NCBI RefSeq assembly: GCF_009914755.1 | Contig: NC_060926.1 | Reading direction: 5' to 3' (one strand) | DNA from: the human T2T-CHM13v2.0 reference genome, Homo sapiens | DNA: 64,000 bases | Shown here: positions 1 to 64,000 of the stretch, in pieces | Layout: each line of letters begins with the position of its first letter | How positions within the stretch are numbered: the first letter of the stretch is position 1 | Program-made: the position numbers and the translations under genes | The notes under the pieces: model-generated | What the model saw: only the letters and a program-made list of their open reading frames with translations | Databases searched by the model: none | Told to the model about the DNA's origin: nothing

Positions 1-660
1 CAAGATAAGGTACACGAAGCTTTATTTTTGGAATTTACAAGTTAGATTTTATAGATTCTTGTTCAGAAATAGCTGAACAAGAATAAAACTATGTTACCGA
101 AGTCCTTTAAATGCCATTTTCTGAGGTGAACGTTCTCAAATATGGATAAACAAAATTACATATCCAGACAAAAATCCCTATTTTTTTGCACAGAGTGGAA
201 GGAGGCCTGTTAAACTAACCCACTTAATAATGTATTTAGTTTTAATAGGGATAGATTTTTAAATTTTAAGGTTTAAAATATTTCTACATATGAATTCCAA
301 AATGAATTTTTGGTAGGTAGTGGCTCTAATTCCAGGAAATGTACCTTTAAAAATTGGTTCTTGATGTCTCAAACTTTGCATTTATGTCTATATTTATAGT
401 GAAGTTACAGTAAAAAGTCTTGCTGTGCTAGAATAATTCTAAATACTACATTCATACACATCTGTTATGTTTGTTTTTGGGGGCGGATACTGTTTGTTAA
501 TTTTCTCTTACTTGCAAAGCTTAATACTTGAGGCTTAAATACAATTGTATCTTCTATCCATGTTGTGAAGGGTCACTCTCTTTGTGTTCCTTTTGTACCT
601 TGCTCCTGTATACTGCTTGTGATTCATTTTTATTTAGGAAAGATCAAACCAAAGAAAATC

Positions 661-990
<330 letters not shown>

Positions 991-1322
991 TAATTGTATA
1001 TTCTGATTCGGGGGCGTACATTTACAAAGGGTAACTGAAACAAGTAAGTCATTTTCGTATGATTTAGAATTTAGAACAAATGAAAACTGTATAGATTCCC
1101 CTTTAAGGGAATTTGCCATTGTTCTACATATTTTAAGATAAACTTCTGTTGCATTTCTGCACAGAATAGAGGCTAGACAGAGCACCCTTATGTGCAGAAA
1201 TGAATAGAATGTACTTGTGTAATATAACGTACTTGTGTGTATACTTGTTCCATATACTCAGGCATTTACCTTGGAAATGGCCTACACTGAGCCACCGCTT
1301 GTGAATAATATTGTCTCTATAG

Positions 1323-1505
1323 GTGTGCAAGCATTTCCTGGAAGCTATTGAAAACAACAAGTATGGCTGGTTTTGGGTATGCCCTGGAGGGGGTGATATT
1401 TGCATGTATCGTCATGCACTTCCTCCTGGATTTGTGTTGAAAAAAGATAAAAAGAAAGAAGAGAAAGAAGATGAAATTTCATTAGAAGATCTAATTGAGA
1501 GAGAG
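1323..1505 (+). CDS. ZC3H15: ZC3H15 internal coding exon (second CCCH zinc finger region)
   Basis: ctctatAG| acceptor and |GTAAC donor; 183 nt, phase 0; [61 protein letters not shown]. Confidence 0.97.
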
Positions 1506-2741
1506 GTAACTGGTATCCTTTTCCTACCATAAAAACTGAAAGCAGTATTTATTGTGAAATTCTAATACTTACCACTTGGGGGCAATAGCCTTTTATGAAA
1601 GGAAAAAAAAATATTGTGATCTATTCCCAAAGTTGCCCTACTTTAATTATTCTTGTATGTGTAAAATGTTAACCTAGCCATAAACATTAGCCAATCATGA
1701 CATTAATTTTAGGATTGTGAAACAGTCTTTTAAGTACTAGCTAATGGCTTATCAAATTATTTCTGTAAGATTGAGTTACTAAAAATGCTTAGTTCTCAGA
1801 TTGGTTGAATTTTTATAGTTTTAGATTTTTCGCCCTGATATCTTTTTTCACTAGTATATTAGTTATTAGCATATGTACGGAAGAAGACAACACTCTAGTT
1901 TTTAAATTATATGTTTTATCAGCTCTGGACTCAAAACACTCACTCTGCTTATAGAAGGGAATGAGTCTGAAGAGGATATTCAGCTACTTGTCTTTGGCTC
2001 CGTACAAAACACAGTTTTATTCTATGAAAATTTTGAGATTATTAGAAACATTAGATTTAGGGTTGCATATTAAAAACTATATCCATTTTGCCTTATTATT
2101 TAGTGTCTCACTCAGGATATAACACACTATAATAGAAAATGTAGACTTCAGAATCAGGTATATTTGAGATGGTTTGTATACTGGTTCTGACACTTGTTAG
2201 CTATTCATCTTTGGTAAATTCCCCATTACCCTTTGTTCACCTATTTGTGGGGATCAGTGCATAGTGTGTGTAAAGCATTTAATACCTGGCAAGTGTTCAG
2301 CAAATTTTTTGTTCTATATATTTATTATTTGATTATTGGCCCTGAGGAGTAGGTGTTTGTTTGTTTGTTTGTTTGTTTAGTTTTATTTCTCATCTCCTCA
2401 GGAACACAAATGAAACTTGGATATTGTTATGGTGCTTTTTATAATATATTTATTATTTTCAGCAATTGATTCATGTTAAAACAATTTCTTATGACAAGTT
2501 ACTCATCTTCAATGGTGAGAAGAAATCTAGCTCAGAATAATATATTTTTAGTGTTTGTATCTCTGGATACTCATTTTGCTCATTGCCACGTAAAGTAAAA
2601 AAATACATAAATTAGCTTATTCCAATGTAATATCTTCAGGATAGTCATGGGCAAGGAATTAATCACATTAAGAGATAACTGCAACTAAGCACTATTTGAG
2701 GTGACTTCTGTGGAAAAAAAATTAATTCTTTACCATTGCAG

Positions 2742-2888
2742 CGTTCTGCCCTAGGTCCAAATGTTACCAAAATCACTCTAGAATCTTTTCTTGCCTGGAA
2801 GAAAAGGAAAAGACAAGAAAAGATTGATAAACTTGAACAAGATATGGAAAGAAGGAAAGCTGACTTCAAAGCAGGGAAAGCACTAGTG
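2742..2888 (+). CDS. ZC3H15: ZC3H15 internal coding exon (DFRP domain)
   Basis: ttgcAG| ... |GTATGT; 147 nt; [49 protein letters not shown]. Confidence 0.97.
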
Positions 2889-3030
2889 GTATGTCTCAGG
2901 CTCACCCAAACTGATTCTTTATTCTTCCATTTTCAATTTCTGTGTCATGCAAGATTTTGTTTCTATTTCATCAGTGACAAGGAATGTTTAGATTTTTGTC
3001 CTGAGTTGATATATTTGTGTGTCTCAATAG

Positions 3031-3132
3031 ATCAGTGGTCGTGAAGTGTTTGAATTTCGTCCTGAACTGGTCAATGATGATGATGAGGAAGCAGATGATA
3101 CCCGCTACACCCAGGGAACAGGTGGTGATGAG
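3031..3132 (+). CDS. ZC3H15: ZC3H15 internal coding exon
   Basis: ctcaatAG| ... |GTAAGA; 102 nt; [34 protein letters not shown]. Confidence 0.97.
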
Positions 3133-3749
3133 GTAAGAGGAAGCTTTGTGCCTCATCTCCTTATGTTAATTGAAAGAAACAATAGAAAATACCACAACAT
3201 GGTTAAGAGCCACCAACATCAGAGCCACAGTGCCTGCGTTCAAATCCTTACTCCAACCATGGGAAATTAATCTAGGCCTCCACCCTCATCTAATATGGAC
3301 ATAATGATTATCTCTACATCATAGTTTGTGAGAATTAATCGAGTTCATGAATTAGTAGTTCTTTATACAGCTTAGGACAGTGCCTAGTATGTGGTTGAGT
3401 GCTATATGTATTACCTGTAAAAAGTATGTTTTGTCCTCCCTCTAAAAGAGAGAGTTATTTTTTGGTTAATATTTTATGCTTAAAAGTTATGGGACAAGTG
3501 CACTAATTTAAAACTGCAGTGTAGGGAGCATGAGACAATAGCACAGTCATTTGGTTGTTGACAGATTTAGTAATAACAGATAACTTACTGTTCATTTTTT
3601 GTGTACTTACAAAATTCTGGCCTCTGGGTTGAAAGAAAAAAATTGTACTCTATATATAAAAATGTGATGGCAGAGGAAGAAGTTTCATATACCACCTTGC
3701 TATTCTTTTTAAACGAAGTTTAGAAAAAATAATTTTGAAAATAGATCTT

Positions 3750-3882
3750 TTGTTTTTGTTTTTTATAGAGACAAGGTCTGGCTTTGTTGCTCAGGCTGGT
3801 CTCAAACTCCTAAGCCCAGGTGATCCTCCACCTCGACCTCCCAAAGTGTTGGGATTACAGGTGTGAGCCTCCACACCTGGCC
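3750..3882 (-). mobile_element. Alu left monomer (FLAM-like)
   Basis: Only the left arm, ...ccacacctggcc. Confidence 0.85.
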
Positions 3883-4003
3883 AGTAATTGGTCTTTTGTT
3901 TTCACTTGGATCAGTGATAATTTTGGCTCATTAAGATAAATGTCAGGAGTAAAAGAAAACTGTTCTTATTTGTAACAACTTTCTTTTCTATATGTTGTTA
4001 AAG

Positions 4004-4127
4004 GTTGATGATTCAGTGAGTGTAAATGACATAGATTTAAGCCTGTACATCCCAAGAGATGTAGATGAAACAGGTATTACTGTAGCCAGTCTTGAAAGAT
4101 TCAGCACATATACTTCAGATAAAGATG
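4004..4127 (+). CDS. ZC3H15: ZC3H15 penultimate coding exon
   Basis: taaAG| ... |GTAAGT; 124 nt ending in phase 1; [41 protein letters not shown]. Confidence 0.96.
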
Positions 4128-5833
4128 GTAAGTATGCTAACTTTTGCCTAATTTTAAGAACTAGGAAGTTATCTAAAGGGGGTTATACCAGGCTTGGCAA
4201 ACTTAGATGTGTGCAGGTACCAGATTGGTAACATAAATGTGTGGTTTGACCATAAATAAAAGCAGTAATAAATAGTGAAAGGCTGTAGACATGAGCAGCT
4301 GGGTGTATATTAAAATCATTAATGGAAACTAGAAGGAGACAAAAATGAGTTTGGAGTTAAAGTCAATGAGTTCACTTCGGGACCTCATGAGTTTGAGATT
4401 TTTTGATTATCAAAAGTGCACTGTCTAGGATATTGTGTAGACATGAACACCCTACAGAACATCAGTGTTATGGGGTAAGTAAAAGAAGAAATGCTTAGGA
4501 AAGACATTGAGAAGGTCAGAGAAAAATCAAGAAACAAGTTTCCAAAGAAGCAAGTAGGATGAAAAAGAATATAAATAAGTTACTGGTTGTAATTGGTTAT
4601 AGGAATAGGGTGCCAGTTTCATTGAGACTGCAATGATAACGGTGAGAAGAAAAATGAATACAGTCCTCTCTCTCTTAATGTTTAGAGGGAAGACATGGTC
4701 ATGGGAAGGGCTTTTTAGGATATGGAAAACCTAAATGTATCTGTAGCTCAGAGGAAGAGGATCTGGTAAGGAGGAGAAGTTGATGATAAAAGATTAGTTA
4801 TAGAAGCAATACATGAAAGTATAAATAATGAGTTAGGTATGAGAATGGAGGGAAGGCTGTCTAGGATTGTTGGTATAATTTATGTCTAATTGTGCCTTGA
4901 GTTAGGTACTTGAAGAAAGGGGTAAAAGTTTGGCATGCTTGCTCTGGGAGAAAACAGCAGAAGAAATGCCCATTAAGGCAAAAGCTGAGACAGAAAAGGC
5001 TGAACATTATTTTTACAATAAAAGCACACAAGCTGTAACTTGAAAAACCAGCTTGCCCTCCCAAGATCTGAGAGTGTTAGCAAACCACTATCTTGCCAGT
5101 ATTCAGATTGACTTGCTCTTTGTAGAAGTAGGGGCTTTGGTGACAATAGGCACAACTGCAAATAATTCAGAGATTATAAAATTCCCAAGACTTTGTCATC
5201 AGAGATGTTTGAAATAACTAAAATCTAAATTAGGCTGTTAAAAAATGTCTGTGTAATTGTCAATGGCATTGAACAAGAAAAGGCAGCATTTTTTTTCTCT
5301 CAGTTATTTATAACCTATAAGAAAAAGTAGCTGTATAGCACTATGTTTTTTTTTAACAATTTGATTACATGATGAAGATTTTCTGCTGTCACAATCACAG
5401 CATTACAACAGCATGATTTAAATACTATTTGCAAAACCAAAAGCCAAGTAGCTGCTTATATTACAAACATTTTTTTGGTTTCCATAACCATTTAGTCAAA
5501 TAAAATATTATATGGAAATTGACTATTTAAAATCTAATTGCTAGGTCATGTAGGGAACACAGAGGTGTAGAAGATTGATCCTGCCCTCAAATGTATAAAC
5601 CATTAAGTAGTCAAATGACTACAGTGAAAAACAGTATTTTATAGTAGGTATAGATAATTGGCACAGATAAGCTCAGAAAAGAATGATCAGTTCTTGCTGG
5701 AGTAATTCTAGGGAAATGGCTTTCATGGAGAAAAGGAAAAGAGGAAGTGTAGTATCAGTCTATGTTGTCTATTGCTAATGTGGAATGGTGTTTTCTGCTT
5801 CTACGCCTTACTGATTCCAGTTTTTATATTTAG

Positions 5834-6024
5834 AAAACAAATTAAGTGAAGCTTCTGGAGGTAGGGCTGAAAATGGTGAAAGAAGTGACTTGGAAGAGGA
5901 CAACGAGAGGGAGGGAACGGAAAATGGAGCCATTGATGCTGTTCCTGTTGATGAAAATCTTTTCACTGGAGAGGATTTGGATGAACTAGAAGAAGAATTA
6001 AATACACTTGATTTAGAAGAATGA
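5834..6024 (+). CDS. ZC3H15: ZC3H15 last coding exon (acidic C-terminus, stop TGA 6022-6024)
   Basis: atttAG| acceptor; phase fits the previous exon; (E)[62 protein letters not shown]. Missing from the ORF track because it has no start codon. Confidence 0.96.
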
Positions 6025-6650
6025 CACCAAACACATCGCTGAAAAAATTAAGTCAGCTCAGCACGAGTTGAAATTGACTACATTAATTTCTTTCCACCTA
6101 GAATCAACAGGATGTTTATTTCCTATGCTGATTCTGGAGGAGTTAACCTCCTGCAAAAAAGGCATCTTGTCCCTACATCTTCTCTTCTGACTTTGGCTAC
6201 ATCTCATAGTAAGTTCAGAGTAGTTCATGATAAATTGAAAATATAATGGTCATTGCAGAAAATGATTGATGTTGTAACTGTCCACCCAAGTAAGAAGTGT
6301 ATCTGCCTTTCCATCTTTTGGTTTTCATTTGGGCATGTGCTATTACCAGAAACAACAAACTTATATTTAAAATACCCTTCATTTGACACAGTTTTTAATG
6401 AGTGATTTAATTTCCTCTGTATTTGTATGTTTAGAAGACTGCCTAAAACATGAGCACTGTACTTCATAAAGGAAACTGCGTATGCAGATTCAGTATTGTG
6501 TATCTTTGGACAATTAGATGGACATTTAAAATGGAACTTCTTTATCTGACAGGATCAGCTACAATGCCCTGTGTTAAATTGTTTAAAAGTTTCCCTTTTC
6601 TTTTTTGCCAATAAAGTTGTAAATAAAGACCATCATACATTAAAATCCAA
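6025..6650 (+). other. ZC3H15: ZC3H15 3'UTR
   Basis: Repeat-free sequence between the stop codon and the clustered poly(A) signals; exact 3' end inferred. Confidence 0.85.
6610..6644 (+). terminator. Polyadenylation signal cluster
   Basis: AATAAA 6610-6615, AATAAA 6622-6627, ATTAAA 6639-6644; T-rich tracts upstream (6590-6606) and downstream (6660-6676). Confidence 0.85.
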
Positions 6651-7312
6651 ATATGGGCCTTTTTTTAAGTTTTTCTATGAAAAATTTAACATTTCTAGCT
6701 TGAGAATTTTAAATACCTGTTATAATATCACATAGGCATGTTTTCTTAATATTTACTACAGAAGCATCTAGAGTACTTGACAGTACTACAATGAGTTTAA
6801 TAACACAAATACTAAGCTTCCAAAAAGAGACTTTAGGAGATGTTATATAAAAGAGTAACTTCTGAATTGATACAACATCAACCAAATTAAATATCACCTG
6901 CAGTTGAATCAAGTAATGCTTAAGAATTGTTTGTTGAGATTCATGGTGTTAAAATAGTACATACTACTGTAAGTATAAACAAATTCACCAGAAAACTTTG
7001 GGCTGAGGGTCTTTGGCACTAAGAGCCCCTGAAAAATTAGGGTGATAATACATTTAAAATGGACACAATTTGCTAATGACATATTTAGTACTAGCTACAC
7101 CTTTTTTATTGTTATGTTTTGTATTTTCAAATAATATGTTGCTTTTGTTATTTGCGAATATAAATAGATTTTAAGGCAACTAAGATAACAGCACTAAAAT
7201 GTCAGGTGAGCTGGACCCTAATCTCATTTCTGCCTCCGATAAATTATATGATTTTTAAATCTCTGAATCTTAGTTTCTTTATTTGCGTATTAAGGTTAAG
7301 ACTCAATGATCT

Positions 7313-7621
<309 letters not shown>

Positions 7622-8049
7622 TCACTAACGTACTTCTAAGTTGTAAAGCCTAAGAAATTTATGATTGCAAATCTTGTCAAATGATAACATCAAAGTTGAT
7701 AAAGAAATTGACTTCCTAGCTGTTTAGTACTAGTACTATACAACTGACAGTTTTTAAATATAGAACATCAGGAGCCAAGTTTATTTCCAGCTACAATGAA
7801 AGTGTACTTAAATACTTCCTATATATACTTTATATATTTTTTTAAAAAGCTTGAGTTTTAAAGTTTATTCATGAAAGATTTGTTCCATTTTTTTGTGAAA
7901 GTTTAAATGGTACTTACTGCATTATTTAATAATGAAACATTTTCAGAATAGTCTAAAGAGCTTAAACCTTTTTTCTATTTTGAAGTCATCTAAAACATTT
8001 TCTAAGAATTTATCTTATAAATAAAAGTTAGAATTCATTTACTTCAGAC

Positions 8050-8267
8050 CAAGCTTTTCCAACCTGAGGCCCGTGTGCCACATACCACCCAGAATGACTT
8101 TGAATGTGGCCCAACACAAATTTGTAAACTTAATTAAAACATGAGATATTTTTTTTTTGCAATTTTTTTTTTAATCTCAGCTATCGCTAGTGTTAGTATA
8201 TTTTATGTGTGGCCCAAGACAGTTCTTCCAGTGTGGCCCAGGGAAGTCAAAAGATTGGACACCCTTG
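8050..8267 (-). mobile_element. MER30 (hAT-Charlie non-autonomous element)
   Basis: Matches recalled MER30 consensus end to end; degenerate 8-bp flanks CTTCAGAC/CTTTCGAC. Confidence 0.85.
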
Positions 8268-8787
8268 CTTTCGACCTTAAGTTTGGGGGCTTTTTTTTTT
8301 ATCCTGTATATAAAGTAGGGCCATATAAACAAAAGGATGCTGAAAGACTTTAGGTGTGTTTAAAACAGTATTATCTTACAGCAAATAATGTGATCTCAAA
8401 AGTCAAGGTGTTTTTTAGTAAGTGTATAGATATAAAGCAAAATGGTTCAATGTGGAGGTAATTTTTTATACCTGCAAGTCTTTAATTACTGGGTGGCCTT
8501 CCTCTACCTTGCCCTGAAATTTCTTCCATTATTAAGACAATACGTGCACAGAGAATGCAAAAGTATTTTAATCTGAGACAATCAAAGTACAAAAATAAAT
8601 CTGCTTCTAAAATTATAGTACATTTCAGAGGTTTAAAGAAATAATTTTTGTATTCTCAGTATAGTTACTCAGTATTGGTACAGTTAATCTGAAATTGGCT
8701 CTACTTTTCCAAACCCATTTATATATAAATAACCATTACAGCCTATAGTGATCCCATGTTTGCCAGAATCTTTCTAAATTTAAAATA

Positions 8788-9116
8788 CAGTCATGTGTCA
8801 CGTAACGAAGTTTCAGTTGCCTCTGAACTACATATACAAAGGGGTCCCATAAGATTATAGTACCTGTATTTTTACCTTACCTTTTCTATGTTTAGATGCA
8901 CAAATACCATTGTGTCATAATTGCCTGCAGTATTCAGTACAGTAACATGCTGTACAGGTTTGCAGCCTAGGAAAATAGGTTATTTCATATATTTCATATA
9001 GTGGTAGATGGTAGGCTTTACCATCTAGGTTTATGTAACTATGATGTTCACACAACTGAAATCACCTAACAATGTGTTTCTCAGAACATATCCCTTAGTT
9101 AAGCGGTGCATGACTG
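8788..9116 (+). mobile_element. Tigger3a (Golem/MER7) MITE
   Basis: Terminal inverted repeats CAGTCATG...CATGACTG, preceded by TA; internal sequence fits Tigger3a. Confidence 0.88.
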
Positions 9117-10864
9117 AAGTTACATTGTGAATTTTACCTTATTTTTGCACAGATGGTATATCAGATGCTGTAAGCCCATCATACTGATATAAATGGACTG
9201 ATATAAATTGTATAATGGTACAATATATTTCTAATGTGTATTATTCAGCGCTGACCGTTAAGTGATTCAGAATGTGATAGCAGTGAGATTACAGGATCAG
9301 ATCATTGAGAAAGCATTGCATCTATCAGGTTTTAACACATAAAGTGGACAAAGGGAACTTACGGCAGACGTTCATACAGATAATTAGTAGAATTATTATA
9401 TGAGTTCTCTTCTTGTTCTGGGTAGTTAACTTTGTATAAAGAACTTTCAGAATCACAGAAGAGATTTCTACCTAAGTATAAGACTGTGATGCTGATACAT
9501 ATATATATCCACATACAATATTATGTTAATGCTTCTAGGTACTTAGCACACCATTCATATCATATGAACTCAGGTATATGTTGTAATAAATTCGTTTCAA
9601 GGCATACCAGATGAGAGGATAAACTCCCAAAATCTTGTGTTTTGGGTTTTTGTCTCTATTTTTAAGCATATATCTTACTGATGATAGGTGTTCTCTGAGA
9701 ATAAAGATAACACTTTACTTTTCAATTAGTAGAAATTACTAGAAGCTGAACTCTAACTAGAATCTGACAACATCTGCAAAATTTTATAGTACTTTAGAAA
9801 CAAACCCAAATGAAATAATAGTACAAAATGTATTTTCACATTTTCTCCTTTTAATGTTGTATTTTTTGATTGTTACTCTTTGTTAATGTCGAAAGAAAAG
9901 GAGATTCGTTTTCATTAATTTCATTAATATTGTGTGCTTTGCCACATGTACAGCACTTGTATTGGGCACTATAGATTGCATGAACTATATGACAGTTTAA
10001 GACATGGTCTCAGCCTGATTTGAGTATACATGTTAGAATGAGAAAATCACAACTATATAAGGCAGAACTAGTAAGTTCCTGACCATTAACAAAGATGCCT
10101 TTTCAATTAGACTTTCCAGTATTTTACATTCAGTTTCATTGAGTGAGTTTTTTTTTTAATAAAGATTTTCTTTGTGAAGATAATATGATGGACATTTTTC
10201 AGACAAAGGTGGTTATTTTGTACTCAGTCCCCAGAGGCATACATTTCTGTTACAGCTGATCTGGTTTTCAAACAGATACATGTAAAATTAACTAGTCCTT
10301 ATGGGACTTAAGCATCAGGACTTAGTTTCCTGATTCCTATGTAGTTAGCCTTATATTATAAACCAAAAGACAATGAAATACTAACTACTTTTTTTTGCCA
10401 ATTAATCTCTAGGGTGTTTTCAAAGGACCGTATATCAGCTTCATTCCAAATGTGTTTCATTTCACCTGTGACTCCTTTAAACTATATTTTTATCTAAGTC
10501 TTAGGAAACTGTATATTTCAGTGACAAAGATCATCAATATGACTTAAGAATTTTTTTATGTTACCATATTTAACTGATGATTACGTATTTTGAATTACCT
10601 TGTTTTTACAGCATGTATGGAAATATATCAAAGAATTTATAATTAAAAGTATTTAAAACCTCTCAAGTTAGAAGTATAGTATATAATATAGTAATTATAT
10701 GGATCACTTCATGATTGTGCATTATTGTATATATTGGACATATTTCACTTAAAAGAGAAATGTAATGCATGAGAAGTAGAATCCAATGTGTTAGGAATCT
10801 TCATTCCTGAATTTTTACACGGTGCTGAATAGGTACTGAAAGTAAAAATTTTAGTAACTAAATC

Positions 10865-11033
10865 TGCCAGGTGCAATCACATGTGCTTGTAGTTCCAGGT
10901 ATTCTGGATTCAAAGGCGGGAGGATCACTTGGTCCCAGGAGTTTGAGCCTGCAGTGCACTGTGATTGCATCTGTGACCAGCCACTGCACTCCAACCTGGG
11001 CACATAGTTGAGACCTTATCTCTTTAAAAAAAA
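10865..11033 (+). mobile_element. FAM (fossil Alu monomer)
   Basis: Monomer keeping the 7SL-like 'GTGACCAGCCACTGCACTCC...GGGCACATAG' segment, plus an A tail. Confidence 0.8.
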
Positions 11034-11825
11034 GCAGGGAAGGGGATGATTAAATCTTCTTTGATAAATTGATTTTGAGAATATTTCATTGAAAAACTAG
11101 ATAATTTGTGGAGATACATTGTCAGTTGTATACAGACTAATTAACTACATTGGTGATTCACTCCATGGACCATTTTCTTCAGATATGTTTGGAATTATTA
11201 TCTATTCCTACACTTATTGCACTAATGACTCACCTTAGAAGGAAAAGAAAAATTTTAATTTACTTAAAAAAATTTTTTTTTGATTGAATAGATAATTGTG
11301 TATATTTGTGGTTAATTATTATTTTACACTCCAGACCTATTTCTACACCTGTAGGGAAGAAACTTAATCACTGATATCGTCAGCCTGTCAGATACCACTG
11401 ATATCTTCAGTCTAGTTTTAAGAAAAACTAGGACTAAGAAGAAGTATATAATCAAGTTCAAGCTAATCATGGCCATTTTTAAATTACTTGGTCTTTTTTA
11501 ATACTTTTTCCCAGAGCAACCTTCTAAATGGAAGGGCAAAGCCTCAACTATCTAAAATGCAGCTTTTAAGGACTCTTAGATGTATGATATGCCTTATGTA
11601 CAGGAGATTCCATCTATACCTTGACACCCACACCACTCCCACCCCTGTTCTCTCTTCCAAGAAGGTTTTTGGCAGCAAATAGTTCTCTTTAATTATTATA
11701 TTTAAATATTTGTATATATTTAATTCACATTAGGGATAACAACTAAGAATTATTTAATTGGCAGGTTTATTAGGTAGTTGTTGATTGATGACATGTATAA
11801 CAATCCAAATGGTATGATAGGTGAA

Positions 11826-11973
11826 GCCAATGCAGTGGCACATGCCTGTAATCCCAGCACTTTGGGATTGCTTGAGCCCAAGAGTTCGAGGTTGCAGTGA
11901 GCCATGATTGCATCACTGCACTCCAGCCTGGGTGACAGTGTGAGACTCCATCTCAAAAAAAAAAAAAAAAAAA
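11826..11973 (+). mobile_element. Alu monomer (FRAM-like or internally deleted AluJ)
   Basis: ~130 bp Alu body followed by A19. Confidence 0.85.
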
Positions 11974-11976
11974 TTT

Positions 11977-12286
<310 letters not shown>

Positions 12287-14840
12287 TTTGTATAAAGGGT
12301 GAAGGTTTACCCTTTATTAAAAAAACGAAAGCAGAATCAATATTAGAAGAGACAGAAGTATTAACACATATGAGTTGTCTATAAGAAGATGAGAAAAAGT
12401 GAACTACCACCTCATAATGTTTAAAAGGCTGTGGGGGGATTCACAGTAACATAGTTCTATAGCATGCTAATGATTATATACCTCTGTGTTCATATACAGC
12501 ATGCTACTGTACAAAAATAATACTATCTAAAAATACAGGAATGCAAGGAACAAGTGAATATCATTTAAAGAATCAGTTCTCTTGATAATCCATTTGCACA
12601 AAATCAAAGGTTTCTTCTGGGCAAGTACATAAATGTACTTTTCACTCTTTACATGTGAGTGTCATGTGCATGTAAAAGAAAGGGAGAATCTCAAAGACTT
12701 CTATAGCTAGAGATAACAAAATATTCTTGATATTGAATAATCATGTTGAATGCCTTTTAAATCACTCTGAATGCATTAATGTAAAATATAACACTTTTAA
12801 AAGGTAGCACAGTTCCCTTCCACACAGAGTTAGCTGACCTCCCTATTTCAAAATTGCGGAATATGACTCACCAGAGAGGCATTTGGCAATTAATTTCAAT
12901 CAACTATCGCTAATAAGGGATAAACTACAATAAAATCCTAAAAATTAAGAGCCAAATATTCCTTGTTCAGATGTCATCCCCCCCCCAGTTTGATTATGTA
13001 ATCTGTACAATTATACGAAGAAATACAAGATTAAATAAGGTGAACTTCTGTTGAAGAGAGAATACCAGATAGTGTACTTCTTTTGCTGATTTTTTAGAAA
13101 TACTGAGTTTGAATTTTCAAAGGAAAGAATTTTAGCATAGGATAGCCATACCAAAGTGCTTTGTCATTTCAGCAAGCACCCTGAAATTTTTCATGTTAAA
13201 CTAGAAGTGCTATGAAAGTACAGTGTAGAATATAATTTTTATTACATTTAGAAAAGTATACTTATTAAGTCATTTTTAATCTTTTTACTGAATAGTTAAA
13301 TGTTCCAAAAATGATTTTCAGAGCATTACTGGACATTTTAATTAAAAAGAATTAGTATGAGGAGATAGAGACAATGGCAACTATCTACTGCTACTCCCTG
13401 CCCCCAGCAAAAAAAGTGCCATTCAGGAAGTAAGAAACAGCAAAAGTAGAATTTAAGTTTTCCTGAATGGATTTAACCTGTTAGCATTTAAAAATAGTAT
13501 TTTGTGGTCAGTCATCTTAAGCTTGTCTCTATTTTATCTATATTTACATAGTTTTTATTAGAAATAACACCCATTAAAATTTAACAGAAACTTTGTATGC
13601 TGCCTAGAACGCTAACTAGTTTATTGGAAGTCAAATAAAAATATAATTTTTTTAAGGTTTCAATAAGATTCTTAAATGTATAATGTAATGTATTACTGCT
13701 CATTCTTAAACAGAATTGCCTACTGCTAACAGTTTTGAAAAGATTGTCCATCTTTTTCATCTCTTCCCTTTGATAGTTGAAGATCAGAAGACCAAACATA
13801 AAATTCACTGCCAGAACTTGTCCAGAGGCAAACAGTAAAAGCATAGGAAAAATATTAAAGTGAGCCAATAGGATTTCAGAGGCCTAGATAACAAACTTAA
13901 GGGCGGCTAACAGGTTTATACTTGCACCTACATTTTTATATCTGGCTTAATTGCATAAGTAAATGAGCATCAACATACTTGACTGTAGAAATGAGAATGA
14001 GCCCTCTATGAGAAACAGAACAATATTTTGGATTTGTTTTGCAATGGTTTTTACATGGAAATTTTGGCCACAGTTTTAAGTGAAATATATTTTTCTTTTT
14101 CAAAATGGGAGCTTATATAGTGACTTATTAACATCTAAAAGTGTAAAACCAAATTTCAAAGAGGTAAATTGAGAGATATGTTTGATTAATTCCTCTGGTG
14201 AAACAAAATAGCTTTTCATAGATCTTTACTAAACTTTTTAAACAGCTTTAAGGTATATTTGACAATAAACTATACATATTCAAAGTGTACAATTTGGTGT
14301 TTGACAAATATATTTATTGTGAAATCGTAACAAGATATAATCTACATATTCATCCCTCCCAAAAGATGCTCCTTTGTAATCCTTTCCTCCCCAAACACCA
14401 ACCACCCACCAACTCCAGACAAGCACTGGTCACCATAGATTAGTTTATAGTTTTTTAATGATTTTATATAAATGGAATCATATAATATGTACTTTTCATT
14501 TTACTTCTACTCAGCATAATTATTTGGAGATGTATCTATGTTATTGCAGATATCAGTACATTCCTGTAAATTGCTTAGTAGTAGTATTTTGTATGGATCT
14601 GACACTGTCCATTCACTTGTTGATGGACTTGTGTTGTTTCCAATTTGGAGCTACTACAAATAAAGTTAATATGAATATTCACATACAAATCTTTGTATGA
14701 ACATATGGTTTCATTTCTTTTGGGTAAATTACAGGAGTGGAATGTCTGATTCATATGTTTTAAGTTTTTAAGAAATTTCTAGTGTTCTACAAAGTGGTTG
14801 TGCTATTTTATATTCCCAGTGGCAGTTTGTAAGAGTTCCA

Positions 14841-15126
14841 GGCTGGGTGCAGTGGCTCACGCCTGTAATCTCAGCACTTTGGGAGGCCAAGGTGAGTGGA
14901 TCACATGAAGCCAGGAGTTCGAGACCCGCCTGGCCAACATGGCAAAACCCCATCTCTACCAAAAATACAAAAAATTAGCCAAGTGTGGTGGTGCACCTGT
15001 AATCCCAGCTACTCCGGGTGGGGCTGAGGCACAGCAATTGAATTAGGAGGTGGAGATTGCAGTGAGACAAGATTGCACCACTGCACTCCAGCCTGAGCAA
15101 CAGAGTGAGACCCTGTGTCAAAAAAA
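14841..15126 (+). mobile_element. AluS nested in L1M
   Basis: Dimeric Alu; flanks AAGAGTTCCA / AAAAGTTCCA. Confidence 0.92.
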
Positions 15127-15626
15127 GTTCCAATTGTTCCACACCCTCAGTGGATGTGGTCAGTTTTAATTTAGATCTGTAATCCATTGGGGTTAAATTT
15201 TGTATGTAATCAAAGTTTGGATCAAAGTTCACTTTTTTCCTTGTGGTAAAAATCCAATTGTTCTAGAACCATTTGTTGAAAGGACTATCCTACATTATCT
15301 TTGCACCTTTGTCAAAAACCAACTGATTATCAGTCAATGGTGCTTTGTTTTTTTAATTCTGTTTTGATTCATTTTTCTATTTGTCCATCTTTACACTAAC
15401 ACCATACTGTCTTAATGGCTACAACCTTATAATAATTAAGTCTTGAAATCTGACAGAATGAGTCCTCAACTTTCTTAATCTTTTTCAGAGTGACTTTGGC
15501 TATTCTGGATTCTTTGCATTTCAGTGTACATTTTAGAATCAGCTATTGATTTCTACCAAAAGAAACTGCAGGAATTTTTATTGAGTTTGCATTAAATCTG
15601 TAGATCAGATTTATGGAGTTGACATC

Positions 15627-15993
15627 TGATGTAGTTTGGCTGTGTTGCCACCCAAAATCTCATCTTGAATTGTAATCTCCATAATCCCCACGTGTCAAGG
15701 GAGAGAACAGATGGAGGTAATTGAATAATGGGGCAGTTTCCTCCATGCTGTTCTTGTGATAGTGAGTGAGTTCTCGTGAGCTCTGGTGGTTTTATAAGGG
15801 GCCCTTCCCTCATCACTGGGCACTTCTCCTTCCTGCCGCCCTGTGAAGAAGGTTTCCCCTTTGCCGTCTGCCAGAATTGTAAGTTTCCTAAGGCCCCCAA
15901 GCCTTGCTGAACTGTGAGTCAATTAAATCTCTCCTTTATAAATTACCCAGTCTGAGGCAGTTCTTTATAGCAGTATGAAAACGGACTAATACA
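15627..15993 (+). mobile_element. THE1D-like solo LTR (ERVL-MaLR)
   Basis: TG...CA termini, ~367 bp, tgatgtagtttggctgtg...ggactaataca; 5-bp flanks ACATC/ATGTC. Confidence 0.88.
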
Positions 15994-16303
15994 ATGTCTC
16001 AATGTTAATATTGAGCCTTCTGACCCATATGTATATTCATGTATTTAGGTCTTTTAAAATCACTTCAGCAATAAATGGTTTTTTAAATTTCAGTTCACAA
16101 TTGTTTGTTGTTAGTATATAGAAATACAGCTGACTTTTGCATTTTAATTTTATCATGCTACCTTGCTAAACTCACTTATTCTAGTAGCTTTTTTGTTGAT
16201 TTCACAACATTGTCTTCTACATAGACAAACTCCTCTGTAAATGAAGATGATTTTCTTTCTTTCCAATCTGAATACATTTTATTTCTTTGTCTTATGTTAT
16301 TGC

Positions 16304-16425
16304 ATGAGTCAGCGAACTTATAGACAGTTTTATTCTTTATGCACTGTCTATACCTGCTTTCATGCTACAATGGCAGAGTTGTGTAGTTGCCACAGAGACT
16401 GACAGAAAAAGTTGGTCAAATTCTG
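16304..16425 (+). mobile_element. MER58A remnant (hAT)
   Basis: 'gctttcatgctacaatggcagagttgtgtagttgccacagagac...acagaaaaagtt' matches recalled MER58A. Confidence 0.65.
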
Positions 16426-16850
16426 CCGTACTGTGCTGGTGATGAGAGCAAACATTCTTGCCTTGTTTGTGATCTTAAGTGGAAAGCATTCAGTCTTGCA
16501 TGATTAAGTAATGACGTTAGCTGTATATCATAAATGCACTGAGGAAGTTTTTTTTCTGTTCCTAGTTTACTGAGACTTAGTGGGGGGTTGCTTTGTATTT
16601 TGTTTTAATCAAGAATGGATTTTGGATTTTGTCAAATCTTTTTCTCAATCTACTGAGATGATCAAATGGCTTTTTTAAAAACTTATTAATATGGTGAAAA
16701 CAGCCTGAATTCCTAGGATAAACCCCACTTGAGCCTGATACATTTTCTTTTTATATATTGTTGGATTTGATTTGATAAAACTTAGCGTACTTGTTTCTAT
16801 GTTCATAATTGATGAATTAATCTGTAGTTTTTGTATCAGGATAATGCTGT

Positions 16851-16936
16851 TGAAACCAGCTCAATAGTCCCATAGACAGTTATTTTTGATTAAACATAGA
16901 AATTGACCCTTCTGCTGTTAAAGCTTGAAATTTATA
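16851..16936 (+). mobile_element. 5' fragment of an ERV1-class LTR (family uncertain)
   Basis: TGAAACCAGCTCAATAGTCCCATAGACAG... resembles the start of a MER4-group LTR. Confidence 0.45.
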
Positions 16937-16958
16937 TAGGTTGGTGCAAAAGTAATTG
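16937..16958 (+). mobile_element. MADE1/Hsmar1 terminal inverted repeat fragment
   Basis: TAGGTTGGTGCAAAAGTAATTG. Confidence 0.75.
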
Positions 16959-18337
16959 TCAACTTTTGATCAACCCAAAGAACCAGCTTATGGTTTCACT
17001 GATTTTTCTCTATAAATTTGCTGTTTCACTGATTTCCCCTCTGATCTTTATTTCTTTTCTTCTGCTTACATGGGGTTTAATTTGCTTTTGTTCCTTAACC
17101 TAGCAGTTGAGGTTATTGATTGGATCCTTTTTCTAAAATAGGCATTGAGTACTACAGAACCCCCAGCTAATTCCTCACAGCTAGATCCTCATGTTTACCC
17201 AGGTAGCTTATGTTTTTAATCAACATTACTCTACTTTTGACAGAAATAGCTTTGCTAATATTGAGAAACTTAAGGTTTAAGACAACCTGAAAAGAATAAT
17301 CTGATTTTTCTAATAAGATTCTTTTTTAATGGCCAACATGAATGATACTTTAAGCATTTGAGTAGAAATTCTTTATATATGAATGGAGTATGAAATATTA
17401 AAATCTCACTAAAATAACAGATGTAATATAAACGTCAAGAACTGTAGGAGAAATTAATAAAGAGGTCTATTGAATTGCATAAAGAGTGTTTTTGTTGTAA
17501 TACATGTTTCCTTTGACTTCACTGTTTAAAGTGATTCCCCTAAATATGTTGCTTTTATGTTGAAGCCACAGTAACTACTAACAAATCATTTAAAACCCTA
17601 TAGAACTTTATAGGAGCTGAAATATTCAGTGGATGACCTCAGAAAAGATACAGATATATCATTATGTCTCATTTTTATTTTCAGGTGTTCAGATTAAAAC
17701 TATTGCTTTAAATTGGATATTAGAGCTCAAGAAATATTGAGACACGTTTGACCACTTTTGTTTCCTTGGTTCATTTACTTGTCCACATACTGAAGACTAC
17801 TGTAAAAACAGGGAAAACATTTTTAAATGACAACTTGTTCAAAATCTAAACTTTAAAAACTAAGCTCTAGAAATTCAAGGAAAATAATAAGATGACATTT
17901 TGTTTTGCCTCAAGCCCTGAACACATCATTGGTATAATCATTTAGCTAATGTCAAACAACATAGTGTCTGGCAAGATTTTAGCTAGAGTCAACTATCAAC
18001 TCTCCACAGCTTATCACTGAAATAACAAGCTTCGTGTGACCATATTAAAAATTATCAGTTTTACATTTGAAAGGCCCAGTGCCAACCTGGAAAAAATTGC
18101 TTGCATTGATGAGTAATAAATTCTACATTTTGCATATTCTCACAACTGCATGAATTCATTTCACAATGTTGGCAAATAATCTGAATTCTTGGTGGCACGG
18201 GTCCTCCGTATGCTGAGCGCCGGTCCCCTGGGCCCACTTTTCTTTCTCTATACTTTGTGTCTCTTTCTTTTCTCAGTCTCTCGTCCCACCCGACTGGAAA
18301 CACCCACAGGTGTGGAGGGGCAGGCCACCCCTTCATC

Positions 18338-18355
18338 TGGTGCCCAACGTGGGTG
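18338..18355 (+). other. Primer binding site (tRNA-Lys)
   Basis: TGGTGCCCAACGTGGGTG directly after the U5 end ...CCCCTTCA-TC. Confidence 0.9.
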
Positions 18356-18459
18356 CTTTTCTCTAGGTTGAAGGTATGCTCGAGCATGATCATTGAGGAC
18401 AAGTCGACGAGATTCCCGAGTACGTCTACAGTCAGCCTTGTGACATTTGAAGTTCTACA

Positions 18460-18867
18460 ATGAACCCGTCGGAGATGCAAAGAAAAGCACCTCCACGGAG
18501 ACAGAGACACCGCAGTCGAGCACCATCGGCTCACAAGATGAACAGAATGGTGATGTCAGAAGAACAGATGAAGTTGCCATCCACCAAGAAGGCGGAGCCG
18601 CCGACATGGGCACAATTAAAGAAGCTGACACAGTTAGCTAAAAAAAAGCCTAGAGAACACAAAGGTGACACAAACTCCAGAGAACATGCTGCTTGCAGCT
18701 TTGAAGACTGTATCAACAGTGTCTGCAGGTGTACCCAGCAGCTCCGAAGAGAGCGACCATCGAGAACGAGCCATGATGACAACGGTGGTTTTGTCGAAAA
18801 GAAGGGGGAAATGTGGGGAAAAGAAAGAGATATCAGACTGTTACTGTGTCTATGTAGAAAGAAGTAA
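18460..18867 (+). CDS. 135-aa Rec-derived chimeric ORF (translation unproven)
   Basis: [22 protein letters not shown]...[12 protein letters not shown] is Rec/Env signal peptide residues ~1-60; frameshift at the A8 tract 18640-18647. Confidence 0.55.
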
Positions 18868-19654
18868 ACATAAGAGACTCCATTTTGTTCTGTACCAAGT
18901 AAAATTTTGTCTTGAGATGCTGTTAATCTGTAACCCTACCCCCAACCCTGTGCTCGCAGAAACATGTGCTGTGTCAAGATTTAATGGATTTAGGGCTGTG
19001 CAGGATGTGCTTTGTTAAACAAATGCTTGAAGGCAGTATGCTCGTTAAAAGTCATCACCACTCCCTAATCTCAAGTACCCAGGGACACAAAACACAGTGG
19101 AAGGCCGAAGGGACCTCTGCCTAGGAAAGCCAGGTATTGTCCAAGGTTTCTCTCCATGTGATAGTCTGAAATATGGCCTCCTGGGAAGGAAAAGACCTGA
19201 CCGTCCCCAAGCCCAACACCCGTAAAGGGTCTGTGCTGAGGAGGATTAGTAAAAGAGGAAGACATCTGTCTCCTGCTCATCCCCTGGGCAATGGAATGTC
19301 TCAGTGTAAAACCCGATTGTATATTCCATCTACTGAGATAGGAGAAAACCGCCTTAGGGCTGGAGGTGAGACATGCTGGCAGCAATATTGCTCTTTAATG
19401 CACCGAGATGTTTATGTATGTGCGTATCAAAGCACAGCACCTTTTTCTTAACCTTGTTTATGACACAGAGACATTTGTTCACTTGTTTTCCTGCTGACCC
19501 TGTCCCCACTATTACCCTACTGTCCTGCCACATCCCCCTCTCCGAGATGGTCGAGATAATGATCAATAAATACTGAGGGAACTCAGAGACCGGTGCCGGT
19601 GCGGGTCCTCCCTATGCTGAGCACCGGTCCCCTGGGCCCACTTTTCTTTCTCTA
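18812..19654 (+). promoter_or_regulatory. HML-2 3' LTR U3-R (promoter/enhancer; Rec-responsive element region)
   Basis: Starts TGTGGGGAAAAG after the polypurine tract 18796-18811; AATAAA 19565-19570; U5 absent. Confidence 0.9.
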
Positions 19655-20201
19655 TTAAAAAAAAGAATCTGATTTCTTAACTGTAGTATACATACATATT
19701 TCTCTTCCAAGCAGGTATTAAAAACACATTGTCTGCTTCTCAGAGAGTTATAGTTGAGTTACTGCACTATGTCTTTTTGACAGTAGTTTTAAGGTTTGGA
19801 ACGTATTGGAGTTGCTTGAAAAGATTCATTATACTGCTTTATTAATGTAACCCCAGTGGGCTGAACCATTTGTATTCAGATACATGGGGAAATATGTAGT
19901 CTACTTTAAAACTGTTTTTCCACTGAAAAAAAAGAATTTTGTTAAATGAGGGGAAAAAAATAGGTAAATAATTGCAAAGTCAGTGTTTTCTGTTGGACTG
20001 TAGTAAATTATGGATGTTACTGGTACTTACTGAAGCATCAAAGTTATTTTAAAAAGAGAGACAAGCACAGAAGGCATGCCAGTACTCCTACTGCTTAATT
20101 TCAACTTCCCGGACAGTTAAGTGAAGTTTTGTTTTGGATGTGCTTCCATATGGCTTTGTTTTCTGAGCAAAAGTATATGAATTTGCCTTATACCATTTTA
20201 A

Positions 20202-20485
20202 TTTTTTTTTCTTTAGATGGAGTCTTGCTCTGTCACCCAGGCTGGAGTGCAGTGGCGGAGTCTTCGGCTCACTGCAACCTCTGCCTCCTGGGTTCAAGCG
20301 ATTCTCGTTCCTCAGCCTTCCAAGTAGCTGGGACTACAGGCATGCGGCCCCACTTGACTAATTTTTGCATTTTTAGTAAAGATGGGGTTTCGCCACGTTG
20401 GCCAGGCTAGTCTCGAACTCCTGGCCTCAAGTGATCTGCCTGCCTCAGCTTCCCAAAGTGCTGGCATGAGCCACCGAGCCTGGCC
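20202..20485 (-). mobile_element. Alu (old S/J)
   Basis: Dimeric Alu in reverse complement. Confidence 0.92.
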
Positions 20486-22119
20486 TGAATTTTTTAAATG
20501 CACTTTTTTCTCATTCACAGCAGCCATTAAATTCAAAATACTTTTATAGATCAATTCCATATAGTAATTTTAAGGTGTACTTTGCCTTTCCTGGGTGAGA
20601 GTTACATCTCTATATAAATGAAACAGTAAGTCATGGGCTTTCTCGTGTGAACACTAAGTGACTTGGCAATGTACCGTGTTGTTGTGAGTACATTGATAAT
20701 ACCGAGATAAATTCTGTTTTTCAGTCTTCATGTCATCACTGATGAGGGAGAACCCTCAGCTTGACAGTCTAAGGTAAGTTATGTGGGAAGCGATAATATT
20801 ATTACAGATGTGCTAATGTACAGGAAAGTGACAGAAAATGTAGACACTTGAGTGGCCCACATCAATTACTGCTGTATTTACCTTCTTGTATCAATCCATC
20901 TAGTCTTGAACTAAGAATACATTTATAACATGACCCTCAGGAGTTCACATTCACAAGAAAAATGGTGATGAAAATGTCATGAAATGATAAGCAGGAAGCA
21001 CACTGTGAAGTTGCCCTTTGGTATCCCAGCCAGCTCCTTTCAAACACAGCATTCCATGTGGGCCGTTGGTAATTTTCACTGGGCTCAAGATGATTAAGTA
21101 ATTATAGAACTGTCTTTAACCTCATTTGGTATTTACACTTTGAGGGTTTTTCTAAAGAAGTGTTCCTTTCCCATCTTTGATTATTCTCTATCCCTTGGCA
21201 ATCTCATTCACTTTCATGATTTAAATAATTGCTTCCATATGAACAACTGTATCTTCAGCCTCACATGTCCAGTAAGCTACTTACTGCACAGCTCAACGTG
21301 AATATCCTGCCAGTTCTTCACATTCCATACTAAAGTTGTTTTCTTTCCTAAATCTTTTCCTCCTTTTTCTTTCTTTTTTTCCCCCTGTTATTAAGATTTT
21401 ATTATCCAGCCAAGTGGACTAAAAAATATCTATTGGTTATTTTGCCAAACCAAGATTTCTCCTACATTCATCCTCTTTTCTATTCACATGGCCACTATCC
21501 TGTATTACTCAGGCTCTCATCTCCTTTCATAATTAGTCACATGTAATTTATCTTCCAAACTGAAACATTTTTTGAGTGTGGAAGGGACACTATGGAGAGT
21601 GAAGAAAACTCTTTTAGTACTTACATTAGACAACTGGTATACATTGGAACTGTCCTCTGCAAACTTGGGCATATGTTCACTGTACTTGTAATTAATTTAA
21701 CCTGTTTCCTTTCCTTCCCTTCCTGTAACCGATCCATCCAAAGCATTGCTGGATTTATCTTCTTAAGCATAGTTTTAATCATGAGGTCTCCCACTTCATA
21801 ATTCTTTAATGGCTCTAAATTGCCTACCAAATACAATCTAAATATTTAGGCCTAATCTTCAAACTCTCCTCTGGTGGCCCCAGCTTCCCTCTCCTACTTT
21901 CTTATTTCTTTAGTCAAGTAACTCACAATGTAATGCTTAACTTTTTTGATCCTGAGTTACCTCATTAGTAAGGTAGGGATTAAAATGTCTCTTCCTCAGT
22001 TGTGAAGCTGTAATGGGGTATTATATGTAAAGAAAGTAGGCTGGTATATAAGTACTTAGCAGCAAGTACTTAGTACATAGGCACTGAGGTATTAGTAGCT
22101 ATTATCACATACACTGTAG

Positions 22120-22438
<319 letters not shown>

Positions 22439-22968
22439 CATACACTGTAGTTTTCTATGTCTATGTGTTCCTACTTTATGAAATATTCTCTCTCACATCC
22501 CTTTTGACAGTGTTCACGTTCCTAAATCCTTCCTATCCTTGAATGTTTTGAAGATGTATTCCCATGAAGACTTTGATTCCCCAAAACGGGATTCAAAATT
22601 CACATGGCAATTAAGAATCTGTTTCTACCTTGTTTATGTGTGTATCTTGGCTCTTGTAATAAGAATGTTGTTTCCTCAAGGGCAGGCATTCTGTCATTCT
22701 TTGATGGTGCCCTCTCCCTTAGTGCTGTACATTTAAGCAAAGAATATTCGTTAACTTAATTTTTTAATTAATATTTTTAATATTTGTTAAAATTTTTTCA
22801 TCAAAGGGACCATTCCTTTGGAAATATTAAGACTCTGAGACTTACAGTACTGCCTTTGCCAAATATAGTACATCCATACAGTAAAATACTACACAGCCGT
22901 TTACAAGAATGAGAAAAGATTTTTCCATGTACTGACATGGAAAGATGACCATGATGTTCTGTTGAGCG

Positions 22969-23273
22969 TTTCTTTTTTTTTTTTTTTTTTTTGGAGACGA
23001 AGTCTCGCTCTGTCGCCCAGGGTGGAGTGCAGTGGCACAATCTCGGCTCACTGCAACCTCCGCCTCCGGGTTCAAGCAATTCTCCTGCCTCAGCCTCCTG
23101 AGTAACTGGGACTACAGGTGCACGTCACCACGCTCAGCTAATTTTTTTGTATTTTGGTAGAGAGGGTTTCACCGTGTTGCCCAGGCTGTTCTCAAACTCC
23201 TGAACTCAGGCAATCCGCCCGCCTCAGCCTCCCAAAGTGCTAGGATTACAGGTGTGAGCCACTGTGTCTGGCC
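22969..23273 (-). mobile_element. AluS
   Basis: Dimeric Alu with T tail. Confidence 0.92.
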
Positions 23274-23297
23274 TTTTTTTTTTTTTAAGACAAGTAT

Positions 23298-23793
23298 GGC
23301 TGTGTGTGGTAGCTCACACCCATAATCCCAGCACTTCGGGAGGCCACGGCAAGAGGATCACTTGAGGCCAGAAGTTTGAGACCAGCCTGGGTAACGTAGT
23401 GAGACCTTGTCTCTACAAAAAAAAAAAAAAAAAAAAAAAAAAAGCCAGATGTGGTGTTTCATGCCTGTGGTCCCAGCTACTTGGGAGGCTGAGGCAGGAG
23501 AGTCACTTGAGTCCAGGAATTTAAGGTTACAGTGTGTTGATTGCATCTCTGCACTCCAGCCTTGGCAACAGAGTAATATCCCAGCACTTTGGAGGCTGAA
23601 GCAGGAGGTTCACTAGAGCTTAGGAGGTCAAGACCTGCCTGGGCAACATAGTGAGTTCATCCCTACAAAAAATAAACAAAATAAGCCAGCTTATTTTGGT
23701 CCCAGCTACTCAGGAAGCTGAGGTTGGAGGATCGTTTAGCCTGGGAGGTTCAAGCTACACTGAGCCAAGAATGTGCCACTGCATTCAAGCCAG
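23298..23793 (+). mobile_element. Two adjacent AluJ-like elements; the first has an A27 central linker
   Basis: First Alu 23298-~23573; second, truncated Alu ~23575-23793. Confidence 0.85.
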
Positions 23794-23949
23794 GTGAGTG
23801 TATAGTGTGTATGTGTGTCTGGTATGTTCTTTTTTTCTGAAGATCTAGAAGTTACAGGCCTGTTAACAGTAGTCGTCTTTGGTGTTTATAGGGCAGAAGA
23901 GGTGTAACTATAGAGAATTTGATTGTCATGTTTTTGTTGTTGTTTTCAG

Positions 23950-26700
<2,751 letters not shown>

Positions 26701-27344
26701 GAATTAACTTTCTGTTTTACACATGCCTATTTGGTTCATACCATTTTTATAAGGAGTATGTATTCTAAAATACAAAATTATATTTGTGTAATATTTGCAT
26801 ATATATGCGAAAAGATGAATATGTTTACTGCCTAAAAATGTATTAAAAGCTTAAAATGTTTTGTTATATAAAATTTGAAAAATATAGAGTATAAAAAAGA
26901 AAAGTCACCAAATCCCACAACTCATAAACACTCAGTTAATATTTTTTCTCCATTGTGATTGGGAATTTTTTTGTTCTACATTATAGCATTACTTTCCTAT
27001 CTTAAAAACTGTATTGACATCATTTTAATAAGTTGAATGGCAGAAACATTCATGGGACTATGCCTAAATTTCTAAAATATTTATATAGCATGAATATAAG
27101 GAATATATATTTAAATTTGCATTTTATTGTAAATATAATTATACAAATGAGATATTATAATTAATTACTGGATATTTAAAGTACTTTGAGGGCTTTTTTA
27201 AATTTGGATTTTGTTAATTATTAAGTTTAGATTTGATTTTCCTTTACTTGGAGCTCAAACCCAATGGAATTGAGGAAAAATAACAGTCATATAAGGAGCA
27301 GTAGTAGTGATGACGTGGAGGAGGAGGAAGAAGAGAGGAGGAGA

Positions 27345-27560
27345 GCAATTTATGTCTATTGAGCACTTACTGTGTCCCAGGCATCATGCTAAAGTCTTTA
27401 CGTGATAATCTCATGTATTCCTCACAATAACCCTATGATCTGAGTACTGTTATGCCCATTTTACATAAAAGGTAAATGAGGCCCAGAAAAGTTAAGAAGA
27501 TTACCCAAGGTGCAGAGCCAGTAAGCATCAGAAGCAGAATTCCAATCCTGATTTGTCTTA
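27345..27560 (-). mobile_element. MIR
   Basis: 'attgagcacttactgtg...ctcacaataaccctatg...cccattttac...tgaggcccagaaaagttaag' MIR core. Confidence 0.75.
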
Positions 27561-29411
27561 AGAGCTTTGCTAAGGGCATTATTTATGAGTAGCTCTTTAT
27601 CCCTAACCTAAGCTTGAATACAGTGAGGCTAGTATAATTACCAATATAAAAATCAACATTACGGTGATTTAGTTACAAGAATATTTGAGTCTATTCAGCA
27701 ACTCATTTTTGGGCAATGGATCTGCAAGATGAATTAATTGGACCAAGGCATAACAGATCCATTCAAAATGAATACCAAACTCTGTGACAAAAAGGATTGT
27801 GCAATGACACCAGTGAACTTCTAAAGCAGGCCGCTTAGCCATTAAATGAATTTGTTACATTCCTATATGTACTCATTCCTTCTTTCTCAGTGTGACATCC
27901 TTACAGCAGTTCTAATAACTAGAACTTTTTAATTAGAATGATCAAAGTGCCCCATCAATAATGTACTGCCATTATACATAACGTTAATGGTGTGAAGCTA
28001 GCATGCTTGCTTCACATGGAGAACTTGTTGCTACAGAGAGTAATTTACTTGAAATAATTTTAGGAGCAGAGATCAGTATGGAAACTGGCCATTTGAGTGC
28101 TGTGTCTACTTAGCAATGACTCTAGTTTGTTTTTGTTGTTGTTGTTGTTGTTGTTTTCAAACATGGAAGGAAAAAGTAGTCAAATCTCTACAGTTTTGTT
28201 CCTTTGTTAAGATCTCAACTTATTTCTTTCATTTATTCAACAAACTCTTGTGCAGCTATTATATGCCAAGCACTGTGCTGGGTACTGGGGATAACGGGGG
28301 GAAAAAAATCCTGTCTCCAGGAAGCCCTGGCCTAATGAGGAAGACAGAAAACCAAATGGTTTTAATACTGTGCGATAGAGATATGCATGTGTGCTATGAG
28401 AGCATGTGAGAGGAGCATCTAAGCAAAGCAGGAGCAAGATGGAATAACACTAACTAAAACTTGAAGTGCAAGTTAAAATTGCCCAAATGAGTAAGTGAAG
28501 GTTGGTGTTTGAGCAGCATTAGCAGAGGTACAGGAGTGTGAGCTCAGCTATGTAAAGGCCCTGAAACTAGTTCAGTATAGTTGGAACATGAAGCTAAGAA
28601 GGAGTGGTAAGAGATTTCTGATTTAGTAGTTGTAAACATTCTAGACCTAAGGAAACAATAATTAAGAGTTTCAAAACTCCAAGCTTTCACAGTCAAATAA
28701 TTATTGCTAAAATTAAAGGAATGTTTTTGGCTTGGCATTCTTCCAAAATGATCAAATTATTAGATGCTGCTAAGGCTTTTAAAGATAAATAAATGTCATA
28801 CAGTTTTCCTTTAGATAAAGCTAGAGAGTAAGATAAGAGGTTCTGAGGTGGATTGTGCAGGGGAATGAAGACTATAGTAGAGCTCATTCCTGAGCTATTT
28901 CAAGAAATAGCTCACACAACAAAGCTAGTCAGCTCCTGCTTCTTAAAATATGATAGTGGCTAAGAAGCCCCTGCCATTACTGAGTCCTCAATGTTGCCAG
29001 AAATGGTGATCTTTAGCAATCAATTTCATCAAACCCAAGCAATAACTGAGTTAATTTTATTGACTATTATGCCATCAAAAAGGCCCAGATTTTTAACCCC
29101 AAAATGATGTTCTCCTTGCTTATATATCCCACCTTCCCTAGCTTCCTCTGAATCTGAATGAATTGCTCATCAATAACTTTCAAATATAATAGTTATTAAT
29201 AATGTCTTGGTCTAATATGCTTATAATTTGATAGGCATTAGCCAAACATAGAACAAAAGTTAGATTTAACTACATTGACCAAATTATCTTATATTTATTG
29301 ACTTAGATAACCCAGAGGAAAGAATTAAACAATACTGTCTAATTTACATGATAAATGAAAAATTTAAAACAACAGAGTAAGCTATACATGTCCAGTATTA
29401 ACGTAGAAAAT

Positions 29412-29413
<2 letters not shown>

Positions 29414-29486
<73 letters not shown>

Positions 29487-29494
29487 GAGAGAGA
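29414..29494. repeat. Compound (GT)n(GA)n microsatellite at an Alu tail
   Basis: Direct read. Confidence 0.97.
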
Positions 29495-29495
29495 G

Positions 29496-29773
29496 GCTGT
29501 CTTGCTGTCACCAAGGCCGGAGTGGCATGATTACAGTTCACTGCAGCCTCAACCCTCAACCTCCTGGGCTCAGGTGATCCTCCCACCTTAGCCTCCTAAG
29601 TAGCTGGGACTTACAGGCTTGTGCCACCACACCTGGCTAATTTTTGTATTTTTTTGTAGAAACAGCATTTCACCATGTTGTCCAGGTTGGTCTTGATCTC
29701 CTGGGTTCAAGTGATCTGCCACCTCGGCCTCCCAAAGTGCTGGGATTACAGGTGTGAGCCACCACACCTGGCC
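29496..29773 (-). mobile_element. AluJ
   Basis: Dimeric Alu in reverse complement. Confidence 0.9.
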
Positions 29774-32499
29774 TAGAAAATTTACTATTTAATCATTTCA
29801 TATATTCAACATGAAAATGAAAAAACATATTTCCAGTGTTTACCTCAATTCCAAATTAATTTCTATCAACTGTCTAGGTCTTTCAACCATTACCTTAGGC
29901 TTTTCTTTCTGAAGAATAGCAAAATAATATTGGAGCTTAATATTTCCCACTCGAGTGGAAGATGTTCCCATAAATATGTTTTGGGGTTACATGTTTGAAA
30001 ATGTATCGCAACATATTGTATGTAAGGAGAGAGAAACATTTTTTCTTGCTCTTTATACTCTTCCATGGATGCTGCCCAACTTATGCACAGACCACAAACT
30101 GACAAAAGTAGTATGCCCCATAACTGTTAAAGAATAAAATTATGTAGTAGTCATAATTCCTTGCTTATTAGAGTCCCTGAAAATTGCCTCACATTCACAA
30201 CAAGCATAGATGCCCCACCCAAACTCCAGAAACCATACAAGCAAGGCAAGGCTGCCAGAACTGATAAGGGTTTCTTGAACCTGGACCCTCAAAAGCCCAA
30301 AGTGGATTGGAGAGTATAAAAGTGCAGGCAGAAGGGCCCTTTTGGCCTCAGAAGTAAGAATTCATAGCCAGTGTGTCATCTTCCTTCTCCTGCAAGAGTA
30401 TTGTAGTCTTGTTTTCCAAGTCTTTTTCCCATCTACGTACAGACACTGCTGTATGTGTGTATTGAAAGGTGTGGTTGATTTGGAATTGAATAAACCTTTT
30501 CTTGGAAACTCCTAACTGTATGATACAACACCATGAACAACTTCCTTATTATATGAAAGGGTAGCACAGTAACACACTAATGGCCCCAAATGGAGAGTAA
30601 TTATTATTGCAAATTCTTGAGAGAACAGAAACAAAAGGCAAAAGATATATATAGATTACAACATGTTCTTGACACAGCACAAAAATTGAATGGAGGTGAG
30701 GACAGTTTCAGCAACAAATGACTTAAACATTGAATCTAAAAGGAAAACATGGCTATCAAACTTAAAGTAACTAGAATGTCAACAATAAACCTTACAGATC
30801 ACCTGTCCCAATAAAAAAAACAGAATGTTGACTTTTTAAACACACATGTATCCAGAAGAATTATTGGGAAATTATTGTATCCATTTCTAAGTATCTCTAA
30901 GTACTGGAAATATGTATTTTGATATAGATTCAAAAAATAATTAATGTGTAAGACAAACTATTTTAGAAGGTATTTAAAGGATTATATTTAGGTTGGTTAG
31001 GCAAAGAACTGAAAAAGAACACCCTGCCCTTATTTCAATTCTATTTGCTCTGTGAAGGAGTGGAGCTGGCCAACTTAAGTTACTTCTTTGTGCCCAGGAT
31101 ATAACTCATCCCAAGTAGCTTTTGAATTGCCTGGGAGCTCACAAAAGGAGAGGGGTCCCTGAAGGATTTCCAAGACTATGAAATAGTTTGAGTACACCAT
31201 GCTCTCTTTGTACATAGTATCCAGCTGAGTTCAAAGTACAAATAGGCACTTAGTAAACAATGTTGACTTGAATGAATTAACTAGATTTTTTTTCCTGTAG
31301 CTTAAGGTTAATCTCTCCAGAGACAATATCACATTGTTTTTCTTGAAATATTTCTAATATGATACAGTTTAAGCCAAAATCTGAATCATAATACAGTGAA
31401 TAATCATAGTTTCTTAGACATACACTATTTCAAAATTCTTTGCCCACTGAAAAGTAAGTTCAGGGAGACCCTTAAACCTCCCCTTACCCTAGATACTAAA
31501 TTTCACTGCTTCTGGCAAGAACAGATGAGTTAATGCATTCTATTTATAGTTGATTCATATACTTCTCCATCATAGAATGGATTCCAGGAAAGAGGTGGGA
31601 TATTGTAACTGTGTGCAGTAACATTTCATAGTTCTTTAATACATTCTAAGTGCTGATGAAAAATTTCTTCCCTTCCTCATATTTTTATGAAAGCCTAAGT
31701 TGCAAGATTTTAAGCTGGATGGTAAGAACACAGCTACATATTATCACCCTTGACATTTGCAGACTGAAAAGAACTCTTTTTTCGTCTTGGTTTCTTTCAC
31801 TCACTGACTCAATAAACAATACTTATTTATTGTAGGAAGATTTAAAGACCAAACCCAGGATGGTAAAATGGCAAGAGGATGGGTTTTGGAGTAACACAAC
31901 CCTAGTCACAAATCCTGACTCTTCCCCCTTAATAGCTGGATGACCGTAACCTTCTGACCATCCTCATCTGTAAAATGAGGAGAAAAAGACTCGCCCTGGG
32001 GATGCTGAGTTTTGAAGAAGAAAATGTATTTGAAGCACTTAGCACAAAGCCTGATTGTTCATAACTTTCTGCACCCTTTTCTTTATCTCCTTCCCTTCTC
32101 TTCTTTCACTTCTTTTGATGTTGTACAATATAATCATGTTTCCAGAAGAAAAGATTAAGCCATGAATTTCTCTATCCTCTATTTACACAAATTACATGTT
32201 TCTTTCTAATATGAATCATTATACAATTCTACCACATTAAAATAACAATAAATTATGATTAAAATATACTACTAATAATGATATTTTTCATGTATATCAC
32301 CTCCCAAGTTTGAAGAACTTGCTGAATATTATAATAAACTCTAAAGGGCATGATTGCCTCCTGTAACTGAATCTATCAATAGGCAAGTCTTGATCTATGC
32401 TCAGAAGATCTCATTAAGAACCTGATTTTGTAGTTTTTGCTTAGTGCACAGGCTGGGTTGTCCCCTCGTGGCCCTTATGATGCAGGAGAGAGAGGAAAA

Positions 32500-33800
32500 T
32501 TCTTCGAGAGAGACACTGGAGAAAGCAAGAGAGGATGAGCAGATATTTGGGCAGATTATCTTGTGGGAAGAACAATCAAATGCAAAGGTAATGGAGGAAG
32601 GAGTATACTTGATATGATATATTACACACTAATATAATATTTTTGCCATTAAAAGTGATGGCAAGAAGAGCAATTACTTTTGCACCAACCTAATATAACA
32701 CACTAGTGGCAAATACACTAGCAAGAAGGCTAGTGTGACAGAAGCAGAGTGATCACACAGAGTGGCAGGACATGAGATCAGAGAAAGATCAAAAGGCCAG
32801 TTAACATAGGGCCCTATAGGGCATTGCATGGATATTGGCTATGGCCCTGAGTAAGATTTGAGGATTTTGGAAAAGGAGTCACATGATTTCACATTTTATA
32901 AGAATTACTCTGGGTACCATGTTAAACTGGACCACAGAAAAACAAGAGAAAGCAGGGAGACTTGTTAGTACATTTGCAATAAAACAGGTGGAAAATAGTT
33001 ATACCTTGGATAAGGATGTAGTAATGAAGTTATTGGGAAGAATTTGAATTCCGTGTATATTTTGAAAGTAGAACCACTAGGATTTTCTCATAGACTAGAT
33101 GTGGAATATGATGGGAAGCAATAATAAGGTATGTGAGAAAAGTCTGCAGGAGGGGGAGTTTAAGGGAGAACAATTGGAAGCTTGATTTTGTACTTGTGAC
33201 ACTTGCGGTGCCTATTAGACAGCTTACAAGTTTATAGCTGATTATATAAAGTACTTACTCTGTTCCAGGCAGTTTTAAGTGCCTAATCAACATTAATTCA
33301 TTTAATCTTCACTACAACCCAGTAAATGAGGTATTTGGAATTTATGTGTCCTCAGTTCTTAATAGGATTTAAAACCACGAGACTGAATGAGATCACCAAG
33401 AAAGTAAGTGTAGATGGAGAAAAGAAGACCAAGGACTGAGGTAGAAGCACTCTGATACTTAGCATTTAGGGACATCACGGGACACCAACAAAGGAAATTG
33501 AGAAAGAGTGGCCCATAATGGAGGAGGTAAATGAGTGTCCCAGGAATCAAGTGAAGTTAAGTGGATCAGGAAAGATGAAGCATCATGGTGTCAAAGCTAC
33601 TGACATTTCAAGTAAAATGAGGACTGAGAATTGCCCACATTTCAGTGGAATCGTGAGGGCAAAAGCCTGGTGGGAACAGACTCAAGAGGGAATGGGAAGA
33701 GAGGAAATAAAGACAACTAGTTAGCATAGGCAACTCTTGAATTTTTCTGTAAGATGGAGCAGAAAAATGAGATGGTGACTGGAAGGGATGTGAGGTCCAG
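32500..33800 (-). mobile_element. L2 remnants with a MIR fragment
   Basis: Purine-rich degenerate L2-like tracts (tatattttgaaagtagaacc, gatgaggactgagaattg); boundaries approximate. Confidence 0.6.
32640..32693. mobile_element. MADE1 (Hsmar1 MITE), about two thirds
   Basis: TTTTGCCATTAAAAGTGATGGCAA...CAATTACTTTTGCACCAACCTAA. Confidence 0.85.
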
Positions 33801-33839
33801 GAAGGCTCTTTGTTTTGTTTTGTTTGTTTCTGGTTTTGT

Positions 33840-38110
<4,271 letters not shown>

Positions 38111-39472
38111 TTGGTGAATGATGAACTGCAATTCTGCTTCTTTAGATCTCAATAAAAGTGGAGGAAACTCCTTTTAACTTTAGGGAACCCCCTTCATCCA
38201 AAAGAACACTGTGGAATTTTATTCAAACCCAAATGAGAAAGAGGCAGACTTTAAACACATAATCTCTCATACTTCAATGATGAAAGGAGAAACATGCCAA
38301 GAAAATGACAAACACTTAATGCAAATCAGAAAATTCTGCAACTTTGTTGAAAATAGTCTCGGTTTTTTCTGCTGTAATTGGTTTAGTGTTGCAGGATTGA
38401 CTATAATCCCTGCTCAAAATCAGCCTTAGAGCTGTTTTCGTACTACCAGTTTCAGAAGTCTAGAGTTACATGGCGGCTTGCTGCATAACTTAAGTGTTCC
38501 GTGTTCACTGGCCACAAAATTACTTCCATATTCTTATTTGCAATCTTTTGTCAAAGAAAGTGCAGTTTCAGTGTGTGCTGCTTTTACAGAGTTCCATCAG
38601 AGTTTCTCTATTTTCTTGTTAATTCAGTGACTCTCATATTTGTCAAGAAGATCTTCATTTCCTAAAATATCATAAGGCCCTCTTTTAGAGAAGAGAGAAG
38701 ATAATCTTTTTATGAGGTAACAAGGCATTTTTTGGTCATACCAATGAGCAAACGAAGTCTAGTGCTTAAAAGCATGGTTCTGCAGCCAGACTATTCAGAA
38801 TCAGCTCCCACCTTTCTTCACTACCACTAGCTGTGCATCCTTGGAATTTTCTCTTGGTTTCTCCTTTGTAAAATTGGCATAATAGGTTTGGGTGTCAGGA
38901 TTAACCAAACATACACATTATAAGATTTTTAGGACCATACTTGACAGAATATACACTCAAATATTATACATCACAATTAAATAAATAACACATGAATGGA
39001 TTATAGTATTTTTGTAGTTTTCTTCCTAAGTGTAGCTTGCCTTGGGATTCAGCATGACTAAAACACATTTGCATACCTACATCCTTTTTTACCTTTTTTT
39101 TTCTTTTTTTTCTTGTGTGGGTTTTTTTTGGCCTTCTCGCAAATAATCCTGGGCTTGTCCCTACAAAAACTAAATGCCTTGGGTTTGTCCCTATAGAAAC
39201 TCTCTTGTTATCTTAAGGATAGCTCAGTGTTTGAGGGGTGAAAAAGACAAAGCAGAGATGCCTCAGGTAAGATCTTGAGTTCATATTCTCTGACATATAC
39301 TGGTTGGTTTGTGTTTAGTTAGGGTTGAGTTAATATGTATAAAGTGCTTAAAACAATGCCTGGCTGAAGTGTTTGTTTTCCGTTAGGAGAGAGGGAGAGA
39401 CAGGAAGAAAGTAGCAAAGAATCTGAGAGGGAACTATCTCCAGTTATCCGAGTCATTACCAAATCCTCCTAA

Positions 39473-39947
<475 letters not shown>

Positions 39948-40305
39948 TAGCACAGATGTTGGTCCTTCCTGAGAGAAGGTTTTCTTTGACTCCTAAGTCC
40001 TTTGTTATAAGGACACTTCATAGTACTTAACTTTGTCTGAGATTGTGTTTATGATTATTTGGTTAGTCTGTCCACCTGTGGTTAGTCTCAGACATGCTAA
40101 CCAATCTGTAAATATTTATTAAATAATAAATCAATATTTCTCTCACACTCACAATTTGAAAATTTTCTTCTTCTCCCTAACTTCTTCACTGTGAATGTCT
40201 GAACAGTGACTTAAAGAAGTAGCCGCAGGAGAAAAGAGTTGGGGGCTATTTCATCATGTGGCTACATCATCTCATGGTTACATCATTTCATGGCTACATA
40301 ACTAG

Positions 40306-40937
<632 letters not shown>

Positions 40938-42059
40938 TAAATCTCCTTTGACAAAGTGTAGGATACAAGATTTGGAAGTGTTCCTACAGACTCTCTAGTC
41001 CAACTTCTTTGGTACTGACAACACAAGAAAATTCATCATTTAGTGTGTGGGTTGAGGACTTTATCCAGCCACCTTCCAAGCAACAACTCCATATACAAAA
41101 AAAAAAAATGTGTTTTAAACTATAAGAGCTTAAATGTGACTCATCAACATCTGCTTTCATTAAATATTTTTCTCTCAGAGACTAAAACCACTTACAAAGT
41201 TAGAATAATACTTGTAACTTAACACATGGCAAAGGACAAGTCTTTTATGCCACTTTCTTTGTAATTCTCTCATTTTAAATCTTAAATGACTTTCCTCTAT
41301 CACAGGACTTTTGTGAGGAATGTTTGAAAGGATCTGTTGACTCATAGCTGCAGAACTGCTTAAGTTTGCTTTAATAAGGGAATAATCAAACGCACATCTA
41401 ATTTAAGTGGAAAACCACTATATTTTGATATTGTAACCTGAGTATTAGAGGATTAAAAGAATTCCAGGCTGAGGGGAGAAAACTCAAAGTTTATTTTGGT
41501 CATCTTTCTTTTTAGTCTCCCTTCTTTCTTCCTAAAACAGAGAAATTTTGCCCTGAAACTGCCTCCTCATTGCCCAGAGCCTTCCGTAATAGTTCTTCAA
41601 ATAACAGGGCCCTGTGCTGTGTTTCAAACTTTGCTTACTTTATCTGTACATCTCATTCCTGCTCTGTTCTTTCTCTACTCAGTTAAAAAAAAAAGGAAAA
41701 ACATTTCATTGAAGAACATAATCATTGTTAATGTGTTGATAGGCTAACATCCTGTTTCAACAAGATAATAATACCCTTCACCCAGTTAAAATCTCACATT
41801 CCAGAAAGTCCCTCAGGAATGACTAATCTGGGGAATTCCAGTCATGGCATCAGACTCCTGGGTTGAAGTATATTTTAGCAGTTCAGGCTTTCTCTCCTTA
41901 TCCTTTAAATGACACTGTATAAAGAGCTTCCTGTAATTGACTTTGAGCAAAGTAGACTCTGGAAATCAAACAACCAGTTACTGCCAGTTAAACAGCCTAA
42001 GAATCCAAGAGGACAAAAAGTTTTGTGCAAATTAAAAGTTGTTTCCTACTTGTAAATTA

Positions 42060-42600
42060 AAAGTTGTTTCCCTTCTTGGAGACATCTTCAACAAAGCTAA
42101 AGCAAAGGATAGACGAAAATAGCAATCAAAGGATTAGTATTCAGACTATATGAAGAATTTCTACAAATTAAGAAAACATAAGCAATCCAATAGAAAAACA
42201 AGCAAAAGTGATGAAGAGGAAATTCATTAAAAATTAAATGCAAATGATCCACAAACATTTGAAAAGATACTCAGCCCCATTTGTAACCAGAAAAATGCGC
42301 ATTGAAAAAACAATGAGACATGGTTTTTTGTGTACCAGATTAGCAAATATTTAAAAGTTTGATATTATCAAAATATGAGTAGGAAGTGGGTAATCCTTAG
42401 TTTTTTTAATATACTGCTAGTGAGAGTGTAAAGTGATAATGCCATTTGTAAGTATCTACAATGTTTAAAATGTGTGCTCTTTGGAAGCAATTCTATGTCT
42501 TCCTATTCATCCTAGAAAATACTTCACATATGCATAATGAAGTATTTATAAGGCTGCTAACTGCAGCATCATTTGTATAACAAAATATGGAATAATACTT
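42060..42600 (+). mobile_element. L1ME-like ORF2 3' remnant
   Basis: 'aatccaatagaaaaacaagcaaaag...gaaaagatactcagcc' degenerate L1 3' end. Confidence 0.65.
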
Positions 42601-44665
42601 CTCTGCTGCTTTATTCTCCAAACTGAAATAAATAAATAGGTGCTAGCACCCTCACATTCTAGAGGAATCCACTAATGATCCCCAAAACTTGTTCCCTAAG
42701 GATATCTAAAACTGCAGGCATAATATGGAGAGCGTGACGGAACATAGCCTTAAGAGGACCAGCAAACAAGCAGAGAAAGAATCTGAGTCTTTCAGGATAT
42801 CATTAATCCAATGGCACTAAACTTGGGAGCCGTTCTACTCTGTTCTACCTAAAAAGGATTTCCTTTTTTAAGGTCATCAATGTCTGTTGCAGGCATTTTT
42901 ATTAGGTTTCTAGCCTTCTTTGCCCAGTCATCCACTAACCTCTAAACCTGATACCTTCTTCATAGACTTTTATGCCCCATTCACAGTCTTCCTCTGCACC
43001 TTAATCCATGTCACTCTCCCTTGGATAAACACTGACATATGAATCATGAAGATACTGAAAGTAACACTAGATAATAAAAACTATATTTTGAGCCCTTATT
43101 AGGTGTCAAATGTGAGACGCTTTACATACATTATCCCATTTAATCCTCACATCAGTTCTAAAAGCCAGGAAATAATGTGACCTTCATTGTATGGATGAGG
43201 ATCAGACATGGAAAAGTTTCGGAACTTGCACAGAGTCACCCAACTAGAAAGTGGTAGAGCTGGGATTCTGACTGCAAAGCTGATGTCTGTAAGCACTGGG
43301 TCGTATTCCTAACAGTCTTTCCTCACTGCTTTCTGGACTTCCTGAAGCAGACTTACACCTGTAGGCAAGACCTATCCAGACTCACTTGATGTGGTTTCAC
43401 TTCCAAGATTTTGATCTCTGGAAATCCACAGGCTGACTTCAACTTCAAATCCTCCATTTCTTCATCATCACTGAACTTGTTTTTAATCCTAATGGTGTTT
43501 GTTTGTGTCTTGAACTCTCTCTTTTCTTCAGCTTATCCTCCCTTCTCTGAGTTTATTTTTAATGTAAATAATATGCTAATTCCTGATAGTAATACACTCT
43601 TCACCGCCTCACAGCATCCCTTGCCATTTTTCTTTTCTCTCATTCCTGTCTTAGCATTTTCAAGCTCAATATAAAGAAAATATGCTTTCTCTACTGTCAC
43701 TTTCTGGACATTTAACATTCTTAGGGAAAATGAATATGCTGCGTCTACAGCAATTAATATGTCTAATTTTAACTAAGCTCTCATTACTGCCCAGAAATTA
43801 TTATATTCAGGTACAGTCAACTCTCAACCTTCCATGTAGCCCTCCTGTCCTTCAGCTCCCACCCTATTTCTGGTAATTTCTCAGAATATACCAATCACTT
43901 TCTCATTTCCCAGTAAGATTCAAGATATCAGATGTAGACTTTGTGCAGCTTCATTCTCTCCATCTCAGTATATCTTGTTAATTTTAGTCTGTTCGCCCCT
44001 TTCCTTTACTCATGCCTCTAATGATGATGGAAGTCCTCCCTTTACGAGGTTCAACCTGGGCTCTATTCCCATTCTTCTTCACTTCCTTTAGGATCTTATT
44101 CCACCAAGGGCCTCTCTTGATGGTGTTTTAATTTGCTCTCTGTTTGAGTTTCTAAAAATATTCTCTCTCCTTATAAATATCCTCCCTTTGACTTGCTGCC
44201 CTCTCAAGTTACTGCCCTCTGTTGTTTCTTCTCTTCTTTGGAAAACATCTTTAAAAAGTAGGCTACCATCATAGCTTCCATTTTTCCTACCACCCACTCA
44301 TTCCTCAGATCCTTGGAATTTTAACTCCACCCTTGGTTCTCTTTCTAAAACTATTCTCTCAAAGGTCACCAATTACCCCATAATTGGCAAAGCCTACAGT
44401 TTTTCTCAGGCCTTTGTGTACCACTCAGCATTGTTGAACACTCCCCTGTTTCTTTTAATTTCTTCCTTCCTTGGTACTGTGACTGGTATCATTCTGGATC
44501 TACTTCTGGATCACTAATCTTTCCTTATGTGTTCTTTCCTGTCTTCTCTTCCTTCTTCCATCTGCAAAGCACAGACATCAAGTAAGGCTCATCAGTGCAC
44601 CTTTCCCCCTATACGCCCTCAAGATTCTTAAGTATCTATATGCATACCATTCTAAATGTACCTAA

Positions 44666-44800
44666 GGTTGTGTGCAGGGGCTCATGTCTGTAATCCCAGC
44701 ACTTTGGAAGGCCAAGGTATGTGATTTGCTTAAGCCCAGCAGTCTAAGACCAGCCTGGGCAACACAGTGAGACCCTGTATCTACAAGAAATAAATTAAAT
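44666..44800 (+). mobile_element. Alu left monomer (FLAM-like)
   Basis: Left arm only, with an A-rich end. Confidence 0.8.
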
Positions 44801-45704
44801 TCATTTAAACTAAATTTGAAATATAGATATACTTAAAACCCAGACACCCCTAAGTTCCTGATACACATGGAAAACTACCCTCTATATATCTTCAGTTTAT
44901 ATTTTAAAATAGCTATATCTAGCTATCTAATATCCAGTTTTCTAGGTGAGATAGGTACTGACAAGATTCTTTAAAGAACCCATAGTGAATGGAGAAGTGA
45001 CAGTCAATTATCTATCTAATATAATTGTAGTAGTAGTAATTATAGCAATGATAGCTAACATTTATTGAATCTTGGAATATATGCCAGCCATCAGGCTAAA
45101 TGCTTTATATTTAAGAATTTATTAAATCTTCACAACAATTTTATGTGGGAGTTACTTGTACTAGCCTTTTAAGAGGTTCTATACAAAGATTTCTCACAAA
45201 GCGTTACAACAACCATTGTAGTAGTTATTCTTATTATCCTAATTTTGAAGATGAGCAAGCCAATGTTTAGAGAGATTAAATATCACATAGCTAGTAAGTG
45301 ATGGAGACAGTATTTGAACCTGTCTCAGTAAGGATGATGACGATGGTCATAGTTACCATTTCTTAGCACCTACCGCATTCCAGGACCTGTACAAGGTAAG
45401 TACATGTGTTATCTAACCTTCAGAAATCTATGAGGTTTTCCTTTTGACACAGTAGGAAACTCAGGCTAAGAAAGGTTAAATTAAATGTTCTAGGTTGTAG
45501 AGCAAATAAATCGCAGAATTTGTGTGGTAGATATTAAAAATGGCAAAAAGAAATTATTTGCAATTCTTGCCACAAAGAGTTACAGTCTATTTCTCCACCA
45601 CTAGAAGGATAGAATGGAGCCAGAAGTGTCTAGAGTTATTCATTTGAATGTCCCATTGGCATTTCAAACTCAATATCCAAGTCTGAGCTAATTGTCTTAT
45701 CACT

Positions 45705-46201
45705 TGTGTTGGTTAAGTTTATATGTCATCCTGACTGGCCATAGGATGCACAGAGGAGGCATTACTTCTGGATGTGTTTGTGAAAGAGTTTCCAGATTAA
45801 ATTACCATTTAAATCGGCAGACTCAGTAAAGTAGATTGCCCTTCCCAATGTGGCTGTGCATCATCCAATCCACTGAGAGTCTGAATAGAACAAAATGTGG
45901 AGGAAGGAGGAATTTTCTCTTTTGCTTCCTGCCGGTCTGCTTGAGCTGGACATCTCATGTTCTGTGGTCCTTGGACTAGGATTTACACCATCAACTCTCC
46001 TGGTTCTCAGACTTCCAGACTTGGACTGAATTATACCACCAGTTTTCCTGAGTCTTCAGTTTTTGGACCTTCTCAGCCTCCATAATTATGTGTGTATAAA
46101 TGTGTGAGAAAGAAGTAGGAGACATATATCTGTAAACAGATAGATAGATAGACACATATCCTACTGGTTGTGTTGTTTTTCTGGAGAACACTGACTAATA
46201 T
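45705..46201 (+). mobile_element. MLT2 solo LTR (ERVL)
   Basis: 'ctcagtaaagtagattgcccttcccaatgtgg...ctgaatagaacaaaa...ctggagaacactgactaata'. Confidence 0.85.
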
Positions 46202-46591
46202 ATTCCTCTAAAATAAATCTTTTTTATGTGCTTTATTCTGATATATCATGGTTTAGAATTAGGGAACTGAATCTCTACTTTACACCAATTACTCTCATCA
46301 CCCAACCTTTTAATTGAATCTGTGTCATATACCATTCCCTGGTTAGTATCCATTAAACGCAACTCTAAAGTTAGTTCCCTGTTCAAAATCTTTCTGTGGC
46401 TTTCTATTATATGGCCCAAAAATGTCCAGCCTCTTCCTTACTGCCTTACTTATATTCTAAATTTCAGCCAGAATAAACTGTTTCTCCACAACTATCTCCC
46501 CACTACCCTCCCTCCCCTAACATATATACTCATGCTTTTCTGCCTTCGTGGCATTGCACTTTGCTTCTCCCACCCCATATTAAATATTATC

Positions 46592-46956
46592 TGTTTTAGT
46601 CTGTTCTGTGCTGCTATAACAATACCACAAATTGGGTCATTTATAATGAATATAAATTTATTGGATCATGGTTGCAGAGGCTGGGAAGTCCTAGATTCAG
46701 GGGCTGGCATCTTGAGAGGACTTTCTTGCTGTATCATCCCATGGCAGAAAGGCAAAGAGAGGGCCAGAAAGACAAAGAGGGGATTGAACTTACTTTTATA
46801 GTAAGCCCACACTTCCAGGATAATGACATTAATTCATTCATGAGGGCAGATCCCTCATGACCTAATTACTTTTAAAAGCCCCAACTCTCAGTACTGCTGC
46901 ATTGGGGTTTAAGTTTCCAACACATAAACTTTGGGGGACACATTCAAACCATAGCA
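46592..46956 (-). mobile_element. MaLR solo LTR (MSTC/MSTD/MLT1A-like)
   Basis: tgttttagtctg...gggggacacattcaaaccatagca. Confidence 0.85.
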
Positions 46957-46974
46957 TCATCTCTTCCATGAGTT

Positions 46975-47575
46975 TTTTTCTTTTTTCAAATTGATACCTA
47001 ATAGATGTACATACTTTCAAGGTATATATGATATTTAGATACATCCATATAATTTGTAATAATTGAATGAGGGTAATTGGGATATCCATTACCTTAAACT
47101 TCTATCTTCTCTTTATGCTGGGAAAATTCAAATTATTCTCTGCTAGCTATTTTGAAATATACAGTAGATTATTGTTGACTATCACCACTCTACTTACTTA
47201 TCAAACACTAGGTCTTATTTTTTCTATCTACCTGTATTTTTTTCTTTTTTCTTGAGACAAGTTCTCACTGTCACCCAGGCAGTGGCACAATCATGGCTCA
47301 CTGCAGCCTCAACCTCCTGGGCTCAAGGGATCCTCCTGCCTCAGCCTCCCAAAGCAGCTGGGACTGTACTCATGCACCACCATGCCTGGCTAATTTTTTT
47401 TTTAACTCTTTGTAGAGATGGGATCTCGCTATGTTGACCAGGCTGGTCCCGAATTCCTGGCCGCAAGTGATCCTCCCTGTTTGGCCACCCAAAGTGCTGA
47501 GATTACAGGAGTGAGCCACCCCACCGAACCACTACTGTAATTTTGTACCCATTAATCAACCTCTCTTCATCCCCT
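46975..47575 (-). mobile_element. L1MA 3'-end fragment with nested AluJ (47236-47530)
   Basis: L1 3'UTR-like sequence continues after the Alu. Confidence 0.78.
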
Positions 47576-49353
47576 CTTTAGTTTTTTCTTGATGCCTCTG
47601 CATGGCAGTCATTTCTCCTCTCTTTGAATTTTTCATAACACTTTGTTTTGCTTTTCTTGTTTTAATTATTCATCTTGTGTTATAGGTATTTATGAAAAGT
47701 CATCATACATTTTACTAGATAGCAACCTCTATAAGCAAGAGATGATGTCTTAGTCATTAGTGTATTATCTGTAGTAACCTCTCAGAACCTTACACACAAT
47801 AGGTTTTGAAAATTTGGAAACCCAATAAATAAAATATTATTTTTCTTCTAGGTCAAACCCAACTGAGGAAAACATATTGAAGTCAGATTTATAGAGAAAT
47901 ATCAGCTTTATTATTGATAAAAAAAGACTCAGTTGGAAAATGTGATTAAATGACTTGATATTGTAACTCTAAAATAGTAGGCTTATCATCCACCCTGTCA
48001 CGGAAGAGCTAGACAGGCCAAAGTCTTCCCCAAGGACCAGGCCTGACTGCCTAGTGGAGACCCAGACCAGAATGTACCTGATCGGCACAATGACAGATCC
48101 ACTGACCACACAGCCCAGTTCCTTCTCCCAAACCCACCAATCAAATAAGTCACCCCTCTTCCAGAAGAGAAGTGAGTGACAGGGAAGAGAGATCTGAGGT
48201 ATTGGTCCAGCTGAAGTCCCTCCATATAGAAACATGAGGATTGGCCTTGATGAAGATGGTGAAAGCTGAAAGGACAGCCTATCTTCAACTAACACCCAAC
48301 CAGATTTATGGAACAAGGAATAGATAAAAAGTGATTTAATCTAGAGATGTACATTAATATAATAATGCTGAGAGTGACGGTGGCAACATAATTTTACAGT
48401 GAGTTAGGGCATCTTTCTAAGCCTTTTCATTGTATTAACTCAATTATCACACCTATAAAGACGAAACATGTACTATATTATTATATCTTCACTTTACAGC
48501 AAAATAAACTTTGATAAAGACTTTAAAATTTATCCAAGTTCACACAGCTAGTAAGTGTGAATTCAAAAACAGTCTTCCTCTAGAACCATTGTAAGCTGAA
48601 AAATATTAATGACCCTTTTCAAATGTCTGTGCTGTATAAACCTCCCCAGCCCACACACCTCTTACCTGCCCCCAGCAATTTCAATAACTCAAGGTTTCTC
48701 TTTGTCATAAATAGGTTATTATTGCTTTGACAGTTTTCAGATTAAGAATGTCTGTTATTGTGCGGTCAAACCTTAGACAGTTGCATCATTAATGAAAACC
48801 CCAGATTGCTTTCCAGAATCTAGATAGCCTTCTGCAAGTAACAAATAGTATCCTCCAGTTCTATTTTTCATTGACTGTTTTTCCATCATAAAATGTGTAT
48901 TTATTTTAAGTGATAAAATTCTCTTGTCTACAGATGCCTCGCTCATTCCCCAACCCATGTAGTGTTGGTTTTATTTTCTAAAAAGTTCAGTTTACTACTA
49001 AGACACTTTGCTTAGCTAAGAAAACATGGTAGAGGCTGTGTGGAATGAAGGTATTAACACAGGAATTTTAAAAATCCCTTGATGATTAAATTCAGGCCTG
49101 GAAGACTGAAATGATTGTCTCTTGGGACACACTGAGTCAGCACTAATCAAAAGCGATGTATTATGAAAAGAAATAGGTACATGCGATAGTCAGTTACTGA
49201 GGGCGGTTGCTAAGTACGTTAGCTACTACCAGTACAAAGCTCCAGAAATTCACCCTCACACATGTCTAACATGAGATAATAAATCCCCCCAGCACTGGTG
49301 CAAGTTGACGATATGTGATTACATGCACTTTAGAAATCCCAGAGTACCCTGAC

Positions 49354-49390
49354 TAGGGTAGGGTAGGGTAGGGTGGGGTAGAGTAGGGGA
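49354..49390 (+). repeat. (TAGGG)n G-rich tract
   Basis: TAGGGTAGGGTAGGGTAGGGTGGGGTAGAGTAGGGG. Confidence 0.9.
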
Positions 49391-50041
49391 AGCAGGATAG
49401 GGTGGGGAGAGCAACACACACAGACATTTTTATAGTGCCACAGTCATTCAGTTGCATTTTGATAGCTACTTTAATGAAAAGTTTAAATTATCTTTGGAAT
49501 TTGGATAAAATCGGGGCAGAATCCAATATGCCTTGCTACACTTTAAGAGCCCCTCCTCAGCCACAGCCAGGGCCTTGGACACCCCATAAAAAGTTAGGAA
49601 TTTTACTTGGCTGCTCAGGGAATGTCTCCTGGTCTGCCCCCAACCCTTCATCCCTTGTTCCATTCACTTTATTTTGGCAAATCCCGTGTCATTATTATTC
49701 ATGCATATTTATTGAACAAGGGACCTACATAAAATAATTATAGTTTCTACCTTCATTAAAGCTGTAGTCTTAAAAAGAAAGAGAATACATTTTTCTTTAT
49801 AACGCACTTATATAGTGCTTAGTGCATGGTAATTGTTATATAGATATTAGTAATAATAATAATAATAATGTTTCCTATTTTACTTGCCGGTTCAGCCTCT
49901 CTGCTTATTTCTCTTAAACTCATGCCTGGGTTGGACCCTGGTTTTTGCCCCTTGGCACTTTCTTGTATCCCCCAAATTCCATGTTTTTCAGACAGCTGGC
50001 CAATTTTCGTCGTTCTGTCTCTCTGTGTTCTCTCTCCCTGT

Positions 50042-50044
<3 letters not shown>

Positions 50045-50084
<40 letters not shown>
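50045..50084. repeat. (AC)20 microsatellite
   Basis: Direct read. Confidence 0.97.
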
Positions 50085-50086
<2 letters not shown>

Positions 50087-50169
50087 GCCTTCAGGATCAG
50101 AGCTCAGGTTCAGTGCCTCAGATTTAAATAGATACTTCTCAACATTTAAATTGGTGAGTTCACAAGAGG

Positions 50170-51330
50170 GATAAAAGACTTCAATGCAACCCCCAACACT
50201 GTAGAAACCCTAGAAGACAACCTAGGCAACACCATTTTGGACATAGGTCCTGGCACAGATTTCATGACAAAGACACCAAAAGCAATTGAAACAAGAGCAA
50301 AACTTGACAAATAGAATCTAATTAAACTTAAGAGCTTCTGCACAGCAAAAAAAACTACCAATAGAGTAAGCAGACAATCTACAGAATGGGAGAAAATGTG
50401 TGCAAACTATGCATCTGACATAGGTCTAATATCAAGCATCTATAAGGAACTTAGACAAATTTACAAGCAAAAAATAAACAACCCCATTAAAAAGTGGGCA
50501 AAGGACATGAACAGACATTTCTCAAAAGAATACATACATGCAACCAACAAGCATATGAAAAAAAAAAGCTCAACATCACTGATCACTAGAGAAACGCAAA
50601 TCAAAGCCACAATGAGGTACCATCTCACACCAGTGGGAAGGGCTTTTATTTAAAAGTCAAAAAATAACAGATGCTGGCAAGGTTTTGGAGAAAAGGGAAC
50701 ACTTATACACTGCCAGTGGGAGTATAAGTTAGTTCAATCATTGTGGAAGACTGTGGTGATTCCTCAAAGACCTAAAGACAGAAATGCCCTTTGACCCAGA
50801 AATCCCATTACTAGGTATACACCCACAGGTATATAAATCATTCTACCATAAAGATACATGCACGTGAATGTTCATTGCAACACTATTCACAATAGCCAAG
50901 ACATATAATCAACCTAAATGCCCATCAATGACAGATAGGATAAGGAAAATGTGGTACATATACACCATGGAATCCTATGCAGCCACAAAAAAGAATGAGA
51001 TCATGTCTTTTGCAGGAACGTAGATGGAACTGGAGGCCATTATCCTCAGCAAAATAATGGAGGAACAGAAACCTAAATACCACATGTTCTCACTTACAAG
51101 TGGGAGCTAAATGATGAGAACACATGGACACAAGGAGGGGAACAACAGACACTGTTGGGGGGTGCTCCTTGAAGGAAGGAGAGTATCAGAAAAAAAAAAA
51201 ACTATCGGGTACTGGGCTTAGTACCTGGGTGACAAAATAATCTGTACAGCAAACCCCATAACACAAGTTTACCTATGTAACAAACCTACATATATACCCC
51301 TGAACTTAAAATAAAAGTTTAAAAAATAAA
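50170..51330 (+). mobile_element. 5'-truncated L1PA13-16-like element
   Basis: ORF2 C-terminus ([18 protein letters not shown]...MRYHLTPV), 3'UTR and AATAAA/A-rich end. Confidence 0.92.
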
Positions 51331-53517
51331 TTTAATGGAATTTTGTTTTTGTAACACAGATTAATTTCATAAAGATTAGGTAATGATCTATCACCATAGA
51401 ATGTTTTAGGTTTGTAAAATCATGCTATTGATTTGAACTATTCATTTTTGTATAATTTTTAAAGGTAGATAAATCACCACTAGCGTAATTGACAGATTTT
51501 CCCCTTGTATATGATTTTATTCCTATGTTCAAAGATTTTGTTTACAAGCTAAAATAAAACATTTAAACTTAAAAAATAAAAATGAAAGAAAAAAATATTT
51601 TCCTGTTCTGAAAATATTGTCTGTGTTCAAAAGTGTAATAGCATAGGCCTATCTGCTAAAAACACACTGGTAAACAGTCAAACTTAATTACTTGAAATTT
51701 GGTTTCCATGTAAAATGTCAGTGTTGAATGAGCAATTGCTCTGTTGAGGGATTATATACATGTTTCCAGTCAGCAGGATGTTGTTCAAAATATGTTTCTA
51801 AAGAACATGAGTTATGATGATTTCACACTTGCCAAAAAGAATTATAATTCCTGTTTGAAAGCTACTGGAAGCTCAAATGTTTCTGACTGTGTCAGATCTG
51901 ACTGGAAACAGAGCCCTTAAGTGAATGAATCATTGAACAAAATCACTTATTCATACTGACATTTCATGAGGAACCCAGCTAGACCCTTGCCTTACAGCAG
52001 CTTGCAGTATAATGAGGCACTAGGACAAATGTATATATAAAGATGAACGCTAAAAATCAGTCTGGGTTATGTACAAAATAAGTAGCATAGCCCAGTACTG
52101 CAGAGATATCTAAACTGGAGTGTGGAACAATTACTAGCACCGTTTTACCCATAAGGGAATTTCACACCTAATGGCAAAGCAAGGGTATGTTTTCTCAAGA
52201 TTCCCACTGTGTAATGTAGCAGCATTTCAGTGATGCCTGCAATGCATGGCAAGATAAAATAATGGGAAGTGCAGTAAACTTATCCAATATCTGCGTACAA
52301 CTTATGCGTGGGAATTAACTCCCTATGCACTCTCAGTCTATGCAGCTAATTTCCTAGGCAGCTAATTCCACTTCTAGCTCTGAAGCATATTATGTGATAC
52401 AGACATGGCCAAACAGAGTATCATTTTATACGGTGCTCATTACTAACTCACAAGCAGGTCAATCATAGTAACGAGACTCACACTGTTAGAGGCATCAAGG
52501 TAGCAGACTCCTTTCCTGCTGGACTCAAACCAGAAAGATTGTGAATATGAGGCTTTTGCAGCTCTCTCATCACCACAAGGAGTCGTAGAATGAAGCCTGA
52601 GCATATCTCACATAGATGGTAATATGGAGATTAAAGTTGAGTCAAGAGATAGACAGAAGCCAAGCCCTTCCTGCTTCTGCATTTTTCAGTTACGTAAGCC
52701 AAGAAATTTCTTTCTTAAGCTTGTTTGTGTTTGAGGGGTTTTGTTTTTGTTTTTGTTTTTCTGTTTTGTTTTTGTCTCACATAACTTGTAAGTGTGGTAA
52801 ATTTTATCTTAGGCAAACAGAGGCTAACTCAGGAGCTAGACGTTAAGGAATTTCCCTTTCTCTCCAATCATTGAGTCAATGCTCTTTCTTCTCAAGAACC
52901 CATGAGTCAGGTGCCTGCAGCCTCACTGGCAAAAAAGATCAGTGTGCCTGCCTTAATGGAACTTATACTATTAAAGTATATATTATACAAAGGAGTGTTG
53001 ATTTACAATTGAGACAAGTGTTTCAAAAGAGAGACTGATGGTCCTATCTATAAGGACCTGAGAGAGAAGAAGTAGCCCAGTGAGGGAGGCCAGGGCAGCT
53101 TTCCTTTAAGGGTAGACCTGCAGGAGTTTAGACATTTCCTAGATGAGGAGGGGCCCTGTGAGAGAAGAGGACACAGCAAAGTCGAGGTTCTAGAGAAGGA
53201 CAGTGTGGCTATGACACAGGCATCAAGGTTTGTAGGATCGTGTAGGACATCAAAAACTATGTTTAGGATTTCAACATTTTAAGAATGAAATGGAATTAAT
53301 TTGATTTCTGTTTTAAAGAAATAGGTCTCATTTATGTCCCTGTTTCTGATCTTACTGTAACACCCCTGAAGCAAGGCATATGTTTGTTTCAACTAAGATT
53401 ATCCAGTTCTTCATTCTATATTTGATGTAATATATATATCATATAAAATTCTGATATATTCTACATTCTATAATATATCTGATATATATATTCTATAATA
53501 TATATATGAAACATATA

Positions 53518-53707
53518 TCTTTTTCTCCTTCCTTCTTTCTTTTCTCCTTCCTTCCTTCCTTTCTTCCTTCCTTCCATTCCTTCCTCCCTCCCTCTATTCC
53601 TTCTTCCCTCCCTTTCTCCCTCCGTCTCCCCCACTGCCTCCCTCCCTCCTTCCTTCCTCTCTTTCTCCCTCCCTCCCTCTGCCCCACCCTTTTCTTTCTT
53701 TCTTTCT
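53518..53707. repeat. Polypyrimidine (CCTT/CCCT)n tract
   Basis: ~190 bp, almost purely C and T. Confidence 0.95.
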
Positions 53708-53723
53708 GTTAAATTATTTTGCA

Positions 53724-53725
<2 letters not shown>

Positions 53726-53774
<49 letters not shown>

Positions 53775-53783
53775 CATATATAT
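53726..53783. repeat. (AT)~22 microsatellite with a degenerate tail
   Basis: Direct read. Confidence 0.97.
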
Positions 53784-55655
53784 CTTGGTTCCATCTCAAG
53801 AAACCACTTTCTTTACTCATTCATAAGAAGCAACTCCTCATCCATTCAAGTTTTATCATGAGATTGTAGTATTTCAGTCATATCTTCAGGCTTCACTTCA
53901 AATTTCTTCTATTTTTACCACATCTGCAGTTACTTCCTCTACTGAAGTCTTGAACCCCTCAAAGTCATACATGAAGGATAGAATCAACTTCTTCCAAAAT
54001 GCTGTTAATGTTGATATCTTGCTCTCCTCCCATGAATCATAAATGTTCTTAATGGCATCTAGAATGGTGACTCCTTTCCAGAAGGTTTTCAATTTACTTT
54101 ACCCAGATCTATTAGAGGAATCACTACTTATGGCAGCTATAGCCTTACAAAATGTATTTCTTAAATAATAAGACTTGAAAGTAAAAATTACTCCTTGATC
54201 CATGGGTTACAGAATGTATGTTGTGTCAGCAGGCATGAAAATAACATTCATCTCCTTGTACATCTCCATCAGAGCCCTTGGATAACTGATCGCATTGTCA
54301 CTGAGCAGTAATCTTTTGAAAGATACCCTTTCTGAGCAGTATGTGTTAACAATAGGCTTTAAATATTCGGTAAACCATGCCATAAACAGATGTGCTGTCA
54401 TCCAGGCTTTGTTCTTCCATTTACAGAACACAGGCAGAGTAGATTTAACATAATTTTTATGGGCCTTGGGATTTTTGATATAGTAAATGAGCATTAGCTT
54501 CAACTTGAAGTCACTAGCTGCAATCACACCTACAAGACAGTCAGCCAGTTCTTTGAAGCCAGTAATTAATTTCTTCTCTTTAGATAATAGCTATAATAAT
54601 AATAAGTCCTAGATGACATAATAAGTCCCAGATGGCATCTTCTTCCAATATAAGGCTGTTTCTTCTACATGGAAAATCTGTTGTTTAGTGTGGCCACCTT
54701 CCTCAATCATCTTAGCTAGATCTTCTGGATAACTTGCCATAGCTTCTACATCAGCACTCGTTGCTTCACCTTGCACTTTATGTTATGGAGATGGCTTCTT
54801 TCCTTAAACCTCATGAACCAACCTGTGCTAGCTTCAAATTTTCTTCTGCAGTTTCCTCACTTCTCTCAGCCTTCATATAATTGAAGAGAGTTGGTACCTT
54901 CTTCTGTATTAGACTTGGTTTAAGGAAATAGTATGGCTGTTTGGTCTTCCATCCAGACGATGAAAACTTTCTCAATATCAGCAATAAGGCTGTTTCACTT
55001 TATCATTTATGTGTTCACTGGAGTAGCACTTCTTATTTTCTCCAATAACGTTTCCTTTGCATTCACAACTTGGCTAACTGTTCAGCAAGAGTCCTAGTTT
55101 TCGGCCTGTCTCAGCTTTTGTCATGCCTCCCTCACTAAGCTTAATCATGTCTACCTTTTGATTTAAAGTGAAAGACATGGGACTCTACCTTTCACTTGAA
55201 CGCTTGAAGGCCACTGTAGGGTTATTAATTGGCCTGATTTCAATATTGTTGTGTCTCAGGAAATAGGGAGGCCCTAGCAGAGGGAAAGAGGTGGGGAAAT
55301 GGCCAGTTGGTGGAGTAGTCAGAACACACACAGTGTTATATGGTCAGGGTTCTTAGTCCCTCTAAACATTTATGATAGTACCATCAAAGATCACTTATAT
55401 GGGCAGGGTTCTTAGTGCCTCTAAACAATCATGATAGTAGCATCAAAGATCACTGATCACAGATCATCATAACTGATATAATAATAATGGAAAGGTTTGA
55501 AATTTTGCAAGAATATTGCAAAATGAACAAATGCTGTTGGAAAAGTAGCACTGATAGACTTGCTGGATGCAGGGTTGCCACAAACCTTAAATTTGTAAAA
55601 AATGCAATATATGTGAAGTGCAATAAATGAAGCCCAATAAGATGAGATATTCCTA
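53783..55655 (-). mobile_element. Tigger1 DNA transposon (decayed transposase, 3' end missing)
   Basis: Minus-strand ORFs DFKLKLMLIYY..NPKA.KNY.KSTLPV..KWKNKAWMTAHLF and [15 protein letters not shown] are pogo-family DDE; 5' terminus near 55655. Confidence 0.92.
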
Positions 55656-57410
55656 TATAACATCAGGTATTCTCCCTAAGAATTCATGTGGTGTGTTTTA
55701 TTTACTTGGATAAATTTTGCTTGGGTGTCTTAGGTACCTGAAGTTCCTGGACTTCCAGGTATCTAACTCTAGGCATCATCCTTTGCAGGGAGCTTTCACT
55801 GTTGTCATATTTTGGAAGTCCATATCCCACTTTTCCTACTTATTCAAAACTACTTCTCAGGGGCTATCCCCATTTCACACTCTACTTTGCCTTGTTTCCA
55901 GATGAAATTCCTTTAGTACTTAAGCTGCGTGTCCTATTAGGCCATCATTTATACTTCATACTTTGAAAGCTTCTTCCTCTACTCCCTAAGTATGACTCAG
56001 CTTTGATTCTGGGCTTTGGATAACTGGCCTTCATTAGACAAAGTTTGCAGTATCCAACTTTAGCTTCTGATATCTGTCCCTTTATTCTGGAAACTAAAAA
56101 CTGGCCCTAATTAGCAATGAATCTTACTAGTTTTTTACTAACTCTCCTCCATCTCTTAGTGATTAGTTTTGCTTATTCTCAATTTGTCACCTTTACAAGG
56201 TGAGGCATACTGGTAGATCCTAACCCTCCAGGTCTCTCCAGTTTGCTAAGAGCCAACCATGACAACCAGAATTCCTGTTACATCTAGTAGAGAGATCATT
56301 GCCAAGTTAATTTGGTGAGTCGTAGCAGACCCAACAAATTGTTGATCTAATAAAATATTAAGAGCTGTGTCAGAGATGAGTTCCAAGAGAACCCTAACAA
56401 TACCAGTGATAGCATCCAGACAATAAAGACTGACATTTATTATGCAGTTAATTATGTACTTGACATTTCCCTAAGCATGTAAATCTCTATCTTATTTAAC
56501 CTTACCAAAACTATGTGTGGTACATGCCATCATATTCTGTATTTCATATATGCAGAGATAAGAAAATGGTTCTGGGGGTGTGGTGGCCTAAACTAATAAA
56601 GAACCCTTCCTACCATTACTTAGAACTGTTAAACAAGATAAAATAAATTATATTGTAAATACCAAGGTGAGCTTGCAAAAAGGAATGGGAAACTTCTGGG
56701 CATTAAGAAGAAATAGGCCTTAACATTTAGGGATTTGGACTTTAAAACTCAAAAGAAACAAGAGACAAGTTAAAGATTTGAAACTGAGACCTGTATATAA
56801 ACCAAGTCTCACAAAGGTCCCCACCATCAGTGAAAGGAGAACTAGAAAAAGTCTGCATATAGGTCCCCAGAAGGGAGCAAGGAAACATCTCTGCCTGAAC
56901 TATTGAGTTGTGGAGCAGTGATTATCAGGGATGCCTGGTAGAAACAAATGAAAGAGCATTCTGAAAATCACTTCTATAAATAAGGCAACAAGAATTTCTT
57001 CTAAGAGAAGCAAAACCCTGATGAATTCTAAGACACACAAGGAAATAATGTGTCATAAGCAAGAGCCAGCAGATACTGTAACTGGGGGAAATTAGTACAT
57101 CCAAGAATGTAGAAAACAGAATAATATGAAATAAGTTATTAAATAAATATTTTGAAAATATGTAAACACATGAATGAAGGAAGAGAAACATATGGAACAT
57201 AATTACAATGAAAAAAGAGCAGGTGGATTTTAAAAAGGACCAGATAGAACAACCAAAAAAGAAAACCATAATCACTGAAAGGTTGAGTAACTTGCTTGAG
57301 GTCATTCAACTAGAAAGTGACAGAACTAGAGCTCTAAACTCAGCTTTGTCAGTCACATGCTGTATTTTCTGAACATCAAGACACACTAGCTTCCTACTGA
57401 TCAAAATCTA

Positions 57411-57693
57411 GGCTGGGGGTAGTGGCTCACGCCTGTAATCCCACCACTTTGGGAGGCTGAGGTGGGAGACTACTCGAGCCCAGGATTTCAAGACCAGTCT
57501 GGGCAACATGGATCTCATCTCTACAAAACTTTAAAAAAATTAACCAGGCTTGGTGGCACATACCTGTGGTCCCAGCTACTCCAGAGGCTGAGGTGGGAGG
57601 AATGCTTGAGCCAGGAGGTCAAAGCTGCAGTGAGCTGTATTTGTACCACTGCACTCCAGCCTGGGCAACAGAGTGAGACCCTGTCTCAAAAAA

Positions 57694-57738
<45 letters not shown>

Positions 57739-57739
57739 A
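57411..57739 (+). mobile_element. AluJ with (TAAA)n tail
   Basis: Dimeric Alu. Confidence 0.92.
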
Positions 57740-59991
57740 ACCTGAACTAATGAATTCCATAGGAAAACGTCACCCTTTTGATGTGGTGAAGTCTCTTTGG
57801 AGGGAGCATATCACTAAAAATCACATGTTGAGGTAAAATAAAATCCTTGCTTTTCTATGGGAAATTAACAAGTTATAACCAAAAACGTGTTGAAATTGGT
57901 AAGGTCAACAGAAAGATTTTTTGTGAATTATTAAGTGAACAGATCCATCAGTGGCTGTGACAATGAATGACACATGTCTTGTTTTTCAATTAAACTTCTG
58001 ATCTATTTGTCATTTGTTTTGTATGGTTATTTGCATGACTGGAGTAGGAGTCTGGGTTGGAGATGGAACATTGAGACATGGAGGTGATGTTTAAGAAGAG
58101 AACTGAAGGTATTTACTGCTTTAAAAAATGGGGATCCTGCTCCAGTTAGCTCTCTTCTTTTCCTCCCTAACTATTCTACCATTTCTGACAAACAGGCAAT
58201 TTATAGATGATTAGTGCAAACCAAACAATGATGGAGAATGAGAAAGCATTTGGTCAGGTTTATTGCTCTATGGTATTGTCAATAACCACATCACAGAAAC
58301 ACCATTACTTTGGACCAAATTCATGTCATGGAGCTAGATTTTTAATTTCAAACATTTTTATGAGGTTTGCTGTATTGGACATTTAGTAACTATATCATTT
58401 TCAAATAATATAGTTTCCAGTGCAAGGAACCACAAAGGTTGTTATTAATGACAAATTTGTTGTTTTGCCCTTCTCACAGATTAGCATTATTTTACAGGTA
58501 CTTATCTCTTCGTTCACAGAATCTCCATGCATTTAATTCTACATGTTGTTCTTCCCACACTTTTCATTATGTTCCCTTATGGGTCTTCCATAATGTATTC
58601 AAAATGTTACTGAACACATAGAATAATAAAATGTGGGAATTATGTGGTTGATGCCGGGTAGTAAGATGTGATCAAATGAGTGTGCTGTATCTCTAAGTGT
58701 TTCCTAGTCAGGGCAGATTGTGTCTCCTCTCCTCCAAATATGATACAGCACTCAAAGAGGTCATTATTAAAACTGAATTATCTCAGTGCTGTGTGTGGAA
58801 ACTTAGATTTTGAAAAAAGATAACTGAATTGTGACATGTGCAGATTAAAGACCCCTAGGGCCTTGAATAAACATCAGTGGTAGCCAGGCAATAGTTACCA
58901 CAGCCCTTGGGCGAGACCCAGTACTGTGCTGGCTTCAGGTATGACCCAGCACAGACACAGCAGTGATGGCCACAGGAATGATTGTGTTACCCCTCCCCCG
59001 ACTCCAGGAAGTTCAGCCCAGAGAGACTGTTTATTTAGGGGAAAGTAAGGGAAGTGAACAAGGGTCTCTGCCTGGTAATTAAGAGAATTTTCATGGGTTT
59101 TACCCAAGACCACTAAGGCAATATTTTTGCAAGCTTACAAGAGTCAGGGTGTTACTAGCTTTGGGGTGTGTCCTAATGCACATACGGCTGCAGTGACTAA
59201 AGACTTACGTTACAACATTCAATTCTCTGTGAATACTTCAAAAGCCTTCACAAGAAAGACAGGAGCAAATAAGCCCAGACTGCGAAGATTAGAGTAAATA
59301 CCTAACTCTTCAATGCTCACACACTGAAGAACATCCACGAGCATCAAGACCATACAGGAAAACATGACCTCACCAAACAAACTAAACAAGGCACCAGTGA
59401 CAAACCCCAGAGAGCCAGAAATATGTGACCTTTCACAGAGAGAATTCAAAATAGGTGTTTTGAGGAAGCTCAGTGAAATTCAAGATAACACAGAGAAGGA
59501 ATTCAGAGTTCTAGCAGATAAATTTAACCAAGAGATTGGAATAACTTTAAAAAATGAAGCAGAAATTCTGAAGCTGAAAAATTCAGTTGACAAATAAGAA
59601 TGCATCAACTGTTGAGGTCAGTCTTTCAACAGTGGGATTGATCAAGCGGAAGAGAGAATTACTGAACTTGAAGACAGGCTATTTGAAAATACAGTCAGAG
59701 GAGACAATAGAATAAAGAATAAAAAAGAATGAAGCATGCCTAGAGGATCAAGAAAATAGCCTCTAAAGGGCAATCTAAGAGATATTAGCCTTAAAGAGGA
59801 GGTAGAGAGAAATTAGAGTAGAAAGTTTATTAAAAGAAATAATAACAGGGGGCATTCTGAACCTAGAGAAAGACATCAATATTCAAGTACCTGAAGGTTG
59901 TAGAACACCAAGCAGATTTAACCCACATAGGATTATCTCAAGAAATTTAATAATTATACTCTGAAAGATCAAGGATAAAGAAAGGATTTTA

Positions 59992-60315
<324 letters not shown>

Positions 60316-61923
60316 CAAGGATTTTAAAAGCAGCAAGAGAAAAGAAGCAAATAACATACCAAAAAACTCCAATAGTTGTGGCAGCACACTTCTCAGTGAA
60401 AACCTTACAGGCCAGGAGAGAGTGGCATGACATATTAAAAGTGCTGAAGGAAAAAAAACTTTTATTCTAGGTTATTATATCCAGCAAAAATATGCTTCAA
60501 ACATAAAGGAGAAATAAAGACTTTCTCAGACAAACAAAAGCTGAGGGATTTTCTCAATACCAGACCTATCCTACAAGAAAAGCTAAAGAGAGTTCTTCAA
60601 TCTGAAAGAAAAAGACATTAGCAACTAATAAGAAATTATCTGAAGATATAACACTTACTGGTAACAGTAAGCCTTCAGGCAAATACAGAATATTATAACA
60701 CTGTAATTGTGATGTGTAAACTGCTCATACCTTGAGTAGGAAGACTCAAATATGAACCTATAAAAATATAATAACTACAAAAACATTTAAATACATAGAT
60801 AGTATAATAAGATGTAAAGAGAAACAACAAAAAGTTTAAAAATGGGAGGACAAAGGTAAAGTGTTTTCTCTTTGCTTGTTATTTTGTTTGTTTATGTAAT
60901 CAAGGTTAAGTTGTCAACAGTTTAAAATAACGGGTTACAAGACATTTGCAAGCCTCATGATAACCTCAAATCAAAAAACATACAACAAATACCAAGCAAG
61001 AAATTAGAACATACCAACAGAGAAACTCACCTTCACCAAAAGGAAGATGGGAAAGAGCAAAAGAAGGAAGAAGAGAAGACCACAAAACAACCAAAATAAC
61101 AAATAACAAAATGGCAACAGTAAGGCCTTACTTATCAATAATAACATTTAATATACATGGACTACACTCTCCAGTCACAAGATATAGAGTGGCTGAATGG
61201 ATGAAAAAACAAAACTCAATGACCTGTTGCCAAAAGAAACACACTTCACCTATAAAAACATAATAGATTGAAAATAAAGGGATGGAAAAAGATATTCCAT
61301 GCAAATGGAAACCAAAAAAGAGCAGAAGTCACTGTATTTATATAAGACAAAATAGATTTCAAGACAAAGACCATAAAAAGAGACAAGGTATTACAATAAT
61401 GATAAAAGGGTTGATTCAGCCAGAGGATATAACAATTGTAAATATATATGCACCCAACACTGGAGCACCCAGATATATAAAGCAAATATTATTAGAGCTT
61501 AAGAGAGAGATGACACCCATACAATAATAGCTGAAGACCTCAACACCTCACTTTAACATTGGACAGATCATCCAGACAGAAAATCAACAAAGAATCATTG
61601 GACTTAATCTGCTCTATAGACCAAATGGACCTAATAGATATTTACAAAACATTTCATCCAATGGCTGCAGAATACACATTTTTCTCCTGAACATATGGAT
61701 CATCCTCAAGGATAGACCATACTTTAAGTCACAAAACAAGCCTTAAAAAATTTTAAAAAGTGAAATTATATCAAATATTTTATACCACAATGAAATAAAA
61801 CTAGAAGTCCATAACAATATTAATTTGGGAAACTATACAAACACATGGAAATTAAACAATATGCTTCCAAATGATCAGTGGGTCAGTGAAGAAATTAAGA
61901 AGGAAATTAAAAAATTTCTTGAA

Positions 61924-62117
61924 GGCTGGGCAACATACCGAGGCCTCACCTCTACTAAAATAAAATAAATTAGGTGGGCATGCTGGTTTGTTCCTGTAGT
62001 CCCAGCTACTTGGGAGGCTGGGGAGGGAGGATCACTTGAGCTCAGGAGAGTGAGACTGCAGTGAACCATGATCTTGCCACTCACTGCATTCCAGCATGGG
62101 CAAGATCCTGTCTCAAA
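61924..62117 (+). mobile_element. 5'-truncated AluJ nested in L1 ORF2
   Basis: End of left arm, linker and right arm. Confidence 0.85.
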
Positions 62118-64000
62118 TTTTTTTTCCTTGAAAAAATGATAATGCTAATAGAGTATACAAAAACCTATGGGATACAGTGAAAGCAGTACTAAGAGGAAAG
62201 TTTATAGCTATAAGCACCCACATCAAAAAAGTAGAAAAATGTCAAATAAACAACCTCACTATGCATCTTAAAGAATGAAAAATGCAAGAGCAAACCAAAC
62301 CCTAAAAGTAGAAGAAAAAAAAATAAAGATCAGAGCAGAAATAAATGAAATTGAAATGAAGAAAACAATGGAAAATGTCGATGAAGTGAACAGTTGGTTT
62401 TTTGAAAAGATAAACAAAGTTGACAAACCTTTATCCAGACTGAGAAAAAGAGAGAGAAGACCCAAATACATACATTCAGAGAAGAAAAAGAAGATACTAC
62501 AACTAATACCGCAGAAATTCAAAGAATCGTTAGAAGCTACTATGAACAGCTATATGCCAATGAAATGGAAAACCTAAAAGAAATGGATAAATTTCTAGAC
62601 ACACACAACCTACCAATATTGAACCATGAAGAAATCCAAAATCTGAACAAAACGGTAACAAGTAATGAGATTGAAGCTGTAATAAAAGTCTCCTAGCAAA
62701 GAAAAGTCCAGGATCCAGTGGCTTCACTGCTGAATTTTACCAAACATTTAAAGAAGAACTAATACCAATACTACTCAAACTATCCTAAAAATATAGAGGA
62801 GGAGGGAATATTTCCAAATTCACTTATGAGGCCATTGTTACTATGATACCAAAACCAAACACACAACCAAAAAAGGAAACCTACAAGCCAATATCTTTAT
62901 GAACATTAATGCAAAAATCCTCAGCAAACTACTAGCAAACTGAATTCAACAACACATTAAAAAAGATCGTTCATCATGACCAAATGGGAATTATTCCAGG
63001 GATCCAAGGATGGTTCAACATATACAAATCAATCAATGCGATGCATCAAATCAACAGAATGAAGGACAAAAATCACATGATCATTTCAATTGATGCTGAA
63101 AAAGCATTTGATAAAATTCAGCATCTCTTCATGATAAAAACCCTCAAAAAGCTGGTTATAGAAGAACATACTTCAACACAATAAAAGCTATATATGACAG
63201 ACCCACAACTAATATTATACTAATTGGGGAAAAAATTAAAAGCTTTTCCTCTAAAACCTGGAACAAGAAAAGGGTGCCTACTGTCACCATTGTTATTCAA
63301 CACTGGAAGCCCTAACTAGAACAATCAGACAAGAAAAAGATATAAAGGGCATCCAAATTGGAAAGCAAGAAGTCAAATTATCCTTGTTTGTAGATGATAT
63401 GATCTTAATATTTGGAAAAACCTAAAGACTCCACCAAAAACTATTAGAATTCATAAACAAATTTAGGAAAGTTGCAGGACACAAAATCAACATACAAAAA
63501 TCAGTAGCATTTCTATATGCCAACAGCAAACATTCTGAAAAAGAAATCAAGAAAATAATCTCATTTATAATAGCTACAAATAAAATAAAATACCTAAGAA
63601 TAAACTTAACCAAAGAAGTTAAAGATTTCTACAATAAAAACCATAAAACATGGACGTGAAGAGGACCCATAAAAATTGGAAAGATATTCCATATTCATGA
63701 ATTGGAAGAATCAATATTATGAAAATGTCCATACTACCTAAAACAATCTACAGATTCAGTGCAATCCCTATCAAATTACCAATGATAGTCTTCATAAAAA
63801 TAGAAAAAATCATTCTAAAATTTATATGGAACCACAAAAGACCCAGAATAGCCAAAGCCATCCTGAGCAAAAGGAAAAAAACTGGAGGAATCACATTACC
63901 TGGCTTCAAATTATATTACATAGCAACCCAAACAGCATAATACTGACATAGTAGCAGACATACAGACCAATACAACAGGATAGAGAAAAAAAAGAACCCA

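What the first reader, a model, noticed from the sequence alone, without database searches (positions are those of the whole stretch)
18174..19678. Processed retrocopy of the fully spliced HERV-K(HML-2) rec mRNA, mobilised by L1 rather than by integrase
Seen: the element starts in R with no 5' U3 and ends in R plus a short A tail with no 3' U5. The leader donor is joined to the env acceptor (CAGCCTTGTG|ACATTTGAAG, 18442/3), and the rec donor is joined to the last-exon acceptor (TCAACAGTG|TCTGCAGG, 18721/2). A 17-bp TSD flanks it (AAATAATCTGAATTCTT 18174-18190; AAAGAATCTGATTTCTT 19662-19678). Established: HML-2 integrase makes 5-6 bp TSDs with complete LTRs, whereas long A-rich TSDs plus poly(A) mark L1 target-primed reverse transcription. 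Inference: a viral accessory mRNA was captured in the germline as an intronless host locus. I recall that L1-made rec retrocopies have been reported, possibly including this locus, so novelty needs a literature check. It also confounds rec RT-PCR, because genomic DNA yields the 'spliced' amplicon.
Basis: partly seen in the sequence, partly recalled or inferred. Interest (0 to 1): 0.85.

Follow-up and report, generated by a model that had tools for sequence, protein, structure and literature searches.

The report
Known HERV-K rec retrocopy ERVK-30

Summary
Window 18191-19664 runs R-U5-PBS-leader | rec exon 1 | env tail-U3-R-A8. It has no 5' U3 and no 3' U5, and it is flanked by a 13-17-nt target-site duplication.

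Both internal joints fall on the GT...AG intron borders of a full provirus. In whole-genome searches with joint-spanning queries, only this locus and one sibling at chr5:93.94 Mb cross the joints. The other 38 of 40 scored matches in each search break at the joint.

The interpretation, L1 retrotransposition of a rec mRNA, is supported. It is not new.
- Schmitt et al. 2013 (PMC3590776, section 16 and Fig. 4 legend) describe this 2q32.1 locus with the same duplication, 8-nt A tail and 408-bp ORF. They report it present in chimpanzee to gibbon and absent in rhesus and marmoset.
- Schmitt et al. 2015 (PMC4351823, sections 7-8) name it ERVK-30, describe the 5q15 sibling ERVK-31, and deal with the genomic-DNA amplicon problem.

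My small additions:
- The odd bases at joint 1 are lineage variation plus a C-to-T change at a CpG site.
- Both copies belong to one old LTR clade, nearest a chr1:36.35 Mb fragment.
- Both start within a few bases of each other, about 27-31 nt after the AATAAA box.

The parts
18174..18190 (+). 5' copy of the target-site duplication. The core is 18178-18190; the A-rich start is ambiguous.
   Evidence: family D5 (15/17 match to 19662-19678). Chance rate 1.5e-5 per placement. The same 13-nt core is printed in PMC3590776 section 16.
18191..18252 (+). 5' R region; the first base of the retrocopied mRNA is at 18191
   Evidence: Repeated at the 3' end (D1, 52/54). Aligns from reference LTR nt 824 with 8 more bases upstream. 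No U3 upstream.
18253..18335 (+). U5
   Evidence: Aligns to reference LTR up to its last base, nt 968.
18336..18442 (+). Primer-binding site (about 18338-18355) and untranslated leader, up to the leader splice donor
   Evidence: Aligns to reference provirus nt about 969-1073 plus 3 nt. GT follows in 11 of 11 proviruses. That the primer-binding site is of the tRNA-Lys type is recalled, not tested.
18443..18721 (+). rec exon 1, running from the env splice acceptor to the rec splice donor; start codon at 18460
   Evidence: Aligns to reference provirus nt 6433-6711. AG lies before it and GT after it in the provirus.
18722..18811 (+). rec exon 2 coding part, which is the 3' end of env plus the polypurine tract
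   Evidence: Aligns from reference nt 8410, directly after AG.
18812..19591 (+). U3 of the 3' LTR, complete at its 5' end, with internal deletions relative to the chr5 sibling
   Evidence: Aligns from reference LTR nt 1. Gaps of 28, 7 and 19 nt against the chr5 copy.
19565..19570 (+). AATAAA polyadenylation signal, about 90 nt before the tail and about 27 nt before the start of R
   Evidence: the only AATAAA in the element..
19592..19656 (+). 3' R region, ending at the poly(A) site
   Evidence: D1..
19657..19664 (+). A8 poly(A) tail remnant
   Evidence: '8-nt-long poly-A stretch' in PMC3590776 section 16.
19662..19678 (+). 3' copy of the target-site duplication. The core is 19666-19678; its first three A's overlap the tail.
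   Evidence: D5..
18460..18867 (+). Open frame of 135 codons plus stop. Only roughly the first 60 residues are Rec-like; after that the frame has shifted.
   Evidence: Pfam PF15695 HERV-K_REC, E 3.7e-24, residues 20-63 on profile positions 2-45 of 87. Described as a 408-bp ORF in PMC3590776.

Best explanation
Window 18191-19664 is ERVK-30 (2q32.1). It is a processed retrocopy of a fully (doubly) spliced rec mRNA from an old type-2 HERV-K(HML-2) provirus.

Shown here:
- The RNA began in the LTR about 27-31 nt downstream of the AATAAA box.
- It was spliced from the leader donor to the env acceptor and from the rec donor to the last-exon acceptor.
- It was polyadenylated about 90 nt after AATAAA.
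- The DNA copy carries a poly(A) remnant and a 13-17-nt target-site duplication. It lacks 5' U3 and 3' U5.

Inferred: the LINE-1 endonuclease/reverse transcriptase copied it into a nicked A/T-rich site by target-primed reverse transcription. Published cross-species comparisons put this in the ape lineage after the split from Old World monkeys and before the gibbon split.

The copy is a decayed pseudogene. Its Rec frame is shifted after about residue 61, and it has no viral promoter at its 5' end. The published transcription of the locus must therefore come from a flanking promoter that remains unidentified.
For: Joints on GT/AG borders:
-, against the 7p22.1 provirus.
- GT follows the leader exon end in 11 of 11 proviruses.
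- AG precedes the env acceptor in 10 of 10 rows, and GTAAGT follows the rec donor in 8 of 10.
- Whole-genome searches with 120-nt joint-spanning queries found 2 of 40 scored matches crossing each joint, this locus and chr5:93.94 Mb. The other 38 of 40 stop at the joint.

Ends, tail and duplication:
- No HML-2 homology in 3 kb of either flank, and the alignment stops at LTR nt 878 of 968, followed by T and A8.
- The 15/17 duplication is unique in the window at that spacing, with a background rate of 1.5e-5.

Independent sibling:
- The chr5 copy has the same two joints but its own perfect 15-nt duplication, preceded by T's, and a longer A tail.
- Its flanks are unrelated to this locus apart from one inverted 303-nt interspersed repeat.

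Rec identity and age:
- Pfam HERV-K_REC, E 3.7e-24.
- The terminal branch is 0.04 changes per site in the LTR tree.
- Identity to the chr5 sibling is 1342 of 1458 aligned bases, K2P 0.085.

Print:
- PMC3590776 section 16, read in full.
- PMC4351823, passages and section 8.
Against: - The bases just before the duplication (GC, then AAATAA) are only a loose match to the L1 endonuclease preference as I recall it (TT/AAAA). The chr5 sibling fits it well.
- The A tail is short (8 nt) and the duplication has 1-2 mismatches. Both are expected for an old insertion but weaken each hallmark taken alone.
- L1 authorship is inferred from these hallmarks. No tool here can show which reverse transcriptase acted.
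- I could not inspect any non-human primate genome, so the empty site rests on the published statement.
- The genome searches scored only 40 of 137, 258, 1247 and 2356 first-look candidates, so counts of copies are lower bounds.
Confidence: 0.96

Rival explanations
1. An ordinary integrase-made provirus that later lost gag-pro-pol, most of env, its 5' U3 and its 3' U5 through genomic deletions on the spot.
For: HML-2 loci with large internal deletions exist. The chr1:36.35 Mb fragment lacks reference nt 6817-8054, with borders that are not splice sites.
Against: This would need four separate deletions landing exactly on two GT/AG intron borders, on the start of R and on the poly(A) site. It would also need an A8 run to arise at the poly(A) site and a 13-17-nt direct repeat to flank the remnant. 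The same four borders recur independently at chr5.
Confidence: 0.01
2. A spliced viral RNA that was packaged, reverse-transcribed by the viral enzyme and inserted by integrase, as Schmitt et al. proposed for ERVK-17 at 10q24.2.
For: ERVK-17 lacks reference nt 7039-8409, and the 3' border of that gap falls exactly on the rec acceptor (PMC3590776 section 16). Retroviral re-insertion of partly spliced RNA is therefore a real option in this group.
Against: Retroviral reverse transcription rebuilds complete U3-R-U5 LTRs on both sides and leaves no poly(A). Here 5' U3 and 3' U5 are absent and a poly(A) remnant is present. The duplication is 13-17 nt, not the 5-6 bp known for HML-2 integrase (established knowledge, not tested here).
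Confidence: 0.01
3. A secondary copy: either a segmental duplication of the chr5 (ERVK-31) copy or a retrocopy of its transcript, rather than an independent capture of viral mRNA.
For: - The two copies share both joints and nearly the same 5' end.
- Both have the same unusual T before the poly(A) tail.
- Both have a 6-nt U5 deletion.
Against: - The flanks are unrelated and the duplications differ, so this is not a segmental duplication.
- A transcript of a promoter-less retrocopy should carry foreign 5' flank. Neither copy does: both begin inside natural LTR sequence.
- The 6-nt deletion also occurs in the unrelated chr3:104.41 Mb provirus, so it recurs independently.
- The LTR tree does not resolve the two copies as sisters.
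Confidence: 0.02

Closest known systems
[quoted passage not shown] 2013, Genome Biol Evol 5:307, PMC3590776; named in Schmitt et al. 2015, Mob DNA 6:4, PMC4351823)
   Same: It is the same locus. The paper prints the same 13-nt duplication pair and the same 8-nt poly(A). It places the poly(A) signal about 90 bp upstream and reports the 408-bp ORF whose first 60 residues are Rec-like, with L1 as the mechanism. The hg18 coordinates chr2:187093879-187095344 in Table 1 of the 2015 paper span 1466 bp, against 1474 bp here.
   Different: Nothing of substance.
- By my alignment, about 145 nt of the 5' LTR are present and the 3' LTR lacks about 90 nt. The 2013 text gives about 90 and about 150, which looks like the two figures swapped.
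[quoted passage not shown] Nine of 11 proviral leaders have G, not A, at exon position -3. The chr5 copy reads ...GCG where this copy reads ...GTG, which fits a C-to-T change at a CpG site.
ERVK-31, the retrotransposed rec mRNA at 5q15 (Schmitt et al. 2015, PMC4351823 section 7)
   Same: It has the same two joints, the same R-to-R-plus-poly(A) layout and the same age bracket. It belongs to the same old LTR clade. It is 1342 of 1458 aligned bases identical to this copy.
   Different: - It lies on a different chromosome, with its own duplication and a longer tail.
- It has a stop at codon 20 (seen in the alignment and stated in the paper).
- It retains 28-, 7- and 19-nt U3 stretches that are missing here.
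- The paper mentions an approximately 250-bp 5' truncation. In my alignment its 5' end lies within about 4 nt of ERVK-30's.
HERV-W processed pseudogenes made by LINE-1 (Pavlicek et al. 2002, Genome Res 12:391; seen only as a citation in PMC3590776, otherwise recalled)
   Same: They are retroviral RNA copied by L1, with an R-U5...U3-R-poly(A) layout and long duplications.
   Different: As I recall, the HERV-W copies are mostly of unspliced genomic RNA and are numerous. Here the template was the doubly spliced accessory mRNA, and only two copies were found.

Membership tests
L1-mediated processed retrocopy (processed pseudogene) | Introns removed exactly at the parent gene's splice sites | tested here: met
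   both joints sit on GT...AG borders; 38 of 40 genomic matches break at each joint.
L1-mediated processed retrocopy (processed pseudogene) | Copy ends in a poly(A) tail at the mRNA's polyadenylation site, downstream of AATAAA | tested here: met
   A8 at 19657-19664, 92 nt after the AATAAA at 19565. The chr5 sibling ends at the same base with a longer tail.
L1-mediated processed retrocopy (processed pseudogene) | Flanking target-site duplication of roughly 7-20 bp | tested here: met
   15/17 match (12/13 in the core), with a chance rate of 1.5e-5 per placement.
L1-mediated processed retrocopy (processed pseudogene) | Insertion at an L1 endonuclease-type site (TT/AAAA on the sense strand; consensus recalled) | tested here: inconclusive
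   This locus reads GC|AAATAA, a loose match. The chr5 sibling reads TTT|AAAAATT, a good match.
L1-mediated processed retrocopy (processed pseudogene) | Empty orthologous site with a single target copy in an outgroup | not testable with these tools
   No primate genomes are held. PMC3590776 section 16 and the Fig. [quoted passage not shown]
HERV-K(HML-2) rec mRNA (type 2 provirus transcript) | Exon structure: R-U5-leader to the leader donor, env acceptor to the rec donor, last acceptor to U3-R | tested here: met
   Aligns to reference provirus nt 824-1076, 6433-6711 and 8410-9382.
HERV-K(HML-2) rec mRNA (type 2 provirus transcript) | Encodes the Rec protein | tested here: not met
   Pfam HERV-K_REC covers only profile positions 2-45 of 87. 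The frame shifts at an A-run near 18640-18650, and the rest of the 135-codon frame is not Rec. The locus derives from rec mRNA but is not a Rec gene.
Integrase-made HML-2 provirus | Complete U3-R-U5 LTR at both ends, with a 5-6-bp duplication | tested here: not met
   No 5' U3, no 3' U5 and a 13-17-nt duplication.

The most novel reading that the evidence does not exclude
ERVK-30 and ERVK-31 may both be complete cap-to-tail records of rec mRNAs from one old HML-2 lineage. Its nearest surviving relative among the loci I examined is the 5'-truncated fragment at chr1:36.35 Mb, probably the one listed as 1p34.3.

If so, the two copies independently record that this lineage started transcription about 27-31 nt downstream of the AATAAATA box, so the box would act as a TATA-like element in the 5' LTR and as the poly(A) signal in the 3' LTR. 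They would also record an R region of only about 64 nt. This favours the downstream start seen by RNA-seq ('position 826') over the 'canonical' position 793 quoted in PMC4379556.

I found no statement of a common source lineage, or of this use of the two copies, in the passages and sections I read of PMC3590776 and PMC4351823. Both papers returned 0 occurrences of '1p34'.
Probability: 0.5. Interest if true: 0.25.

Novelty: already known. Interest (0 to 1): 0.1.

Why it matters
The locus shows that L1 can capture a retroviral accessory mRNA in the germline. It is also a practical trap: genomic DNA gives the same 'spliced' rec amplicon as cDNA.

Both points have been in print since 2013 and 2015, together with the name ERVK-30, the age bracket and evidence of transcription in many tissues. 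The remaining value of this check is confirmation in the T2T assembly and a few refinements:
- The joints are clean once lineage variation is taken into account.
- The two known copies share an old LTR clade.
- The two copies have nearly the same 5' end, which bears modestly on where old HML-2 LTRs started transcription.

Tried and rejected
- translated from 18461, one base out of frame, and was useless. One search gave the right frame.
- One search failed on a search-term syntax rule. I re-asked with other terms.
- Fuchs et al. 2011 (the start-site paper) is not held, so the start-site comparison rests on passages of PMC4379556 only. Numbering offsets of about 3 nt between LTRs make it approximate.
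- Rfam search of 16000-22000 gave 0 matches.
- I tested whether the chr1:36.35 Mb fragment is the actual source.
  - For: it alone shares several derived bases in rec exons 1 and 2 with both retrocopies.
  - Against: its 3' LTR reads ...TATA at the poly(A) site where both retrocopies read ...TATT. It has lost its 5' half. The LTR tree leaves a five-way polytomy.
  - Result: a relative, but not shown to be the source.
- I first took the 6-nt U5 deletion shared by the two copies as proof of one source. One search shows the same deletion in the unrelated chr3:104.41 Mb provirus, so I dropped that argument.
- I did not name the LTR subfamily (5A, 5B or Hs) because no reference consensus is available here. 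The element's LTR is 79-83% identical to the two youngest-type LTRs compared, 7p22.1 and 10q24.2. It is 86-90% identical to its nearest relatives.
- A search for other splice forms, such as the leader joined directly to the last exon, was not made. It would have needed a joined query.
Full report
**What is there**

I read window 17900-19950. The element occupies 18191-19664. From 5' to 3' it holds the following parts.
- R (18191-18252) and U5 (to 18335).
- A primer-binding site and leader (to 18442).
- The first rec exon (18443-18721, ATG at 18460).
- The last 90 nt of env with the polypurine tract (18722-18811).
- A U3 that starts at LTR base 1 (18812-19591), with AATAAA at 19565.
- A second R (19592-19656).
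- A8 (19657-19664).

The repeat finder returned the R repeat (18198-18251 versus 19602-19655, 52/54). It also returned the flanking direct repeat 18174-18190 versus 19662-19678 (15/17).

**Is it more than chance?**

At the same 1488-nt spacing, only this 1 of 62,495 positions in the window reaches 15/17. Over 200 other spacings the rate was 190 of 12,497,300, or 1.5e-5. Even allowing a hundred alternative placements around the ends, the repeat is not a chance match.

**Joints**

I fetched the 7p22.1 provirus from the window's own genome and aligned the element to it. With the provirus numbered from LTR base 1, the element matches nt 824-1073 (plus 3 nt), 6433-6711 and 8410-9382.
- The provirus reads GT directly after the first and second blocks.
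- It reads AG directly before the second and third blocks.

The three bases before joint 1 differ from this reference. [quoted passage not shown] In an alignment of 11 proviral leaders, GT follows the exon end in 11 of 11. Nine of the 11 carry G rather than A at exon position -3. The chr5 sibling reads ...GCG where this copy reads ...GTG. So the joint is clean, and the difference is lineage variation plus a C-to-T change at a CpG site.

At the rec donor, GTAAGT follows in 8 of 10 proviral rows; one row has GTGTCT and one has lost the region. AG precedes the env acceptor in 10 of 10.

**Genome-wide view**

A search of the whole assembly with the element found one other full-length match, chr5:93940754-93942291 on the minus strand. 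It scored 87% identity with gaps counted. That search scored 40 of 2356 first-look candidates. All other matches were LTRs (starting at query 622), proviral 3' ends (starting at query 531, which is 18721) or separate exon pieces.

I then searched with two 120-nt queries, one centred on each joint.
- Each gave 40 scored matches.
- Only this locus and the chr5 locus cross the joint.
- The other 38 of 40 begin or end within 3 nt of it (which scored 40 of 137 and 40 of 258 candidates).

These counts are lower bounds because only the best candidates are scored.

**The sibling**

The chr5 copy has a perfect 15-nt duplication of its own, preceded by T's, and a tail of about 14 A. Its flanks are unrelated to those of this locus apart from one inverted 303-nt interspersed repeat. 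So the two are independent insertions.

The two copies are identical at 1342 of 1458 aligned bases (K2P 0.085). Of the 116 mismatches, 39 are in CpG context.

In a maximum-likelihood tree of 15 LTR sequences, five rows form one clade with 100/100 support, unresolved inside. They are the two copies and the LTRs at chr1:36.35 Mb, chr11:62.36 Mb and chr19:20.42 Mb. The terminal branch of this copy is 0.04 changes per site.

Using substitution rates I recall (about 1.3-2.2e-9 per site per year), that branch gives very roughly 20-30 million years. This agrees with the published bracket.

**Relatives and source**

Subramanian et al. 2011 list a 1p34.3 fragment, 11q12.3 and 19p12a among old HML-2 loci. 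Their main text has no occurrence of 2q32 or 5q15 (PMC3228705, passages). That the T2T places I examined are these named loci is my inference from chromosome and position.

The chr1 fragment covers only reference nt 6070-6816 and 8055-9472. It alone shares several derived bases in rec exons 1 and 2 with both retrocopies. However, it reads A where both retrocopies read T just before the tail. It is therefore a close relative and not a demonstrated source.

A 6-nt U5 deletion shared by the two copies also occurs in the unrelated chr3:104.41 Mb provirus, so it is weak evidence for a common source.

**Coding state**

The longest frame is 135 codons, at 18460-18867. Pfam's HERV-K_REC model matches residues 20-63 to profile positions 2-45 of 87 (E 3.7e-24). 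An A-run with neighbouring substitutions near 18640-18650 shifts the frame. The same region is an A-run of varying length in all five members of the clade. The chr5 copy has a stop at codon 20.

**Ends of the RNA**

Both copies begin inside natural LTR sequence and within about 4 nt of each other. In this copy's 3' LTR that point lies 27 nt after the first A of AATAAA. Both copies end at the same base, 92 nt after the AATAAA.

Bhardwaj et al. 2015 state that the canonical start is believed to be position 793. They also report that RNA-seq showed starts mainly at position 826 in one LTR (PMC4379556, passages). The fossil 5' ends lie near the latter. LTR numberings differ by a few bases, so the comparison is approximate.

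**Rivals**

- Deletion of a provirus on the spot would need four borders to fall on functional RNA landmarks, and this would have to happen twice independently.
- Integrase-mediated re-insertion would have rebuilt full LTRs and left no tail.
- Duplication of the chr5 copy, or retrocopying of its transcript, is contradicted by the unrelated flanks and by the absence of foreign 5' sequence.

**Literature**

A full-text search for HML-2, rec and 'processed pseudogene' gave 93 papers, of which 20 were listed.

Schmitt et al. 2013 (PMC3590776) devote a section and Fig. 4 to this exact locus. I read section 16 in full and other passages. They report:
- the duplication pair, the 8-nt poly(A) and the 408-bp ORF;
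- L1 as the mechanism;
- presence in chimpanzee, gorilla, orangutan and gibbon, and absence in rhesus and marmoset;
- transcription in a melanocyte line.

Schmitt et al. 2015 (PMC4351823; passages and section 8 in full) add four points:
- the 5q15 sibling;
- the names ERVK-30 and ERVK-31;
- transcripts in 15 and 13 of the tissues examined;
- an explicit control for the genomic-DNA amplicon problem.

A 2018 paper again treats chr5q15_K-31 as a retrotransposed rec mRNA (PMC6091006, passages). A search for 'ERVK-30' returns only the 2015 paper. Supplementary files were not opened.

**Verdict**

The finding is already known. The gene table supplied with the finding has no row for this locus, which may be why it looked unannotated.

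Noticed in passing
L014 (G000 chr1:36351800-36361700), minus strand: An HML-2 fragment holding only reference nt 6070-6816 and 8055-9472, with an internal gap whose borders are not splice sites and no 5' half. It is the closest relative found to both rec retrocopies in rec exons 1 and 2. It is probably the '1p34.3' entry of Subramanian et al. 2011.
   Followed up: partly
L015 (G000 chr10:100703700-100713600), minus strand: ERVK-17 at 10q24.2 lacks reference nt 7039-8409. The 3' border of the gap falls exactly on the rec acceptor, as published. Just upstream of its 5' end lies an inverted 140-nt piece of LTR end (reference nt 823-968).
   Followed up: partly
L020 (G000 chr1:149755461-149758521): In this provirus, homology to rec exon 1 stops after 108 nt. 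It is followed by what looks like an inverted LTR start and then Alu-like sequence, which suggests a rearranged or interrupted env start.
   Followed up: no
One search matches such as G000 chrX:120955366, chr12:102050323, chr2:242572406, chr2:232023121, chr15:54343747: Many dispersed loci match only from the base after the rec acceptor (query 61 onward) into the env tail. They may be SVA SINE-R modules, which I recall derive from the HML-2 env 3' end plus LTR. I did not check this.
   Followed up: no
window 20202-20487: An interspersed repeat of about 300 nt (80% identical to one near the chr5 copy, in inverted orientation). It overlaps the first exon of lncRNA LOC107985784 (20429-20773), about 0.8 kb downstream of the retrocopy's intact 3' U3-R.
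   Followed up: no
PMC3590776 section 16 versus window 18191-18335 and 19592-19656: The paper's figures ('approximately 90 bp' of 5' LTR present; 3' LTR lacking 'approximately 150 bp') appear swapped relative to my alignment, which shows about 145 nt present and about 90 nt lacking.
   Followed up: yes

What the first reader, a model, noticed from the sequence alone, without database searches (positions are those of the whole stretch)
18460..18867. 135-aa chimeric ORF passing through the Rec, Env-tail and Np9 frames
Seen: ~60 Rec residues, including the Arg-rich RRQRHRSR motif and the Leu-rich [10 protein letters not shown] motif, are followed by a +1 A. After the splice junction the ORF reads [10 protein letters not shown] (Env cytoplasmic-tail frame). 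After a 2-bp loss (GAAGAG--AGCGACC) it reads [17 protein letters not shown] (Np9 frame), then a novel tail into U3. Established (recalled): Rec uses the Arg-rich region for RNA binding and nuclear import and the Leu-rich region for CRM1 export; Np9 normally comes only from type 1 proviruses. Inference: if translated, this is a Rec variant missing its C-terminal half. It could act as a dominant-negative modulator of HERV-K RNA export or supply neo-epitopes.
Basis: partly seen in the sequence, partly recalled or inferred. Interest (0 to 1): 0.75.

Follow-up and report, generated by a model that had tools for sequence, protein, structure and literature searches.

The report
Known retrotransposed HERV-K rec pseudogene ERVK-30
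The 135-codon reading frame is real, but it sits in an already published, roughly 20-million-year-old LINE-1-made copy of a spliced HERV-K rec messenger RNA, and it looks like a decayed leftover rather than a working gene.

Summary
The ORF at 18460-18867 (+), 135 aa, exists as described. It lies in window 18191-19664. That stretch is R-U5-leader, then rec exon 2, then exon 3 with U3-R and an A8 tail, flanked by a 13-bp target-site duplication. This is an L1-made processed pseudogene of a doubly spliced HERV-K(HML-2) type 2 rec mRNA.

The locus is in print. Schmitt et al. 2013 (PMC3590776) describe the same duplications, the same 408-bp ORF and its presence from chimpanzee to gibbon but not rhesus. 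Schmitt et al. 2015 (PMC4351823) name it ERVK-30 and find cDNAs in most normal tissues tested.

Residues 1-60 are Rec. A net +1 in a length-variable A tract shifts to an alternative exon 2 frame, which continues as the Env-tail frame. A 2-nt loss shifts to the np9 frame. A second 2-nt loss shifts to the Rec phase beyond Rec's stop.

Every frame used is also open in an intact provirus. Window-only substitutions are equally frequent in the coding and LTR parts. Escaping a nonsense change by chance has P 0.3-0.7. Published work on the Env signal peptide argues against a dominant-negative role. Verdict: already known, low interest.

The parts
18178..18190 (+). 5' target-site duplication, AATCTGAATTCTT
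   Evidence: Exact string found. The same string is printed by Schmitt 2013.
18191..18251 (+). 5' R region. The cDNA starts at or near the LTR transcription start.
   Evidence: 18198-18251 aligns to 19602-19655 with 2 mismatches in 54. The 5q15 copy starts at the same place.
18252..18335 (+). U5
   Evidence: Matches to LTR 3' ends of other loci stop at 18335.
18336..18442 (+). Primer-binding-site region and leader, up to the major splice donor
   Evidence: Aligns to the 7p22.1 leader (L044) up to ...CAGCCTT. The provirus continues ACG|GTAAG; the window has GTG and then exon 2.
18443..18721 (+). rec coding exon 1 (the start of env), from the env splice acceptor to the rec splice donor
   Evidence: In 7p22.1 this stretch is preceded by ...CACTAG| and followed by |GTAAGT. 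38 other places in the genome match this piece alone.
18460..18867 (+). The 135-aa chimeric ORF
18640..18647 (+). A8 tract, site of the first frameshift (net +1 against in-frame copies)
   Evidence: The length varies among copies.
18722..18811 (+). rec coding exon 2 region (3' end of env), where the Env, Rec and np9 frames overlap. It holds a 2-nt loss at 18752/18753 and a 2-nt loss in the A run near 18800-18804.
   Evidence: In 7p22.1 it is preceded by ...GTTAG|.
18812..19597 (+). U3 of the 3' LTR, with AATAAA at 19565
   Evidence: LTR-only matches begin at query 625-628, which is window about 18809-18812. AATAAA was located.
19598..19656 (+). 3' R, ending at the polyadenylation site. There is no U5.
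19657..19664 (+). Poly(A) tail remnant (A8)
   Evidence: Agrees with Schmitt 2013.
19666..19678 (+). 3' target-site duplication, AATCTGATTTCTT (12/13 identical to the 5' copy)
18686..19018 (+). Second, overlapping 110-aa ORF. It is the mirror chimera: Rec frame, then Env frame, then np9 frame.

Best explanation
Window 18191-19664 is ERVK-30 (2q32.1). It is a processed pseudogene made when the LINE-1 machinery reverse-transcribed and inserted a full-length, doubly spliced rec mRNA of an old type 2 HERV-K(HML-2) provirus. According to the literature, this happened after the split from Old World monkeys and before the gibbon split.

Since then the locus has decayed. A net +1 change arose in a slippage-prone A tract, or possibly already in the source RNA. 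Two 2-nt losses and scattered substitutions followed.

The 135-aa ORF is the by-product. Translation would start at the old env/rec ATG and be pushed one frame onward at each of three indels. It finds no stop because that alternative frame of rec exon 2 and the frames of the overlapping Env/Rec/np9 region that it uses were already open in the parent virus.

Shown: the anatomy, the splice junctions, the frame path, the lack of a detectable difference in substitution rate, and the publication record. Inferred: that the ORF has no selected function. If it is translated at all, the likely product is a basic, probably nuclear or nucleolar peptide with no Rec export activity and no effect on Rec.
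For: Structure:
- The element starts in R and lacks a 5' U3. It ends in R with an A8 tail and lacks a 3' U5. It is flanked by a 13-bp duplication, 12/13 identical.
- Both joins fall exactly at the provirus's GT/AG splice sites.
- In the genome search only one other place spans both joins, the 5q15 copy. 38 places match exon 2 alone. 40 of 371 candidates were scored.

Pfam HERV-K_REC matches only residues 20-63.

Frame path:
- All frames used are open in the intact 7p22.1 provirus.
- The three indels are absent from nearly all other copies: 28/28 and 26/28 files for the two 2-nt losses, and 9/12 loci are 1 nt shorter at the A tract.

Neutrality:
- Window-only substitutions are 4/180 in the Rec part, 2/68 after the A tract, 1/89 in exon 3 and 18/817 in U3+R.
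- P(no nonsense) is 0.32-0.67.
- The sister retrocopy at 5q15 has a stop at codon 20.

Literature (passages read):
- Schmitt 2013, PMC3590776.
- Schmitt 2015, PMC4351823.
- Mayer 2018, PMC6091006.
- Ruggieri 2009, PMC2649029: the signal peptide, which shares 87 aa with Rec, has no export activity and does not interfere with Rec (abstract).
Against: - The ORF has stayed open for about 135 codons, while its sister copy has not.
- The start codon has A at -3.
- cDNAs assigned to this locus were cloned from most of the normal tissues examined by Schmitt 2015. The text gives 15 tissues, with DNA-contamination controls on three RNAs.
- The NES-like stretch is unchanged, and six of eight residues of the Arg-rich stretch are kept.
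- Trans-dominant negative Rec variants encoded by other human loci do exist (PMC12724133).
- Schmitt 2013 report only one dbSNP variant in the ORF, a synonymous one.
- My rate comparison has little power (4 events in 180 sites).
- I could not examine ape orthologues, Ribo-seq data or proteomics data.
Confidence: 0.86

Rival explanations
1. The ORF is translated in normal tissues and the product modulates HML-2 RNA export. The product could act as a competitor for RcRE RNA or for CRM1, or as a dominant-negative partner of Rec.
For: - The locus is transcribed in many tissues (PMC4351823).
- The ORF is intact, with an Arg-rich stretch and an unchanged Leu-rich stretch.
- Trans-dominant Rec variants are encoded at 5p13.3, 10p14 and 12q14.1 (PMC12724133).
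Against: - Those variants are near full-length Rec proteins. Truncated ones were excluded from that study, and 2q32 is not mentioned in it (0 hits).
- The Env signal peptide, with 87 Rec residues, does not interfere with Rec.
- The C-terminal part named in Boese 2001 as the multimerisation domain (title only) is missing.
- 2 of 8 residues in the Arg-rich stretch are changed.
- Three upstream ATGs lie in the leader.
- There is no sign of constraint.
Confidence: 0.04
2. The ORF is translated at a low level without a selected function. It gives a short-lived basic peptide that matters only as a source of unusual peptides for antigen presentation.
For: - Transcripts exist.
- The start codon has A at -3.
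- The frame-shifted stretches (aa 61-87 and 116-135) lie in frames that belong to no HML-2 protein considered here (Env, Rec, Np9).
Against: - The promoter and the 5' end of the transcripts are unknown.
- Upstream ATGs are present.
- I found no report of such peptides. The main-text searches returned only the two Schmitt papers for this locus. Supplementary peptide tables were not searched.
Confidence: 0.08
3. The locus is a provirus that lost gag-pol and most of env by deletions, or a spliced RNA that was re-integrated in the retroviral way, rather than an L1 product.
For: Env-internal deletions do occur. 1p34.3 lacks 7p22.1-equivalent positions 505-1744. 10q24.2 lacks 727-2099, which ends at the rec acceptor.
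Against: - Both breaks here are exactly at the donor and acceptor sites.
- There is no 5' U3 and no 3' U5.
- The element has a poly(A) tail and a 13-bp duplication.
- Unfixed HML-2 integrations in PMC4136357 show 5-6-nt duplications (table footnote).
Confidence: 0.01

Closest known systems
ERVK-30 (HERV-K(HML-2) locus 2q32.1), Schmitt et al. 2013 (PMC3590776) and 2015 (PMC4351823)
   Same: It is this locus. The target-site duplications, the A8 tail, the rec-type exon joins and the 408-bp ORF with an N-terminal 60 aa about 90% identical to Rec/Env are all the same.
   Different: [quoted passage not shown] Here they are resolved as 10 residues in the Env-tail frame, 17 in the np9 frame and 20 in the Rec phase past its stop, produced by three indels.
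ERVK-31 (5q15), the second retrotransposed rec mRNA
   Same: It has the same exon joins and the same 5' start. An expanded A tract gives the same frame shift modulo 3. It has its own duplications (TTAAAAATGT) and a poly(A) tail.
   Different: It has a stop at codon 20. It differs from the window at 7.2% of aligned bases and has a different insertion site.
HERV-K(HML-2) Rec (105 aa) and the 96-aa Env signal peptide
   Same: The start codon and first 60 residues are shared, including the Arg-rich NLS (aa 13-20) and the Leu-rich NES region.
   Different: Rec residues 61-105 are missing. These include the hydrophobic stretch and the 18-aa C-terminus encoded by the second exon. Even the signal peptide, which keeps 87 of these residues, lacks Rec activity.
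Np9 (type 1 proviruses)
   Same: 17 residues are read in the np9 frame of the shared last exon.
   Different: The locus derives from a type 2 RNA and has no 292-bp deletion. The type 1 splice donor is not used, and only 17 of the 59 np9-frame residues are present.
HERV-W and HERV-H processed pseudogenes made by L1 (Pavlicek 2002, Goodchild 1995; cited, not read)
   Same: Same mechanism: retroviral RNA copied by L1, with an R-to-R structure, a poly(A) tail and long duplications.
   Different: According to the title and abstract of PMC5016936 in the search listing, HERV-W copies of this kind are numerous. Only two HML-2 rec retrocopies were found, both here and in print.

Membership tests
L1-mediated processed pseudogene (retrocopy) | Introns removed exactly at the parent gene's splice sites | tested here: met
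   Both joins coincide with ACG|GTAAG / CACTAG| and ATGGTG|GTAAGT / GTTAG| of the 7p22.1 provirus.
L1-mediated processed pseudogene (retrocopy) | Copy runs from the transcription start to the polyadenylation site and ends in a poly(A) tail | tested here: met
   It starts in R with no U3, and ends in R with no U5, followed by A8.
L1-mediated processed pseudogene (retrocopy) | Target-site duplication of roughly 7-20 bp | tested here: met
   13 bp, 12/13 identical, at 18178-18190 and 19666-19678.
L1-mediated processed pseudogene (retrocopy) | Empty site in an outgroup species | not testable with these tools
   No primate genomes are held. Schmitt 2013 report the locus in chimpanzee, gorilla, orangutan and gibbon, and its absence in rhesus and marmoset.
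HERV-K(HML-2) Rec (Pfam PF15695) | Match to the family profile above the curated cut-off | tested here: met
   85 bits against a cut-off of 27.5, but only model positions 2-45 of 87.
HERV-K(HML-2) Rec (Pfam PF15695) | Full 105-aa protein with the 18-aa C-terminus from the second coding exon in the Rec frame | tested here: not met
   The frame leaves Rec after residue 60. The Rec-frame C-terminus is read only by the separate ORF at 18686-19018, and only in part.
HERV-K(HML-2) Rec (Pfam PF15695) | Arg-rich NLS/RNA-binding stretch (aa 13-20) and Leu-rich NES | tested here: inconclusive
   The NES region is identical to 7p22.1. The Arg-rich stretch differs at 2 of 8 residues. Motif positions come from PMC2649029. 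Activity was not assayed.
HERV-K(HML-2) Rec (Pfam PF15695) | Export of RcRE-containing RNA | not testable with these tools
   Needs a reporter assay.
Np9 | Type 1 provirus (292-bp deletion) and its specific splice donor 44 nt after the ATG | tested here: not met
   The window holds the complete type 2 exon. The type 1 structure was seen in 22q11.21 (L045) for comparison.
Trans-dominant negative Rec variants (Zurowska et al. 2025) | Near full-length Rec with few changes that inhibits functional Rec in an RcRE reporter | tested here: not met
   Only 60 Rec residues are kept. The locus is not among those the paper studied, with 0 mentions of 2q32. Inhibition was not testable.

The most novel reading that the evidence does not exclude
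ERVK-30 is transcribed from a host promoter in most tissues. Its frame-hopping ORF could be translated into a 135-aa basic protein that keeps Rec's import and export signals but not its C-terminal part. Such a protein could compete for CRM1 or RcRE-bearing RNAs, or carry peptides found in no other human protein. That would make a retrocopied retroviral accessory gene a host-encoded regulator.
Probability: 0.05. Interest if true: 0.45.

Novelty: already known. Interest (0 to 1): 0.12.

Why it matters
The finding matters little beyond bookkeeping. The locus, its origin, its ORF and its transcription have been in print since 2013, and it has an HGNC name.

This check adds four things:
- an exact account of why the ORF is open: three indels, each moving one frame onward through frames that were already open in the parent;
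- the observation that the first shift sits in a length-variable A tract shared with the sister copy;
- a rate comparison that shows no sign of constraint;
- published results on the Env signal peptide that make the dominant-negative idea unlikely.

There is one practical point. Because the locus carries an intronless rec-like sequence and is widely transcribed, RT-PCR or antibody studies of 'rec' can pick it up. The cited authors already note this.

Tried and rejected
- A literature search for a short motif of the np9-frame stretch found 0 papers. I therefore identified the np9 frame from a type 1 provirus and a paper's description of the splice donor instead.
- A strict count of window-private changes against 12 loci gave only 2 of 183 (1 synonymous, 1 not). 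That is too few to use.
- Rfam gave no match in 17500-20500.
- The AlphaFold2 single-sequence model of the ORF had mean pLDDT 56.5 and pTM 0.22, with no confident fold. It was not searched further.
- Earlier findings of this scan were not open to the session.
- 'ERVK30' in PMC4136357 is a different, unfixed locus at 20p12.1.
- I considered a provirus-with-deletions reading and a retroviral re-integration reading and rejected both on structure.
- No complex prediction was run. Full-length Rec could not be supplied without joining exons, and nothing in the evidence called for it.

Full report
**What is there.** It runs from 18460 to 18867 on the + strand, ATG to TAA, 135 codons, with the quoted peptides. 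Pfam's HERV-K_REC model (PF15695) matches residues 20-63 at E 3.7e-24 (85 bits, cut-off 27.5). The match covers only model positions 2-45 of 87. The rest of the model (positions 58-81) is matched weakly (E 0.012, below the cut-off) by a second, overlapping ORF at 18686-19018.

**Surroundings.** The ORF sits in a 1.47-kb element at 18191-19664.
- The element begins in the R region of an HML-2 LTR, with no U3 in front.
- It continues through U5 (to 18335) and the leader.
- It then jumps to a 279-nt piece that holds the env/rec start codon (18443-18721).
- It jumps again to the last 90 nt of env, and runs through U3 and R. There is no U5 at this end.
- It ends in A8 (19657-19664).
- It is flanked by AATCTGAATTCTT (18178-18190) and AATCTGATTTCTT (19666-19678).

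These points rest. The 5' and 3' R copies differ at 2 of 54 aligned bases.

**Splice junctions.** I fetched pieces of a type 2 provirus on chromosome 7 of the same assembly. L043 has an intact 699-aa env ORF. L044 holds the leader.
- In the provirus the leader continues ...CAGCCTTACG|GTAAG. In the window the leader stops at the equivalent point.
- The next piece is preceded in the provirus by ...CACTAG| and followed by ATGGTG|GTAAGT.
- The last piece is preceded by ...GTTAG|.

Both joins are therefore the env and rec splice joins. [quoted passage not shown] That is the signature of LINE-1-mediated retrotransposition, not of retroviral integration.

**Other copies in the genome.** A search of the window's own assembly with a 401-nt probe across both joins gave 42 matches (40 of 371 candidates scored). 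Only the window itself and one place on chromosome 5 span both joins. 38 places match the exon 2 piece alone, and 2 rows are exon 3 pieces of deleted proviruses. The longer probe gave the same picture.

The chromosome 5 copy has its own duplication (TTAAAAATGT), a longer A tail, the same 5' start and a stop at codon 20.

**It is published.** Schmitt et al. 2013 (PMC3590776; passages read) describe a 2q32.1 HML-2 locus as a retrotransposed rec mRNA. They report:
- the same two duplication strings and the 8-nt poly(A);
- presence in chimpanzee, gorilla, orangutan and gibbon, and absence in rhesus and marmoset;
- transcription in a melanocyte line, plus ESTs;
- one synonymous dbSNP variant.

Schmitt et al. 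2015 (PMC4351823; passages) name it ERVK-30 and name the chromosome 5 copy ERVK-31. They find cDNAs from both in most normal tissues tested (15 and 13 tissues), with DNA-contamination controls. They state that the promoter is unknown. Mayer et al. 2018 (PMC6091006; passages) deal with the 5q15 copy.

Searches for 'HML-2' plus '2q32.1', for 'ERVK-30' and for alternative names returned only these papers for this locus. 'ERVK30' in PMC4136357 is another locus.

**Frame path.** I mapped each ORF codon onto the intact provirus. Residue numbers are my own count from the ORF.

| Residues | Frame | Identity to 7p22.1 |
|---|---|---|
| 1-60 | Env/Rec | 54/60 |
| 61-63 | Lys codons from the A tract (18640-18647) | n/a |
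| 64-87 | alternative frame of the same exon | n/a |
| 88-97 ([10 protein letters not shown]) | Env-tail frame | 10/10 |
| 99-115 ([17 protein letters not shown]) | third frame (np9) | 15/17 |
| 116-135 | Rec phase, downstream of Rec's own stop | 18/20 |

- The window is 1 nt longer at the A tract than 9 of 12 compared loci.
- A 2-nt loss at 18752/18753 shifts the reading from the Env-tail frame to the third frame.
- A further 2-nt loss in the A run near 18800-18804 shifts it to the Rec phase.
- The ORF ends at a stop that is also a stop in 7p22.1. The last 56 nt lie in U3.

The third frame is the np9 frame. In the type 1 provirus on chromosome 22 (L045) the 292-bp deletion is present. The only GT between the ATG and the deletion lies after 44 nt. 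PMC12724133 describes the np9 donor as created just upstream of that deletion. 44 nt puts the shared last exon into exactly this phase.

**Are the indels special to this locus?**
- The loss at 18753 is absent from all 28 compared locus files (24 distinct places).
- The loss near 18804 is absent from 26 of 28 files.
- The A tract is different. It is A8 here, A11 at 5q15, A12 at 1p34.3 and A9 in L042 (chromosome 12; I take this to be the 12p11.1 provirus). Younger proviruses have an interrupted, 1-nt-shorter sequence there.
- PMC12724133 notes an in-frame Lys insertion at position 62 for 12p11.1.
- The window and 5q15 differ by exactly 3 nt, so both take the same shifted frame.

I cannot tell whether the shift arose after insertion or was already in the source RNA.

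**Is the open frame more than chance?** No.
- In the intact 7p22.1 provirus, the alternative frame of exon 2 is stop-free over the whole exon.
- There the Env-tail frame is open for 46 codons and the np9 frame for 59 codons. The Rec phase is open again after its stop, up to the same terminal stop.
- Frame changes in this direction therefore land in open sequence.
- For nonsense substitutions, the ORF has 14 transitions and 57 transversions that would make a stop. At 2.1-6% divergence the chance of none is 0.67-0.32.
- Of the two retrocopies, one kept the frame and one did not.

**Constraint.** I used four loci that cover the whole region: 5q15, 1p34.3, 10q24.2 and 7p22.1. I counted positions where the window alone differs while all four agree.

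| Region | Window-only positions | Share |
|---|---|---|
| Rec part | 4 of 180 | 2.2% |
| After the A tract | 2 of 68 | 2.9% |
| Exon 3 | 1 of 89 | 1.1% |
| U3+R | 18 of 817 | 2.2% |

There is no sign that the coding part evolved more slowly, though the power is low. A stricter count against 12 loci left only 2 positions and is uninformative.

**Could it work as proposed?**

In favour:
- The locus is transcribed.
- The ATG has A at -3.
- The Leu-rich stretch is unchanged, and six of eight residues of the Arg-rich stretch remain. Motif positions are from PMC2649029.
- Trans-dominant negative Rec variants encoded in the human genome have been demonstrated for 5p13.3, 10p14 and 12q14.1 (PMC12724133).

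Against:
- Those variants are near full-length. That study set truncated sequences aside and does not mention 2q32.
- The Env signal peptide shares 87 residues with Rec and differs only at its C-terminus. It does not shuttle, has no export activity on HML-2 RNA and does not interfere with Rec (PMC2649029 abstract).
- A cited title places Rec multimerisation in a C-terminal domain (Boese 2001; seen only in a reference list).
- The element has no promoter of its own at its 5' end.
- Its leader holds ATGs at 18210, 18376 and 18386.
- A single-sequence AlphaFold2 model was of low confidence (mean pLDDT 56.5) and says nothing either way.

**Verdict.** The object is the known processed pseudogene ERVK-30, and the ORF is best read as a decay product in a region where overlapping viral frames keep reading frames open. 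The dominant-negative idea is not excluded, but it is unsupported and made unlikely by published work on closer Rec relatives. The decisive tests could not be run here. They are the ORF's state in ape orthologues, ribosome profiling, peptide evidence and a reporter assay.

Noticed in passing
window 18686-19018 (+): A second 110-aa ORF is the mirror image of the reported one. It starts at an internal Met of Rec and reads the Rec frame across the exon join ([10 protein letters not shown]). The two 2-nt losses then carry it into the Env-tail frame and the np9 frame, and it runs on past the position of the np9-frame stop of 7p22.1.
   Followed up: partly
L002 (G000:C5:93939254-93943791), reverse strand: The 5q15 retrocopy (ERVK-31) starts at the same base of R as the window's copy. 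This suggests that both source RNAs used the same transcription start. It also has a 3-nt loss that removes one Glu of the EE pair around Rec residue 34, the position reported as deleted in the 12q14.1 variant of PMC12724133. The stop at codon 20 makes this moot.
   Followed up: partly
L033 (G000:C1:36351865-36355148): The closest relative of the window's element is a 1p34.3 provirus remnant, with 6.3% mismatches over 1207 aligned bases. It has an env-internal deletion at 7p22.1-equivalent positions 505-1744. The deletion does not sit at splice sites, unlike the one at 10q24.2 (727-2099), which ends at the rec acceptor.
   Followed up: partly
window 18640-18647 and the same site in L002, L033, L034, L042: The A tract at Rec codons 61-63 varies in length among older HML-2 copies (A8, A8, A9, A11, A12). 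It is interrupted in younger proviruses. It is a likely slippage hot spot that repeatedly changes the Rec/Env reading frame.
   Followed up: yes
window 20429 onward (+): The annotated lncRNA LOC107985784 starts 751 nt downstream of the element on the same strand, inside a masked repeat (20188-20507). It does not start at the R start of the element's U3-R, so the retrocopy's LTR part is not its annotated promoter. I did not examine whether published ERVK-30 cDNAs belong to a longer host transcript.
   Followed up: no
window 18061-18393 (-): A 110-aa antisense ORF spans the upstream flank and the R-U5 part. It was not searched against any family library and was taken as chance.
   Followed up: no
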